Positions 1 through 64,000 of a stretch of DNA of 64,000 bases are shown in pieces. A program made the translations under genes and the position numbers. Under the pieces are notes generated by a model. The model ran no database searches. It saw only the letters and a program-made list of their open reading frames with translations, and was not told where the DNA came from. Source of the stretch: an uncultured delta proteobacterium (GTDB taxonomy: Bacteria > Desulfobacterota > Binatia > Bin18). Numbering within the stretch: position 1 is the first letter of the stretch; each line of letters opens with the position of its first letter. The stretch covers positions 1 through 64,000 of the forward strand of contig CAVTCR010000006.1 in assembly GCA_963733195.1 (NCBI GenBank). The letters are read 5' to 3'.

Positions 1-97
1 GCCATCGACTCCCACTCCTAAGCTTTTCTGTACCGCACGAATAAGTGAGTCAAGATTCATACGCGAGTCTCTCTCTTTTGTTTGTTCGTGCTTTTCA

Positions 98-1324
98 CTA
101 TGTGTTACTTCTATGCAAGATGCCCTGTTGATAGAGCGGGGCGAGACTGTCCTGCGCACGCCCAAGAAACCGTCCCAACACCTCTTCGTTATGTTGTCCT
201 AACACCGGCGCTCGTAAGTCCAACTCTTCAGGAAACGCCGAAAACTTAAACGGGAACCCAGGGATAGTGACTTCACCGAGAAGTGGGTCTGGGACCTGTC
301 GCACCATTTTCCGTGCCGCGAAATAGGGATGTGTTACGGTGTCTGCAATCGACATCACTGGTCCGGCTGGTACGCGATGATCGGCCAAGGCTTTCAGCGC
401 CGCCTCGTCTGTCGGGAAGGACTGTAGCCAGGCTTCGATCATGGGGATCAGCTCTTTTTGATTTTTGCCGCGCCTTCCTGCCGAAGAAAACCGCGGATCA
501 CTAATCAGCTCGGGCTTGCCTAATGCGTTACAAACGTTCGCCCACTGGCGATCGAGTGCAAGGATCACGATGTAACCCTGCGGCGCCTTAAAGACACCTT
601 GTGGACACCCCATGTAGTGGTGAATGCCAAAGCGCATCGGCTTGTAGCTGCCTTTACTGGCCGCGAACATTTGCAGTTCGACGGACTGCATGTGATACAG
701 CGCGTCCACCATCGCAATGTCGATGTGCTGTCCTTGCCCGGTGCGGTCACGATGAAAGAGCGCGTAACCGAGTGCCGCAAATCCATTCACTCCAGCAATG
801 CCATCGGCAATGGCGACTCCGACAAAGCGGGGTGGTCCATCTGCGTCGCCAGTCATGTGCATGACTCCAGAAAATGCTTGGGCTATATAGTCATAGCCGG
901 TGAGGTGCGACAGCGGACTCTTACGTCCGAACGCTGAGATGGAACACATGATAACGCGTGGGTTAATCTGTTTGAGTGCGGCATAATCAAGCCCGCGTTT
1001 CTCCATGACGCCGGGACCGTAGTTTTCAATGACGACATCAACATGCGGCACAAGCGCGCGCACCAGCTCAACGCCTTCAGGTTTGCTGAAATCAACGCAG
1101 AAGCTTTTCTTGCCGCGATTTTGTTGGATGAAATACACGCTCCGACCATCTTTGAGAAAGGGTAGGGTGCGTGAGGGGTCGCCACCTTTGGCTTGTTCTA
1201 CTTTAATAATTTCTGCACCAAGCTCTGCCATCAAGCGCGTTGCGGTTGGGCCGGCGAGGTATTGAGTGAAGTCAAGGACTTTGATGCCGTTAAGCATTGG
1301 TGGTTGTTGAGTGCCATTGGCCAT
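98..1324 (-). CDS. CaiB/BaiF family (class III) CoA-transferase
   Basis: Motifs LNGIKVLDFTQYLAGP, QQNRGKKS, ENYGPG, GYDYIAQAFSG. ATG at 1324 has a GGAGA RBS (ORF track starts at 1369). Confidence 0.92.
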   Translation of the reverse strand: MANGTQQPPMLNGIKVLDFTQYLAGPTATRLMAELGAEIIKVEQAKGGDPSRTLPFLKDGRSVYFIQQNRGKKSFCVDFSKPEGVELVRALVPHVDVVIENYGPGVMEKRGLDYAALKQINPRVIMCSISAFGRKSPLSHLTGYDYIAQAFSGVMHMTGDADGPPRFVGVAIADGIAGVNGFAALGYALFHRDRTGQGQHIDIAMVDALYHMQSVELQMFAASKGSYKPMRFGIHHYMGCPQGVFKAPQGYIVILALDRQWANVCNALGKPELISDPRFSSAGRRGKNQKELIPMIEAWLQSFPTDEAALKALADHRVPAGPVMSIADTVTHPYFAARKMVRQVPDPLLGEVTIPGFPFKFSAFPEELDLRAPVLGQHNEEVLGRFLGRAQDSLAPLYQQGILHRSNT

Positions 1325-1368
1325 GTTTTCTCCTCTCCTTCTGTACTGCCGATCAGCTAATTTTGTCA

Positions 1369-2499
1369 CTAATCTGCGAATCGTGGCATCACTTTCTTGG
1401 CAAAGAGTTCTAACGAACTCAGGACCTGCTCAAGTGGGGAGATCCCTTGGGGAAGCAGGAAGAAGCATTCTTTGATAGGGAACGTTTTCGCCGCTTCTTC
1501 AATACGCCGAGAGATGAAGTCTGGATCACCGATCAAATACTCCGGGTGACCTTGCCCAAACGGAACGAACCACTCATCCCACATCCATTTCACATCCTGA
1601 GACCATTCCTGTGCTGTTGCCATCGTCGGAGCACAGATCATGGAGCCACCCCATGCCGCTTGGTCCCCCGGCTGAACGTTGTGTCCGTGCTTTGCTGCCT
1701 CCTCGCTGTACGCCTGCCACAGACGTTTGCAGAACTGTAAGTCTGAGGCGAGCACGATCGGTTTGCCCGCGTACTGCGCCCAGAAGAGCGCGGTACGCAT
1801 ACTGTGAGTGAAGCCGCCGTAGAGCGGTGGGTGCGGGTTCTGCAGGGGTTTTGGTGCGATACCAATCTCGCGGATACGCATGTCGGAATCAACACCGGCG
1901 CCGTACTTGGTGTAGACCGGCTGTACGTGCGGATTCACCATGTCCTTGGGAGGAATGGTGAAATACTTGCCTTGATAACTAAAAGTGTCTTTCTTCCAGG
2001 CGGTGAGGATAATATCGACAAACTCTTTGAAGTACTCACGGTTGATGTCGTCATCTTCGCTGTTGCGGTTCCAATCTCCAACCGCGTTAAGGTCCTGACG
2101 AATGCGGAAGTTGTGAACCCAACGTGCTTGATAGCCACGCACCATGCCGACGCCGAGACGACCTCGCAGCATATGATCTAAGGTGGCGATATATTCTGCG
2201 GTGCGGACTGGGTTATGTGTTGGTGCAACGAAGCCCACCATGTTGATGCGTAGCCGTTTGCTGTGCTGCCCCATCCACATTGAGAGCAGCCCCGGTTCGT
2301 TACTCGCTTCAAACCCTTCGATCTGTAAGTGATGCTCGGGATGACCAATTCCAGCATAGCCAGCCTCATCGGCAAAACGGGTAATCGCGGCGACTTCATC
2401 CAGCATGCGCTGGTACAACTCCGGACGTTTGCCCGCCATACCCGCCGCAAGTTCGTGGCGGCGACCTAAGGTGGCGTAAACGAATAGATGGAACTTCAT
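1369..2499 (-). CDS. LLM class flavin-dependent oxidoreductase (luciferase-like monooxygenase)
   Basis: Motifs GHPEHH, HNPVRTAEYIATLDHMLRGRLGVGMVRGY, PKPLQNPHPP, C-terminal LELFAKKVMPRF. Confidence 0.9.
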   Translation of the reverse strand: MKFHLFVYATLGRRHELAAGMAGKRPELYQRMLDEVAAITRFADEAGYAGIGHPEHHLQIEGFEASNEPGLLSMWMGQHSKRLRINMVGFVAPTHNPVRTAEYIATLDHMLRGRLGVGMVRGYQARWVHNFRIRQDLNAVGDWNRNSEDDDINREYFKEFVDIILTAWKKDTFSYQGKYFTIPPKDMVNPHVQPVYTKYGAGVDSDMRIREIGIAPKPLQNPHPPLYGGFTHSMRTALFWAQYAGKPIVLASDLQFCKRLWQAYSEEAAKHGHNVQPGDQAAWGGSMICAPTMATAQEWSQDVKWMWDEWFVPFGQGHPEYLIGDPDFISRRIEEAAKTFPIKECFFLLPQGISPLEQVLSSLELFAKKVMPRFAD

Positions 2500-2739
2500 G
2501 TGCTAATTCCCTTCAGTGATGAAATTGACAGAGGCGCAACACGCTGTCTGTAGGTTTCTCATTCGTGTTCCGCACGTATACGAAAATTATTTTCTGGGGT
2601 CAAATGTTGTCGAAAGAGAAAACCGAAAAATTAGACGAACGAAATTGCAAATGCTACGATTCTGACTGAGTAACTAAAGGTGTTGCAGTGGAGAAAAGTC
2701 GTCCTCAGCTAAAGTAACGAAGGAAGGAGAGTAGTAAGG

Positions 2740-4470
2740 ATGGAGGAGAAGGATCCGAGACCGGAGCAGGTTCTACCAGATCATCACCCTGATGTAGAGG
2801 AGCCGCAGAAGCAACAAGAACAGAAAGCTAAAGTAGCAAACTCCGTCAGCCGTCGAGGGTTTCTTGCACGCGTTGGTGGCATAGCCGCTGCGAGCGTAGC
2901 AGTTGATACCCTCGGTTTCGCACGACTTCGCGTGGGAACGACGGCGGCAGAAGCAGCGATCGGCCCAGATAAACCTAAAAAGCGCCGTGAGCGCGCCTAT
3001 AAAATTCGTCGTGATACCGCGAGATTTCAGCGCGATTTGCCTTTGCCCGAACATCTGGACAATGGAGATGAAGCGCTCTTCGCCAATAAGATCGGCAGTT
3101 ACTCCAAAGCGCTGCCTCATAACGATCTTGGCCAAGTCGATCTCTCGGCTTACAGTGCCTACATTGCCGCCCTAACGTCTGGTGATCCAAATGCGTTCGA
3201 GGCGATTCCGCAGGGTGGGAGTGTGAGACAGGTCAACCCTCAGGCTGCCTATACATATTCTCTCGAAGGTCCGGACTCGCATCACGTAGGGATAATTGCC
3301 CCGCCTGCTTTTAGCAGCGCAGAAGAAGCAAGTGAGATAGGAGAACTCTATTGGCAAGCCCTCACTCGCGACGTACCATTTGTTGAATATGATACTAATC
3401 CGCTGACTCAAGCTGCGGCAGTCGATCTTTCGAAGTTTTCCGTCTTCAAAGGCCCAAAAGCCGGTGGCGTTGTGACGACGGGAACGCTTTTTCGTGGCAC
3501 CACTCCAGGAGATCTCACTGGACCATATATTTCGCAATTTTTATGGAAGAACAGTACCTTTGGGGCACAGACGATCGTGCAACAGTATCGGGTGCCAGTA
3601 GAAGGCAATGATTTCATCACCAGCTATGCCGACTGGTTAAGCTGTCAGAGGGGTTTTCCACCGACAGCCAGTATCACTTTTGACCCGGTGACGCGTTATC
3701 TCAGTAATGGACGTGACCTGGGCGAATATGTTCATCGTGACTTTACTTACCAAGCCTTCCTTTATGCTGCCCTTATTCTGCTCAGTTTTGGTGGGGCAGC
3801 CTTGGACGATGCGAATCCCTACAAAGCCTCGGCCAAGCAAGTCGGATTTGTTACTTTTGGCGGGCCTCATATACTCGACTTAGTCGCACGAGTTGCTAAC
3901 GAATCCTTGAAGCCGACGTGGTATCAAAAGTGGCTCGTGCACCGACGCTTACGACCGGAAGCTTTTGCTGGCCATCTGCATAATCATAAGATCGGTGCGG
4001 CCAGTTATCCGATCCACCCTGAGATTCTCAACTCCCCAGTTCTTGATGCCGTGTTTAGCAAATACGGCACTTACCTCTTGCCGCAAGCGTATCCAGAGGG
4101 CTGTCCCACCCATACAGCTTATCCTTCTGGACATGCAGCATATGCTGGGGCGTGTACGACTGTTCTGAAGGCATTCTTTAAGGAGTCCTTCGTGATTCCA
4201 AATCCGGTCGTTGCCAATGTCGACGGCACCGCTCTCGATCCGTATACTGGCGGAGCACTGACAGTTGGTGACGAACTCAACAAGTTAGCCACGAATGCCA
4301 GTATAGGTCGTGACACAGCGGGAATCCACTGGCGTTCCGATATCATCGAAGGCCTCAAGCTAGGCGAGGCGGTTGCTATAGGTATTCTGACTGACTTCCG
4401 CGCAACCTACACTGAATTCTTCAGTGGGTTCTCCCTGACCAAGTTTGACGGCTCGACCATTACGGTCTGA
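2740..4470 (+). CDS. Vanadium-dependent haloperoxidase (bromoperoxidase-like), Tat-exported
   Basis: Tat motif SRRGFL followed by a hydrophobic segment and AEA. Vanadate-site motifs WYQKWLVHRRLRPE, YPSGHA, GRDTAGIHWRSD. Confidence 0.9.
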   Translation: MEEKDPRPEQVLPDHHPDVEEPQKQQEQKAKVANSVSRRGFLARVGGIAAASVAVDTLGFARLRVGTTAAEAAIGPDKPKKRRERAYKIRRDTARFQRDLPLPEHLDNGDEALFANKIGSYSKALPHNDLGQVDLSAYSAYIAALTSGDPNAFEAIPQGGSVRQVNPQAAYTYSLEGPDSHHVGIIAPPAFSSAEEASEIGELYWQALTRDVPFVEYDTNPLTQAAAVDLSKFSVFKGPKAGGVVTTGTLFRGTTPGDLTGPYISQFLWKNSTFGAQTIVQQYRVPVEGNDFITSYADWLSCQRGFPPTASITFDPVTRYLSNGRDLGEYVHRDFTYQAFLYAALILLSFGGAALDDANPYKASAKQVGFVTFGGPHILDLVARVANESLKPTWYQKWLVHRRLRPEAFAGHLHNHKIGAASYPIHPEILNSPVLDAVFSKYGTYLLPQAYPEGCPTHTAYPSGHAAYAGACTTVLKAFFKESFVIPNPVVANVDGTALDPYTGGALTVGDELNKLATNASIGRDTAGIHWRSDIIEGLKLGEAVAIGILTDFRATYTEFFSGFSLTKFDGSTITV

Positions 4471-4570
4471 GCAAGAGGGGCGCACGGTTGTGCGCCCTAC
4501 ACCCTTCTCCGCAGCTTGACTCTCATCCTCGCCTTTCCTAATGTTGCCAGCAACAAAGGAGGAAAGGATT

Positions 4571-5149
4571 ATGCGTAAACTCTTCGATTATCTGCCCTGA
4601 CCGTTCGCCATGAGGACGAGGATCGTCCTCAAAGAGAAAGCCTTGGAGTTTGATCGAATTTTGCTCGATCTCCCGCACCAAGAGCAGAAGCAACCCTGGT
4701 ACCTGGCGTTGAACCCGTATGGCAAAGTACCCGTGCTCGTTGAAGAAGGCGCGTGGGTATACGAGTCTGCGCTCTGTAACGAGTATCTTGAAGACAAATA
4801 TCCCACTCCCGCGTTAGCGCCGACCGAGGCAGGCGCCAAGGCGCAGATGCGCTTATGGGTGGAATGGTGTAACAGCCAGTTTGTCCCTCCGCTCATCGGC
4901 GTGCTATATGAGAATCGCAAGACCCAAGCTGAACGGAGTCAGGAGAAAATCGATCGCAACAAAGCGCGATTGAATGAACTACTACCCCGACTCGAACAGC
5001 AACTGCAAACCAATGATTTCCTGATGGGAAGCTATGGAATGGCGGATATTGCCTTCACGCCGTTTTTGGCGCTGTGTGAACGTAATGGGATCGACTTCAA
5101 TGGATTTCCCAAGGTAACACAGTGGGCACAGCGGCTGAAGAATCGCTGA
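4571..5149 (+). CDS. Glutathione S-transferase family protein, probable selenoprotein (UGA at 4598-4600)
   Basis: RBS AGGAGGAAAGGA then ATG 4571 reads MRKLFDYLP-U-PFAMRTRIVLKEK, in frame with ORF 4610..5149. GST motifs LNPYGKVPVL, YESALCNEYLE, YGMADIAF. The 3' end may carry an indel. Confidence 0.85.
4611..4631 (+). promoter_or_regulatory. Putative bacterial SECIS hairpin for the GST UGA
   Basis: TGAGGACGA-GGA-TCGTCCTCA: perfect 9-bp stem, loop begins with G about 20 nt after the UGA. Confidence 0.7.
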
Positions 5150-5265
5150 CAGTTACTGAAGAGGTGAAAATCTGGGTTTGCTGCGTAAGTCGATAAGAAG
5201 GATGATTCAATGACGGTCATGGAGGGGCGGGCCGCGAACCCGCCCCTTCGTTTGAGAGTGAAAGA

Positions 5266-6819
5266 ATGTTCACACGAGTTTTTTTCTTAGCGATGGGTGT
5301 CGTGGCTTGTTGCTGTTTGCCCCGGCAAAGTGTAGCCCAACCTGCTCAGGTTTATATTGACTCGGCAGTGCTCGCGATGGGTGGACGCGATGCACTACTG
5401 GCTATCAAGAGTCAACGTATCGTGAGTCATGGTGAGAGCTTCGAACCTGAACAAACCGTGCAGCCCGGAGCGGAAAAACCACGCAAGGTGGCGGATTTTA
5501 CCTGTACGCTGTTGCGTGACCTCAACACTGGTAAAGTCCGTTACGATTGGCAACGTGAGACAATCTCCCCATTTGCTTTGACCTGGAAGTATGTGGAGAT
5601 TCTCAACGGTGACGAGGGTGCCATCATTGGAAAAGATGGAGGACGTAGCCCGGAGAAACGACCGGCATCCGCAGCCCGCATGGCAGCACGCAGAAAAGAA
5701 TTGAGCCGCGCGCCGGTGTCTATCCTTGTCAATGCACTGACTCGATCAAGTTCCTTCCTTCGTCTTGCTGATCAAATCGTGAAAGGCCGTCGGCATTATG
5801 TCATTGCCTACACTGAACGGGGGCAACAAGTACTTTTGGTGTTGGATGCTGAGACCAGGCTATTGCGGAAAGTCACTTTCCTTGAAGATGACCCCACTGC
5901 CGGTGATACACAAAACGAACTGTTCTTTGACGACTGGCGACAAGTTGGTGCGGTGAAATTACCGTTTAGTTTGCAGTACCGGGTCAACGGGATAGATGTT
6001 GCGACTGAGAAGATCGACACGATCGAGAATGACGTAGAGGTAAAAGAGTCTGATTTCGAGATTCCCGAGGATCTGAAGCAAATTGACTCTAATGATGGGA
6101 ACTGGGGCGAGCGCAGATCGCTTTGGCTGTTGCGCCGAATTGCTTTAGCAAGCCCACTCGACGAGCTACAAACACACGTGCAACTGACTGAAGTAGGAAA
6201 AGGCATATTCCATGTGGTTGGCGGAACGCATCACAGTCTGGCTGTTGAAATGAAAGATCATCTTATCGTGGTCGAGGCACCGCTCTATGAAGAACGATCG
6301 CGGGCTGTACTGGCTGCACTCGAAAGCCGATTTCCTGGAAAACCGGTACGAACTGTTGTGAGTACGCATTTTCATAACGATCACTCGGGAGGGCTGAGAG
6401 CTTACGCGGCGATCGGAGCAACAGTCATCACCGGGAAGGCCAGTGAAAGTTTCGTCCAACGGATGCTGCAAGCGCCACATACCTATGTCCCTGATAGTCT
6501 CCAGAAGGTGCAGAAACCGGGACCGATAGAAACCGTTGACGGAGAAAAGAAAGTTCTCACCGATGGGGAGCGAACTGTAGAGGTGTATCCGATTCAGAAT
6601 GGCCATGCAGAAGGAACGGTGGTAGCGTACATCCCACATGCGAAACTGCTCTTTGTCTCGGATCTGTTCTCGCCCGGTGCCCCACGACAACCGCCAGTGT
6701 TTCCGCGAGAGTTGCTTGAGGGGATCACGGTAGCTGGGATCAAGGTCGAGCACATTGTTGGGGGACACGGGAATAAGGTGGGTACGTTGGCGGAGTTGCG
6801 AGAAGCTGCTGCACAGTGA
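5266..6819 (+). CDS. Secreted MBL-fold metallo-hydrolase
   Basis: Signal peptide; THFHNDHSGG, NGHAEG, FVSDLF and GGHG motifs in the C-terminal domain. Confidence 0.85.
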   Translation: MFTRVFFLAMGVVACCCLPRQSVAQPAQVYIDSAVLAMGGRDALLAIKSQRIVSHGESFEPEQTVQPGAEKPRKVADFTCTLLRDLNTGKVRYDWQRETISPFALTWKYVEILNGDEGAIIGKDGGRSPEKRPASAARMAARRKELSRAPVSILVNALTRSSSFLRLADQIVKGRRHYVIAYTERGQQVLLVLDAETRLLRKVTFLEDDPTAGDTQNELFFDDWRQVGAVKLPFSLQYRVNGIDVATEKIDTIENDVEVKESDFEIPEDLKQIDSNDGNWGERRSLWLLRRIALASPLDELQTHVQLTEVGKGIFHVVGGTHHSLAVEMKDHLIVVEAPLYEERSRAVLAALESRFPGKPVRTVVSTHFHNDHSGGLRAYAAIGATVITGKASESFVQRMLQAPHTYVPDSLQKVQKPGPIETVDGEKKVLTDGERTVEVYPIQNGHAEGTVVAYIPHAKLLFVSDLFSPGAPRQPPVFPRELLEGITVAGIKVEHIVGGHGNKVGTLAELREAAAQ

Positions 6820-6870
6820 AGAGTCACGTAACACGCAACACGTAATGCGTGATCCGTGATCTATGAGAAG

Positions 6871-6975
6871 CTAAATCGGACCACAAAAGATTGCAGAGTC
6901 CCTACAAACTCCGGCCCCAGGCGCACTGGCGCGCCCTGGCACATGCTTCATGTACGAAAGTCATGTGGTCACTAG
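6871..6975. repeat. MITE-like element, CTAAATCGGACCACA end family (degenerate right end)
   Basis: CTAAATCGGACCACA at 6871-6885 is the reverse complement of TGTGGTCCGATTTAG at 29628-29642. Partial TGTGGTC at 6964. Confidence 0.5.
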
Positions 6976-6996
6976 GCTGTACGTTTTAGAGCGCCC

Positions 6997-7455
6997 ATGC
7001 CCAATGACACGTTCTGGATGACCGAAGCCCTTGCTGAAGCAACCCAAGCGGATACAGAAGGGGAAGTGCCGGTTGGGGCGGTGATTGTTCTGAACGATAC
7101 GATCGTCAGTCGTGGACACAATCAATCTATTCGGTTGCGCGACCCAACAGGGCACGCGGAGATTCTTGCACTGCGCGCAGCAGCCGGTTCTCTTGACAAC
7201 TATCGACTGCCAGGAACAACACTATATGTGACAGTTGAACCTTGCCTCATGTGTATGGGTGCTCTTCTACAGGCAAGAGTGCAGCGGATCGTGTTTGGTT
7301 GCTACGACCCCAAAGCTGGTGCAGCGGGCTCGCTTTATGATGTATCGAATGATCCTCGTCTCAATCACCAGATCGAAGTGACGGCAGGAGTGAAGGAGGA
7401 AGAGTGCCGAACAGTGCTACAAAACTTCTTCCGTAGCCGCAGAAGTAAGGACTGA
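6997..7455 (+). CDS. tadA: tRNA adenosine(34) deaminase
   Basis: GEVPVGAV, HAE, TVEPCLMC, DPKAGAAGS, LNH and FF..RR motifs. Confidence 0.95.
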   Translation: MPNDTFWMTEALAEATQADTEGEVPVGAVIVLNDTIVSRGHNQSIRLRDPTGHAEILALRAAAGSLDNYRLPGTTLYVTVEPCLMCMGALLQARVQRIVFGCYDPKAGAAGSLYDVSNDPRLNHQIEVTAGVKEEECRTVLQNFFRSRRSKD

Positions 7456-7469
7456 ACCGACTCTCGTCC

Positions 7470-7590
7470 CGGAGGTTCAAACCCCCGGCTACCATCGGCA
7501 GCCCCTCTGGGGCTGAACTTCGAGCCCGCCGACGCGCGCGGACGCCCCACGCGGGGCGTCTAGGGTAGCCGGGGAATTCATTCCCCGGCG
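7470..7590. repeat. REP/REPIN-like palindromic element
   Basis: Inverted CCCCGGCTAC...GTAGCCGGGG arms, each with a terminal hairpin (e.g. GCCGGGGAATTCATTCCCCGGC), between convergent genes. Confidence 0.65.
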
Positions 7591-7604
7591 TGCAGGATGT
7601 CTCT

Positions 7605-8072
7605 CTATGCTACTGATACTGCTCCTTCGTCACTGCTTTTCTCAAAGCCTTGTATCTGAAGGGCACGGTCTGATTGTGAGTACTCGGCGAGAATAGTTAA
7701 TCGCTCGGTCGGATTTGCTGCGGCAATTTGCGCGGCGATTTCCCGTGACGTGCGCACCTGAAAGTTCGGCGTATACGGCTTTACTTCCGACAAGATACTT
7801 TCAGCGGTACGCAGCGGACCGGCCATAACTTTCATCTCTGTTACTAAGAACGTATAGCGTTTCTCATCGCTTGGTAGCTTGAAGGTAACAAGCGGCTGAA
7901 CGTTCGTTGGTGCAGGGGTGGCGTTTAAGAAGCCAACCAACTTTACCAAAGGTTTGAGTTGCGGTCCGATGTGGGGTTGCACCGGATCTTGCGCGCGACT
8001 TGCAACGGGAAAACTCACGCAAAGCAAAAATACCATCATGCCACTGACTATACCAAGCCGTGATTGGTTCAT
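7605..8072 (-). CDS. Hypothetical secreted protein
   Basis: 155-aa ORF with a signal peptide ending ASRA; no recognised family. Confidence 0.7.
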   Translation of the reverse strand: MNQSRLGIVSGMMVFLLCVSFPVASRAQDPVQPHIGPQLKPLVKLVGFLNATPAPTNVQPLVTFKLPSDEKRYTFLVTEMKVMAGPLRTAESILSEVKPYTPNFQVRTSREIAAQIAAANPTERLTILAEYSQSDRALQIQGFEKSSDEGAVSVA

Positions 8073-8187
8073 TGTTCTTTCCCTCGACTGACAAGCGACA
8101 AACGTCCTTGTATGCTACGCAGACCAGCGGGTGGGAACAATCCGGGCTTTTACCCGAGGCATAAATCACTTATAGTACAAAAAGTAC

Positions 8188-8274
8188 GGAGAGGTGGCAG
8201 AGCCCGGTTGATCGCGCACGACTCGAAATCGTGTATGCCGTAAGGCATCGGGGGTTCAAATCCCCCCCTCTCCG
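8188..8274 (+). tRNA. tRNA-Ser (anticodon CGA)
   Basis: GGAGAGG/CCTCTCC acceptor stem, CACGA-CTCGAAA-TCGTG anticodon arm, long variable arm ATGCCGTAAGGCAT, GGTTCAAATCC T-loop. CCA not encoded. Confidence 0.95.
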
Positions 8275-8374
8275 CTGTGCGCTTGCCGCGAATCTTTAGG
8301 AACTTTACGGGACTTCCGTGAGTTAACAGAGAAAACGACCAACGCAACCTAGCAACGAGAGGCCTACCTACTGT

Positions 8375-9640
8375 ATGGATATTGGACTCGGAATCGCGGT
8401 ACTTGCAGGTTTTTTGTCATTTGTCTCACCCTGTGTGCTCCCGATCGTACCAGGGTATCTCACATTCATTACTGGGATGAGCTTCGATGAACTCACGAGC
8501 CACCAAAACCGGTCTCAGCTCATTCTCAATGCCATCACTAAAAGTCTGCCGTTCGTGCTTGGCTTCTCGCTAGTGTTTATTTCCCTTGGGGCCTCCGCTT
8601 CGGCTATTGGAGGGGTCTTACGCGAAAATCTTGGGTTGATGAAACAGGTTGCTGGTGTCGGGATTATCATTCTTGGGTTGCACCTTGCCGGGTTGTTACC
8701 GATCCCTGCGCTGTTACGAGACCGCCGATTGTCGGGTGAACCGACAAGTCCAGGCATGGGCCGGGCGTTTGTCGCCGGGATTTTCTTTGCTTTTGGGTGG
8801 ACACCTTGTGTTGGACCGATTCTCGCGGGAATCTTAACCTTAGCGGCAACAGCCGAGACTCTCACTCGAGGTGTTCTCCTTCTTGCCGCCTACTCACTGG
8901 GGCTAGGGATTCCTTTCATCCTCTCGGCAGCATTCTTGAACGCTTTCTTATCGTTTTTCAAAGGGATGAAAGGCTATTTGCGGCAACTTGAGGTCGCGAG
9001 TGGTGCACTACTTATACTCGTCGGTGGCATGATCTTTACTGACAGCATGGGCTGGCTTGCCTCGAAATTCACATTCCTGAATGCTGAAGAGTTGCTGACG
9101 CTGGAGAGCACCCCATCGACTGTAGAGCCTAAAGCGGCAGTGGCAGCAGAACCGCCGAAGACTGCCTATGGATCGTACGATTTTGCGTTGAAATCGATTG
9201 ACGGTGAACCGGTCAAACTGTCTGACTATCAAGGCAAAGTAGTACTGGTAAATTTCTGGGCAACATGGTGTGGACCGTGCGTGGTTGAGACACCATCGCT
9301 GGTGCGGGTGTACCATAAGTATCGTGACCGTGGATTCATGGTGATTGGTGTCGCGATGCAGAGCGAAGAGGACAACGTCAAGAACTTTGTTGACAAGTAT
9401 CGGGTTCCCTACGCGATTGCCCGCGATACAACGAACGAGGTTGGATTACGCTACCAGGTGTTTGCGCTCCCCAGTAGTTTTCTTTTTACGGGTGACGGGA
9501 AAGTAAAAAAGGCTTTCATGGGATTTGTTGATGAAGAGCGGCTTGAGCACGAGTTGGATGCGCTGTTTGCGGCGAGCCCTACGCCACAAGGCACTCCGCA
9601 ACCACAGTCGGAAGGCATTTCGTACCGAGAAGAAAAATAA
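8375..9640 (+). CDS. CcdA (cytochrome c biogenesis/DsbD-beta) fused to TlpA-type thioredoxin
   Basis: SFVSPCVLP and GWTPCVGPIL in transmembrane segments; C-terminal VNFWATWCGPC and FALPSSF. Confidence 0.9.
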   Translation: MDIGLGIAVLAGFLSFVSPCVLPIVPGYLTFITGMSFDELTSHQNRSQLILNAITKSLPFVLGFSLVFISLGASASAIGGVLRENLGLMKQVAGVGIIILGLHLAGLLPIPALLRDRRLSGEPTSPGMGRAFVAGIFFAFGWTPCVGPILAGILTLAATAETLTRGVLLLAAYSLGLGIPFILSAAFLNAFLSFFKGMKGYLRQLEVASGALLILVGGMIFTDSMGWLASKFTFLNAEELLTLESTPSTVEPKAAVAAEPPKTAYGSYDFALKSIDGEPVKLSDYQGKVVLVNFWATWCGPCVVETPSLVRVYHKYRDRGFMVIGVAMQSEEDNVKNFVDKYRVPYAIARDTTNEVGLRYQVFALPSSFLFTGDGKVKKAFMGFVDEERLEHELDALFAASPTPQGTPQPQSEGISYREEK

Positions 9641-9728
9641 GGCATTGAGTTTGTTGGATAAATGGCCAGCAACATGAACGACGGGGCACGGCACATCGTG
9701 CCCCGTCGTGTTTCAGGGAGGAAGACGG

Positions 9729-10151
9729 ATGTCAGCAGGAGGTTTTCGCCATACTGTCGCAAGCACAACCACTGACGGTCTTGCTATTGAACTCCAAGCA
9801 GGAGAACTACGTTGGACACTTGACGAACCGGTAGCAATGGGTGGCAAAGGTGCAGCCCCTGATCCGGTGACCTCTTTCCTCGGAGCATTATGTGGGTGCT
9901 TGTTAATCTCTTTGCAGATTACTGCTCGTGCACGGCAAGTCCCTCTTGCTGGAGCGACGATCTCGGCGAAAGCCAACGAGAAAGGATTCGTCAAAACTAT
10001 CGACGTGGACCTGACGGTGCGAAGCGATGCGCTTGAGGAAAAAATCCGCACTATCGTCGAACGAGCGGAAAAAGGATGTTATATCAAAGCGCTGTTGAAG
10101 GAGAGCGTTGAGTATCGTCTCAATCTAACCATCCTGCCAGCGCAGGAATAA
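9729..10151 (+). CDS. OsmC family protein
   Basis: DEPVAMGGKGAAPDP..FLGALCGC and AEKGCYI conserved Cys pair. Confidence 0.85.
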   Translation: MSAGGFRHTVASTTTDGLAIELQAGELRWTLDEPVAMGGKGAAPDPVTSFLGALCGCLLISLQITARARQVPLAGATISAKANEKGFVKTIDVDLTVRSDALEEKIRTIVERAEKGCYIKALLKESVEYRLNLTILPAQE

Positions 10152-10169
10152 CTAAAGGAGGAATGCACG

Positions 10170-10475
10170 ATGATTGTCATTGCCGGAACGATTCCGATCA
10201 AACCTGAAGCCTGGGAAGAGGCCAAGAAATTGGCCGGACGACTGGAAGAGGCAACGCGCAAAGAACCTGGATGTCTGATGTACACTTTCCACGTTGACCG
10301 AAACAAACCCTCGACGTTTTTTATTTTTGAAGAGTGGGAATCTGATGCGGCCTTAGCGAAACATTTTCAAACTGAGCACATGAAAGAGTTCATGCAACTC
10401 GCCCCGAAAGTATTAGCTGGTGCAGTGAGTGCAAAGAAATATGAGGTGACGTCGGCTGCGCCACTGTCGGTGTAG
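10170..10475 (+). CDS. Antibiotic biosynthesis monooxygenase (ABM) family protein
   Basis: TRKEPGCLMY, FEEWESDAALAKHFQTEH. Confidence 0.9.
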   Translation: MIVIAGTIPIKPEAWEEAKKLAGRLEEATRKEPGCLMYTFHVDRNKPSTFFIFEEWESDAALAKHFQTEHMKEFMQLAPKVLAGAVSAKKYEVTSAAPLSV

Positions 10476-10485
10476 TGAGACGCTT

Positions 10486-11094
10486 ATGAGCACGCAATCC
10501 CCTGGACACGAGCTGGATTCTATCGTGCTGCATTTTGGCTCGTGGCTGCAACAAATGGATAACCAAGCCTTCTTTGCCTTCTGCCAGCGGAACCGCGACT
10601 GGCGGATCGAGCGGACCAGCGAAGGAGACCTCATCATCATGCCACCGACTGGGGGAACGACTGGGCAAGTGAACTTCAATCTGACTGGACTCTTTTCCGC
10701 GTGGGTTAGAACCGATGGGACCGGGATTGGCTTTGACTCTTCAACAGGATTCACGCTGCCCAACGGGGCAGAGCGTTCTCCAGACCTCGCGTGGGTGCGA
10801 CGTTCGCGGTGGGAAGCCTTGACGGAAGACGAACGCACAGAGTTTCCTCCTCTGTGTCCAGATTTTGTTGTCGAAATTCGTTCGCCATCAGATCGGCTCT
10901 CGACACTGCAATCCAAGATGCGTGAATATATCGACAACGGAGCCCAGCTTGGTTGGTTGCTCGATCCGTTAGAGAAGAAAGTATACGGCTACAGACCCAA
11001 TGCACCAGTGGAAATTCTCGATCAGCCTGTGACGTTGAGTGGTGGTCCAGTGCTGCCTGGATTTGTGCTGCACTTGAATGAGGTATGGGGGTAA
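10486..11094 (+). CDS. Uma2 family endonuclease
   Basis: RSPDLAWV, CPDFVVEIRSPSD, KMREYIDNGAQLGWLLDP. Confidence 0.93.
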   Translation: MSTQSPGHELDSIVLHFGSWLQQMDNQAFFAFCQRNRDWRIERTSEGDLIIMPPTGGTTGQVNFNLTGLFSAWVRTDGTGIGFDSSTGFTLPNGAERSPDLAWVRRSRWEALTEDERTEFPPLCPDFVVEIRSPSDRLSTLQSKMREYIDNGAQLGWLLDPLEKKVYGYRPNAPVEILDQPVTLSGGPVLPGFVLHLNEVWG

Positions 11095-11149
11095 TACTGG
11101 TGACGAAATCCCCTCTGTCTCCCCTTTGTTAAAGGGGAGAACCCAAACT

Positions 11150-11589
11150 TTGGACGGTCCACCTTTCCGCCACAGCCGAATCCCGAGCGGAACCTTCCAC
11201 TTCCCATCTGTCCACAACAACAAGACGACTTGCATTCCCCACACCGGTTTGCCCACACTACTCGACCACACCCACCTCACGGCTTCGGCCACGCGGGTAA
11301 AGCGCTTCCAGCTGGTGTCAGCAATCACCAGCTAGCCACCCGTCGGCCCAAGACTTTGCACGAAGATTTCCCCTAGCCGTCGAGACCAGGGCATCTTACT
11401 ATAGAGGACGCGGCGCAAAGGATCGTGTGACCCCTTAGTGCAGAGCAGCGCTAAACTCACACCCCTCGTTCGTGTGTGGCGCTACAGTAAACCCATGAGG
11501 CGCATTGCCGTTGCAGGAGTTACGACAGTGCTGATGTTGGGCATACCCCCAACATTCTATTGCGCTTTTTGACTCCTGCGTAATCCCAG
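11150..11589 (-). mobile_element. Degraded, truncated IS701-like DDE transposase remnant
   Basis: Minus frame MPNISTVV...GG*LVIADTSWKRF...VWSSSVGKPVWGMQVVLLLWTDG...PLGIRLW...SK with internal stops; truncated near 11150. Confidence 0.6.
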
Positions 11590-12354
11590 CGGACTATAGA
11601 GGTTCCTGACGCTGGTTGCATCGAGGAAATTGCCATAAAACTCCTGGCAGATACGTGCACTCTGAGCAAATGTTAGCAGAAACCCCTGCTCTCCTGGCCG
11701 TTCCGCTTTCCATTGTGCGAAATGTTCTTCATGACAGAAGAACTGTACTCGCTTTCAATAGCGGTCGATAAAGTGGGGAACGGCACGATCTTCACTCGTC
11801 GCTACCGGGTCCCATTCGCACAGCGCCTCTGCCGTTGCACTTTGACTCACCGCCCCATCCGTCGTGACCGTCATAGCAAACTCAATCGTCTGCCGACAAA
11901 AGCCACACACCGAGGTGATCGTTGCTTCCGTCCCGATCCCATGCACGATGGGAATGGCAATCGCCCCGCCCGGTCACATCCCGTAGAGTGGAGGCTTTCC
12001 TGGAATGTGCACGCGATCAGGGCCGAGAAGTGCCGAGAACGGATACAAGACCACTACCTGCCGACTGTTCGCGTCATATTTGAGAAAGTCGATGCTGTTG
12101 AGCCGTTCAATACATGCTGTGACTTTCTCCATTGAGAAAGAGATGTCGCTGACTAGTTCGTCGATTGTTGGACCGCGTCCGCATCGGAAGAACATTGCAA
12201 GGATTTGGTGACAGAGGCATCGTTCTTCGTCGCTGAGGCGTTGGAGAACGCGTTGTCTGGCCTCTAGCAACGGCTGCACGTACGCGGCAAACCCAGGAGG
12301 ATAGTCTTCGGGGCGAAGTGGCATTTGTGGCATGACGAGAGTATACGGTTTCAT
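11557..12354 (-). CDS. MerB (alkylmercury lyase)-like protein with two in-frame UGA codons, probable di-selenoprotein
   Basis: One continuous frame of 265 codons: ...VLYPFS...PLYGM-U(11976-11974)-PGGAIAIP...TITSVCGFC...FIDRY-U(11757-11755)-KRVQFFCHEEHFAQW...ICQEFYG. Matches MerB LYAWC96ALD, SSHC117 and SFC159CHVHFF (alignment by eye). Confidence 0.8.
11724..11743 (-). promoter_or_regulatory. Putative SECIS hairpin after the second UGA of the merB-like gene
   Basis: mRNA GUUCUUC-UGUCAU-GAAGAAC: 7-bp stem starting 12 nt after UGA, GU in the loop, lower GCGA/UCGC pairing. Confidence 0.65.
11937..11953 (-). promoter_or_regulatory. Putative SECIS hairpin after the first UGA of the merB-like gene
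   Basis: mRNA UCCCAU-CGUGC-AUGGGA; loop 27-31 nt after UGA with G at position 2. Confidence 0.5.
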
Positions 12355-12452
12355 GACAGCGGAGCACAAGAGATGGGTGAGATGACAGAAACAACTGACT
12401 GTCCGAAAGAATGACAGAGGACAGGATGTCAGAGTCATAGTGGAGATTTGCC

Positions 12453-15400
12453 ATGACCTTTGATGAAGTGCTGGACCAGAGTCCGAGAGCTGCTGCAGCA
12501 ACGCGGGCCGGGTGACTTATCGGGCGCTTGAAACGCCGCTTCGACCTGGATGACGACTATCTGGAAGACCTCAAAGGCGAACTCATCCGCGCTGAGCGGC
12601 TGTAGCGGCGGATGAAGACGGCGAGGTGCTGGTCTGGACGGGCGGAGCAACGAAGGGCGAAACGGCGAAAGGGGGAAGCGGCGAAACGAGAAGTTGTCAG
12701 TGCTCAGTTCTCAGTAGTCAGTCCCCAGCCCCTAGCCCCTAGCCCCCAGCCCCGAGCAGGCGAGCGGCGCCAACTGACAGTGATGTTCATTGACTTGGTA
12801 GGATCGACGACCCTCTCCCAACAGCTCGACCCCGAAGACTATCATGCCCGCGTGGTGGCCTATCAGGCTGCCTGTCGGCAGATCATCGCGCGCTACGAAG
12901 GGCATATTGCTCAATATCTGGGCGATGGCGTGTTGGTGTACTTTGGCTATCCGGCTGCGCATGAAGAAGATGCGGTGCGCGCCGTGCGCAGCGGATTGGA
13001 GATCGTTACGGCAGTAAGCCAGTTGGCGTATACGCCACCGTTACAGGTGCGCATTGGCATTCACACTGGGCCGGTGGTGGTGGGCGAGATTGGTGCGGGG
13101 GAGCGCACTGAACGGCTGGCTTTAGGGGAGACGCCGAATATTGCCGCGCGCGTGCAAGGCCACGCTGCACCGAATGAGGTTCTGATCAGCACCACGACCT
13201 TTCGCCTGATTCACGGGCTGTTTGAAACCGAAGAGCGGGGGCCGCAGGAACTCAAGGGCATCTCGACTCCCATGACGCTCTACCGAGTCGTGGGAGAAAG
13301 CGCAGCACAGAGTCGCTTTGAGGCGGCGGTGCAAACGGGCTTGACGCCGCTGGTGGGCCGCGCCGAAGAACTTGTCTTGTTGCAGCGGCGCTGGGACCAG
13401 GCCAAAGCGGCGAGGGGCAAGTGGTGCTGCTCAGCGGTGAGCCAGGGATTGGCAAGTCCCGGCTAGTGCAGGAGCTGAAAGAGCACGTTATTCCCGAAGG
13501 AGCCACACGCATAGAGTTTCGCTGCTCGCCCTATCACCAGAACAGTGCGCTGTATCCGATCATCGACCACCTGCAGCGCCTGCTGCAGTTTGCGCGCGAG
13601 GATACACCTGCCGTCAAGCTGGAGAAACTCCAACACACGCTGCAGTCACTATCGCTTCCCGCAAGCAGATACGCTCCCGCTGCTGGCCGCATTGTTGTCC
13701 TTGCCCCATCCCGAAGGCTACCCGCCATTACAGTCAGTCCGCAGAAGCAGAAGGAGAAGACGCAGGCGGCCTTAGTAGCATGGCTGGTCGAGGAAGCGGA
13801 GCAGAACCCGGTCTACAACACCTGGGAAGATCTGCACTGGGCTGATCCCTCCACGTTGGAGGTGCTCACGCTCCTCCTTGACCAAGTGCCCACGACACGG
13901 CTGTTGGCGCTGCTGACCTTTCGCCCCGAGTTCACCCCACCCTGGGGTAATCGCTCGCACCTCAGCCAGCTGACGCTGAGCCGCTTAGGCCGACGCAGGT
14001 CGAGACATGGTCGAGCAAGTGACGGGCGGCAAGGCCTGCCGCGGAAGTCGTGCAACAGATCGTGGCCAAGACCGACGGCGTGCCGTTGTTTGTCGAAGAA
14101 TTGACCAAGACCGTGGTCGTTGAGTCAGAATCCATGTAGGGGCGTATCTGGCAGATACGCCCCTACTGGGCATTCCTTCTACGTTACAGGATGCGCTGAT
14201 GGCGCGCTTGGATCGCTTGGCGCCAGTCAAAGAGATTGCGCAGCTGGGAGCGACCATGGGGCGGGAGTTTCGTATGAGTTGCTCCACGCGGTCTCTCCCT
14301 TAGACGAGGGCAGCTTACAGCAGGGACTGCGGCAGTTAGTCGAGGTCGAGCTGCTCTATCAGCGTGGGTTGCCGCCGCAGGCGACGTATCTCTTCAAGCA
14401 CGCGCTGATTCAGGACACCGCCTATCAATCATTACTCAAGAGCAAACGCCAGCAATATCACCAGCAGATAGCCCAGGTGTTGGAGGAGCAGTTTCCAGAC
14501 ACAACAGAGACGCAGCCCGAGCTGGTGGCGCATCACTACACCGAGGCGGGTCTCATAGCGCAAGCGATTCCCTACTGGCAGCGGGCAGGACAAGGAGCTA
14601 TCCAGCGCTCCGCTAATGTAGAAGCCGTGAACCACCTCACACGAGGGCTGGAGTTGCTCGAGACCCTTCCTGATGTGCCGCAGCGCACCCAGCTGGAGTT
14701 CGGCTTACAGACCGCCCTCGGCCCGGCTCTGATGGCCACCAAGGGCTTTGCAGCCCCAGAAGTCGTAAACGTGTACACCCGGGCACGTGACACTGTGTCA
14801 GCAGGTGGGGGAATCGCCTCAGCTCTTCTCCGCGCTGCTTGGACTGGTGAACTATTACAACGTGCGGGGAGAGTTCCAGACGGGACATGAACTGGGGGAA
14901 CAGCTCCTCGGTATGGCGCAGCGACTCCAAGACTCCGCCCTGCTGTTGGAAGCTCATCACGTAGTAGGGGGCGGCGCGGTGTACTATTTCGGAGACTTAG
15001 TCACTGCCCGGGCGCATTTGCAGCAAGCACTTGCCCTCTACAACCCCCACCAGCACCGGTCCCATGCCTTTCTCTATGGGCATGATCCCCGGGTGTGTTG
15101 CCTCTGCTTTGAGGCCCATGCGCTGTGGCGTCTAGGGTACCCAGACCAAGCACTGAAGAGCATGCAAGACGCACTCACGTTCGCCCAAGAGCTAGGGCAT
15201 CCGTTTAGCCTGGGTCAGGCCCTGACCTATGCGGCCGGGCTCCACCAACATCGGCGGGAGGTGCAAGCGACTCACAGATGGGCAGCAGAGCTGATTGAGC
15301 TCTCGCGGGAACAAGGATTTCTCATCTGGTTCCCATTGGGAACAGCCGCGCAGGGATGGGTACTTGCGGAGCAAGGAGACGTCGAGGAGGGAATTGCAAA

Positions 15401-15878
15401 GCTCCGTCAGGGCATTGATGCGTACAAAGCCACGCAGGCAGAGCTGGGGCAGCCCGACCGCCTGCGCCAGCTGGCGGCGGCGTATGGGAAAGCGGGGCAG
15501 ACCAAAGAAGGGCTCAGAGTGCTAACCGAAGCGTGGGAGGTCGTTTCCAGAACCGGAGAGCGTCTTGGAGAGGCGGAGCTGTATCGGCTGAAAGGCGAGC
15601 TGACGCTCGCAACAGTTCAAGCGTTCAGACGGTCTCAAGCAGTCTCAGAAGTCGAAGACGAGGCTGAAGAGTGTTTTCTGAAGGCCATCGAGATTGCCCG
15701 TCGCCACAGGCGAAGTCGCTGGAGCTTCGGGCAACGGTGAGCCTCGCTCGCCTGTGGCAGCAGCAAGGCAAAAGCGCCGAAGCTCACGCAGATGTTAGCC
15801 GAGATCTACGGTTGGTTCACCGAAGGATTTGACACGAAAGACTTGCAAGAGGCGAAAGCACTACTGGAAGAATTGTAA
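12453..15878 (+). CDS. Class III nucleotide cyclase + AAA/STAND ATPase + TPR protein, copy 1 (multiple frameshifts as assembled)
   Basis: MTFDEVL start; [31 protein letters not shown]; Walker A GEPGIGKS; [11 protein letters not shown]; TPR-like tail ending [21 protein letters not shown]. Confidence 0.85.
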
Positions 15879-15921
15879 CGGAAGGTGAGGATGAGGCAAG
15901 AAAGAATAACTCTTCTATAGT

Positions 15922-16075
15922 GAACCTAAATGAGATGTTCCGTACAGTTTTCCCGCGCCCTTCGACTTCGCTGCGCGTAGCCTGTCCTGAGCCTGTCGAA
16001 GGGCTCAGGACGAGCGGTTTCCGGCCCCGTTCGTGCTGAGCGTAACCCGAAGGGTGAAGTCGAAGTATGAACGGC
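15922..16075. repeat. Nested palindromic repeat of the CCTTCGAC...GCTCAGG family
   Basis: CCCTTCGAC...GTCGAAGGGCTCAGGACGAGCGG...GTCGAAG; shares GAACCTAAATGAGATGT with 43873-43889. Confidence 0.6.
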
Positions 16076-16221
16076 GGTCACTACAAATGATTTGGCAAAC
16101 CTATACACTGGACAGCTTGACGTGAGCGCTCCATCTGGAGTAAGGCCAAAGCGTACATAGCAGGAAGGGGACCTGCATCTGCTTCCCACTTTCTTCTCTA
16201 CGCTCAAAAGGAGGGCGCTGC

Positions 16222-17187
16222 ATGAATCTGACAGCACAGCAACAACTGGCCATGCTTCGGAGTATGCAAACCATCCGTCGCTTTGAGGAACGGGCCTCTG
16301 ACGATTTCCAGGCCGGTCAGATCTACGGCGTTGTCCACTGTTACATTGGGCAGGAAGCGGTAGCCGTAGGCGTGTGCTCAGCCCTGAATCGTGATGACCA
16401 GATCATCAGCACGCATCGGGGACATGGCCACTGTATTGCCAAAGGTGCCGACCTCAAGCGCATGATGGCTGAACTCTACGGTCGCTATACTGGCTATTGC
16501 AAAGGGAAGGGGGGCTCGATGCACATTGCTGACTTCGGCATCGGCATGTTGGGTGCCAACGGGATTGTGGCCGGTGGTATCCCCATTGTCACAGGCGCTG
16601 GTTTAGCCGCGCAGCTTGATGGGACTGGTCGCGTTGCGGTCTCGTTTTTCGGTGATGGGGCGTCAAGCGCTGGTCCCTTTCATGAATCGCTGAACATTGC
16701 CGCGTTGTGGAAACTGCCAGTGATCTACGTCTGCGAGAACAACTCCTATGGAGTTAATACGCCAGCCGCTGACGCAGTCTCTGTCAAAGATGTCGCTGAG
16801 CGGAGCGCGGCGTATGGTGTCCCTGGTGTTGTGGTTGATGGTAATGATGTGCTCGCTGTCCGCGAAGTTGCCGAGGCGGCAGTGCGTCGTGCACGGGCTG
16901 GAGAAGGACCCACCTTGCTGGAGTGTAAAACCTACCGTTGGCGGAACCATACAGAGATCAAAGGTATCCCTGATGGCCGACCACCAGACGAGATCGCAGC
17001 GTGGAAGGAGAGAGACCCGATCGCTCGCTTCGTGACCCAACTGCAGGAACAACGAGTGCTCACGGATGAGGAGTGGAAGAAGATGGATGAGGCGATCATA
17101 CGAGAGATCGATGAAGCCGTGACCTTTGCCAAAGAAAGTCCCTTCCCGCCACTCGAAGCGGCACTCGAAGATGTGTTTGCCAGTTGA
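16222..17187 (+). CDS. TPP-dependent dehydrogenase E1 alpha subunit (acetoin/pyruvate dehydrogenase type)
   Basis: GQEAVAVG, STHRGHGH, GKGGSMH, FFGDGA...CENN. Confidence 0.92.
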   Translation: MNLTAQQQLAMLRSMQTIRRFEERASDDFQAGQIYGVVHCYIGQEAVAVGVCSALNRDDQIISTHRGHGHCIAKGADLKRMMAELYGRYTGYCKGKGGSMHIADFGIGMLGANGIVAGGIPIVTGAGLAAQLDGTGRVAVSFFGDGASSAGPFHESLNIAALWKLPVIYVCENNSYGVNTPAADAVSVKDVAERSAAYGVPGVVVDGNDVLAVREVAEAAVRRARAGEGPTLLECKTYRWRNHTEIKGIPDGRPPDEIAAWKERDPIARFVTQLQEQRVLTDEEWKKMDEAIIREIDEAVTFAKESPFPPLEAALEDVFAS

Positions 17188-17203
17188 CAAAAAGGAGTTT
17201 TCT

Positions 17204-18159
17204 ATGCGCCAAATCTCCTACGCCACAGCCGCAACTGAAGCAATGCTGGAAGAAATGCGACGCGACCCAAAAACGATCTATCTTGCCACCGACGCACCGG
17301 GGTCGTCTGGTCAAGGAATTTGGGGCGACACGCGTGCGGGGAACGCCGATTACCGAGGCCGCGTTTACAGGGATGGCGATTGGTGCCGCCGGTTCCGGGT
17401 ATCGCCCCATCGTCAATTGGAGCATGGTCACGTTTTCCTTCGTGGCCATGGATCAGATCGTGAATCAAGCGTCAAAGATTCACTATATGTTTGGTGGGCA
17501 GGCGAAGTTTCCCATCGTGTTTCGTGCCTCGGTAGGCGGTGGCCGCCAGCTCGCGGCGCAACACTCACAAAGCCCGTATTCCATGTTCATGAACTTGGCG
17601 GGCCTCAAGATGATCCTACCTTCCACGCCGTACGACATGAAAGGGCTGTTGAAGTCGGCGATTCGCGATGACAACCCGGTGATCTCATTTGAATCCACGC
17701 GCTTAATGGGGCTGCGTGGCGAGATTCCCGAGGAAGACTATGTGGTCCCGCTGGGTAAGGCGGACATCAAGCGCGAGGGGCGCGACGTAACGGTGGTAGC
17801 GCTCGCCTGGATGGTGCATGAAGCCCTAGCGGCAGCAGAAAACTTACAGAAAGAGGGAATATCACTTGAAGTAATTGATCCTCGTACCCTCGTGCCTATG
17901 GACGTGGAAACCATTCGTGCCTCGGTACGGAAAACTGGGCAGGCTGGTGGTAGCGGATGAAGCGGGTCCGACTGCCAGTGCTGCTGCCGAGATCTGTGCA
18001 TTGGTGACAGAAGATCCGCCAACGTTCCGCGCGCTCAAAGCGCCAGTCAAGCGGGTCTGCGCACTTCAGGTGCCGATTCCCTACAGTCCGCAATTGGAGA
18101 GCTATGTATTTCCCGACCGTGAGAAGATCACCGCCGGTGTGCGTAGCGTCATGCAGTAG
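17204..18159 (+). CDS. TPP-dependent dehydrogenase E1 beta subunit (two frameshifts as assembled)
   Basis: MRQISYATA / TPITEAAFTG, AAQHSQS, EVIDPRTLVP / LVVADEA...PIPYSP spread over three frames. Confidence 0.85.
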
Positions 18160-18196
18160 CAATGACAACGAGCGGTCTGAAATCGGAGAACGAGAC

Positions 18197-19420
18197 ATGG
18201 CAGCGAATCAACAAGAGCACGTCTTAAGTGGCTACAAGGTATTGGATTTCACGCAACACATCGCCGGACCGACGGCCACGCGGCTGTTGGTCGAAATGGG
18301 TGCAGAGGTCATTAAGATCGAGCTGGCACCTGATGGTGAGCCGTCGCGCCGTGCACCGTATATGAAAGGACGTAGCGGCACCTTTATTCAACAGAACCGC
18401 GGCAAAAAAAGCCTCTGCGTCGACGTGAGAAAACCCGAAGGAATCAATGTGCTCAAGAGTCTGCTACCCAAGATGGATGTGCTGATCGAGAATTTTGCCC
18501 CCGGCGCGATTTCACGCATGGGACTGGGCTACGAAACAGTGAAAGCCGTCAATCCTAAGCTCGTGATGTGTTCTATCTCCGCGTTCGGACAACAGGGACC
18601 GCTCAAGTCGAAGCCTGGTTATGATTTCATTGGTGCTGCCTACGCTGGATTTCTCGATATGAACGGTGATCCCAATGGATCGCCATGCTTTCCTGGTATG
18701 GCGATTGGCGATGCGTCGACTGGCGTGCATGCAGTCGCAGCTATTGCCTGTGCTTTGCTCTACCGTGAACGAACCGGAAAAGGCCAATACCTCGATGTGA
18801 GTTTGGTGGATACGTACTTCCATTATCATGAAACCAGCGTGCAAGCGCACAGCCTAAGTGGGGGTGCCTACCAGCCCCGGCGGGTTGGTTCGCACTATCC
18901 GCTGTATGCCCCAGTTGGAATGTTCAAGGGCAAATCACATTACCTGGTCATCATGGCGCCGACAGATCATCAATTTGTTGCTGTCTGCCAGGCGATGAGT
19001 AAGCCCGAGCTCGTACACGATCCACGGTTTACCACTAATGCCCAGCGATCTGAGAATCGCGCCGCGCTGATCGCTATTATCGAGGAGTGGATCGCCTCTA
19101 CGGCCAGTGACGAGGAGGCAATGCGTTTGCTAGAGGAGCAACGGGTGCCAGTCGCGCCAGTGCTCTCGGTGGTCGAGGCGATGAATCATCCGCATCTCAA
19201 GGAGCGAGGCACCATCCGGACTGTCACCGATCGTGTCGCCGGAGAATTGCAGATCCCCGGTTTTCCTCTCCGGTTTTCTGAGTTTCCGCAGACGTTAGAT
19301 CTTGAGGCCTCGTTTCTTGGTGAACACAACCAGGAGATTCTGCAACAATATCTCGGGTACTCTGAGGAGCAAGTCAGGGAGCTGGAGTCCCAGGGCGTAC
19401 TGCAGCACGAGGATTTCTAG
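18197..19420 (+). CDS. CaiB/BaiF family CoA-transferase
   Basis: LSGYKVLDFTQHIAGP, QQNRGKKS, ENFAPG; paralog of 98..1324. Confidence 0.92.
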   Translation: MAANQQEHVLSGYKVLDFTQHIAGPTATRLLVEMGAEVIKIELAPDGEPSRRAPYMKGRSGTFIQQNRGKKSLCVDVRKPEGINVLKSLLPKMDVLIENFAPGAISRMGLGYETVKAVNPKLVMCSISAFGQQGPLKSKPGYDFIGAAYAGFLDMNGDPNGSPCFPGMAIGDASTGVHAVAAIACALLYRERTGKGQYLDVSLVDTYFHYHETSVQAHSLSGGAYQPRRVGSHYPLYAPVGMFKGKSHYLVIMAPTDHQFVAVCQAMSKPELVHDPRFTTNAQRSENRAALIAIIEEWIASTASDEEAMRLLEEQRVPVAPVLSVVEAMNHPHLKERGTIRTVTDRVAGELQIPGFPLRFSEFPQTLDLEASFLGEHNQEILQQYLGYSEEQVRELESQGVLQHEDF

Positions 19421-19492
19421 CGTCTCTTCTCTTTGTGTCCGGTTGTCAGGAGGGGAATAGGGCTACTCGACAACGTAGCCCTGTCTGAAGTC

Positions 19493-20959
19493 TTACTTCC
19501 CACTCGCCATTTTCCACTGGCCGTCGATTTCGGCCATGACAGCGAGGATGGCGTTGCGTAACGCAGCAACCAGTTCGTCGATCTGTTCCTTGGTGATAAT
19601 CAGCGGCGGACAGATGGCGATGTTGTTACCACCGGCGACGCGGGTGATCACACCAGTTTCGAGCGCTTTTTCCCACGCCTTCTGTGCGATACTCATCTCA
19701 GCTGGGAACATCTCCTTGGTGTCTTTGTTCTTGACTAACTCGACTGCGCCAATGAGACCTTGACTACGCACGTCACCAACGATGGGCAAATCTTTCAACG
19801 TGTTGAGCTTTTTGGCGAGATACTTTCCTTGTTCGCGGGCTTTCTGTACGAGTTTCTCGCGTTCGATAATTGCCAAATTGGCTAATCCAGCCGCACACAC
19901 TGTCGGATGCCCAGTGTAGGTGTACCCATGCCAGAACGCGTAATCATCTCCAGTGGAGAGGAACGTCTGGAAAATTTCTTCTTTGAACATGACGAGCCCG
20001 AGTGGAAGATAACCACTGGTGACACCTTTCGCGCTGACCAGCACATCTGGCGTAACTCCCATGCCGGCAGATGCGAACATCGAGCCGGTGCGACCAAAGC
20101 CGGTAATGACTTCGTCGCAAACCATGAGAATGTTGTGCCGTGAGCAAATCTCGCGAATCTTGGGCAGCCATTCTGGCGGTGGAATGATCACTCCGCCTAC
20201 ACCCTGAATCGGTTCAGTGATAAACGCGCCAATAGTATGTGCGCCTTCGCGCTCGATGATCCGTTCTAATTCTGTCGCGCAATCAACTTGGCAAGACGGG
20301 TAGGTTTTGCCAAGTTCGCAACGATAACAATAGGGACGAGCCATGTGGATCATACCCGGTAAGCCAGGCTCCATCTGTTTGTTGAAGACGGGAATGCCAC
20401 CGAGCACAGCAGTTCCACTCGACGAGCCATGATAGCCCTGGTTCAGGCTGATGAACTTGGTCTTGTCTGGCTGACCTTTAGCTTTCCAGTAAGCGCGCAC
20501 AAGACGAATCACCGCTTCATTCGCCTCTGACCCGCCGGAAGTGAAGATAACACGCGTTAGTCCCTTAGGCGCGATTTTGACCAGCTTACTCGCAAGCTGA
20601 ACCGTTGGCACTGAGGTCGGACCAATCAGCGTTGGCGCAAAGGCCAGTTTGTCCATCTGCGCGGCGACGGCACGATTAATCTCTTTGCGGCCGTGACCAA
20701 CATGCACGTTCCACAACGAGGCAAGACCATCGATGTATTTTTTCCCTTCGGTGTCCCATAGATAGACACCTTGACCTTTGACAAAAATGGGGACGCCCTT
20801 CTTCTGCTGCATCTGCAGTGGTACAAAGCCATGCACCAGATGGTCGCGATCTTGTTGATGCAATGCTCTAGCAGTACGTGAGTCAAGGGCTATGTTCGCT
20901 GCCTTCTTTTGTGGTCGCAACTGAACGACTTTTGCTGCGGGGCTCGCTTTTTGTGGCAT
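19493..20959 (-). CDS. Class III PLP-dependent aminotransferase (omega-transaminase type)
   Basis: SGGSEANE, GYHGSS, EPIQGVGG, DEVITGFGRTG, SAKGVTSGYLP, HGYTYTGHP. Confidence 0.93.
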   Translation of the reverse strand: MPQKASPAAKVVQLRPQKKAANIALDSRTARALHQQDRDHLVHGFVPLQMQQKKGVPIFVKGQGVYLWDTEGKKYIDGLASLWNVHVGHGRKEINRAVAAQMDKLAFAPTLIGPTSVPTVQLASKLVKIAPKGLTRVIFTSGGSEANEAVIRLVRAYWKAKGQPDKTKFISLNQGYHGSSSGTAVLGGIPVFNKQMEPGLPGMIHMARPYCYRCELGKTYPSCQVDCATELERIIEREGAHTIGAFITEPIQGVGGVIIPPPEWLPKIREICSRHNILMVCDEVITGFGRTGSMFASAGMGVTPDVLVSAKGVTSGYLPLGLVMFKEEIFQTFLSTGDDYAFWHGYTYTGHPTVCAAGLANLAIIEREKLVQKAREQGKYLAKKLNTLKDLPIVGDVRSQGLIGAVELVKNKDTKEMFPAEMSIAQKAWEKALETGVITRVAGGNNIAICPPLIITKEQIDELVAALRNAILAVMAEIDGQWKMASGK

Positions 20960-21065
20960 ATATTCCTCCTTATAGTTCTCCTCACGCACGACACTCCCAA
21001 GTTTGACTACGCACGATCATACACAAATCGAGTCTAAATGCCCAGCTTCCCTACTCCTACAGCGC

Positions 21066-22274
21066 TTATGAGGCGGCTGCTTTGGTCGTTGCTTGTTGCT
21101 CTTGGATAGCAGCTTGATTTTCTAAGAGCGTACTGATTTGCGCAGAGGTGAAGCCACACTCGCGGAGAATGTCTATCGTGTGTTCGCCGAGAGCAGGAGC
21201 GGGGTGACGAATCTCGGGCTGGGTTTCGCTGAACTTCCCCGGCACATTGACGCCACGCACTCGCCCGGCAACGGGATGATCGTACTCAACAAACGTCTGA
21301 TTATGGATCAACTGCGGGTCTTGTAGCGCCTCGTCAAAGGTATACACCGGACCACAAGGGACATCCGCCTGTTCCAGAATTCGCAACCACTCGTTTGTGG
21401 TTTTCTGTGGTAACAGTGCGGCAAAGCCATCCATAATGCTCTGCAGGTTACGAATACGGTCCGCCGGCTGCGGATACTGGGTAATCCATTCTGGTTTCCC
21501 CAGCGCACGACTCATGCGTTTCCATTGGTCGTTGGTTGCTGCACTGACAACCATATATCCGTCCTGTGTGGCCATTGGTTGCAACATGGGCCGTGAGGTC
21601 AACTGACGAAACTCGTCGTCAGGGAGAAAGGTGTAGCCGAACATCGAGTCGGGGGCAACGAAGGAAAGCAGCGAATCAATCATCGGCAGCTGAATTTCTT
21701 GTCCAACACCTTGGCGTCCCGCGGCAACGAGCGCTGCCAGAACGTGATAAATAGCAGCCATTGATGTCATCTTATCGGCAAAGGCCATACGCACGAATGC
21801 TGGTTTCCCTTGCCCACCTTGTAAAAAGGCAAGCCCAGACATGCCTTGAATCACCGGATCATAGCACGGTTTGTGAGAATAGGGACCATCGGCGCCGAAT
21901 CCAGAGATCGAAAGATAGATGATCTTTGGGTTCCGTACGCGTATTGTTGGATAATCGAGTCCGAGACGTTCCATAACTCTGGGCCGGAAATTCTGCACCA
22001 GCACGTCACTCTGTTCAGCTATCCGTAAAATCGTTTCTTGGGCTGAAGGATGTTTGAGGTCAAGAACAATACTGCGTTTATTGCGATTGAAATTGACAAA
22101 CCAAGAGCCAACGCCAGCTTTGAATGTCATGTTGTGATGACGCATGATGTCACCATCGGGAGACTCCACCTTAATGACGTCCGCACCGAGGTCACCCATC
22201 ATCATCGTGCAAAACGGGCCAGTCACCGCGCTACTAAAGTCGAGCACTCGCACGCCCGCTAAAGGTCCACCCAT
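21066..22274 (-). CDS. CaiB/BaiF family CoA-transferase
   Basis: PLAGVRVLDFS, NRNKRSIVLDLK, QNFRP, YDPVIQGMSG. Confidence 0.92.
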   Translation of the reverse strand: MGGPLAGVRVLDFSSAVTGPFCTMMMGDLGADVIKVESPDGDIMRHHNMTFKAGVGSWFVNFNRNKRSIVLDLKHPSAQETILRIAEQSDVLVQNFRPRVMERLGLDYPTIRVRNPKIIYLSISGFGADGPYSHKPCYDPVIQGMSGLAFLQGGQGKPAFVRMAFADKMTSMAAIYHVLAALVAAGRQGVGQEIQLPMIDSLLSFVAPDSMFGYTFLPDDEFRQLTSRPMLQPMATQDGYMVVSAATNDQWKRMSRALGKPEWITQYPQPADRIRNLQSIMDGFAALLPQKTTNEWLRILEQADVPCGPVYTFDEALQDPQLIHNQTFVEYDHPVAGRVRGVNVPGKFSETQPEIRHPAPALGEHTIDILRECGFTSAQISTLLENQAAIQEQQATTKAAAS

Positions 22275-22410
22275 TGTCCGCCCTCCTTTGTTCTGACCCA
22301 GTAGCACCAACGCGCGGGAGGGGCAAGGAAGACAAGAAAGGCTTGTTCTTCTTACCAACGCTTGGTCTCATGGGGAACATTCGCTATAAGCAATCTTAGG
22401 AAGGCATATA

Positions 22411-22698
22411 GTGAAAGATTATCTACTCGAAAAATACGGGGACGACATACGCCACATTGCCCGTCGCCACGGAGTTGTTCAGGTGCGAGTGTTCGGTTCC
22501 CGCACTCGAGGCACGGCAACGGAGTCGAGCGACTTAGATCTGCTCGTAGACATGAAGCCCGAGCGAGACCTCTTAGACCTCGTGGAGTTTAAGCTCGACC
22601 TGGAAGACCTCTTGGGCTGTGAGGTGGATGTTGTCACGGAAGGCGGCCTCAGCCCCTATCTTCGCGACCGGATTCTGAAAGAAGCACAACCCCTGTGA
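22411..22698 (+). CDS. Minimal nucleotidyltransferase antitoxin (MntA-like)
   Basis: VFGSRTRG...SDLDLLV...VDVV; overlaps the downstream DUF86 gene. Confidence 0.9.
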   Translation: MKDYLLEKYGDDIRHIARRHGVVQVRVFGSRTRGTATESSDLDLLVDMKPERDLLDLVEFKLDLEDLLGCEVDVVTEGGLSPYLRDRILKEAQPL

Positions 22699-23036
22699 AG
22701 GACGAAACGGTCTATCTAAAACACATTCGCGACGCTCTTGCGAAGATCGAGTTGTATACTGCTGAAGGGCGCAAGAGATTTTTTGCCGACTCTATGATCC
22801 AAGACGCTGTTATTCGTAACCTAGAGATCATTGGCGAGGCGGCAAGAAACCTGTCTCCGAATTTCATCAAGCAACAACACCCTGAGATTCCCTGGCGAAG
22901 TATCGTCGCATTGCGAAATGTGCTCATCCACGAATATTTCCGGGTAGACCTTGAACTGGTCTGGAGGATTGTTCACCGGCGGCTTCCCACACTCAAGCGC
23001 CATATCGAGACAATCATCACCGAGAGTGAAAAATAA
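22695..23036 (+). CDS. HepT-like (DUF86/HEPN) ribonuclease toxin
   Basis: DAVIRNLEIIGEA, IPW, RNVLIHEY (RX4HXY). Confidence 0.92.
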   Translation: MKDETVYLKHIRDALAKIELYTAEGRKRFFADSMIQDAVIRNLEIIGEAARNLSPNFIKQQHPEIPWRSIVALRNVLIHEYFRVDLELVWRIVHRRLPTLKRHIETIITESEK

Positions 23037-23043
23037 CAAACAC

Positions 23044-26000
23044 TTATCCTGCCAACTCCTCCAACAGCGCCTTCGCCTCTTGCAAGTCTTTCGTATCAAA
23101 TCCTTCGGTGAACCAGTTGTAGATCTCCGACTAACATCTGGTGAGCTTCTTCCTGCTTGCCCTGCTGCTGCCACAGACGGCTAGGCTCATCACTGCTCGG
23201 AGTTCCAGTGACTTCGCCTGCTGCTCTGCGGCAATTTCAATTGCCTTGCAAAAACACGCTTCGGCTTCGCCTCTGGTGGGTGGGCGGTCTACCGTTACTG
23301 ACTCGGCATATTGACAGCTTGGTGGACTTGCCCACCTGCGCGACTGAAGCGTAAGCTTCCCTTCAGCCGATACAGCTCCGCCTCGTAGAAACGCTCCCCA
23401 GTTTTGTCCACCAAAGCCAACGCCTCGGCCAGCACGCTCAGTCCTTCCTCTACCTGCCCCACTTTCCCATACGCCTCGGCCAGCAGGGCAAGATAATACG
23501 GCCGCCACACTCTGCCCCTGCGGCTCGGCAGGCAGCCAGGCCCTGGTGTATCTGCGCGATGCCTTCCTCTCCTGCCCTTGCTCGGCCAGCGCCCAGCCCC
23601 GCAACATAGTCCCCAGCGCCAACCAGAACGGAAACCCCTGCTCGGTGGAGAGCGCAATCATTGCCTCTGCCCGCTCTTGGGCTGCTTGCCCCTCCTGGCG
23701 GAATTGATGGAGCAAGGCAGCATAGTGAGGGCAAAAGCCAGGTTGAAGGGGTGAGACAACTCCTGAGCCAAGGTCAGTGCTTCGTGGATCCTCTTCAGGG
23801 CCTGGTCCGGATAGCCAAGAACCACAGGGCTCAGGGCAGCATAAGAGAGGCAGCACACCCGGGGTCCTGCCGCATAGAGAAAGGTATGGGAGCCGTGCTG
23901 CTGGGGATCGTAGAGGGCAATGCCCTGCTCCAGATGTGCGTCGGGCAGCGGACAACTCTCCGAGCATAGAGTAAGGTCAGCCCCAGCCATTGTGGGCCTG
24001 CAACAGCAGGGCGGGTCTTGGACCTCTGGGCCAGGCGGAGGACTGCTCTGCCAGTTCTGTGCTGTCTGCAACTCCGCCCGTACCATATAGAATCGCACAC
24101 AGTCCCTCCAGGACCGGGAAGAGCTGCGGGGTTTCCCCTACTTGCCGGCACAGCTCTCGGGCCCGGCTGTAGACTTGTTCCGCTTCCGGGGCGGCATAGC
24201 CTTGGTAGCATCAAGGCGGGCCCAGGGTAATTTGCAGTGTGAGTTCTTGCTGGGCGCGCTCAGGCGTATCCGGCAGGGTCTTGAGCAACTCCAGCCCCTT
24301 GGTGAGGTGAGCTGATCGCTTCCACATTGGCCGAGCGCTGATGGCTCTCTGGCCTGCCTTCTGCCAGTAGGGAATGGCTTGCGCGATAAGACCTGCCTCG
24401 GTGTAGTGATGCGCCACTAACTCAGGCTGGGTTTCTATGGTCTCAGGAAACTGTTCCTCCAACACTTGCGCAATCTGTTGATGCAACTGCTGGCGGCGTG
24501 CTCTTGAGTAACGACTGATAGGCCGTGTCCTGCACCAGCGCATGTTTGAAGAGATAGCGCGCCTGGGGCGGGACGCCACTCTGAAACACGAGCTCTGCTT
24601 CCACTAATTGCTTCAGCCCTTGTTGTAATGTTTCCTCGTCTAAGCGGCGAGACGGCCTGAAGTAAGGCATAGTCAAATTCGCGTCCGAGCGTCGCACCCA
24701 GTTGGGCGATCTCTTTGGCCGTCCCGAGCCGGTCGAGCCGGGCCATCAGCGCATCTTGCAGCGTGGCGGGAATGCCCCAGTAGGGCTGCGTATATGCAAT
24801 ACGCCCCTACATTCTGTTCCACCACCATCTTGGTCAGCTCTTCGACAAACAGTGGCACTCCATCAGTCTTGCTGGCGATCTGCCGCACGACCTCTTTTGG
24901 CAGCGCTTTGCCGCCTGTGACCTTCTCCACCATCGCCTCGACGTGATGTGCCCAGCCGACTGAGGGTCAACTGACTGAGATAGGAATGCGCGCCCCATGA
25001 GGGAGTGAACTCTGGACGATAAGTGAGCACCGCCAACAGCCGTGTCGTCGGTACTTGCGCCAGCAAGAGCGTGATGAATTCTAACGTGGACGGATCAGCC
25101 CAATGCAGGTCTTCCCAGGCGTACGTCATTGCTTGTTGTCTTGTCTCGGAACAGAGCCATGCGACGAGCGCCTCCTGCGTTTTCTCTTTCTGCTTCTGCG
25201 GACTGAAGGTGAGCGGGGGATACCCTTCAGGATGCGGGAGCGAGAGCAGAGCGGCAAGCAATGGGATCTGTTCTTGTAGGAGCGACCGGCTAGTCGCTCC
25301 TACAATGAGCTTACGCAGCTTCTCGTCGGCTGAATCCTCTGGCCGAAATTGCAATGTCCGTTGCAAATGCTCAATGACCGGTTGCAACGCACTATTCTGC
25401 GTATACGGCGAACAGCGCAATTCCAGACACCGTGCCCCTTCGTGCTCGACGGTCTCCTTGAGTGCCTCCACTAACCGCGATTTGCCAATGCCCGGCTCGC
25501 CACTCAGCAGCACGACTTGCCCTGCACCATCTTTCACCCGCTGCCAGCGCTCACGCAAAAGTCCATACTCGTGCTCGCGTCCAATCAGCGGCGTGAGCCC
25601 TCGGCGTACCACCACCTCAAACCGACTATGCGCTTCTCTTTCTTTGACCACACGATACAGCGTCAGTGGCGTGGCCACCCCTTTCAGTTCCGGTTGTCCG
25701 CGATCCTCGCACTCAAACAAACCCTCAACCAAGTGATACGTAGCCGCACTGATCACCACTTCATCAGGATTGGCGGTTCCTTGTACGCGAGCGGCAATGT
25801 TGGGCGTCTCGCCCAGAGCGAGGATCTCACGCTTCTCGCTGCTGCCGATCTCGCCAATCACTACTAACCCGGTGTGAATGCCGATGCGGACCTGCAATTC
25901 CTTCGCTCCTTGGGGAGACGGCTAGGGTGAGGGGAATCGTTTGGTCGTGTAGCTTACTACCCTCACCCCGGCCCTCTCCCCTGAAGGGCGAGGGAGAAAA

Positions 26001-26619
26001 AGAGGCCTCTCTCTGAAGGGCAGAGGGAACTGCTTTCGCAATGCCGAACAATCTCCAACCCTGCTCGCACGGCGCGTTGCGCATCATCTTCATGCGCCAC
26101 TGGATAGCCGAAGTAGACCAACAGGCCATCGCCCAGATGCTGCGCAATATGCCCATCGTATCGCCGGATCACTTCCGTACAGGTCTCTTGATATGCCTGC
26201 ACTACCTCCCGCAACTCTTCAGGATCAAGTTGTGCAGACAACGTAGTCGAACCAACCAGGTCACAGAACATCACGGTCAATTGCCGCCGCTCCGCTGGGT
26301 GCTGGGTGTTAGGGGCTAGGGGTTGGGGACTGACAACTGATAATTGACTGCTGATAACTTCCTTTTCGTTTTTTTCCTTTTCGCCCTTTCCCCCTTTCGC
26401 CGTTTTGCCTTCGCTTTCTCCATTTATCCTGTCCCCAATCCACACCAACACCTTGCCGTCCTCGTCTACCGCGACGCGCTCGGCGTCGATGAGTTCCGCT
26501 TTCAAATCCTCAAGGTAGTCGTCGTCAAGAGCAAACTGCCGCTTCAACGCCCGATACGACACCCGCTGTTTGCTTTGCAACAGTTCTCGTACCTGACCTA
26601 ACGTCTCTTCAAAGGTCAT
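23044..26619 (-). CDS. Class III nucleotide cyclase + AAA/STAND ATPase + TPR protein, copy 2 (multiple frameshifts as assembled)
   Basis: MTFEETL start; [35 protein letters not shown], same C-terminal [12 protein letters not shown]. Confidence 0.85.
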
Positions 26620-26869
26620 TGGCTGCCTCTTTCACCGCTCCGTCTATTCGACAACGCTGGAGCAACAAAAACGCTTGCCCCAGAAGAATAAGGATGCAGG
26701 AATACGAAGGGTCTCTGGCGCAGGCAGGGCGTTCTTGCTTTTCTTACTCTTGGGCTACTGCGCCTGTCAATCGACAGAAAAAAGCTGATAGCTGATTGCG
26801 GATAGCTCTTATATGCTTGATCTCCCGCTGTCATCGACATAAACACCAACCTGCAAAGGAGGAGTGACA

Positions 26870-27877
26870 ATGAAAACCAAACGTATGGGACGGACTGGGT
26901 TGAAGGTCTCGGAGATCTGTCTGGGAACGATGACTTTTGGTCGCCAGTGTGACGAAGCGACCAGTTTTGCGATCATGGATACTGCGGTGGAAATGGGTGT
27001 CGACTTTTTTGATACCGCCGATGTGTATCCAGTTGGTGGTGGGCTCGATACCGTCGGTCGTACTGAGGAAGTCATCGGAAAGTGGCTCAAAGGCAAACGA
27101 GAGAAAATCGTGCTGGCAACCAAATGCTGGGGCGCAATGAGTAAAGCGCCAAACGACCAAGGGCTCTCTCGGAAGCATATCTTTACCGCGATCGATGAAA
27201 GCTTGCGACGACTACAGACTGATTACATCGATCTTTATCAAGTACATGCCCCAGACCCGAGCACGCCACTTGACGAAACCCTGCGTGCGCTTGATGACCT
27301 CGTCCATCAGGGAAAAGTACGGTACCTTGGCTGCTCCAATTTCCAGGCTTGGTTGCTCTCTTCGGCTTTATGGACCAGTGAGAAATTCGGCCTTGCACGC
27401 TTCGACTGCGTACAACCGCGCTATAACTTGATGTTCCGTGAAATCGAAAATGAATTGTTGCCGCTGTGCCGTCATCAGGGCGTTGGGGTGATTCCTTATA
27501 ATCCACTCGCTGGGGGATTCCTCACTGGCAAATACAAGCCGGATACTGAACCGTCAGCCAACCTGCGCTTTGGTTTGGCTGGACGAGCAGGACATATTTA
27601 TCGCCAACGTTATTGGCAAGAGGCGCAGTTTGCTGCAGTAGCTCATCTGCAAGAGTTCTTCGCCACACGTAATAAGCCACTTGCGCAAGTAGCGATCTCT
27701 TGGGTTCTGGCGCAGCCGGATATCACCTCACCTATTGTTGGTGCAACCTCAGCCGAGCAGCTCCGTCAGTCGCTTCCGGCGGTTGACTTGCCGTTAGATG
27801 CGGAAGAGATGAACGTCTGTAACGACATTTGGTTCGACCTGCCACGTCTGAAAGATCCGGCAGTAGCGCTGCGGTAG
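26870..27877 (+). CDS. Aldo/keto reductase
   Basis: GLKVSEICLGTMTFG, FDTADVY, ATK, DYIDLYQVH, GKVRYLGCSN, YNPLAGGFLTGKY. Confidence 0.95.
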   Translation: MKTKRMGRTGLKVSEICLGTMTFGRQCDEATSFAIMDTAVEMGVDFFDTADVYPVGGGLDTVGRTEEVIGKWLKGKREKIVLATKCWGAMSKAPNDQGLSRKHIFTAIDESLRRLQTDYIDLYQVHAPDPSTPLDETLRALDDLVHQGKVRYLGCSNFQAWLLSSALWTSEKFGLARFDCVQPRYNLMFREIENELLPLCRHQGVGVIPYNPLAGGFLTGKYKPDTEPSANLRFGLAGRAGHIYRQRYWQEAQFAAVAHLQEFFATRNKPLAQVAISWVLAQPDITSPIVGATSAEQLRQSLPAVDLPLDAEEMNVCNDIWFDLPRLKDPAVALR

Positions 27878-27906
27878 AGAGTCAGTATCCAGAAGTCAGA
27901 AGAACG

Positions 27907-28121
27907 CTAAATCGAAGAATGGAAGATTGGGACACTCCCTCACCCACAGTGGGAGATCCACGAGGCGATCCGGAGCCCATCGACTAAGCTCAGGATCGAA
28001 CTACGCGCAGCGACTCGAAGGGCGGCGCGTCAGTCCTTCACATGCTTCGACGTCGCCCTCGGGCTACGCTCAGCATGAACGGGGTTGATTCACGGTTACC
28101 AATATCGTGTGGTCCGATTTG
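27907..28121. repeat. MITE-like element (CTAAATCG...TGTGGTCCGATTT) with CTTCGAC/GCTCAG-family interior
   Basis: Ends at 27907 and 28108-28120 match the same TIR family; interior has CGACTAAGCTCAGG and CTACGCTCAGCATGAACGG. Confidence 0.5.
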
Positions 28122-29389
28122 AAAAACTTACATATTGCGAAGCTATGTTTAAGAACTTCGTAAAAGCTTCCCTGTCCTGGCACGAACAAACGGCTATAGA
28201 AGCGCATTGCATAGGAGTCGGTCATGTTGGCGAGGAAATCGCAAATCACCCGCTTGCGGGCAGGTTCGTTACTATCGAGAAGGGTACGTTCGTACTCATC
28301 CCCCCAGTTCTCCGGAAACAGTCCGACGGAATCCTTACCTTGGTCAAGCACGGCGAACAAGCGACGTAAGACCTCCTTGCCTTTATGTCCAAGTGTGGTC
28401 ACTCGTGGATTGTAAATGACATGGTACGATTCAAACGCCTTGAGAATCTCAATCCGCACTCTATTGGGCGGAGCTGCGTCAATCCGATCGTTGGGTTGCA
28501 AAGTGACGCTACAAGCGAAGTCATGAATCAGATCACGGGTGAGCATTTTCCATGCCGCTCGTCCGGCTTTGCGTTCGAGATGCTCGAGGCGATCAGCAAC
28601 CTGCAAGAGTTCGTGGTGGAGCGTGTCGTCACTCACTGTTTTTCCGAACGGAAGCAGGTGTTCGTTGATATCACGAACAAGGCGAGCCGAGGGCACACGA
28701 CGAAAATCTGCGACTGTTAACAGCCCAGCTTTCAGGCTATCTTCGAGGTCGTGGACAGAGTAAGCGATGTCGTCCGCGACATCCATAATCTGACATTCAA
28801 AGCTACGGCGATCTCCATTCCCTGTGCACTGCATGATGGTCTCTACGAGTGCCCGATCGTCGGCATAGAAGCCTTTCGCAGGGCCATCGTTAGCCGCGGC
28901 TAACGCGGCCTCATCGATACACGTTTTGTACTTAAGAATGGCATCAAGGGTTTGGTATGTCAGGTTCAGACCTGTATACGCCTCATGTTTGCGTTCTAAG
29001 CGGGTTAAGATGCGGAAACTTTGCGCATTGCCTTCAAAGCCGCCATACGGACGCATGAGTTCATGGAGGACGTATTCACCGGTGTGGCCGAAGGGCGGAT
29101 GGCCAAGATCGTGTGCGAGGCAGGCGGCCTCGACCAAGTCAGTATCTGCCCCGAGATTCAGTGCGATGCCTTTGGCGATCTGGGCGACTTCGAGCGAGTG
29201 AGTTAGGCGAGTGCGGAAGAAGTCGCCTTCATAGACGCCAAAAACTTGAGTTTTTCCTTGTAGACGACGGAACGCGGCAGAATGAATAATCCGTGCCCGG
29301 TCGCGCTCGAATTCCGAACGGCGATCAGGGCCGGTTGCTAGGGGTTCCGGGGTATGCCGGATGGCATCGCTGACAACGGCGAATTTCAT
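28070..29389 (-). CDS. dgt: Deoxyguanosinetriphosphate triphosphohydrolase (HD superfamily)
   Basis: DRARIIHSAAFRRLQGKTQVF, RTRLTHSLEVAQI, HDLGHPPFGHTGE, FEGNAQS, DDIAYSVHDLED, DFLANMTD. The last ~25 aa may be run-on into the repeat. Confidence 0.88.
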   Translation of the reverse strand: MKFAVVSDAIRHTPEPLATGPDRRSEFERDRARIIHSAAFRRLQGKTQVFGVYEGDFFRTRLTHSLEVAQIAKGIALNLGADTDLVEAACLAHDLGHPPFGHTGEYVLHELMRPYGGFEGNAQSFRILTRLERKHEAYTGLNLTYQTLDAILKYKTCIDEAALAAANDGPAKGFYADDRALVETIMQCTGNGDRRSFECQIMDVADDIAYSVHDLEDSLKAGLLTVADFRRVPSARLVRDINEHLLPFGKTVSDDTLHHELLQVADRLEHLERKAGRAAWKMLTRDLIHDFACSVTLQPNDRIDAAPPNRVRIEILKAFESYHVIYNPRVTTLGHKGKEVLRRLFAVLDQGKDSVGLFPENWGDEYERTLLDSNEPARKRVICDFLANMTDSYAMRFYSRLFVPGQGSFYEVLKHSFAICKFFKSDHTILVTVNQPRSC

Positions 29390-29497
29390 TGCTCTGTCCG
29401 TGCCTTGCAGCATAATCAGTCAACCACGCGGTGGCAAGGCTCTTTGCTTTTAAGTATCTAAAGGTGATATTTTTGTCATGTTCGGTGGGGAAAACTT

Positions 29498-29642
29498 CTA
29501 AATCAAGCCATACGAGATTCGTACAGATGCTCACCTGTTCTCTTTGGTAGCGTGCGCCATGCGCACGAATGGCGGTGGCTAGGAAGTCGCGCGCACAGCA
29601 CGCGCTACGCGAAGTGTACCAATGTTCTGTGGTCCGATTTAG
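29498..29642. repeat. MITE-like element with imperfect TIRs enclosing a GTAG-type REP palindrome
   Basis: CTAAATCAAGCCATA ... TGTGGTCCGATTTAG; interior GTAGCGTGCGCCATGCGCACG...GCGCACAGCACGCGCTAC. Confidence 0.6.
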
Positions 29643-29646
29643 GCAG

Positions 29647-31572
29647 TTAACTGGGAGCCTTCCTTGCCATCTTCACCAACCACCAAGCTAACAACGCAAA
29701 CGGCACGATCGTCCACACGTATTCTAACGGCCCTGCAGTTGGTGAACGGAAGGCCAGGGTTTTGTCGAGTCCACTCACAACCAGTATGGCAATGCCAATC
29801 CCCATAAGTGCGTCGCCGGCAATAAGTCCAGAAGCAAAGAGTGTCGCGCGGTTGTGCTGCTGTTGATGCGCTTCGTCGTTCGCGGCTTGTTTCTTCACCC
29901 ATCCTGCCACAAGCCCACCAAGAATCAGTGACGCTGAGGTTGTCACTGGTAGATATAGACCAATGGCAAAGGTCAAGCTGGGAATTCCTGCCATTTCGGC
30001 GGCGAGGGCAAACCCACCACCAAGCAACATGAGGGCCAAAGGTAGCTGTCCTTCCATGACGCCCTGAACCAACGTTGCCATGAGCTTGGCCTGCGGTGCA
30101 GGAAGTAACTCCGAGCCGAGCGTGTAGGCTTGATGTAAGAGAAACAACACCCATCCTGCTCGTAGCGCTGCAACTCCGACACCGAGCATCTCCCCCACCT
30201 GCAAGTAGCGGGGAGTCGCACCAAGCAAAGCTCCAGTTTTGAGATCTTGACTCATATCTCCAGCTAACGCGATGGCGATGCACACCACTGCTCCACAGGT
30301 GATCGCCATGCCCATACCTTCTTTCCCCACATGCCCGGTTGCCAGCAAGATTACACTTGTTGCCAGTAATGCGGCGATAGTCATGCCAGAAACTGGTTGT
30401 GAGGTCGAACCAATGAGCCCAACCATGCGCGCGGAAACCACGACAAAGACAAAGGCAAACCCAACCGCGAGTAGTGCGGCGGTAAGATCGAGTTGAAATG
30501 CTGGTAAAAGCCAAAGTCCTAATCCCAGGAGTACAGTTCCACCCACGACGATTCCTGGATGAAGATCGTGCTCAGTGCGTATCGTAATGTCTTGGTCGTT
30601 GCTCGTGCGTAAGCCAGACAGTGCGACCTGCAGGGATTGTCGCATAGCTGGGAACGCATGAATGAGTGAGACTACGCCGCCAGTAGCGACCGCGCCAGCG
30701 CCAACATAGCGAACGTACTTGCTCCAAATGGCAAAGGCCGGAAGCTGATGAATTTCCTCGCTCAGACCAAAAACCTCACCGATTGGCCCCCCGGCCACCA
30801 GGTTGAAAGTGGGGATCAGTACGACCCAACCCAGCACACCGCCAAGCATCATGTAACTGGCGATCTGTGGTCCGATGAGATAACCCACACCCAAGAAGAT
30901 AGGTGTCAGCTCGAAGCCGATCGTGGCCTTCTGTAAACTCGTGAAACTCCACAACACGGAGTCTTGCCACAACCGTAGTCCCTTCATCGCAAACTGATAC
31001 AAAGCCCCCAGTCCAATACCAAGAAACACAGGACGAGCGTTGGCTCCACCTGTGTCTCCAGCAATCAGCACTTTGGCGCAGGCTGTACCTTCGGGAAACG
31101 GTAGCATACGATGTTCGCTAATGGTGAGATTGTGGCGCAGTGGGACCATCAGCAGAATGCCGAGTAAACCTCCTGTGATCCCCAACAAGAAGATCAAAAA
31201 TCCAGAAGGATTGAGCCCCAGAAAGATCAACGCGGGAACCGTGAAGATGACCCCGGCGGCGAGTGACTCGCCAGCCGAAGCAATCGTGTGCACGATATTG
31301 TTTTCGAGAATGGTGCCACGGCGCAGAATGCCACGCAGAACAGTCATGGAAATCACAGCCGAGGGAATCGACGCGGATACAGTGAGACCAACCTTGAGGC
31401 CCAGATAGGCATTGACCATACCAAAAGCGACGGACAGAAATGTGCCGAGCAAAACAGCTCGTAGGGTAAATTCTGGGACTAGTCGATTGGCTGGGACGTA
31501 GGGAATGAGGTCGGATTGTGAGCTACTTTGTGATGACGATAGTGAATTGTCTGCTACTGGGTCAGATGCCAT
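29647..31572 (-). CDS. OPT family oligopeptide transporter
   Basis: NAYLGLKVGLTVSASIP, ENNIVHTIASAGE, PFPEGTA, QDLKTG, PAPQA, ASGLIAGD. Confidence 0.95.
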   Translation of the reverse strand: MASDPVADNSLSSSQSSSQSDLIPYVPANRLVPEFTLRAVLLGTFLSVAFGMVNAYLGLKVGLTVSASIPSAVISMTVLRGILRRGTILENNIVHTIASAGESLAAGVIFTVPALIFLGLNPSGFLIFLLGITGGLLGILLMVPLRHNLTISEHRMLPFPEGTACAKVLIAGDTGGANARPVFLGIGLGALYQFAMKGLRLWQDSVLWSFTSLQKATIGFELTPIFLGVGYLIGPQIASYMMLGGVLGWVVLIPTFNLVAGGPIGEVFGLSEEIHQLPAFAIWSKYVRYVGAGAVATGGVVSLIHAFPAMRQSLQVALSGLRTSNDQDITIRTEHDLHPGIVVGGTVLLGLGLWLLPAFQLDLTAALLAVGFAFVFVVVSARMVGLIGSTSQPVSGMTIAALLATSVILLATGHVGKEGMGMAITCGAVVCIAIALAGDMSQDLKTGALLGATPRYLQVGEMLGVGVAALRAGWVLFLLHQAYTLGSELLPAPQAKLMATLVQGVMEGQLPLALMLLGGGFALAAEMAGIPSLTFAIGLYLPVTTSASLILGGLVAGWVKKQAANDEAHQQQHNRATLFASGLIAGDALMGIGIAILVVSGLDKTLAFRSPTAGPLEYVWTIVPFALLAWWLVKMARKAPS

Positions 31573-31680
31573 ATCTGCCTTATAACTGGTCGTGTCGAAG
31601 TTGTCGAAGACCGTGTTCTCCTCCGCCTGGCTTACGGGGTAAGCCTATGCTATTCTGAGCCCCTCACAAGGAGGTGGTGG

Positions 31681-31869
31681 ATGAGGCAGGGGATGAATAC
31701 TCGTCGCTGGGAAATGATTTTCCTTATTCTGCTGTTGCTCTTCGTAAGCGCCTGTAGCTCACAACAAAAGCGGGATGAAGAATATTTCCTGAAGAAGGAA
31801 GGGCATAGAGCTTCTCGTCTGCAAACCACCCCTGCACCTGGTTCATGGCGACTGCCTGTGGTACCCTGA
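31681..31869 (+). CDS. Small putative lipoprotein
   Basis: RBS AGGAGG; hydrophobic stretch and lipobox VSAC; N-terminus paralogous to the next gene. Confidence 0.5.
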   Translation: MRQGMNTRRWEMIFLILLLLFVSACSSQQKRDEEYFLKKEGHRASRLQTTPAPGSWRLPVVP

Positions 31870-31892
31870 AGCCTACAGTAGGGAGATAGCGG

Positions 31893-32222
31893 ATGAAACG
31901 ACAAAGAAAACAAAGTCACGTGTTGAGAGTTTTTCTCCTCCTTCTTCTCCTTTTCATAAGCGCCTGTAGCACACAACAAAAACAGGAGGATGACGATTTC
32001 CTGATGGGGACCAACGATCCGTTCACAGATCCGTTCTTTGCCGATACTCAAGAATGGGATAGTTCGGTACTCAAGCAGAGTGAAGTGCTCTCGCAAGATC
32101 TTCCCAAAGACCCAGAGGAACCGATGACGTGGGTAGAAAAAAGTGAGGCCGCGCTGATGGGAGCGGTAATAGTTGGAGGAGGAGTTGCAAAAATCTTCTT
32201 CTTGCCGTTTCTTGGCCTCTAG
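31893..32222 (+). CDS. Small lipoprotein with C-terminal hydrophobic helix
   Basis: Lipobox ISAC, acidic linker, C-terminal ALMGAVIVGGGVAKIFFLPFLGL. Confidence 0.7.
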   Translation: MKRQRKQSHVLRVFLLLLLLFISACSTQQKQEDDDFLMGTNDPFTDPFFADTQEWDSSVLKQSEVLSQDLPKDPEEPMTWVEKSEAALMGAVIVGGGVAKIFFLPFLGL

Positions 32223-33466
32223 GGTTGTACCTGCGGGGCAGGGCGATTGCCCAATAAAAAGATCGTCAACGCAACTGTGACACACACACTGCCGCATAAA
32301 TACATAGCAGTGAAACCAGCATGAGTGGCAATGAAACCCATGAGAATTCCTCCCAGTCCCATACCAAGCTCTAATCCTTGACCAAAGGTACCCATGCCGA
32401 CCCCGCGTCTTTCTGGGGCAAGGCGATCAATAGTGAACGCGCTGAGCCCTGGCTGCGCGAGGCCGAACCCAAAGCCATACAAACTTACGCCTGTATAGAG
32501 TGTCTGAGCGTTTGGCGCTAATGCCAAGATCAACAGACCGAGGAGTGCAGATGCTAATCCTGGGATAATAACTGCCGCGCGTCCATGTTGATCGCCAATC
32601 CGGGCAGCAAAAAACCGTGTGCCGAGAAGGGCAACAGCGTAGGTCGAGTACAACCATCCGGCGTTGCCCATGCCGAGCGTGCGAGCGTACAACGGTAAGA
32701 AGGTTGTGTACGACGTGAACGTCAGATACAGAAACATGTTGACCATCATTGGTAGCAGTGCTTCACGAGCAAACAGGGGTTGGCGTGGCGCAGTGAGGGT
32801 AGGAGTGTAGCGTTCATGCATCCCATAACTCAAGACACAAGCGATAGTGGCTATACTCCCTGCGGTCAAGAAAAGAAGGGTAAAGTTTTCAGAGGAAGTG
32901 ATTGCTGCGTTGAAGCTAGGTAATGCCGACACAAGATAGATTTCTGTGGGATGTAAACTGGTGCTGCGCATTAGTCCGAGGGCCACTGGCGGGACAATGC
33001 CCATAGCGAGCGGACTGGCTAATCCCCAGTAGCTGGCTGCTTCTCCACGTCGGGCCATCGGTGCGACATCTGCGAGATAGGCACTTGCCGCAGTCGTGAA
33101 GCAGCCTAAGGCGGTTCCATACAGAATCCGTAAAGCGAGGAGGGTTCCGAGGCTCTGTGTCCAGGCGTGAAGAAACGCAGTACAGGCAAACAATCCGATT
33201 CCGATGTTCATCAGCAGTACGCGCCCGTAACGATCGATCCAGCGTCCAGCGAGAGGTCTGATGGAGAACGCGACCAGGCTCGATACACCAATCAAAAACC
33301 CGGCGTCGGATTCTTGTCCGCCAAGGTGTTTGACGTAGAACGGCAGCGTCGGAAAGAAAAAGAAGAAACTAAAGAAATAACTGAGAGTGACGAAACACAG
33401 GAGTGTGAAGTCGCGGGTGAAGAGGGGGGTAGGAGCAAAAGCTGAGGTCGGTTGCGGTTTTGACAT
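32219..33466 (-). CDS. MFS transporter
   Basis: About 12 TM segments; GRWIDRYGR and RIGDQHGR motif A copies. Confidence 0.9.
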   Translation of the reverse strand: MSKPQPTSAFAPTPLFTRDFTLLCFVTLSYFFSFFFFFPTLPFYVKHLGGQESDAGFLIGVSSLVAFSIRPLAGRWIDRYGRVLLMNIGIGLFACTAFLHAWTQSLGTLLALRILYGTALGCFTTAASAYLADVAPMARRGEAASYWGLASPLAMGIVPPVALGLMRSTSLHPTEIYLVSALPSFNAAITSSENFTLLFLTAGSIATIACVLSYGMHERYTPTLTAPRQPLFAREALLPMMVNMFLYLTFTSYTTFLPLYARTLGMGNAGWLYSTYAVALLGTRFFAARIGDQHGRAAVIIPGLASALLGLLILALAPNAQTLYTGVSLYGFGFGLAQPGLSAFTIDRLAPERRGVGMGTFGQGLELGMGLGGILMGFIATHAGFTAMYLCGSVCVTVALTIFLLGNRPAPQVQP

Positions 33467-33672
33467 TGCCAATGGTAGAACGCGAACGATGAACGCTGAA
33501 TGATGAATGCAGGATAGAAAGCAAAAGGGGCAAAGAACAAACATTCCTCTTCAGTTCATCGTTCATCATTTTGCATTCATCGTTTCTTGAGGTGTAGCGG
33601 AAATTTGTATGAGCTGCCAGCGGTGGTAAACCCCAGCGGGCTATGCTCTAATCCCTGGCCAGGAGGGCGTCC

Positions 33673-34839
33673 ATGATTGAAACACTCAAAGATAAGACGG
33701 CGATTGTTGGCGTTGGGCATACCGAATACTCAAAAGATTCTGGTCGCAGTGAGATGAGCTTAGCGGTTGAAGCGATTCTCAAGGCGGTCTCTGACGCAGG
33801 GCTAAAGCCCAGTGATATCGACGGCATCGCCAAGTATACGATGGATAACAACAGCGAGATCGATATTGCCGCGAACCTTGGCATTCCAGCCTTACGGTTT
33901 TTTGGTGAAGTGGGCTACGGTGGTGGTGGCGGTCCAGTTGGTTCAGTGTTGCTTGGGGCGATGGCAGTGGCTACCGGTATGGCGAACTGCGTTGTGGCAT
34001 TTCGGGCGATGAACGAACGCTCTGGACGTGGCACGCCGCGCTATGGGCAAGCCTCAGTGCGCAAAGGTGCCCCAGGGGTGAATGGTTACCAGGAGCCCTT
34101 CGGCTTGTTTAGTCCGGCGCAAATGGTTGCGCTGGCGGCGCGACGCCATATGCACCTCTATGGCACTAAGAGTGAACATTTTGGCGCAATTGCAGTTGCT
34201 TGTCGCACGCATGCACAGACAAATCCCAACGCGGTGATGCGTGACCGTCCGATTACGATTGAAGACCATCAAAACTCGCGCATGATTGCTGACCCGTTGC
34301 ACTTGCTTGATTGTTGCCTTGAGACTGATGGCGGTGCAGCGGTGGTCATTACTTCGGCGGAACGTGCCAAAGATCTTAAGCATAAGCCGGCGTATATCAC
34401 CTCTGGTGCATTTGGTGCCGGTGAGTGGAATATCCACCGGGTGGTCAAGAATGTGCAAAGCCCAGAGACTGAATCTACTGTGGTCGGCAAAGCACTTTTC
34501 GCCCGCGCGGGAATCTCACACAAAGATATTGATGTCTGTTTCCTGTACGACCACTTCACGCCGTTGGTGCTGATGGCGTTTGAAGAGCTAGGATTTTGTA
34601 AGCGCGGAGAAGGCGGACCGTTCGTGTCCGATGGAAAGCTACTCTATGGCAAGGGATCGCTGCCGTTTAATACTAGTGGCGGTAACCTCTCTGAAGGATA
34701 CATCCATGGCATGGAGAACATTGTTGAAGCCGTCCGTCAGCTTCGTGGACAAGCGATCAATCAGGTGAAAGATGCGGAGATTGCGCTGGTCACGTCAGGT
34801 AACGGCGTGCCGAATACAGGGATGATTTTGCACGGATAG
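33673..34839 (+). CDS. Thiolase-superfamily lipid-transfer protein (SCP2-thiolase/Ltp2-like)
   Basis: TAIVGVGHT, LHLLDCCLETDGG, LYDHFT, NTSGGNLSEGYIHG, EAVRQLRG. Confidence 0.88.
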   Translation: MIETLKDKTAIVGVGHTEYSKDSGRSEMSLAVEAILKAVSDAGLKPSDIDGIAKYTMDNNSEIDIAANLGIPALRFFGEVGYGGGGGPVGSVLLGAMAVATGMANCVVAFRAMNERSGRGTPRYGQASVRKGAPGVNGYQEPFGLFSPAQMVALAARRHMHLYGTKSEHFGAIAVACRTHAQTNPNAVMRDRPITIEDHQNSRMIADPLHLLDCCLETDGGAAVVITSAERAKDLKHKPAYITSGAFGAGEWNIHRVVKNVQSPETESTVVGKALFARAGISHKDIDVCFLYDHFTPLVLMAFEELGFCKRGEGGPFVSDGKLLYGKGSLPFNTSGGNLSEGYIHGMENIVEAVRQLRGQAINQVKDAEIALVTSGNGVPNTGMILHG

Positions 34840-34850
34840 TGCGGAGAGTC

Positions 34851-35050
34851 GTAGGGGCGTATGGCTATACGCCCCGACTTAAGCCGTCGTTGCTTAGCAA
34901 TTCCCTCTCCCACCGAGAGAGCTTGTCCTTCGCGTAGTCGGAGGAGGCTAGGGTGAGGGAATGGAAAAAGAAATTCCTTCTTCTTTCTTCCCTCATCCTG
35001 ACCCCTTCGACAGGCAAGTACCTACGCAGGCTGTCCCACCGAGAGATCGG
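34851..35050. repeat. GTAG REP palindrome plus CCCTCTCCC/GGGTGAGGG-family palindromic repeat
   Basis: GTAGGGGCGTATGGCTATACGCCCCGAC at 34851-34878; CCCTCTCCCACCGAGAGA...GGCTAGGGTGAGGG...CCCTCATCCTGACC. Confidence 0.6.
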
Positions 35051-35104
35051 AACCCTTAGCTTTCGCACGTATTGATACGGCAAACATCATAAATGGCAGG
35101 TGTA

Positions 35105-36037
35105 CTATTTCGCAAACACCGCTTTCAGTTTTGCACATGCCTCTGCGACAGCTTTCTTGCCCTGATCCAGAATGTGACCCAGACTGAAGAAGCCGTGGAT
35201 CATGCCTTTGTAGTCGGTGTATTCAACTGCTACACCAGCATCTTTCATTTTCTTGGCGTAGGCTGCACCTTCGTCACAGAGCGGATCGTACTCAGCAGTA
35301 AGTACCCATGCAGGCGGAAGGTTACTCAACCGTTGTCCGCGGAGAGGAGAAGCATAGGGATTCTCACCGTCATTCGGGTTGCTGAGATAATGGTTCCAGA
35401 ACCACTCCATCGAACCTCTTGTGAGTAAATAATTCTCCCCATTGTTTTTATAGGACGCGGTATCATATGAGTAGTTCGTCACTGGATAGATGAGGAGTTG
35501 ATATCTAACCGTCGGTGCGCCACGATCAGTAGCCATCTGTGCCACCACGGCAGCAAGATTCCCTCCGGCACTATCGCCACCAACCGCGATGCGTTTAGGA
35601 TCTCCGCCAAAACTGGCAGCATTCAATGCGGCCCATTTGGTTGCGGCGTAACAATCTTCGGCTGCAGTAGGAAATTTGTGCTCAGGTGCGAGACGGTAAT
35701 CAACTGCAATGACAATACAACCTGCGCCCTTCGCTAAAGCGCGGCAGGTCGCATCGTGCGATTCCAGATCGCCAACGACCCACCCGCCACCGTGAAAGAA
35801 CACTAAGATCGGCAGTGGGCCTTTATCATCTGGGGTATAAATGCGCACTGGCAGTTTGACACCGCCAGCATTCACAACTCGATCTTCGACATTCTTCAAC
35901 GGTAAAGGAGAGTCTTTCGTGGCAAATAAACCACGGATGGCTTCCCGTGCTTGTTGCACAGTCATCTGGTCGAATGATGGCGCGCCGGATGCCGCGACTT
36001 GGTCCAAAAATGCTTTCGCTTGTGGATCGAGGGGCAT
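35105..36037 (-). CDS. Alpha/beta hydrolase (HSL family esterase/lipase)
   Basis: FFHGGGW, DYRLAPEH, GDSAGG, EYDPL, HGF. Confidence 0.95.
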   Translation of the reverse strand: MPLDPQAKAFLDQVAASGAPSFDQMTVQQAREAIRGLFATKDSPLPLKNVEDRVVNAGGVKLPVRIYTPDDKGPLPILVFFHGGGWVVGDLESHDATCRALAKGAGCIVIAVDYRLAPEHKFPTAAEDCYAATKWAALNAASFGGDPKRIAVGGDSAGGNLAAVVAQMATDRGAPTVRYQLLIYPVTNYSYDTASYKNNGENYLLTRGSMEWFWNHYLSNPNDGENPYASPLRGQRLSNLPPAWVLTAEYDPLCDEGAAYAKKMKDAGVAVEYTDYKGMIHGFFSLGHILDQGKKAVAEACAKLKAVFAK

Positions 36038-36119
36038 ATACAACCTCCTTGTCTGTTCACATTGGGCTTGGGGAGGTGGTATAGCAAAATACAACGAGAC
36101 GGCAAGGCCTTTACGCTTT

Positions 36120-36515
36120 TTAATAACCCAACGCGCGCAATTGTTGGTCACTCATGCCGAAGTGATGACCGACCTCGTGGACGACAACCCGGCGAATGAG
36201 TTCGCGCATTTCACGTGATCGCAAACCAGAATGGAGAATCGGTTGGTAGTAAATCTCGATCTTGTCAGGAAATTCGGCTAGAGGCGCAAAAATCGAACGC
36301 CACGGACGAGGCACGCCTCGATACAAGCCAAACAAATCGTTGGAATTTGCGATCCCTTGTTCCGCTAAGACTTCAGCGGATGGACAATCCTCAATCGTAA
36401 CCGCGACGTTCGTGAGCTTTTCGACAATCTCTTTGGGTAAGGTATCGAGCGCGCGCACGACTTCACGGGTAAATTCTTCGAGCGAGGGTCCCATGCGTGT
36501 TTGTCGAGGGACCAT
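36120..36515 (-). CDS. Zincin-like metallopeptidase family protein
   Basis: LFGLYRGVP, PDKIEIY, VVHEVGHHFGMSD; start codon uncertain. Confidence 0.85.
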   Translation of the reverse strand: MVPRQTRMGPSLEEFTREVVRALDTLPKEIVEKLTNVAVTIEDCPSAEVLAEQGIANSNDLFGLYRGVPRPWRSIFAPLAEFPDKIEIYYQPILHSGLRSREMRELIRRVVVHEVGHHFGMSDQQLRALGY

Positions 36516-36648
36516 GCTACTGAGCGGACACGGTTTAGGTAATCGTGGGGATGAGGAAGGCCGAAGAGATCTCTTACGGTGATACAATTTAGATCTGAAC
36601 ATTCCACCCTCTGGCGCTAAGTGTAGCACGCCTTATGGAGCCTGCGAA

Positions 36649-36870
36649 CTAGGACGCTGACGATTTTTTCCCTTGCGCTGAGGATTGCGTCCGCGGTTCG
36701 TACCCACTGCACTGAAGCATCGGTAGGCGAGGGTATTTGCTGTAGTGTGGATCTGTTTCCGCACGCTGACAGAGAAAGAACTGTGAGCCTTTGCCGCTCA
36801 CTACCTCTCTTACATAGAGGCAGTCGAAGCAGAGGCCAACTCGAGATCGCTCTGACATTGCATCGCTCAT
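36649..36870 (-). CDS. Small Cys-rich (metal-binding) hypothetical protein
   Basis: GLCFDC...FLC...KYPRLP..C pattern. Confidence 0.7.
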   Translation of the reverse strand: MSDAMSERSRVGLCFDCLYVREVVSGKGSQFFLCQRAETDPHYSKYPRLPMLQCSGYEPRTQSSAQGKKSSAS

Positions 36871-36932
36871 ATTGTCTATCTATAAGAAGTAGAGAGAGAA
36901 CAAAAGCACGAGCCAAACCGAGGGGAGACCCG

Positions 36933-37913
36933 ATGCTGCTGACGGCTGAACAGGTCAAACAGAAAGCACGAGAGCTGGGGGCTGATGCTGTTGGTATTGC
37001 CAGCGCCGCAGTGTTGAATGCTCATCCGCCTGATCCAAAATTTCCTCAGACTCCAGAACGTATCTCTCCAGAAATCAAAAGTGTAGTCGCTATTGTTAAA
37101 CGCATCCCGGCTGGGGCCTTTCGCACCAAACGGCTAGAATGCGTGCAGTATATGGATCAACTTGTCTTGCGTGAGATGGACAAGGTCTGTATGCGGGTTG
37201 CGCAATTTTTAGAAGAGCATGACGTGGCTGCGTTTCCGCTCGCCTCGCAAGAAACCAAGTGGGAGTTCAAACGTGCAAGCTATGGCTACCTCTCTGGCCG
37301 TCATGTGGCAGTTGAGGCCGGACTAGGAACCTTAGGTCTCGAAGTGAATTTTCTTTCGCCGGAGTTTGGACCGCGTTGTTACACAACGGCAGTGTTGACC
37401 ACCGCAGAGCTAGAACCCGACCAGAAACTGACGCGGCAAGTGTGTATCGGTGAGACCTGTAGCCGTTGTTTATATTCCTGTCCCGCAGATGCCGTGCTCC
37501 AGTGGGGTATAGATAAACGCGCATGTTCGCAGTTTGCCCAAGAGTTTGGTTACGGGGTGATGCTGTCGCATTTGCAAAAGTTCGTACAAGCACCGGAAGC
37601 TGATGCACAACTCAAAGTTCTCCAGACCCCGCAAGCGTATGCGGTATGGCAGGGAATTCTCCGTGTGGTTGGTGCGTTCGGTGATTGCCCGCGTTGTCTC
37701 GAAGTGTGCCCGGTAGGAGAGGATTACGTGCAGTGGCTATCAGAGGCACATCGTGAGATTCCCGAGAAGAACGAACAGAAAGTGAATACGGCCAAGCAGA
37801 TGCAGGCCGACCGGAAAACTGGAAAAGAGTTGCCGGGGTTGTCACCGTGGAATGTTCGCTGGGTTGGCGAAGAAGGATACGTAGCGCCGAAGAAACGGAC
37901 AGTTAAGAGTTAA
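36933..37913 (+). CDS. QueG/reductive dehalogenase-like cobalamin and 4Fe-4S protein, paralog A
   Basis: ARELGADAVGIA, AVEAGLGTLG, PEFGPR, CxxxxCxxCxxxCP, CPRCLEVCP. Confidence 0.8.
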   Translation: MLLTAEQVKQKARELGADAVGIASAAVLNAHPPDPKFPQTPERISPEIKSVVAIVKRIPAGAFRTKRLECVQYMDQLVLREMDKVCMRVAQFLEEHDVAAFPLASQETKWEFKRASYGYLSGRHVAVEAGLGTLGLEVNFLSPEFGPRCYTTAVLTTAELEPDQKLTRQVCIGETCSRCLYSCPADAVLQWGIDKRACSQFAQEFGYGVMLSHLQKFVQAPEADAQLKVLQTPQAYAVWQGILRVVGAFGDCPRCLEVCPVGEDYVQWLSEAHREIPEKNEQKVNTAKQMQADRKTGKELPGLSPWNVRWVGEEGYVAPKKRTVKS

Positions 37914-38020
37914 AAATTAAGAGTTAAGAATGCGGGAAAAGTCAGACTCTATCAATGTGAAATTGGGCAATAGATCATGAGTTCGCCGTTCCTCCGAAAA
38001 AGGAACCAACAGGCGGATTC

Positions 38021-38097
38021 TGTCATTGCGAGGAACGTCAGTGACGAAGCAATCTCTGTCCGAAAATGGGATTGCTTCGCTCCGCTCGCAATGACAA
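38021..38097. repeat. TGTCATTGCGAG...CTCGCAATGACA palindromic element
   Basis: 12-bp terminal inverted arms with internal GAAGCAATC/GATTGCTTC arms. Confidence 0.7.
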
Positions 38098-38151
38098 GAC
38101 AGCAAGGTTGCGTCCTCGTACATTCTTCACTCTTAATTCTTCATTAGTTCT

Positions 38152-39129
38152 ATGAAAAACCTTACTTCTGCTCTTGTCAAAGCTAAGGCCAAGGAATTCG
38201 GTGCGGATCTCGTTGGCATTGCCAGTGGTGCGGTGCTCGATGCGCATCCGCCGGACCCGCGCCATCCGCAAACTCCAACGTTGGTGAGTCCACGTGATAA
38301 CCAGAGTGTGATTGTCTTGGCGAAGCGCCATCTGACGGGAGCATCGCGGTTGAAAGACTGGAACGAACGTCACAAGCAGTACGCTGCTGAACTGACGTTA
38401 TCGCAGTTAGAAGAGGCGTCGCTTCGCTTGGTCTATTTTCTAGAAGACGAAGGTGGTTTCCCGGCACTGATAGTTCCCCCGATCCACACCGATGCGGCAC
38501 GCAATTATAGCGCCTACAACGAAGGTGGAACCTATGGTGCATTGTCGTTGGTGCATGCCGCGGTTGAGGCAGGACTTGGTACTCTCGGATTGAATCTGAT
38601 GTTGCTCACGCCGGAGTATGGTCCACGCGTTATTCTCACCGCGGTGCTTACGTCGGCAGAACTTGAACCTGACAGGCGGATGACGACAACGCTCTGCCAA
38701 GGGGAAGCCTGTGGGCGTTGTCTGCTAGCATGCCCTGGTGATGCGGTGCAGCACTGGGGATTGGATAAAAAGAAATGCGCTCCCTATGCATCGCCACATG
38801 GGTTTTCACATGTTGTGTCTCATGTCGGCAACGTGCTTCGTGCCGAGAGCACAGAGCAAAAGATGGAATTATTGCGCAGTGGTGATTCCTTCAACATCTG
38901 GCAGACGATGCTACGTGGAGTAGGGGCGTACACTGGCTGTACTCGTTGCGTTGATGTCTGCCCTGTTGGACAAGACTACGCTCGTTACCTTGCGGATGCG
39001 CAGCATGACATTCCAGAAACGACTACCGAAAAAACTGCTCGACTGACTGAAATGCAACGCAAGCACACTGTTGGTGAAAAGATCGAAGGCTTGGAACGGT
39101 CACGACGATGGATTGGGGAAGAAACGTAA
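38152..39129 (+). CDS. QueG/reductive dehalogenase-like cobalamin and 4Fe-4S protein, paralog B
   Basis: AKEFGADLVGIA, AVEAGLGTLG, PEYGPR, CQGEACGRCLLACP, CTRCVDVCP. Confidence 0.8.
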   Translation: MKNLTSALVKAKAKEFGADLVGIASGAVLDAHPPDPRHPQTPTLVSPRDNQSVIVLAKRHLTGASRLKDWNERHKQYAAELTLSQLEEASLRLVYFLEDEGGFPALIVPPIHTDAARNYSAYNEGGTYGALSLVHAAVEAGLGTLGLNLMLLTPEYGPRVILTAVLTSAELEPDRRMTTTLCQGEACGRCLLACPGDAVQHWGLDKKKCAPYASPHGFSHVVSHVGNVLRAESTEQKMELLRSGDSFNIWQTMLRGVGAYTGCTRCVDVCPVGQDYARYLADAQHDIPETTTEKTARLTEMQRKHTVGEKIEGLERSRRWIGEET

Positions 39130-39229
39130 CGAGTGATGAGGACCGAGTAACGAGATGCAAAAGTTAGCTGACAAGAAGAATTGTCTGCCTGAAAGAATGG
39201 GCAATGTCAGGTCGTAGTGGAGATTTGCC

Positions 39230-42200
39230 ATGACCTTTGATGAAGTGCTCGCTCAGGTCCAAGAACTACTACAGCGAGAGAAGCGGGTCTCCTACCGGGG
39301 CTTAAAGCGGCGGTTTGCCCTGGATGACGAGTATCTCGAAGACCTCAAGGAAGAACTCGTCGGGGCCAAGCGGCTCGCAGCCGATGAAGAGGGACGCTTT
39401 TTGGTCTGGCGTAGGCAAAGGTATAAATGGCGAAGACAGTCCAGAGTCCACGGTCCAGAGTCCAGAGTCAGAGGAGCAAGGGCAAGCTTCCTACCGTTCA
39501 GGCGCTAGACTCTAGACGCCAGACCTCGACCTGCCGCCGAACGGCGCCAACTGACAGTGATGTTTTGTGACCTGGTGGGCTCGACCGCGCTCTCCGAGCA
39601 ACTCGACCCTGAAGAGCTACGCGAGGTAGTCCGCCTCTATCAAGAGACCTGCACCGCAGTGATCCAGCGCTATGCTGGGCATATCGCCCAGCACCTGGGG
39701 GATGGCTTGCTGGTGTACTTTGGCTATCCCGTGGCCCACGAGGACGATGCCCAGCGAGCCGTGCGGACAGGGTTGGAAATTATCGCATCCCTACAACAGC
39801 GTTCCCTCTCGGTATCAGGATCCCCTGTCCCCCCTTGCTAGGGGAGAGAGCCAGGGAGACGCTTGGCAAAGCCATGTCATACAGACCCCTCGAGCCTGGA
39901 CCTCGCCACGCAGGGGAGCAGGAAGTTGAGGAAATTACAAGTCCGTATCGGCATTCACACTGGCTTAGTCGTCATCGGCGAAATTGGCAGCAGCGAGAAG
40001 CGCGAGATGCTGGCGCTGGGCGAGACGCCCAACATTGCCGCCCGCGTGCAGGGAGTGGCCGAGCCCGACACGGTGGTCATGAGTGCGGTGACGCAGCGGC
40101 TAGTGCACGGCTTATTCGAGTGTCAGGACCTGGGACCCCAAACACTCAAAGGCATTTCCACTCCTCTGTCGCTGTATCGAGTCATCGGAGAGAGTGCGGC
40201 GCAGAGCCGCTTTGAGGTGGCTGTCGGTGCTGGCTTAACCCCGCTGGTCGGGCGCGAGGAAGAACTGGGATTATTGCAGCGACGCTGGACGCAGGCCAAA
40301 GAAGGTGCTGGTCAGGTGGTGCTGCTCAGCGGTGAGGCCGGGATTGGCAAATCCCGCCTGGTGCAAGCGCTCAAAGAGCAGGTCCTGGCTGAGGGAGCTA
40401 CTCGCATCGAGTTTCGCTGCTCGCCTTATCACCAAAACAGCGCCTTCTATCCCATCATTGACCACCTGCAGCGGCTCTTGCAGTTTGCTCACAATGAGAC
40501 GCCGCAAGCCAAACTCGCCAAACTCCAACAGGCGCTCACGGCCTATCGCTTCCCGCAAGCCGATACCTTGCCGCTATTAGCGACCTTGCTCTCGTTGCCC
40601 CAGCCTGAAGGTATGCCACCGCTGACGCTGAGTCCGCAGAAGCAGAAGCAGAAGACCCAAGAAGCGTTGGTGGCGTGGATCATCGAGGAGGCCGAGAAAG
40701 CTGCCGTGTACTGTGCCTGGGAAGATCTGCATTGGGCTGATCCTTCCACACTAGAGGTGCTCACTCTCTTCCTGGAGCAAATTCCGACCACACGAGTGTT
40801 CTCCGTGCTGACCTTTCGGCCTGATTTCACGCCGCCGTGGAGTCCGCGCTCCTACCTCACCCAGCTCACACTCAGTCGCTTAGGACGACCGCATGTCGAG
40901 TCGATGGTAGAGAAAGTCACAGGCGGTAAAGCTCTGCCGTTGGAAGTGTTGCAACAGATTGTCAGTAAGACTGACGGTGTGCCGCTGTTTGTCGAAGAGC
41001 TGACCAAGATGGTGCTGGAGTCGGGGCTACTCATAGAAGCAGATGGTCACTATGAGTTACGGTGGCCCACTCCCTCCCCTGGCGATTCCCAGCACTCTTA
41101 CAGGACTCTTTGATGGCGCGGCTCGATCGGCTTGGCGCCGGTTCAGAGAGATTGCCCAGTTGGGGGCTACGCTGGGCCGAGAGTTTAGCTACGAACTGAT
41201 CCACGCCGTCTCCCCGTTAGACGAGGCACACTTCAGCAGGGGCTGCACCAGTTAGTCGAGGCCGAGCTGATCTACCAGCGCGGGCTGCCGCCACAGGCCA
41301 CCTATCTCTTCAAGCATGCCCTGATTCAGGACACGGCCTATCAGTCGTTACTGAAGAGCAAACGTCAGCAGCTGCATCAGCAGATTGCCCAGGTGTTGGC
41401 GGAGCGATTTCCTGAGACGGTCGAGACCCAGCCTGAACTGCTGGCCCATCACTACACCGAGGCGGGTCTCATAGAGCAGGCTATTCCCTACTGGCAGCAG
41501 GCAGGACAGCGAGCCAGTCAGCGCTCGGCCCATGTGGAAGCGGTCAGCTCACCTCACCAAAGGGTTGGAGTTGCTCAAGACCCTGCCGGACACTCCCGAG
41601 CGCACCCAGCAAGAACTCACCTTGCAGCTCGCCCTGGGTGCTGCCCTGATCGCTGTCAAGGGCTATGCGGCCCCGGAAGTGGAAAAAACGCTACACTCGG
41701 GCCCGGGAACTGTGCCAGCAGTTGGGGGAGACTCCCCAGCTCTTCCCGGTGCTGTGTGGACTGGTGTTGATTTTATTTAATCCGGGCGGAGTTACAGACG
41801 GCCCGTGAGCTGGCGGAGCAGATGCTGCATCTGGCCCAGAGCGTCCAAGACCCGCTATCTCCTCTCGGTAGCTCAGCGAGACTCGGGTTCACATTGTACT
41901 TGCTTGGGCGAGTTTACCTCGGCCCGGACACACTTGGAGCAGGGGATTGCCCTGTATGACCCTCAGAAGCACCGCTCCCATCACCGTCGGTACGGACTGA
42001 CCCGAGGCTGGATTGCCTTTCCTATGCAGCCTGGACTCTGTGGTATCTTGGCTATCCGGACCAAGCCCTGACAGAGGAGCCAGGAGGCAGTGGCCTTGGC
42101 TGAAGGGTTATCTCACCCCTTTAGTCTGGCCTATGCCTTGAGCGTGGGCTGCCATGCTCCATCATTCCGCCGGGAGAGGCAGGTAGCCCAAGAGCGGGCA

Positions 42201-42812
42201 GAGGCGGTGATTACCCTGTCAACCGAGCAGGGGTTTCCGTACTGGTTGGCGTTGGGAACGATGAGTGCGGGGCTGGGCGCTAGCCGAGAGGACAGAGGAG
42301 AAGGGATTGCGCAGATGCGCAGGGCATGGCCCATGCGGGCGTCAAGGGCACAGGTGTCGCTGCATTCTTCTTCATCCGTGCTGGCCGAGGCGTATGGGAA
42401 AGCGGGACAGGTTGAAGAAGGGCTGAGCGTGCTGGCCGAGGCGCTCGCTTTCGTGGACAAAACTGGGGAGCGTTACTACGAGGCGGAGCTGTATCGGTTA
42501 AAAGGGGAACTTACGCTAGCAAAAGTTGTCAAGGTTCAAGTCCAGTTGTCAGTTACACCCCCGAGTCCGATCCAGAGCCCAGAGCAGAAGCGGAAGAATG
42601 TTTTCTCAAAGCCATCGAAATCTGCTCGCGCCAGCAGGCGAAGTCACTGGAACTTCGAGCAATGATGAGTTTGGCGCGCCTGTGGCAACAACAGGGCAAG
42701 CATGATAGAAGCGCACCAGATGTTATCTGAGATCTACAACTGGTTTACGGAAGGGTTTGACACGAAAGATTTGCAAGAGGCCAAGGCATTGTTGCAAGAG
42801 TTGAGTCATTAG
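39230..42812 (+). CDS. Class III nucleotide cyclase + AAA/STAND ATPase + TPR protein, copy 3 (multiple frameshifts as assembled)
   Basis: [40 protein letters not shown]; ends [23 protein letters not shown]. Confidence 0.85.
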
Positions 42813-42828
42813 AAAAAAGGCAAATGTT

Positions 42829-43401
42829 GTGAACGGGCCGCCAACATTTCACTGGGCGATTGAAGATGTTATGGCCGCGCATCCCAATCTGTATTTGGAA
42901 CACTGTGTCGTCATGGCTGTGGCGCTGATGAGTCGGCGGATAGTTTCGCCGTGTGAGTTCGCTGTCGAATGCGAAGGATTTCTCCCCGCTGCTTTAGGTT
43001 TCGCAAACAGGTTTCTTTTGCATGTATCATGGACCGAGCAGACAGCGCTTAAAGCCCAACGGGTATGGCAAACCGAGCAGCCCAAGTCCATTATCGAGCG
43101 AGCTGCTGTGGCGCTGGCTGCTCTGTTGTTTGCTAAGCTCATTCCGCATGGTCAGATGCGCGTGACCCGCGCAGGTGAGCGCGCTGACTATTGGCTGCCA
43201 CACTTGCAGTGTGCCTTGGAGGTGAGCGGAACGGAACGTTTCCGTGAGCTACCGCGTCGTCAGCGAGAGAAAGCCTTGCAAGTATTGAGCAACCCTCTGC
43301 GCTGGCATGGATATGTCGTTGTGTGTTGTTTTGCTGTGTCGAAGAAATTGATTCGGTGGTCGTATCATCCCCAGGAGGAACAAAAATATGGGTCGTCCTA
43401 A
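42829..43401 (+). CDS. Hypothetical protein, possible PD-(D/E)XK nuclease fold
   Basis: 190-aa ORF; ERAAVA...GERADYWL...ALEVSGT...GYVVVCCF resembles a restriction-endonuclease-like core (by eye). Confidence 0.65.
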   Translation: MNGPPTFHWAIEDVMAAHPNLYLEHCVVMAVALMSRRIVSPCEFAVECEGFLPAALGFANRFLLHVSWTEQTALKAQRVWQTEQPKSIIERAAVALAALLFAKLIPHGQMRVTRAGERADYWLPHLQCALEVSGTERFRELPRRQREKALQVLSNPLRWHGYVVVCCFAVSKKLIRWSYHPQEEQKYGSS

Positions 43402-43783
43402 AGAGAAGCCGTCTACGGCTCTTGTGGAGAAACTCTTGGGAGAGGCCTCGTGGCTCCTGTCCCACGCGGAAGCCCTGACCGATTACGGGCGCACGCAAGA
43501 AGCCGCCGCTGAACTGGCGCGAGCTGCCAGTTGTGAGGAACAAGTGGCGTGCTTACTCGATGCTGTTGGTCGCGAGCAAGAGGCCGTCGTGCACCGTGTG
43601 AGCGCGGCTTCTTGTCACGAACATCTCGGACAGTACGCGCGGGCGGTCACCCTGCTCCGCGCGGCATTATCCGAATCGCTTTCAGACGATTATCGGCGGC
43701 AGATCGAACAGCAACTTGTTCGTTGCCTCACCCAAGTACCTAAGGAAACGCGTCAATTGTCACCTGTAAGGCTGGTTCCCTGA
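43388..43783 (+). CDS. Small all-helical (TPR-like) hypothetical protein
   Basis: RBS GGAGG, overlaps the upstream gene; Ala/Leu-rich helical pattern SAASCHEHLGQYARAVTLL. Confidence 0.7.
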   Translation: MGRPKEKPSTALVEKLLGEASWLLSHAEALTDYGRTQEAAAELARAASCEEQVACLLDAVGREQEAVVHRVSAASCHEHLGQYARAVTLLRAALSESLSDDYRRQIEQQLVRCLTQVPKETRQLSPVRLVP

Positions 43784-43841
43784 AAGTTTCGACATAAAGG
43801 ATTTGCAAGAGGCCAGGGCATTGTTGCAAGAATTGGCCTAG
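43772..43841 (+). repeat. Direct-repeat copy of the cyclase-STAND gene 3' end
   Basis: Translates WFPESFDIKDLQEARALLQELA* versus [23 protein letters not shown] at 42741-42812. Confidence 0.85.
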
Positions 43842-43872
43842 AACAGGAAGTGACGGCTACGACTGCTATAAG

Positions 43873-44075
43873 GAACCTAAATGAGATGTGTCAGAAAGAC
43901 ACCATGTTCGCCCTTCGACTTCCCCTTCGATCCTTCGACAAGCTCAGGACTCAGGGTACGCTCAGGACGAGCGGTTTTGAGGATCCATTTGTACTGAGCC
44001 CTTCGACGAGCTCACGGCGAAAGGGCATAGCCATAGCAAGACGAAGCATACAATCCCGCAGTCGTGAAGTCGAGG
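43873..44075. repeat. Nested CCTTCGACAAGCTCAGG-family palindromic repeat
   Basis: Several CCTTCGA and GCTCAGGAC units; same 17-bp start as 15922. Confidence 0.6.
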
Positions 44076-44153
44076 CTAATACGTCCGGTTGTCAATTACT
44101 CGAATTCGGGATATTCTTTTCATGATGCCTAATGCTGACTACTGGCTACTATT

Positions 44154-45179
44154 ATGGACTTTCGCGCTATCACCCTACAGCTTGATGACATCAACGAAGT
44201 CGCGCGTCTCGCCAAGATGGCAGAAGATGCGAACTTCGGCTTGGCGTGGGGCATCGATACCCCACGCTCAAATGCGTTTATTCACATGGCGGCGATGGCT
44301 GCGAACACCAAGAAGATACAGATTGGCTCTGGGATTGCTCGCGCTTTCGTGCGCGGACCGCTGCAAACAGCGGCCTCTGCTGTTGATCTTGATCGATTGT
44401 CGAATGGACGCATGTTACTGGGGTTAGGGAGCGGCACGCGCAAGCAGAATCTGTATGAACTCGGAGTTCCATTTGATCATCCGGCATCGCAGATCAAAGA
44501 ACTGATCCAGATTATCCGCCAAGTGTGGGCACTCAACGGGGAAGGGGATCTCAACTTCCAAGGGAAATTCTACCGCCTCACTGCGCGTGGATTTACCTTG
44601 ACTAAACCTCTGCGTCAGGGTCTGCCGATTTATATGGCAGCGGTGAATCCGATCATGTTGCGGGTGGCTGGAGAAGTTGCCGATGGACTGGCCGGACATC
44701 CATGCTACTCCGCGCGCTATATGAAAGAAGTTGGCATTCCGCAGCTAGCGATTGGCTGGCAACGAGCAGGGAAGAACCGCAAAGATTTCAAGATCACTAG
44801 TTGGTTGATTACCAACATTGCTAAAGACCGTAAGCAAGCACGACGTGAGGCAGCGTATCAGATCGGCTTTTATCTCTCGACACGTTCATATGGTGGTATC
44901 CTCGATTATCATGGCTGGCAAAAGGAGAAAGACGCCATTCGTATCGCCTTCTTTGAAAAGCGGGACATGGAGGCGGTAGCTGACGCCGTGTCGGATGATA
45001 TGGTCGATCATCTTGCGATCGCTGGCACTCCAGATGATTGCCGGAAACAGCTAGAACGCTACCGTGACGTGCTGGATTTCCCAACGCTCTATACTGCAGG
45101 TGTCGGTCCAGCGCGTACAGTACCGCAAGAGCGGGTGCGCGAGAATTTGGCAACGATCATTGATACATTTGCGCAGTAG
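44154..45179 (+). CDS. LLM class flavin/F420-dependent oxidoreductase
   Basis: IQIGSGIA, LDRLSNGRMLLGLGSG, PIYMAAVNPIMLRVAGEVADG. Confidence 0.9.
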   Translation: MDFRAITLQLDDINEVARLAKMAEDANFGLAWGIDTPRSNAFIHMAAMAANTKKIQIGSGIARAFVRGPLQTAASAVDLDRLSNGRMLLGLGSGTRKQNLYELGVPFDHPASQIKELIQIIRQVWALNGEGDLNFQGKFYRLTARGFTLTKPLRQGLPIYMAAVNPIMLRVAGEVADGLAGHPCYSARYMKEVGIPQLAIGWQRAGKNRKDFKITSWLITNIAKDRKQARREAAYQIGFYLSTRSYGGILDYHGWQKEKDAIRIAFFEKRDMEAVADAVSDDMVDHLAIAGTPDDCRKQLERYRDVLDFPTLYTAGVGPARTVPQERVRENLATIIDTFAQ

Positions 45180-45187
45180 GAGGGACC

Positions 45188-46744
45188 GTGCCTTTTCTTG
45201 ATGGACCGATTCCCGAACAACTGAACATCACTGCCTATCTTGTCGACCGCCAAGTTGAGTTAGGGCGTGGCGAGCAGGTGGCGTATCTCACTGACGATGG
45301 GCCGCTAACGTATGCGGATCTCGCAGTCTTACAGAATCGCTACGGAAACCTACTGGCGGCGGGTGGTGTGGAAATCGAGAATCGCGTGGCAATGATCCTG
45401 TATGATTCGCCAGATCTTATTGCTGGGTTTCTCGGTGCGGTAAAAATTGGGGCGGTGCCGGTTGTTCTCAATCCGTATGCACCTCTCGATCTCTATGTGT
45501 ATTTTCTCAATGATAGCCGGGCAAAAACACTGATCGTCGAAGATGCAGTTTGGCAGCACTTAGCAGCGAGACGTGAAGAGTGTCCGGCGCTGAAGAATGT
45601 GCTTGTTCGTGGTGAGAAGAAAAATCGGGCCACTGGGCTTGTGTCTCGCCTCAAAAAAGTATCACCAGAGTTGGCGGCTGCCCCAACTCACAAAGACGAT
45701 ATGTGTTACTGGTTGTACACCTCGGGCAGTACAGGCTTGCCGAAGGCCGTGGTGCACCTTCATCATGGTCCATATTCATGTCTTCAGTTTGCTATCGACT
45801 TGTGTCAAATGGATGAACGTTCTGTCTCGTTTTGTTTTAGCAAGGTCTTCTTTGCTCTCGGATTATTTGTGACGGTTTTCCAGCCATTAGCAGCTGGAGC
45901 CACAGCCGTCATTACCCACAAGCGCCTTACGCCAGTCGAAACCTTTGCTGCCTTGCATGAGCATCGCCCGTCGCATTTTTACTGTGTGCCAACGTTCCTC
46001 AACGCCATGCTGCAAGTGCCAGAAGAGGAAAGTGGCAAGGACTTAAGCTTCCTCCGCTACTGTGCGTGTGGTGGTGAAGTGTTGCCACCACGTGTTCATC
46101 AGGAGTGGCGTGAACGCTTTGGGATTGAGTGGCTCGATGTTATGGGACTGACCGAGACGATGTTTATCGTCTTTGCCAATCGCTCTGGTCATTCTCGGCC
46201 AGGAAGCTCTGGTCAACTTCGAAATGGAGCAGAAGCACGGATCATTGATGATAATGGGCAGAATGTTCCGGTTGGCCAAGAAGGCCACTTACTCATCAAA
46301 GTCGACAGTATCATGCAAGGATATTGGCATAAGCAAGAGAAGACCCGCGCGGTGCTTGAAGGTGAGTGGTTCCGCACAGGAGATCTCTATCGTTGCGATG
46401 AAGACGGATATTTCTGGTTTTGTGGACGCGCTGATGACATGCTGAAAGTATCGGGCATGTGGGTCTCGCCGCTAGAAATCGAAACTGTTTTGATGGAACA
46501 TGCTGCTGTGTATGAATGTGCAGTTGTAGCGCGGCGCGACAACGATGGACTCGACAAAGCTCGAGCGGTGGTGGTGTTGAAGCCCGGACATGATGAGAGA
46601 ACCCTGCCTGAGATCGAAGACCTTATACGCGGAAAGCTGCCACGCTACAAAGTCCCGCAGTGGATCGAACTGGCTGATGCGTTGCCTAAAACCGCGACTG
46701 GAAAGATTCAACGCTTTGCCTTACGGCAAGCGGACAAAGGGTGA
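45188..46744 (+). CDS. Benzoate-CoA ligase family (ANL adenylate-forming) enzyme
   Basis: WLYTSGSTGLPKAVVH, WFRTGD, GRADDMLKVSGMWVSP, LPKTATGKIQRF. Confidence 0.9.
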   Translation: MPFLDGPIPEQLNITAYLVDRQVELGRGEQVAYLTDDGPLTYADLAVLQNRYGNLLAAGGVEIENRVAMILYDSPDLIAGFLGAVKIGAVPVVLNPYAPLDLYVYFLNDSRAKTLIVEDAVWQHLAARREECPALKNVLVRGEKKNRATGLVSRLKKVSPELAAAPTHKDDMCYWLYTSGSTGLPKAVVHLHHGPYSCLQFAIDLCQMDERSVSFCFSKVFFALGLFVTVFQPLAAGATAVITHKRLTPVETFAALHEHRPSHFYCVPTFLNAMLQVPEEESGKDLSFLRYCACGGEVLPPRVHQEWRERFGIEWLDVMGLTETMFIVFANRSGHSRPGSSGQLRNGAEARIIDDNGQNVPVGQEGHLLIKVDSIMQGYWHKQEKTRAVLEGEWFRTGDLYRCDEDGYFWFCGRADDMLKVSGMWVSPLEIETVLMEHAAVYECAVVARRDNDGLDKARAVVVLKPGHDERTLPEIEDLIRGKLPRYKVPQWIELADALPKTATGKIQRFALRQADKG

Positions 46745-46917
46745 AACGGGGAAGGGTAAAAGGGGAAATGGGAAGAATAAAGAACGGATAAATGAATAAA
46801 AGGGGAAACGGATAAGGGAGAAGCAAGACGCGGAATACGTACCACGCAACACGTATCACGGAATATGCATCTTCCTCCTCTCCGTACGTTTTACGCACTT
46901 TGTTATAGGAGGAACAC

Positions 46918-47376
46918 ATGGCAACACGCATCGTTGAGTTCAAAGATGTGAAGTCATTAGTTGGCAAAGAGCTGGGAGTGTCTGAGTGGCATCTCGTGAC
47001 CCAAGATGAGATCAATAAATTTGCTGATGCTACCCATGATCATCAGTGGATTCACATCGACGTTGAGCGGGCGAAGAAAGAATCGCCGTTTGGCGGACCG
47101 GTTGCGCACGGTTATTACACGTTGTCTCTCGCGCCGCATTTGATGAGCCAGATCTGGGCTGTAAACGGTATCAAGATGGGCGTGAATTACGGGCTGAATA
47201 AGTTACGGTTTCCCTCGCCGGTGATGATTGGCAAACGTGTACGTGCGCGGGCGACGCTCAATAATGTGGAAGACGTGCAGGGTGGTATCCAGGTGACTGT
47301 TGGTATTGCTTTTGAAGTAGAAGGAAGTGACAAACCGGTCTGTGTCGCAGAAGGGCTTTATCGTTATTATAACTAA
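46918..47376 (+). CDS. MaoC family dehydratase
   Basis: FADATHDHQWIHID, AHGYYTLSL, NYGLNKLRFPSPV. Confidence 0.93.
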   Translation: MATRIVEFKDVKSLVGKELGVSEWHLVTQDEINKFADATHDHQWIHIDVERAKKESPFGGPVAHGYYTLSLAPHLMSQIWAVNGIKMGVNYGLNKLRFPSPVMIGKRVRARATLNNVEDVQGGIQVTVGIAFEVEGSDKPVCVAEGLYRYYN

Positions 47377-48553
47377 GCGACTGCGCCAACTCTTTGCTCC
47401 TCGTCTGAGCGAGGAGGAATTCCAGGCTGCACTTGTACGTCTCCGCCAGGGGTCGCCGCCGCCAGTGATCTGGCTGTTTGGTAAAGTGCAGTCTGGTAAG
47501 ACCTCGATCATCCATGCGTTGACCGGCGCCGAACGTGCGCAAATCGGTTCCGGATTTGCTCCGTGTACTCGTTGGGCGTCTCGCTACGAGTTCCCCAATA
47601 GCGAGCTTCCTCTGGCCGTCTTCCTTGATACCCGCGGCATTGGAGAAGCAGGTTACAATCCACAAGAAGACTTTGCGGCATTTCGTGACCAAGCGCACAT
47701 GGTGTTAGTTGTAGTCAAAGCGATGGACATGGCGCTGGAGCAGGTGGTCTCAGCACTCGAAACCATCGTCCGGGGCAAGTCAACCTGGCCCGTCGTCGTT
47801 GCGCAGACGACGTTGCACCAAGGCTATCCACCAGAGATGCACGATCACCCGACGCCCTATCCATTCACGGAGCAATCAATCCCGCCTCGGGTACCGAATG
47901 ACCTTGCCCGCGCGTTGACGTTTCAGCGGTCATTGTTCGACCGTATTCCGGTCAAACAGTTTGTCCCGATTGATTTTACGCTTCCTGAAGACGGCTTCAC
48001 GGACCAGTTCTATGGCCGCGACGTATTACTGTCGGCGTTAGCAGAGGCACATCCGCATGCAGTGTACCAGACGCTACAACAACTGCCACACCTGACCAGA
48101 GAGCTTAAAAGTTTGCATTTCCGCCAAGCCCAACCTCACATTCTTTCTTATGCGGTGTTGGCTGGAGCAGCGGGAGCGACGCCGCTTCCTATTGCCGACC
48201 TTCCTGTCATTAGTGCTCTCCAACTTAAGATGTTACATGCAGTGGCGTCCATCTATCGCCAGCCGATGAAAGTGAAAACGTTTCTTGAGCTTGCAGGCGC
48301 GGTAGGGTTAGGGCTGATTTTTCGCCAGGGGATGCGCAGCTTACTCAAAATCATTCCCGGTTTCGGGAATGCAATCTCTGGCCTATATGCAGGAGCAACA
48401 ACGTATGCGCTCGGCTGCGCACTCTGCTTCTATTACCAAGAAGTATTCGATGGTCATTTGCCACGCGCTGAGCAAATCAAAACGTTCTATGAAGAAAAGT
48501 TTGCCGAAGGGATGAAGTTGCTGCGCAAGAAAGGTCCGAGTAACGAGGACTGA
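47327..48553 (+). CDS. P-loop GTPase with C-terminal YcjF/DUF697-like hydrophobic domain (start uncertain)
   Basis: G1 GKVQSGKTS, G2 T, G3 DTRG; C-terminal TPLPIAD...LQLKML...IASIY...TYALG. Confidence 0.8.
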   Translation: MTNRSVSQKGFIVIITKRLRQLFAPRLSEEEFQAALVRLRQGSPPPVIWLFGKVQSGKTSIIHALTGAERAQIGSGFAPCTRWASRYEFPNSELPLAVFLDTRGIGEAGYNPQEDFAAFRDQAHMVLVVVKAMDMALEQVVSALETIVRGKSTWPVVVAQTTLHQGYPPEMHDHPTPYPFTEQSIPPRVPNDLARALTFQRSLFDRIPVKQFVPIDFTLPEDGFTDQFYGRDVLLSALAEAHPHAVYQTLQQLPHLTRELKSLHFRQAQPHILSYAVLAGAAGATPLPIADLPVISALQLKMLHAVASIYRQPMKVKTFLELAGAVGLGLIFRQGMRSLLKIIPGFGNAISGLYAGATTYALGCALCFYYQEVFDGHLPRAEQIKTFYEEKFAEGMKLLRKKGPSNED

Positions 48554-48593
48554 GGACTGAATAAGAAGAGAAGTATGGGACGAGGCAGCAAGA

Positions 48594-50165
48594 ATGAAAA
48601 TACCAGCTCAGTCCTCATCGCTCATTCCTCATTACTTACGACAAGGGTGGCGTTTGTGGTTCTTAGGTTTCTTGTTAACCGTTCCGGTGTTGGCATTCGG
48701 CGTTGCTGGGACACTGTGGTTGTACGACCGAGGCTGGCTTAGGTGGGTAGGATTAGGGGCGCTATGTATCCAAGCGTTGGTACTCGTACTATTCCGACGC
48801 TGGAGTAAGGCACATGGGATAATTCTCCCGCAGCCATCAACGGAACTACCCGCCGACCTTGCGCCTCGGGACGAAACCGCGTGGAAAATCGTTCAGGAGT
48901 ATATTGAACGAATCAACTGCGGAGAACTGACCCTCACTTCAATGGACCAGTTCTGGTCGTTGGGACAGGAGATCCTTACGCGCATTGCCGAGTTCTACCA
49001 TCCGAACGACAAGGCCCCGTTGTTGGCCGTGCAAGTACCGTTATTGTTTCGTGCGATTGAAGAAACTGCCCGTGACCTTGCGACGGTAACAGCGGACGTC
49101 CCCTTTGCACATCGTGTTACGATTGGCGATGCCGTGCGGGGGTATCGGCTACAACAGAAAGTGAAGCCTGCTTACGATGTCTACCGTATATTGTATCCAG
49201 TACTGAACTGGAAGAATGCTTTGTTTCAGTGGTTTGTGAATGACCGCCTGTTTGATCTCACTAAAATGACACTGAGTCAGTGGATACTCAAGTGGTATGT
49301 TGATCGGGTTGGCTATCACGCCATCGAACTCTACAGCGGCAAGTTACTCGTCACTCGCCGTTTTGAGGGCCAGCTTCCGCTATCAGCAGAAAATGCCACT
49401 GTACTGAACGCAAAACAGAACCCATCCGAGCCACTACGGCTTTTGGTTCTTGGACAAGTGAAAGCTGGGAAATCCAGCCTGGTGAATGCGCTGTTTGGCG
49501 AGCTGCGCGCTGCGACCGATGTGGTCCCAACGACGGCCCAGGTCGCACCTTATGTCCTGGATCGTGCTGACCTCGGAGGGAAGGTCATCATCTCAGACAT
49601 GGGTGGATATGAGGACGCTACAGTACCGAAGGAGCGACTTGAAGAAGCGTTAGCAGAAGCGCAACGCTCAGATATCGTTCTCTTAGTTATTTCAGCAGTC
49701 AACGCTGCACGGGACGCGGATCAGCGTTTGCTTAGGCAGATAGATCAACACTTCGCTGCTCGACCAGAACTACGTCCGCCACTTGTGATTGTTGTGTTGT
49801 CACATATCGATCTGCTCCGCCCGGTGCGAGAGTGGGATCCACCGTACAATGTTGTGCTTCCAGACGCGGCCAAGGCACATACAATTAGAGCGGCGATGAA
49901 CGCTGTTGCCGGAGACCTTGCTATTGATTCTGAACTCGTGGTGCCGGTCTGTTTGCTACCCGAACGGGTCTACAACGTTGACGAAGCGCTTGTGCCGTTA
50001 TTGGTCGAAGTGCTTCCCGACGCGAAGCGAACGTTGCTTCTCCGTAACCTCAAGACACTTCGTGAACAAGAACAATGGTCGCTGCTTGGCCGTCAGGCCC
50101 GCGCAACTGGGCGGTTCTTGTGGCAACTGAGCGGTACGGTGTTGAAGAAATCAGTGCGGGTGTAA
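48594..50165 (+). CDS. Membrane-anchored P-loop GTPase
   Basis: Two N-terminal TM helices; GQVKAGKSS, PTT, DMGG, SHID. Confidence 0.8.
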   Translation: MKIPAQSSSLIPHYLRQGWRLWFLGFLLTVPVLAFGVAGTLWLYDRGWLRWVGLGALCIQALVLVLFRRWSKAHGIILPQPSTELPADLAPRDETAWKIVQEYIERINCGELTLTSMDQFWSLGQEILTRIAEFYHPNDKAPLLAVQVPLLFRAIEETARDLATVTADVPFAHRVTIGDAVRGYRLQQKVKPAYDVYRILYPVLNWKNALFQWFVNDRLFDLTKMTLSQWILKWYVDRVGYHAIELYSGKLLVTRRFEGQLPLSAENATVLNAKQNPSEPLRLLVLGQVKAGKSSLVNALFGELRAATDVVPTTAQVAPYVLDRADLGGKVIISDMGGYEDATVPKERLEEALAEAQRSDIVLLVISAVNAARDADQRLLRQIDQHFAARPELRPPLVIVVLSHIDLLRPVREWDPPYNVVLPDAAKAHTIRAAMNAVAGDLAIDSELVVPVCLLPERVYNVDEALVPLLVEVLPDAKRTLLLRNLKTLREQEQWSLLGRQARATGRFLWQLSGTVLKKSVRV

Positions 50166-50217
50166 CCTGTAGAGTAGGCACTGCCCACCCTAGTGACACG
50201 TAGAAAAGAAAACGTCT

Positions 50218-50544
50218 CTAATTGTGACGAGTGCGATAAATGCTGCGGCTGGTGTGATTCAAACGATGGTAGAGGCGGGCGCGTTCGTATGATCCAATGT
50301 GACCATCGTTGTGACGGAAATTGGAACGCATCCGCGCAGAGCGGTACTGTTGACGTTCTAGATAGCGATACTCACGTGGACCAATTTGTCCTTGTCCGAC
50401 ACCTTGATAAATTCGTCCCTGTTGGTGATGCATGTGCCAGCCCGCAGGATACTTCGGACCAGCGAAGCTGAACGTGGGAATGGTAAGCAAGGTCAAGGCG
50501 GTCAGGGCACTTGCCAGAATAACTAAAGTCAAACGACGCGACAT
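50218..50544 (-). CDS. Small secreted Arg/His-rich protein
   Basis: RBS GAGGGAGG; signal peptide; QQGRIYQGV..G...E...L repeat-like pattern. Confidence 0.75.
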   Translation of the reverse strand: MSRRLTLVILASALTALTLLTIPTFSFAGPKYPAGWHMHHQQGRIYQGVGQGQIGPREYRYLERQQYRSARMRSNFRHNDGHIGSYERARLYHRLNHTSRSIYRTRHN

Positions 50545-50671
50545 AGGTTTTCCTCCCTCGTTTAGCTGCCTCTCTGGCGGCTTCTAGAGAAGAGAACGAT
50601 TGAATTGCAGAAAAGTTCCCCAGAAAAAGGGAGGCCTTTTGTCGCCTTTTCAATTTTGGAGAGGAGGACTC

Positions 50672-50821
50672 CTAGTGGTTGGAGGGCAATCCCGAATCTT
50701 CTGGGTATTCGCGCTTGCGTTGAGAGACAGGCACTCGAACCAGGCCGACTCGGGGAAATGTTGCTAAGACGAAAGCGACCACGAGACCAATGACAGTGAT
50801 GAGCAATAGATACGAGAGCAT
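50672..50821 (-). CDS. Small single-TM hypothetical protein
   Basis: RBS CAGGAG before MLSYLLLITVIGLVVAFVLA. Confidence 0.5.
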   Translation of the reverse strand: MLSYLLLITVIGLVVAFVLATFPRVGLVRVPVSQRKREYPEDSGLPSNH

Positions 50822-50858
50822 GGTGTTCTCCTGTGCTGTGTTCTTCTCTGTCCTAGGG

Positions 50859-51191
50859 TTAGAGCAAATCGTTATCATGCGGACCAGTGCCATAAGGAAA
50901 CCGAATGTTGATATCAACGCCAAAGTCACAGACAGGCGTGTTGCACTTTCCACAGGCAATGGCCGCGACGACGTCATTCGCGCAGACCTCATCTTGTGTA
51001 ATCGATATTCCTTCACCATCAACGGCAAGCTTCCGGAGTTGCCACTGATATTGAACAAACTGTTTGATGTTACCACATCTTGGGCACTGGTACTGCATCT
51101 CATCCTCCTCAACGACATTTTGGCCGAGAAAAGAGGGTTGGTGTATAAGGTCCCCACCCAGTTGAACGTCACCTGTCTTTGTTATCGTCAA
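50859..51191 (-). CDS. Zinc-ribbon hypothetical protein
   Basis: CPRCG and CGKC pairs; start uncertain. Confidence 0.6.
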   Translation of the reverse strand: MTITKTGDVQLGGDLIHQPSFLGQNVVEEDEMQYQCPRCGNIKQFVQYQWQLRKLAVDGEGISITQDEVCANDVVAAIACGKCNTPVCDFGVDINIRFPYGTGPHDNDLL

Positions 51192-51346
51192 GTGGAAGTA
51201 TTTCTTTAATGATTGCTGTGCGAACGACGGATTCCCCTCGCTTTCTCAGCGAAGGGAATCCATAAGGCTAGAGACCGGGTGAATGGAGAGAAATGGAGCG
51301 CTCGGGTGCAGGGAGGACTGTCGAGGTTTCGATAGTTCCCGAGGAG

Positions 51347-52498
51347 TTAAATTTTGTACAAATTTTTCACATTCTCGCCGGCAATTTGCTTTTGCACAGG
51401 TAACGGGAGTGGAGCGAGCATTTCTTTGAGTTCTCGTACGTAGTGGCCACCGTGATCAGGATGAGGATAGTCTGTCGCCCACATCAGACGGTCTGTCCCA
51501 ATGTAATCAACTAACAACGAAAGCGCTCGCTCGTCAGGGTCCGCTGAAATCCAACACTGTCGTCGTAAATATGAACTCGGAAGTTCTTTGAGTTTGCATG
51601 AGGCGCCAACCGGTACTTTGTAAAACGCATCCATGCGGTCGATCCAGAACCCGACCCAGCCAGCGCCGCTTTCCAAAACCACCAACTTCAACTGCGGGAA
51701 ACGATCGAATACACCGTATTGGAAAAAGGTGGTAAATGCCATTTGCGAGCCGAAACCCGCAAAGACGTTGTAATACCACCCGGTTTTATGCCCCATGTCT
51801 TTGAAACGCAGGTGCGGATTGGTGGCGACCGGCTCAAGGGTAGGGTGAATCGCAATCGGTACATCTAACTCCTGAGCCTTGGCCCACAACGGGTCGTGGT
51901 CAGGATGTCCATGCGGCTTCTTCGTAATCGTAAACGGAGCAACGAACCCGCCCACCGCGCCTACTTTGACAGTACGTTCGAGCTCTCGTACTGCCTCGTC
52001 TATGTCGCCAAGAGAGAGATGGGCGACCGGCAACAAACGACCGCCAGTGCCTTTGCAGAAATCGAGAATCCAACGATTATAAGCACGGCAATAGGCCGAA
52101 GAAATTTCTATGTCTTCAACTTCAGCTTCCCACAAAATGCCGAGCGTTGGATAAAGGATGGCTTTATCCGTCCCCTCCTGGTCGAGCAATTGGAGGCGTT
52201 CCGAGGCTTCCATTGCGCCAAAAGGTGCACCGCGTACATAGGTCCTCTCTGGTGACGGGATTGTTTCTTTTGCCGTCTTCCCCATACCACCTAGAAAACC
52301 CAGGGTGCCGTGGGCACTGAGTTTTGATTTGTGTCCGTCGAGTTCAAGGTATTCAAGTCCGCGTTCGTCGACTTTGATGCGGATCGCACGGTCACGATAC
52401 TTTGCTTCGAGGTAACGTTCCCAGAGATCCGGGGGTTCGAGAATATGGCCATCGGCATCAATCACGCCGGGGAACGGCATGCGGTCCGTTGTTGTCAT
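51347..52498 (-). CDS. Amidohydrolase family 2 protein
   Basis: IDADGHILEP, AIHP, LESGAGW, WATDYPHPD. Confidence 0.92.
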   Translation of the reverse strand: MTTTDRMPFPGVIDADGHILEPPDLWERYLEAKYRDRAIRIKVDERGLEYLELDGHKSKLSAHGTLGFLGGMGKTAKETIPSPERTYVRGAPFGAMEASERLQLLDQEGTDKAILYPTLGILWEAEVEDIEISSAYCRAYNRWILDFCKGTGGRLLPVAHLSLGDIDEAVRELERTVKVGAVGGFVAPFTITKKPHGHPDHDPLWAKAQELDVPIAIHPTLEPVATNPHLRFKDMGHKTGWYYNVFAGFGSQMAFTTFFQYGVFDRFPQLKLVVLESGAGWVGFWIDRMDAFYKVPVGASCKLKELPSSYLRRQCWISADPDERALSLLVDYIGTDRLMWATDYPHPDHGGHYVRELKEMLAPLPLPVQKQIAGENVKNLYKI

Positions 52499-52634
52499 GA
52501 AAAAGCCTCCTTGTGACTCTAAGCCTGAGTGATGAGTGCTGAGGACTGAGTCCAAACCATTTCGAGTTCTGGGTTTCGAGAAAAAGTCCTCTCTTTTCTC
52601 TCGTTCCTCATTGCTCAGTATTCGGCATTCAATA

Positions 52635-53244
52635 TCACGGTGTTGGTGCAGCGACCACTGGTGCAAGGTCGGTGACGAGTCGTCCAAGAATGGTCTCCAG
52701 GCTGCGACTCATAGCTTCTGCGATTGCCTCGGGATTGCGTTTCGCGGCTTGCTGGGTAGCGGAATAAGATTGAAACCACACTGGGGTACGTTCTCCAGAG
52801 CGAACGAGCCAGAAGTCAATGCTGATGGCAGCTTCCCACGTTTTCTCACCGTCGATTTCCTCGAATTGTTGGACTGTGCCATCAAGGACGAAATCAGCTA
52901 TGGCATCAAAATTTGGAAATACCTGCGCAAACAGCCCACTCCCGCGCAGGTATCGACGAGTCCATGTAGTGACCTGTTCTCCTGGCGGTGAGGCCCAGCG
53001 ATGATAGTTATAGAGATCAAAGGCGTATGAAGATGAACGATACACGATGCGTTCTTGATCATAGGGGTCGCGCGCACCGATCGGACGGACAACAAGTGAT
53101 ACTTGTCTGCGTGCTCGGTGTTTCGGGAACAGTGAGTGTTAACGTATAGTGGTGCACTTCTGGACGTGGCTTAGTGAAACTACACGCATCGAGATTGATA
53201 CTCCATACCACAACTCCCCACGTCAACCACATCCGCATGTTCAT
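52635..53244 (-). CDS. PqiC-like ABC auxiliary lipoprotein (frameshifted as assembled)
   Basis: Lipobox-like DACS...HHYTL; second frame YNYHRWASPP; last gene of the MCE operon. Confidence 0.75.
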
Positions 53245-54219
53245 TTGTCAGGAATCTCTTTCTCCGGCAGGTTCTTGCCCCACACGATTTCTGAGGGATC
53301 GTCCTTCAGGGTACTAACAGTTTCTTTCAAGTGACGAGAGGCCTCGCTTAAGTTCAGCAGAAGCTGGCGAAACTCTTTGTGGTTATCGGCCACGACATCA
53401 TCGAACCGTACTGCGAGTTGATCGGCATGTTTAGCCAGATCAGTAGCATGCTTTACAATCTCCCGAGTTTCCCCGGCAAGCTCGGCTGTCACTGCTGCGG
53501 TTTGTCGAATCTGGGTGAGCATCGCACGCCCTTCATTGAAAAGGTCACCGCGAATATCGTTAATTGCATCGGTGGCACTTTTAATGCCCGCAGCTGCCTG
53601 CGCCAGATTATCGACCATAGCTTTCAGTGACGCGCGGGTGGCTGGAGTGGACACGTCGTCCAGTGACGTGCTGAGTGTTTCCGAGATGTGAGAGGCGTTG
53701 CGCAAGAAGGTAGAAAAGGCCGCGCGATTCTCTTCATTTAGAAGATCTTGCTCGATCCTAGTGAGGGTCGAGAGGATACGTGTGGCAATTTCACTCGCTT
53801 GGTCGCGAAACTGTTCAAATTCTCCAGTACTCACAGGAATGGTTCCGCCGAATTCGAGGGGCGGTGCAGTAGCAGAACCGCCGGTGAGTTCGACAAAGCG
53901 AATGCCGGTGACAAGGGAACCGACCAAGTGTGCACTCGTGTCTTTGCGAATAGGGGTGCCTGGCTCTAAGGCGACCGTAACAGCAGGCACGTGGAGGTGT
54001 CTCGTTGGTCAACCGAACTCCTTCGACTTTGCCAACTGTTACTCCGAGATACTCTACCGCTGCTCCTGGGAGGAGGCCACTGACGGACTGCTCGAAGACA
54101 ATCTTATAATTATCCACCGGCTGAAAAAATCGTGACCCTGCGAGCCAGAGGATAGCGGCAGCTAAAATGAAGAAACTGATAGTAACAAATATTCCTACCT
54201 TAAGACGGGTTTTGCCCAT
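53241..54219 (-). CDS. MlaD/MCE family protein (one frameshift)
   Basis: TM anchor, SVSGLLPGAAVEYLGVTVGKV, VTGIRFVELTGG, helical tail. Confidence 0.85.
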
Positions 54220-55026
54220 GCTCTCCTCCATCAACGAGCAGTGTGTCCAGCAATCCTCGCTCCATCGTCAGCGAGCGCGGTTGACGATCAAAAAATGCAC
54301 GTACATGAGGATTGTCCGACGAGCGTACCTGAGCAAGTGCGCCGGCAGCAATCACTTTGCCGCCATGGAGCATGATTGCCTGATCTGCGATCATCTGAAT
54401 ACTGCTGAGTTCATGCGTCACGATCATTATCGTGACCCCGAGTTGTGCTTTCAGCCGGAGGACGAGTTCGTCAATTTCACGTGCTGTGACGGGGTCGAGT
54501 CCAGCTGACAGTTCATCGAACAAGAGCAGCGTCGGATCAAGCGCAAGCGCACGCGCGATAGCTGCACGCTTCTTCATGCCACCGCTAATCTCGGAGGGGA
54601 GGAGGTGAGCTGCATGTTCCAGCCCACTAAGGAGAGCTTCATCCGTGCGAGCATACGTGCGTTGCTTGGTCAGCCCCAGCATGTTCCATGATTGGCAATG
54701 CGATATTGTCCTCTAAGGACATCGAATTAAACAGGGCTCCGGCTTGAAAAGACATGCCGATGTTCCGCAGGATCGCTTCTTGCTCGTCTTCTGACGCGCG
54801 ATGAAAGTCTTGTCCATTGATGAGTATGCGACCTGAAGCTGGAGTGAGGAGCCCGACAATATGACGAAGGAGCGTGCTTTTTCCAGCAGCCACTGCCGCC
54901 GAGAATGACGGTGATCTCTCCGCGATGCGCAGTCATGGAAACGTCGTCGAGAATGGTGCGGGTGCCATAGCGAGCAACTAAGTGTTCTACTTGGACGTAC
55001 GGGGAAGGCTCAGGCACTGTCACCAT
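54200..55026 (-). CDS. MlaF-type ABC transporter ATP-binding protein (frameshifted)
   Basis: GGSG/GKST, FQAGALFNS, ISGGMKKR, DELSAGLDP, VTH. Confidence 0.85.
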
Positions 55027-55030
55027 GTGT

Positions 55031-56122
55031 TTATTCTACGTAGAAAAAGATCGTGGTAAAGACAGCGTCAGCAAGAATGCAGAGCACGATTGACGTTACT
55101 ACTGATGCGGTTGTGTTTGTGCCCACTCCTTCAGCACCGCCGCGCACATAGAATCCCCGGTAGCAAGACACGAGACCAATGAGCAACGCAAAGACCAGGC
55201 TTTTTACCATACCGGTAACGAGATCGCTGATAAGCAGAGACTGTGCAGTTTGCTGGACATAATTACGGCTGCCAAGGCCAAGCACGATGACTCCCACCCA
55301 ATACCCGCCAAAAATTCCGGCAAGATTCGATAGGATGGTGAGGCAGGGAACCGCACACAGCAAGGCGAGTATCCGCGGTATGAGGAGAAAGCGACTCGGG
55401 CTGAGCGCCATGGTGCGCATGGCGTCGATCTCTTCTGAAACGACCATGGTGCCTAACTCGGCGGTAATTGCCGAACCGCTACGACCAGCGACGATGATGG
55501 CGGTAATCAATGGTGCCATCTCTCGTGACATCGAGACCCCAACAAGGTTGGCAATATAGATGGCTGCGCCGAACTGACGTAGTTGGCTTGCGGCGTTGAG
55601 GGCCAGGACCGCTCCGATCAGAAACGATAGGAAGGTGACGATTGGCACTCCTTCTACGCCGATTTTTACGATCTGCTCAACGGTCCGATCCCATTTGACC
55701 CCCTTGCCGTGCCACGGCGCAATAAAAATTCCATGGACGATCTCACCGATGATCTCCATGATTTGTCTCCCTGTCGCTACAAATTCAAGCGTTTGTTCGC
55801 CGACCTCCTCAACCGGGGAAAGATCTTCTGTGGTTGATACGGTCTCTTTGAGGAGTCCTGCTTCAAGTCCAGTAAACGCTTGACGTGCTTGCTGGGAGAG
55901 CTGAGCAAAGCGAATGTCAACACCTTGCTCGCGGCCTTCAATGACGAGGCGGAGAAGAGTGGCGGCCTCAAGGCTCGTCATTGTGGTGTACTCTTTCAAA
56001 TTCAACACCACGTGTGAGCCTGAAGTGGCTCGGTGTAGTATTTGCTCACGCAAGGAGGGAAGGGAAAGCCCCTCAGCAGAACGTGTAGCAGTAAGAACAA
56101 GAGGTTCCACGAAACGACGCAA
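55031..56122 (-). CDS. MlaE-type ABC permease with N-terminal STAS-like domain
   Basis: REMAPLITAIIVAGRSGSAITAELGTM...EEIDAM, GVGTNTTASVV. Confidence 0.92.
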   Translation of the reverse strand: MRRFVEPLVLTATRSAEGLSLPSLREQILHRATSGSHVVLNLKEYTTMTSLEAATLLRLVIEGREQGVDIRFAQLSQQARQAFTGLEAGLLKETVSTTEDLSPVEEVGEQTLEFVATGRQIMEIIGEIVHGIFIAPWHGKGVKWDRTVEQIVKIGVEGVPIVTFLSFLIGAVLALNAASQLRQFGAAIYIANLVGVSMSREMAPLITAIIVAGRSGSAITAELGTMVVSEEIDAMRTMALSPSRFLLIPRILALLCAVPCLTILSNLAGIFGGYWVGVIVLGLGSRNYVQQTAQSLLISDLVTGMVKSLVFALLIGLVSCYRGFYVRGGAEGVGTNTTASVVTSIVLCILADAVFTTIFFYVE

Positions 56123-56362
56123 CTTTCTTTTTCAATGCGATTCGGTTTTGGCCGTTCCCTATTGTTCTTAGAGGCTGAAGCAGGGCCTGTAAAGATCAAG
56201 GTCCAAAGGCGAAGTTTTTAGAGAAAGGCCTAAAGCTTTTTCCTTACCTTCCGATCTCACTGGTAGAGAGAATCGTTGGGGGAAAGAAAAAAGCCAGGCC
56301 GAAACTTTTACGGAACGGCGACATTTAATCAGAGTGAGACATCTGCGTAAGGAGGATGTGTC

Positions 56363-56584
56363 ATGATTAATCGTACACAAGCGGGCTTTCGTTGTCATAC
56401 ACGCCATTTGGTTCGTACTGTGAAGGGGGATTTGCCTCGGGAGAGCCACGGGACCATTCTCTATGAGATGGAAAATCTTGGGCGACAGCTTATTCTTGTG
56501 AACTGGGATAACGGAATTGCAGTTCCTGTGTTCCCTGACGAGATCGAGATTGAACCCCCAGTATCCACTGGCCCTATGCCATAG
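56363..56584 (+). CDS. Small hypothetical protein
   Basis: RBS AAGGAGG; 73-aa beta-rich ORF. Confidence 0.7.
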   Translation: MINRTQAGFRCHTRHLVRTVKGDLPRESHGTILYEMENLGRQLILVNWDNGIAVPVFPDEIEIEPPVSTGPMP

Positions 56585-56804
56585 CTACAATCTGTAGCCT
56601 CCCGTCTCCGGATACTGCGTGGGCGCAAACGTTCTACGAATGCGTGGTGGTGTGAAACTTTTCTCTCTTGCCTTTTCTTGTGACTCTCCTTGCCTGAGAT
56701 GTCGCACGAATTTCCTCGGTAGCCATTGCCGTTTTAACTTTGGCGAGCCATCGTTATCTCCCCGGTGTTTGTTATGATAACCAACTTGCAGGGAGGACTG
56801 TACA

Positions 56805-57920
56805 GTGCGATGGAAACTCCAAGTGCTCACGAGGCAGATTCTTGCGATTTTGCTCATTTTTCTGGCTATTTTAAGTTGCGGTAGAGCAAAAGAAGAACCT
56901 GCCACAAAAGAAGCGCAAGATCTCGAATCTTCGACTTCCTCTGGAGCTGTAACTGGAGAAGACGAGAACCAGGGGTCATTGCCGTTGCTGGATGAAGTGC
57001 ATCAGCTGGCAGAATGGGGCGAGCCAGTAGAAGGCGAGAACCAGGCGTCATCGTCGTCTCCAACACTGCCTGTCCAGCAATCTCCGGTCACGACTGAGTT
57101 GCTGACTTCATCTGCTCGGAGTACCGTCATTATCGGGGGAGACCTTGGGCTGACAGTCAGCGGCGAAGGTATAGGAGATCCGAACCGTTCTTCTGCAGAA
57201 TTGGAACAACAACTCCGTACGTTTCTGCCGCAACTCCGTGAGGTCTATGACCAAGAGCTCACGCGCGACCCTCATGGTATGGGGAGTCTAGATGTAAAGA
57301 TGACTATCGAGCCGAGCGGAAGAGTTTCAGAGCTACGTTTTCCGTTGAAGCGTGTGTCGAGTGAGAGGCTGACCTCTGCGGTATATGATGCTATGCGTGC
57401 GTGGCAGTTCTCATCCGCCGAACATCCGGTTGATCTTCGTTATCGGATGATTCTTGTTCCGGCTGGAATGGACCCAGCATCCATCGGTAGATGGGAGAAA
57501 CACTTGGCTGACCGGATAGAGGTTGATCGATCAGAAAGAGCGTCACCAACAGTTGCACCACGCCGTACCTTAGAGCACCTGCTGAAAGAGCATGGGTTTG
57601 ATCGATCAGAAAAAGTATCACCAACAGTTGCACCTGCCGAAGTCACTTCCAGCGATAGAGTACCGCCTCGCCAGCAAGAAGCCGAGAGTCCTCGCCAATT
57701 TCTCGCGCAATGGTACCATGTGACTCGACCGACGGTGCTCTACGCAACTCCTAACTCATCTGCTGCGGTAGTCACGCGATTACGACCAGGAAAACATATC
57801 TGGGTCATCGGTATGGTTGATGGCGAATGGCTTGAGGTCCGTTCGGTAAAAGGGCGACGACCTGGATTCCTCCCGCGTGAGGATGCGCAGCCTGAGCGAC
57901 GAGAACGAGCACGACGCTAG
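56805..57920 (+). CDS. Lipoprotein with TonB-C/AgmX-like domain and C-terminal SH3-like domain
   Basis: Lipobox LSC; LREVYDQEL...GSLDVKMTIEPSGRV...WQF; C-terminal LYATPN...GEWLEV...GFL. Confidence 0.7.
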   Translation: MRWKLQVLTRQILAILLIFLAILSCGRAKEEPATKEAQDLESSTSSGAVTGEDENQGSLPLLDEVHQLAEWGEPVEGENQASSSSPTLPVQQSPVTTELLTSSARSTVIIGGDLGLTVSGEGIGDPNRSSAELEQQLRTFLPQLREVYDQELTRDPHGMGSLDVKMTIEPSGRVSELRFPLKRVSSERLTSAVYDAMRAWQFSSAEHPVDLRYRMILVPAGMDPASIGRWEKHLADRIEVDRSERASPTVAPRRTLEHLLKEHGFDRSEKVSPTVAPAEVTSSDRVPPRQQEAESPRQFLAQWYHVTRPTVLYATPNSSAAVVTRLRPGKHIWVIGMVDGEWLEVRSVKGRRPGFLPREDAQPERRERARR

Positions 57921-57957
57921 TGAGAGCAACACGTGCCTATTGGGGAGACTGCTAGGA

Positions 57958-59409
57958 TCATCGCGCCCGACGAAAACGCAGCTTATACGCCCGCCCAAGC
58001 AAAACCGCACCTGACCAGAGCCCAACAAGTGCTAAGGGAAGAGTAAGCACTCGTGGCCACAAGATCGCAAGTGCCGCAAGCGCGAAAAGGAGAACCCCTC
58101 CGCCTACCAGGACCGTTGCTTCGGCAGGGCCGAGTACTCGACGGTTCGTCATTGCAGCACCGAGGGCATTACTGAGTCGCAATGCTCCAGCCACGGCGCG
58201 TCCCGCACTGCCTTGTCCTCTGGGGACTGTTGGTACTTCTTGCCCGACGACTTTTGCGCGTTGGACTTTTCGCCTCGTGCTCAAAACAATCTCTGTTGTC
58301 TGCGTGAGGTCGTCGAGGAACATGGCTTCCATTTGCTGGGCAAAGAAATTGTCTTCAACCGCGACGTCGAGTTCCCAGTTCCCCAACCAACTTGCTGGAT
58401 TGAGGTTAGTTGAGCCGACCCTGGCCCAGTGACCATCCGCGACTGCTGTTTTGGCATGCAACATCGGTCCGTTCCACTCGAACACGCGCACTCCACCTTC
58501 GAGCAGTGCACGATAGCCTGCGCGAGATAAAGCCCTCACTAGGACATTATCACTGGCACCAGGCACGAGGAGGCGTACGTCTACGCCGTCGCGTGCTGCA
58601 GCGATCAGTGCCTGGACGTAAACCGTCGTTCCCACAAAGTAGGCGTCAGTGAGCCAGAGCGATCGGCGAGCACCTGCGGCGATCAGCGTATCCAGGCGAA
58701 ATAGCCCGGCTGTACTTGGTTCACTGGCGATAACGCGAAGCCCGACGTCGCCGACCGCAGCAAGGCTGGTACGATGGGGAACCTCAGATTTGGGGAGTGG
58801 AGTCCCTGTAATATCCCACATCCGAGCAAATGCATGTTCCAGGTCGGCGACGGCTGGTCCCTGGATTTCAACCCCTGTGTCTCGCCAAGGTGCAAGTCCG
58901 CGACTAGTATCTCCTTCCCATATCTTGCCAATGCACAACCCGGTCACGAAGCCGATGCGTCTATCGACTGTAAGCATCTTACGATGGTCTCGGCTGATCC
59001 AGCCAAACGGGCTACTCCACTGAAATGGATTGACACAGCGAACTTCAATGTGAGCCTCGCGCAGTTTGCGCCAAAAGCGCTGTGAGGTTTTTCCCAACGC
59101 ACCCATCCAGTCGTAGAGTACACGGACCCGTACTCCCTCACGTTGCTTGCCAATAAGGGCGTCGGCGAAGCGATGGCCAACGACATCATCACAAATGATG
59201 TAGTTCTCAAGGTGAATACTTTGCTTGGCGTTTCCAATTGCATCAAGCCATGCGGGATAATTCTCGGTTGCATCTTTTAACAATCGAAGGCTGTTCCCAG
59301 GAATAAGCGGGGCACCGGCAGCCCGTGAGAAGGCTTGATCCGCAAGCAACCGTGCTGTCGAAGAGAGGTCGTGCTCCAGCGTCGCCTCGGGTAGCCGATG
59401 GTCATTCAT
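57958..59409 (-). CDS. Cardiolipin synthase / phospholipase D family
   Basis: Two HKD motifs ([18 protein letters not shown]); WRDT; GSTNL. Confidence 0.92.
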
Positions 59410-59430
59410 ACCGTGGGCAGTACAGAAGCG

Positions 59431-60840
59431 TTAGGATGTTTGCCCAGCAACCGATAAGCGCAGTTCTTCGCTGGTATGAGGGAGACCTTTTGCCTGCTCA
59501 ATCCAGTCGCGAATCTGGGCGAGAATCGGCAAAATTCGCGAGAGTTGTTTGGTTGCATTAACATCCAGAAACTTTTGGTGAAGGGTTTCTGCCGTGCATT
59601 TCGTCAGTTCGGTGACGGAATCAATGCCTGCAGCGTTTAGCAATTCTGCATAGATTCCCGACATGCCTTTAAGGCGCAAGAATTCGGCCTGTCGAACCCA
59701 TTGGAGGATGAGCGATAAGGGGATTCCTGTCTTGCTCGAAATCTCATCTCGTCCCTCTGAAGACAAGCCTTTCTCCAACAGAGCCGCTCTGGAAGTGATT
59801 CCAGCCTCCCGCAGCTTTGGTAAATATTCGTCATTGAGACTTTTGATTTCGCTCAGGTCTGTTGTTAACACGCGAGGCTTTGTGGCCAACCACTCCCGAG
59901 GAAGGCTTGAGGGAGTGCGGTGATGCAAGCTGGGAGAGAATTGGAGAGGGACGGTGATGGGTTCGCTCTTGCGATGAAGAAGCAACTCGAGGCCGGCGAT
60001 GCGTGCCTGCAGACGTGTAATGGTTGCCTCTTTCTCTCGAAGCGTTACTTGGTGACGCGTCTTGAGTTCACTTATCCTCGCCTCCTTAGTGATGCTGTCC
60101 TCGTCAGGAAACTTGAGGGTATTAATATGGGCTTGCAGACGAATAATCTCAGCATCCTTGTCTCGTACCGCAGTTTGGTAGTAAGCCTCGGCTTCTTGCA
60201 GCGTGCTCGTGCATTCTGAGAGTTGTACACTCAATGGTTCTAGGGTAGCGACCTGCGCTTGAAGGTGGCTGATTGTAGTCTCTTTTTCGTTCAGTAGTGA
60301 GTGAAAGTGCGCTGTCAGCTCGGCAATATGATTCTCATGTTCCTTGAGGTTTTCATGGGGAGTGCTGTGTTCCTCCAGATGTAACAGCATCTGACGGAGT
60401 TCTTGGTCTTTATTCCCAAGTTCATTGTGCAAGGTCCGTACTTCTGTTTCGAGGGTTATTGCCGACTGCGTGTTTTGTTGCAGGGCAAGCTCAGTAGCTA
60501 TCAGTCTCGTTTGTAACTTTTCGGTCTGTGCATTTGCCGCCGACAAGGTTGCGAATTGTTCGATAAGATCGGTTTCTAATTTGGCCAGCGAGGCTTCGCG
60601 ACTTTGTAATGCAGTCGTGGCGATTTCCACCTGAGTGCGCAGGGCGTTGATCTGCATGGGGATGACCTCACGTTCTTTAGCAAGACTTTCCCGACTCTGC
60701 GCTAGGATTTCGTCTTGGCGAAGGGAAGCTGAACGTTTCTGAGAGACAGACAATTGCTTGCACAACCAGCCAACAAACAGCCCTAGACCAAAAGCTGCAA
60801 GGAGGCAGACCCAGATTTGTTCAATGAGTACGAGAGACAT
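59431..60840 (-). CDS. Membrane-anchored coiled-coil protein with C-terminal DUF4332 (HhH-like) domain
   Basis: N-terminal TM, long heptad region, KLREAGI...LRLKGM...YAELLNAAGIDSV..WIEQAK. Confidence 0.8.
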   Translation of the reverse strand: MSLVLIEQIWVCLLAAFGLGLFVGWLCKQLSVSQKRSASLRQDEILAQSRESLAKEREVIPMQINALRTQVEIATTALQSREASLAKLETDLIEQFATLSAANAQTEKLQTRLIATELALQQNTQSAITLETEVRTLHNELGNKDQELRQMLLHLEEHSTPHENLKEHENHIAELTAHFHSLLNEKETTISHLQAQVATLEPLSVQLSECTSTLQEAEAYYQTAVRDKDAEIIRLQAHINTLKFPDEDSITKEARISELKTRHQVTLREKEATITRLQARIAGLELLLHRKSEPITVPLQFSPSLHHRTPSSLPREWLATKPRVLTTDLSEIKSLNDEYLPKLREAGITSRAALLEKGLSSEGRDEISSKTGIPLSLILQWVRQAEFLRLKGMSGIYAELLNAAGIDSVTELTKCTAETLHQKFLDVNATKQLSRILPILAQIRDWIEQAKGLPHTSEELRLSVAGQTS

Positions 60841-60859
60841 AGGTTAGGTTCCTTTTGAC

Positions 60860-61510
60860 TCAGCTCCCAATAGCAGAGGAATGAACGATGATTTCCGTCC
60901 GACGATTACGTTGCCTTCCTTCCGCAGTTGCATTGTCAGCAATAGGCAAGGAAGAACCATATCCCTGCGCGACTAAGTGCTGTTCTGCGACTCCCCGAGC
61001 AATAAAATAATTCTTGACGGTTTCCGCCCGTCGCTGACTCAAAGCGAGATTATAGTCTTGAGCGCCAACATTGTCAGCGTGTCCAGCGATCTCGAGGTGC
61101 GTATTGGGGTTTTTACGCAGGATGGGGAGAAGAGTGTTCAGTGTTCCTCGTCCTTTCGGGGTCAGTCTGTCACTCTCGGCATAAAATTCGACTACCTTAC
61201 TGCGAAGCGTCGGCGTCAAGGACTGTGGGTGTGACTGTTCCTTGCTTGTTCGTTCTGTAGGTTCTGCAGGTATAAGAGAATCTGTTGGTGTTGCTTCTAA
61301 CGTTGGCAGGGGTAAAGACACTGGTGGTGACTCTATAACAACTGTGGAAGGTGGGACGACAGCCGAAGCGATAGGGGGAATTACAGCAGCTGCCGGAGGT
61401 GAGATGTCGGAAGGATGGTGTACGCCTGGCCCCACACTATGATGCCACGTACAGAACAGCAAGAATCCTAAGAACGCAACAGTTCCTGCAACAATTCCGA
61501 TCTTTTCCAT
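60860..61510 (-). CDS. OmpA-family peptidoglycan-binding protein with TM anchor
   Basis: IAGHADNVG..YNLALSQRRA, GYG, NRRTEI. Confidence 0.92.
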   Translation of the reverse strand: MEKIGIVAGTVAFLGFLLFCTWHHSVGPGVHHPSDISPPAAAVIPPIASAVVPPSTVVIESPPVSLPLPTLEATPTDSLIPAEPTERTSKEQSHPQSLTPTLRSKVVEFYAESDRLTPKGRGTLNTLLPILRKNPNTHLEIAGHADNVGAQDYNLALSQRRAETVKNYFIARGVAEQHLVAQGYGSSLPIADNATAEGRQRNRRTEIIVHSSAIGS

Positions 61511-61727
61511 GATGGAAAATAATCCTCGTCTTGAGGGCTCACAAGGGTAAAGTTATGAGGAATGTAACAGGTTTTCACGGTGAAGACCCCTCACTTCTTG
61601 TAGTATGCAACCGAAATGGGGGACAAGACAAGTGTCTTATCTGGAACAGCGTTTCGTTGGGAAAGAGAGAAAACCGTAATTCTGGACTGGTGTCGAGAGG
61701 AGGCAAACGGTATCCTCCTTTTCGGGT

Positions 61728-62681
61728 CTATCCTTGGGGGAAGTTGCTCTGAATCACCTCTACTGGTGCTCCACCTGGAACAGATCGAAGTCTTCCCGCT
61801 CCGCGCCGTAAAAGTAATTGGAGTCCAGAAATCCGTGCCCGCAGCTGAGCAATCTCGACGTCTTTTTCTCGCACATCCATATGTGTCCTTACATCTGGAG
61901 GCGGCATTTGAATTAAAGGTGAGACTAAGGGGGCTTCGTGCGTGCCCAGCGAGGTAAGCTGAGTTCGTAAGCGCTCAATTTCTGTTTCTGCCTCATGAAT
62001 ATCAGATTGATAGCGAGCGCACGAGTGTCGCAAGTTCCGGTTGCTCTCGGTGAGGTGATTCTGCTGTATTTCGAACGTTGCCAAGCGATCCTGAAGTTGT
62101 TGAATCTCGGTCTCTCTGGTGCGAAGCGTAAATTCTAAGCGAGAGCGTTGCATTTGGTGATTCGCTTCTTGCTCACGCATCTTTACACTTTGCATTTCTT
62201 GGTCCTTGAGGCGCTGAGAGAGTTGCATGTGTGTTTGAGCTTTGTCTGCGAGGTTTCGACGGAGAGCTTGGAGTTCATCCTCCAACCGGCGCGCGAGGTG
62301 CCGCTCTTTTGACAACTCCGAATTGCTCTGTGCCAAGGCTTCTTGTGCATCTCTGAGCTGTTTTTCTATAGGTGTTGACTCGGAAACCTTTGTCTCAAGC
62401 TCACTCTGAGTGGTAGCCAAAACAGACTCCACCTTCTTCAGCGTGTCGTTGGCGGCCGTCAACTGATCTTGAAATTCACGAATCTGCCCTGCATTCTTTC
62501 GTGCCGCATGTTGGGCGGCCTCAAGTTCTTGCTTTTGTCGTTGGAGCCGTTCCTCCCACGACCTGCGGTCTTGCTCCAAAGCAAGGTTAGCGCGGAGTTG
62601 CTTAGCCAGCCATCCCACCAAGATACCAAGGACGAACGTGCCACAGAGGTACGGTATGATTTGTATAATCAATGGTGACAT
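61728..62681 (-). CDS. Membrane-anchored coiled-coil protein
   Basis: N-terminal TM FVLGILVGWL, heptad-rich body; paralog of 59431..60840. Confidence 0.75.
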   Translation of the reverse strand: MSPLIIQIIPYLCGTFVLGILVGWLAKQLRANLALEQDRRSWEERLQRQKQELEAAQHAARKNAGQIREFQDQLTAANDTLKKVESVLATTQSELETKVSESTPIEKQLRDAQEALAQSNSELSKERHLARRLEDELQALRRNLADKAQTHMQLSQRLKDQEMQSVKMREQEANHQMQRSRLEFTLRTRETEIQQLQDRLATFEIQQNHLTESNRNLRHSCARYQSDIHEAETEIERLRTQLTSLGTHEAPLVSPLIQMPPPDVRTHMDVREKDVEIAQLRARISGLQLLLRRGAGRLRSVPGGAPVEVIQSNFPQG

Positions 62682-62861
62682 ATAAAAACGCTAGCAGATC
62701 TTCTGGAAGCGAACCAGAGATTGTGCGTCTCAATTTTAGAGAACTTTTGTGACCGTCAATGCCTAATAACAAGGCGTGAGATGTGCGCTGGAAGGTAAAC
62801 TCGAGGTATGTTCGTGGAAGAGTGGGGGCGCACTAAGGACGCCCCCTTGTGCGGGCTACTA

Positions 62862-64000
62862 TTATCCCTGGCGGGAAAAATACGCGAGTAGATTTGCTTC
62901 TTCCCGCTGTTTGCAGGCAACGGCAATACGCAACTTTTCCAGATGCTGATCCATGGTCTTTGCCCCTTGTTTCACTGGATGAGACGAAAAGAACTGTCGA
63001 ACATCAGTTTCAAGAGCGGCCGTGGCAAGTGCGGTGATGCCTTCACACATGCGGACAATCGAGTTGTCTGGATACTGCTGTGTCATCTCCTCCCAATGCT
63101 GTTTCATGAATGCCCACACACGCTCCCGTCCATCGATGTTGAGTAGCAGCGAGCGCATGAGATATGGCGCGTTCTGGGTGCGTACCTCGCCATTGATAGT
63201 CATGGCGAGCGTCCGATCCAAAAGATCGACTGAGCGAAAAGCGGCGAGGGCGAAGAGGTAGCGTTGTTCTTCCTGTGGTGTTTTTGCCGTACTTACATTT
63301 GCGTGGAACTCCTCATACTCCGCGCGTCCCCCGGTGTGCGCAATAATCGCCACCAGTGCTGGTACAATATTGGGATCGACCGCACGAGGATCGATCTTAT
63401 ACCGCACATAGTGAGTCCGTGCTTCAGCTTGTATTGTGGCGTCGTTACCAAGAGTGCCCAGAGCGCTGAGTAGTTCCCCACGTAATTGTTTGGTGAGGTC
63501 ATTCTCTCCAGGTAAAGGGTGCCAGCCAAGTTTCTGGGTGATCGGAGCAAGTAACCGACGCAGGAACGTTTGCAATCCTGGCCGTTGCTGTGGGTCGAGC
63601 AATCTGTACAGATAGTGACATGATCCAAGGATTGCTGCCCAGACATTGGGGTCACTTTCTTCGCGGAAGAGTTGCAAAAGGTCGAGATAGGAGGCCATCG
63701 GACTGAGTCCGGCAAGAGTTGCGGCCCAGGTGTCGTTGACCAGATTGAACCGTTCGACCGCCGAGAGCGTCGTTTGTAACTGTTGCGTTAATTGGTTCAG
63801 CAAATCAGGAGAGTAGCGGACGCGGTAGAATCCTGCTCCGTCGGCGTTGACGATAACCCATTCCGGAGCCGCAGGAAGTGTAATGCGAGCCTCACGTTCA
63901 GTGAGGAGAAGCGTTTGTGTGTATACTCCTGTTGCGGTTTTTATGCGGAGGAAGATCGGCACTTGCCATGTCTGATCATGCCTCGTGTCATCTTGCAAAT
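62862..64000 (-). CDS. M1 family aminopeptidase, C-terminal ERAP1-like domain (5' part outside window)
   Basis: WQVPI, VNADGAGFYRVRY, ERFNLVND, EVRTQNAP, WAFMKQHW. Confidence 0.88.
   Translation of the reverse strand, partial: LQDDTRHDQTWQVPIFLRIKTATGVYTQTLLLTEREARITLPAAPEWVIVNADGAGFYRVRYSPDLLNQLTQQLQTTLSAVERFNLVNDTWAATLAGLSPMASYLDLLQLFREESDPNVWAAILGSCHYLYRLLDPQQRPGLQTFLRRLLAPITQKLGWHPLPGENDLTKQLRGELLSALGTLGNDATIQAEARTHYVRYKIDPRAVDPNIVPALVAIIAHTGGRAEYEEFHANVSTAKTPQEEQRYLFALAAFRSVDLLDRTLAMTINGEVRTQNAPYLMRSLLLNIDGRERVWAFMKQHWEEMTQQYPDNSIVRMCEGITALATAALETDVRQFFSSHPVKQGAKTMDQHLEKLRIAVACKQREEANLLAYFSRQG

What the first reader, a model, noticed from the sequence alone, without database searches (positions are those of the whole stretch)
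11557..12354. Hidden MerB-fold protein with selenocysteine at both catalytic Cys positions and no catalytic Asp
Seen: the ORF track shows two short ORFs, but ATG 12354 to TAG 11557 is one frame broken only by TGA at codon 127 (11976-11974) and codon 200 (11757-11755). Each TGA is followed by a hairpin with a loop G at SECIS-like distance (11937-11953; 11724-11743). Established: E. coli MerB uses Cys96, Asp99 and Cys159 (LYAWCALD; SFCCHVHFF), and MerB-like selenoproteins such as clostridial SaoL have been reported. Here LYGM-U-PGG and DRY-U-KRVQFFC put the UGAs at Cys96 and Cys159. The Asp99 position is Gly, and the Cys117 site is expanded to CGFC. Inference: a two-Sec MerB homolog outside any mer operon, probably doing other organometallic, metal-binding or diselenide redox chemistry. 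Two random errors landing on both catalytic codons is unlikely. Standard annotation would call it a pseudogene.
Basis: partly seen in the sequence, partly recalled or inferred. Interest (0 to 1): 0.9.

Follow-up and report, generated by a model that had tools for sequence, protein, structure and literature searches.

The report
Two-selenocysteine MerB-like protein gene
This is a real, conserved gene for a mercury-lyase-like protein in which both metal-binding cysteines are replaced by selenocysteine and the usual catalytic aspartate is missing, a form that gene callers cut into fragments and that appears undescribed.

Summary
Window 12354..11557 (-) is one 265-codon frame with TGA at codons 127 and 200. 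It is a MerB-fold protein: Pfam MerB scores 46.3 bits against a cut-off of 27, and an AlphaFold model (pLDDT 88.9) matches MerB/MerB2 structures. The two TGAs align with MerB Cys96 and Cys159, and the Asp99 position is Gly. Six Binatia MAGs of a sister genus carry the same gene with both TGAs. Protein conservation rises after each TGA. Both downstream hairpins are conserved, with peaks of synonymous-site conservation and compensatory base changes. The genome has tRNA-Sec(UCA), SelB, a Sec-containing SelD, and SelA, though selA is frameshifted in this assembly. A larger sister subfamily, also with two Sec but keeping the Asp, occurs in 16 of 400 sampled genomes of the phylum. Public databases hold both subfamilies only as fragments or with Trp at the TGAs. 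It is not SaoL and not in a mer operon. Its function is inferred, not shown: a bis-selenolate soft-metal or organometal site.

The parts
11557..12354 (-). Coding sequence of the two-Sec MerB-fold selenoprotein (265 codons plus TAG). The start may instead be Met8 (12333) or Met11 (12324). Met11 lines up with the start of the sister-genus proteins.
   Evidence: frame; Pfam MerB 46.3 bits, cut-off 27; model and fold match; alignment of starts.
11974..11976 (-). UGA-1, codon 127, read as Sec. Equivalent of MerB Cys96.
   Evidence: Invariant Cys/Sec column in 28 of 28 sequences. A 216-nt contig of run X2 spans it with 0 differences.
11937..11953 (-). SECIS-like hairpin 1 (6-bp stem, loop CGUGC, loop starts 29 nt after the U of UGA).
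   Evidence: Synonymous identity 0.96 (codons 131-140) against a gene mean of 0.42. Pair 28-36 is U-A in 15, A-U in 7, U-G in 1 and unpaired in 0 of 23.
11965..11967 (-). Codon 130, Gly, at the position of MerB catalytic Asp99.
   Evidence: (D in 122 of 128; the window is the only G).
11896..11907 (-). C150-G-F-C153. C150 is the equivalent of MerB Cys117. The CxxC is typical of the family.
11755..11757 (-). UGA-2, codon 200, read as Sec. Equivalent of MerB Cys159.
   Evidence: Contigs of runs X1, X3 and X20 span it, and no listed difference falls on it (45 rows hidden).
11724..11743 (-). SECIS-like hairpin 2 (7-bp stem GUUCUUC/GAAGAAC made by the Phe-Phe and Glu-Glu codons; loop starts 21 nt after the U of UGA).
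   Evidence: z -3.4; synonymous identity 0.82-0.90. Geometry resembles the hairpin after the UGA of this genome's own selD.
11722..11736 (-). C207 to H211 (FFC-HEEH). With C150 and C153 these form a co-varying Cys3His pattern, a probable structural metal site.
   Evidence: CCCH in 78 of 128, all four absent in 19; Fisher p about 8e-12, not corrected for phylogeny.

Best explanation
Shown: this is one intact gene for a MerB-fold selenoprotein. Both in-frame UGA codons are followed by conserved hairpins, in an organism with tRNA-Sec(UCA), SelB and a Sec-containing SelD. The segments after each UGA are under stronger purifying selection than the segment before them. The most economical reading is that both UGAs are decoded as selenocysteine.

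Inferred from homology to solved MerB structures: Sec127 and Sec200 replace the two Hg-ligand cysteines (Cys96 and Cys159), so they should meet at one site and form a bis-selenolate centre. The third catalytic residue, Asp99, which relays the proton in MerB, is Gly in all 7 members of this subfamily.

My reading of how it works (inference): the protein handles a thiophilic metal or organometal cation (Hg(II), R-Hg+ or a similar soft species) through Se-M-Se coordination. This would be mer-independent, since no MerA is present to receive the product. Without Asp99 it is unlikely to be a canonical turnover lyase. I lean towards very tight capture or hand-over, or slow or single-turnover metal-carbon cleavage. 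Any cleavage would need another proton donor. Candidates are Asp197, three residues before Sec200, and the subfamily-specific Glu180, Asp182 and His194.

I put about 0.9 on 'genuine two-Sec selenoprotein of MerB fold' and about 0.5 on the metal/organometal-handling mechanism.
For: - Frame and TGAs.
- Fold: Pfam MerB 46.3 bits against 27. The AF2 model has pLDDT 88.9 and pTM 0.85. All 11 Foldseek PDB matches with E <= 0.001 are MerB or MerB2, best 5c17 at E 5.4e-13 and TM 0.80.
- Residue equivalence.
- Family-wide triad: Cys at 127 in 122 of 128, Asp at 130 in 122 of 128, Cys at 200 in 120 of 128. The window is the only Gly at 130.
- Conservation of both TGAs: 7 of 7 subfamily A genes. 18 of 21 non-self homologues in the phylum sample are U/U, 1 is C/U and 2 are C/C.
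- Read-through: amino-acid identity to the window is 0.38-0.47 before UGA-1, 0.51-0.60 between the UGAs and 0.60-0.72 after UGA-2. dN falls from about 0.55 to 0.35 to 0.25.
- SECIS: both hairpins are conserved in 7 of 7. The two highest synonymous-identity windows of the gene lie right after the two UGAs. Homologous hairpins occur in subfamily B. Compensatory changes support both helices (93.5% of cells paired against 85.9% in shuffles, 0 of 500 reach it; pair 22-27 is C-G in 9 and U-A in 8).
- Machinery: tRNA-Sec 70.7 bits with anticodon UCA. SelB 397.8 bits. SelD has an in-frame TGA and a strong hairpin. SelA 360.9 bits lies next to selC. SelB is over its cut-off in all 7 carriers.
- TGA is a normal stop here: it ends 10 of 33 ORFs of 250 aa or more in the window.
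- No full-length Cys form: every hit above 40% identity among 1.84 billion representatives is a fragment cut at a TGA.
- Background on mechanism: Cys96, Asp99 and Cys159 are essential, the D99S mutant binds Cu(II), and the natural Ser variant MerB2 does not degrade MeHg (PMC10114901, passages). Selones cleave Hg-C faster than thiones in model chemistry (PMC11639659, one passage).
Against: - No direct evidence of Se incorporation, expression or metal binding.
- The 60 nt after UGA-1 fold no better than shuffles (z +1.0), and no Rfam family matched.
- selA is frameshifted in this assembly. If that is real, the cell could not make Sec. Other split genes suggest indel errors, but I could not check reads for selA.
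- The source reads were not available. Other runs hold at most 13% of the sampled words, and their contigs cover the TGAs only in short pieces, with 45 difference rows hidden.
- Nothing near the gene handles metals, and the neighbourhood is not conserved between the two genera.
- No MerA or HgcA in the genome, which is 93% complete.
- The Asp99 loss argues against lyase turnover.
- In the window the nearby genes are thiol-redox proteins, which fits the redox rival as well.
Confidence: 0.55

Rival explanations
1. It is a fully catalytic organometal (for example organomercurial) lyase. Two selenolates activate the metal-carbon bond, and a relocated acid (Asp197, or Glu180/Asp182/His194) or water supplies the proton that Asp99 supplies in MerB.
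For: MerB fold with both ligand positions kept as Sec. An acidic residue three positions before Sec-2 occurs in 7 of 7 subfamily A and 15 of 16 subfamily B members, against 30 of 127 Cys-type homologues. Selenium donors speed Hg-C cleavage in model compounds (PMC11639659, passage). Sister subfamily B keeps the Asp and looks lyase-competent.
Against: Asp99 replacement abolishes or cripples activity in studied MerBs, and the natural Ser variant MerB2 does not degrade MeHg (PMC10114901, passages). No MerA is present to remove the product, and a Se-Hg-Se product should be very hard to release (inference). The spatial position of Asp197 was not measured.
Confidence: 0.22
2. It is a redox protein. 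The two Sec form a reversible selenenylselenide (diselenide), and the MerB fold has been re-used as an oxidoreductase or peroxide/electrophile sensor.
For: Loss of the metal-site Asp. In the window, the genes across the adjacent Uma2 gene (10486-11094) encode a DsbD-TM/AhpC-TSA fusion, OsmC and ABM. Two-Sec redox motifs are listed among prokaryotic selenoproteins (UxxU families in PMC13188914, passages).
Against: Those neighbours are on the other strand, separated by the Uma2 gene, and are not conserved in the six sister-genus loci. No reductase partner was identified. The family's only characterised chemistry is metal binding.
Confidence: 0.13
3. It is a selenium-based metal-sensing regulator that uses the winged-helix-like N-terminal part to bind DNA.
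For: The N-terminal 60-odd residues of the model resemble wHTH regulators locally (MntR 1on2_A, probability 1.00 over 63 columns; LexA, PerR, MarR at E 0.005-0.16). The gene stands alone.
Against: Solved MerB enzymes share this same N-terminal part and match over the full length. The regulator matches are short and weak. In 5 of 16 subfamily B loci a separate MarR regulator sits upstream.
Confidence: 0.04
4. It is a pseudogene or assembly artefact, with the TGAs acting as real stops or as errors.
For: Table 11 splits it. The assembly shows several split genes, including selA. Source reads were not available.
Against: The same two TGAs occur in 7 of 7 genes from two genera, and at the homologous sites of 16 subfamily B genes plus the separate U/U gene L038. 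Conservation rises after each TGA. Synonymous constraint and compensatory pairs are found in the hairpins. Independent contigs from other runs cover both TGAs.
Confidence: 0.03
5. The UGAs are decoded as another residue (Cys, Trp or Gly) by recoding or a variant genetic code.
For: Some public gene calls translate the homologous TGAs as Trp. UGA-to-Cys recoding by selC-like tRNAs has been described (recalled, not checked here).
Against: TGA ends 10 of 33 long ORFs in the window. A standard tRNA-Sec(UCA), SelB and a Sec-type SelD are present. Both sites align with Cys, never Trp, in true Cys-type homologues. SECIS-like hairpins follow both sites.
Confidence: 0.03

Closest known systems
Organomercurial lyase MerB (E. 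coli R831b; PDB 3F0O/3F0P/1S6L)
   Same: Same fold over the full length (Foldseek E about 1e-10; profile E about 1e-17). The two metal-ligand positions and the Cys117 position are kept.
   Different: Both ligands are Sec, not Cys. Asp99 is Gly. No mer operon and no MerA. About 17-19% identity. NCBIfam MerB models score 33.9 against 193 and 29.9 against 200.
MerB2 of Bacillus megaterium (PDB 5C17), a natural Asp99-to-Ser variant
   Same: Best sequence and structure match (phmmer E 8.5e-7; Foldseek E 5.4e-13, TM 0.80). It also lacks the catalytic Asp.
   Different: MerB2 has Cys ligands and Ser rather than Gly, and lies in a mer locus. It is reported to have much reduced activity and none on MeHg (PMC10114901, passages).
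SaoL, the MerB-like selenoprotein of the SAO system (NF040728; Haft and Gwadz preprint 10.1101/2022.07.06.499078)
   Same: A MerB-family selenoprotein outside mer operons, with Sec at the Cys159 position, and truncated in databases.
   Different: SaoL has one Sec in a Cys-Sec dipeptide, keeps Cys99 and Asp102, and marks a nine-gene locus in anaerobes (passages). Here there are two Sec, Tyr precedes Sec-2, there is no Asp and no SAO neighbours, and the SaoL model scores 23.4 against 140.
Two-Sec MerB-like subfamily B found here (Thermodesulfobacteriota-type lineages; uncharacterised)
   Same: Sec at both ligand positions, homologous SECIS hairpins at the same offsets, the FF..EEH motif, and an acidic residue three positions before Sec-2. 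An A+B clade is not rejected (p-AU 0.83).
   Different: B keeps the Asp (16 of 16). It is only 19-23% identical to the window protein. It has a different N-terminus and often a MarR gene upstream (5 of 16).
Listed two-Sec prokaryotic selenoproteins (for example the UxxU metal-binding protein NF041115)
   Same: Two Sec presumed to bind one metal or form a redox pair (PMC13188914 table, passages).
   Different: Their Sec residues are 2 apart in one motif. Here they are 73 residues apart, brought together by the fold, and each has its own SECIS.

Membership tests
MerB family (Pfam PF03243) | Match to the family HMM above the gathering score | tested here: met
   46.3 bits against 27, residues 114-240. 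The genome-wide scan finds this as the only PF03243 match in G000.
MerB family (Pfam PF03243) | MerB three-dimensional fold | tested here: met
   AF2 pLDDT 88.9. All 11 PDB matches with E <= 0.001 are MerB or MerB2.
Organomercurial lyase MerB (functional enzyme, EC 4.99.1.2) | Cys96 and Cys159 metal ligands | tested here: met
   Both positions are occupied, but by Sec (UGA).
Organomercurial lyase MerB (functional enzyme, EC 4.99.1.2) | Catalytic Asp99 | tested here: not met
   Gly130. Asp is present in 122 of 128 aligned family members, and Gly in 7 of 7 subfamily A members.
Organomercurial lyase MerB (functional enzyme, EC 4.99.1.2) | NCBIfam equivalog score (NF009710, NF033555) | tested here: not met
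   33.9 against 193 and 29.9 against 200.
Organomercurial lyase MerB (functional enzyme, EC 4.99.1.2) | mer operon context or a MerA partner | tested here: not met
   The neighbours are Uma2, ABM, OsmC, a DsbD/AhpC fusion and a cyclase/AAA/TPR gene. The best MerA-model hit scores 407.5 against 454.45 and lacks the C-terminal Cys pair and an HMA domain.
Organomercurial lyase MerB (functional enzyme, EC 4.99.1.2) | Hg-C bond cleavage activity | not testable with these tools
   Needs an enzyme assay.
SaoL (NF040728) | HMM score over the cut-off | tested here: not met
   23.4 against 140. Other subfamily A and B members score 35-55.
SaoL (NF040728) | Single Sec in a Cys-Sec dipeptide, with Cys99 and Asp102 kept | tested here: not met
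   Y-U at site 2, U at site 1 and G at the Asp position. The SaoL features are taken from preprint passages.
SaoL (NF040728) | SAO nine-gene neighbourhood (ABC transporter, efflux pump and so on) | tested here: not met
   None of 10 flanking ORFs scanned matches a transporter family. Only Pfam was used, not the Sao NCBIfam models.
Bacterial selenoprotein gene | In-frame UGA aligned with Cys in homologues | tested here: met
Bacterial selenoprotein gene | SECIS stem-loop just downstream of each UGA | tested here: met
   Hairpins are conserved in 7 of 7, with synonymous constraint and covariation. Weak point: the UGA-1 region is not stable by energy alone. bSECISearch was not available, and its distance rule is recalled.
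Bacterial selenoprotein gene | selA, selB, selC and selD in the genome | tested here: inconclusive
   selC, selB and selD are met. selA is present at 360.9 bits but split by a one-base frameshift in this assembly.
Bacterial selenoprotein gene | Purifying selection downstream of the UGA | tested here: met
Bacterial selenoprotein gene | Selenium in the protein | not testable with these tools
   Needs 75Se labelling or mass spectrometry.

The most novel reading that the evidence does not exclude
Two-Sec MerB-fold proteins are a so far unrecognised class of mer-independent organometal-cleaving or organometal-trapping enzymes built on a bis-selenolate centre. On this reading the Asp-less Binatia form works without the canonical proton relay. 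The Asp-containing sister subfamily, common in anaerobic Thermodesulfobacteriota-type lineages, would be a candidate for methylmercury demethylation that the mer system does not explain.
Probability: 0.15. Interest if true: 0.85.

Novelty: new variant of a known kind. Interest (0 to 1): 0.66.

Why it matters
MerB is the only known enzyme family that cleaves Hg-C bonds, and its Cys-Asp-Cys triad is treated as strictly conserved (PMC8261052, passages). One MerB-like selenoprotein, SaoL, is on record, with a single Sec.

This finding shows a second and a third lineage in which both metal ligands are Sec. Each Sec has its own SECIS, and in one lineage the catalytic Asp is gone.

A bis-selenolate site formed by two Sec 73 residues apart would be an unusual metal centre. 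It offers a natural experiment on why cells pay for Sec at metal sites.

The genes are common in public data, where 291 database clusters match a subfamily B query at E <= 1e-5. They appear only as fragments or with Trp at the TGAs, so selenoproteome and mercury-cycling surveys miss them.

A practical outcome is a curated family model and corrected annotation.

Tried and rejected
- Rfam scan of 10500-13500 at E <= 10 gave only a chance snoRNA hit (E 4.4) and no SECIS family.
- The promoter/terminator scan of 11300-12700 found 0 of each.
- My first extraction script chose the wrong strand for 4 loci, and a local tblastn missed several weak homologues. Both were replaced by strand-aware extraction.
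- Gene-neighbourhood inference for subfamily A led nowhere. No ORF flanking the window gene has a counterpart in the six sister-genus loci. Those loci share an alpha/beta-hydrolase, an EthD protein, a methyltransferase, GST, a rhomboid and HtrA only among themselves.
- Subfamily B neighbours gave only a MarR regulator, in 5 of 16 loci.
- I considered claiming that the two double-Sec subfamilies arose independently, because the free quick tree did not join them. The AU test did not reject a joint clade, and the constrained tree was 19.85 lnL better (p-AU 0.83), so I dropped that claim.
- The MerA-model hit at C16 was examined and rejected as MerA.
- Sequencing runs: no run held more than 0.13 of the sampled words. 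The four runs laid gave only short contigs. Parts of the gene (for example 12310-12354 in three of the runs) had no cover, and 45 difference rows were hidden. I therefore use them only as weak support, and I name no habitat beyond the runs' own 'soil metagenome' labels.
- The RNA run X20 has contigs over both TGAs, but DNA carry-over cannot be excluded.
- Model coordinates are not exposed, so no distances were measured.
- SelB presence across the family (51 of 55) fits the reading but does not discriminate.
- Supplementary files of the papers were not consulted. The supplementary tables of the Haft and Gwadz preprint, of PMC8261052 and of the selenoproteome reviews could list MerB variants that I did not see.
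- The statement that a two-Sec MerB-like protein is not in print rests on the paper search, on passages of the 2022 and 2026 reviews, and on NCBIfam 20.0. Subscription-only papers are outside that library.
Full report
OBSERVATION. On the minus strand, ATG 12354 to TAG 11557 is one frame of 265 codons. It is broken only by TGA at codon 127 (11976-11974) and codon 200 (11757-11755). UCCCAU-CGUGC-AUGGGA lies at 11953-11937 (-6.9 kcal/mol, z -2.1). GUUCUUC-UGUCAU-GAAGAAC lies at 11743-11724 (-9.1 kcal/mol, z -3.4). The whole 60 nt after TGA-1 is not more stable than shuffles (z +1.0; 171 of 200 shuffles fold at least as well). The 60 nt after TGA-2 is more stable (z -1.96; 6 of 200).

WHAT THE PROTEIN IS. 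With U read at both TGAs, the protein matches Pfam MerB at 46.3 bits (cut-off 27). It falls far below the NCBIfam cut-offs for MerB (33.9 against 193; 29.9 against 200) and for SaoL (23.4 against 140). phmmer against PDB sequences finds MerB2 (5c17, E 8.5e-7), with U127 and U200 aligned to its two ligand cysteines. A profile of 28 family members aligns to E. coli MerB at E about 1e-17. It places U127 on the Cys of LYAWCALD, G130 on the Asp, C150 on the Cys of SHCAAT, and U200 on the first Cys of the CC pair (a C160S mutant chain was shown). The numbering Cys96/Asp99/Cys117/Cys159 is taken from PMC10114901 (passages) and from the preprint. An AlphaFold2 model built on that alignment has pLDDT 88.9 and pTM 0.85. 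All 11 Foldseek PDB matches with E <= 0.001 are MerB or MerB2 (best E 5.4e-13, TM 0.80).

IS IT TRANSLATED THROUGH BOTH UGAs? There are six lines of evidence.
(i) Recurrence. Six genomes of a sister genus (6 of 28 sampled; 0 of 2 other genomes of the window's own genus) carry a 48-58% identical gene with TGAs at the same two codons. In a 400-genome sample of the phylum, 21 genomes other than the window's have a homologue. Of these, 18 are U/U, 1 is Cys/U and 2 are Cys/Cys.
(ii) Alignment. The only invariant columns in the 28-sequence alignment are positions 127, 150 and 200.
(iii) Selection. Amino-acid identity to the window protein rises from 0.38-0.47 before UGA-1 to 0.51-0.60 between the UGAs and 0.60-0.72 after UGA-2. 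dN falls from about 0.55 to 0.35 to 0.25. dS is saturated. A truncated gene would show the opposite.
(iv) RNA constraint. Both hairpins are present in 7 of 7 subfamily members. Synonymous-codon identity between the window and the other six is 0.96 for codons 131-140 and 0.82 for codons 201-210, against a gene mean of 0.42. These are the two highest windows in the gene. The larger sister subfamily has homologous hairpins at the same offsets. In helix 1, across 23 sequences, 93.5% of cells pair, against 85.9 +/- 1.7% in shuffles (0 of 500 reach it). Pair 28-36 is U-A in 15, A-U in 7, U-G in 1 and unpaired in none. That switch separates the two subfamilies, so it may be a single event. In helix 2, the closing pair 22-27 is C-G in 9 and U-A in 8, and it switches more than once within subfamily B, as Arg/UCG against Trp/UCA.
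(v) Machinery. The genome has tRNA-Sec (70.7 bits, anticodon UCA), SelB (397.8 bits), SelD with its own in-frame TGA followed by an 8-bp hairpin, and SelA next to selC. SelB is over its cut-off in 51 of 55 genomes of the taxonomic family, including all 7 carriers.
(vi) TGA is an ordinary stop here. It ends 10 of 33 ORFs of 250 aa or more in the window.

CAVEATS ON THAT POINT. selA is split by what looks like one extra base. Other genes in this assembly are split too: the cyclase/AAA/TPR gene at 12612-15740 and an oxidoreductase on contig C62. I therefore suspect indel errors, but I could not check reads for selA. The source sample's reads were not found, and the best runs hold 5-13% of the sampled words. 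Contigs from other soil-metagenome runs do cover the sites. A 216-nt contig of X2 spans TGA-1 with 0 differences. Contigs of X1, X3 and the RNA run X20 span TGA-2 with 2-5 differences. No listed difference falls on either TGA, but 45 rows were hidden.

HOW DATABASES SEE IT. Among 1.84 billion representative proteins there are 185 hits at E <= 0.001. Every hit above 40% identity is a fragment bounded by a TGA. Examples are 126 aa covering residues 1-126, 116 aa ending at the Met before U127, 63 aa covering 138-198, and 51 aa covering 204-243. No full-length Cys version of this subfamily turned up. The 127 full-length hits (21-36% identity) are Cys-type. Counting the query, Cys occupies position 127 in 122 of 128, Asp position 130 in 122 of 128, and Cys position 200 in 120 of 128. 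The window protein is the only one with Gly at 130. Subfamily B is abundant, with 291 clusters at E <= 1e-5. It is present mostly as 125-aa 'hypothetical protein' fragments from Desulfobacca, Syntrophus, Smithellaceae and Thermodesulfobacteriota MAGs. The longer entries inspected carry Trp at one or both TGA sites, because the caller read TGA as Trp. Five entries have Cys at site 1 and stop at site 2. No NCBIfam model reaches its cut-off on either subfamily.

CONTEXT. The close relatives come from MAGs labelled Candidatus Binatia (NCBI lineage). The gene stands alone on its strand. On one side lie Uma2, ABM, OsmC and a DsbD-TM/AhpC fusion, and on the other the split cyclase/AAA/TPR gene, all on the other strand. 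None of these neighbours recurs in the sister genus. The genome (93% complete) has no other PF03243 match, no MerA at the curated cut-off and no HgcA.

RELATION OF THE TWO DOUBLE-SEC SUBFAMILIES. Each is a fully supported clade on a long stem. The free quick tree did not join them. The AU test does not reject a joint clade, and the constrained tree is better by 19.85 lnL (p-AU 0.83). Three shared features fit one origin of the double-Sec state, with later loss of Asp130 in the Binatia lineage. They are the homologous SECIS hairpins, the FF..EEH motif whose Phe and Glu codons form the stem of SECIS-2, and the acidic residue three positions before Sec-2. That acidic residue is present in 7 of 7 subfamily A members and 15 of 16 subfamily B members, against 30 of 127 Cys-type homologues. 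This is inference, and long-branch attraction could favour the joint clade.

MECHANISM. Shown: the fold, the positions, the conservation and the Sec-decoding signals. Established for MerB: Cys96 and Cys159 bind R-Hg+, and Asp99 relays the proton that cleaves the Hg-C bond. Replacing any of the three abolishes activity. D99S binds Cu(II), and the natural Ser variant MerB2 does not degrade MeHg (PMC10114901, passages). Selenium donors cleave Hg-C faster than sulfur donors in model compounds (PMC11639659, one passage). Inferred: Sec127 and Sec200 form a bis-selenolate site for a soft metal or organometal cation. Without Asp99 and without MerA, I favour very tight capture or hand-over, or slow cleavage, over canonical turnover. 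Asp197, Glu180, Asp182 and His194 are candidate substitute acids, but their positions could not be measured. Rivals are a true lyase with a relocated acid (0.22), a diselenide redox protein (0.13), a regulator (0.04), a pseudogene or artefact (0.03), and decoding as another residue (0.03).

COMPARISON AND NOVELTY. The nearest described thing is SaoL. It has a single Sec in a CU dipeptide, keeps Cys99 and Asp102, and sits in a nine-gene SAO locus in anaerobes (preprint 10.1101/2022.07.06.499078; passages and section 34). The 2022 and 2026 reviews list SaoL as the only MerB-like selenoprotein, with one Sec (PMC9312934 and PMC13188914, passages). Six full-text searches found no two-Sec MerB-like protein. 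I therefore rate it a new variant of a known kind: a MerB-fold selenoprotein, but with both ligands as Sec, two SECIS elements and, in this lineage, no catalytic Asp. Items I recall but did not check here: the bSECISearch distance rule (16-37 nt from UGA to loop), the SelL diselenide family, UGA-to-Cys recoding by selC-like tRNAs, and the ecology of Binatota.

VERDICT. The finding is real and appears undescribed. Its chemistry is open and directly testable.

Noticed in passing
G000:C11:21479-22992 (L001, L017): tRNA-Sec (21479-21570, +) lies next to selA (minus strand). selA is split into two frames near 22192-22211 by what looks like one extra base. This is either an assembly indel or a very recent inactivation.
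   Followed up: partly
window 12612-15740: An adenylate/guanylate cyclase, AAA_16 and TPR protein appears as four overlapping or abutting ORFs (12612-13466, 13421-14104, 14120-14890, 14787-15740). Probably one large signalling gene broken by frameshifts. Together with selA and G000:C62:352659-354042, this hints at indel errors in the assembly.
   Followed up: partly
G000:C81:169199-172274 (L009, L020): selB is followed directly by selD. SelD is itself a selenoprotein (TGA at 171270, motif KAAG-U-AGKLGP) with an 8-bp hairpin whose loop lies about 20 nt after the UGA.
   Followed up: yes
window 11722-11743 and subfamily B loci (alignment A4): The stem of SECIS-2 is built from the Phe-Phe (UUCUUC) and Glu-Glu (GAAGAA) codons of the conserved FF-x-x-EEH motif. 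Protein motif and RNA helix therefore constrain each other. In subfamily B, Trp/UCA against Arg/UCG keeps the closing pair.
   Followed up: yes
window codons 150, 153, 207, 211 (11896-11907, 11722-11736); 128-sequence alignment: C150, C153, C207 and H211 occur together as CCCH in 78 of 128 MerB-like proteins and are all absent in 19. This suggests a structural Cys3His metal site that E. coli MerB lacks. Not corrected for phylogeny.
   Followed up: partly
L028:1501-2100 (+), genome G036: A third kind of Sec-containing MerB relative. It has canonical Cys and Asp at the first site (LYAWCAVD) and a single Sec at the Cys159 position, preceded by Thr rather than Cys, so it is unlike SaoL's CU. It scores 94.1 against 193 on the MerB equivalog model.
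   Followed up: partly
P0152-P0165, P0170-P0173: The P0152-P0176 entries of subfamily B that extend past a TGA site carry Trp there (two exceptions: P0163, P0174 are short fragments; P0167 has Gly and Leu). Gene callers translated TGA as Trp on these short contigs, hiding selenoproteins as apparently intact proteins.
   Followed up: yes
L051 and L056 (record titles): Two contigs titled 'uncultured Enterobacteriaceae bacterium' carry the Binatia-type gene at 48-53% identity and are syntenic with Binatia MAGs. The organism label looks wrong.
   Followed up: no
window 8188-8275: tRNA-Ser(CGA). It scores 36 bits on the tRNA-Sec model, below the cut-off of 47, as expected for a long-variable-arm tRNA.
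   Followed up: yes
window 8375-11094: A run of same-strand genes: a DsbD-type membrane domain fused to AhpC/TSA-thioredoxin, OsmC, an ABM monooxygenase and a Uma2 endonuclease-like protein. This is a thiol-redox cluster facing away from the MerB-like gene. None has an in-frame TGA in the ORFs scanned.
   Followed up: partly
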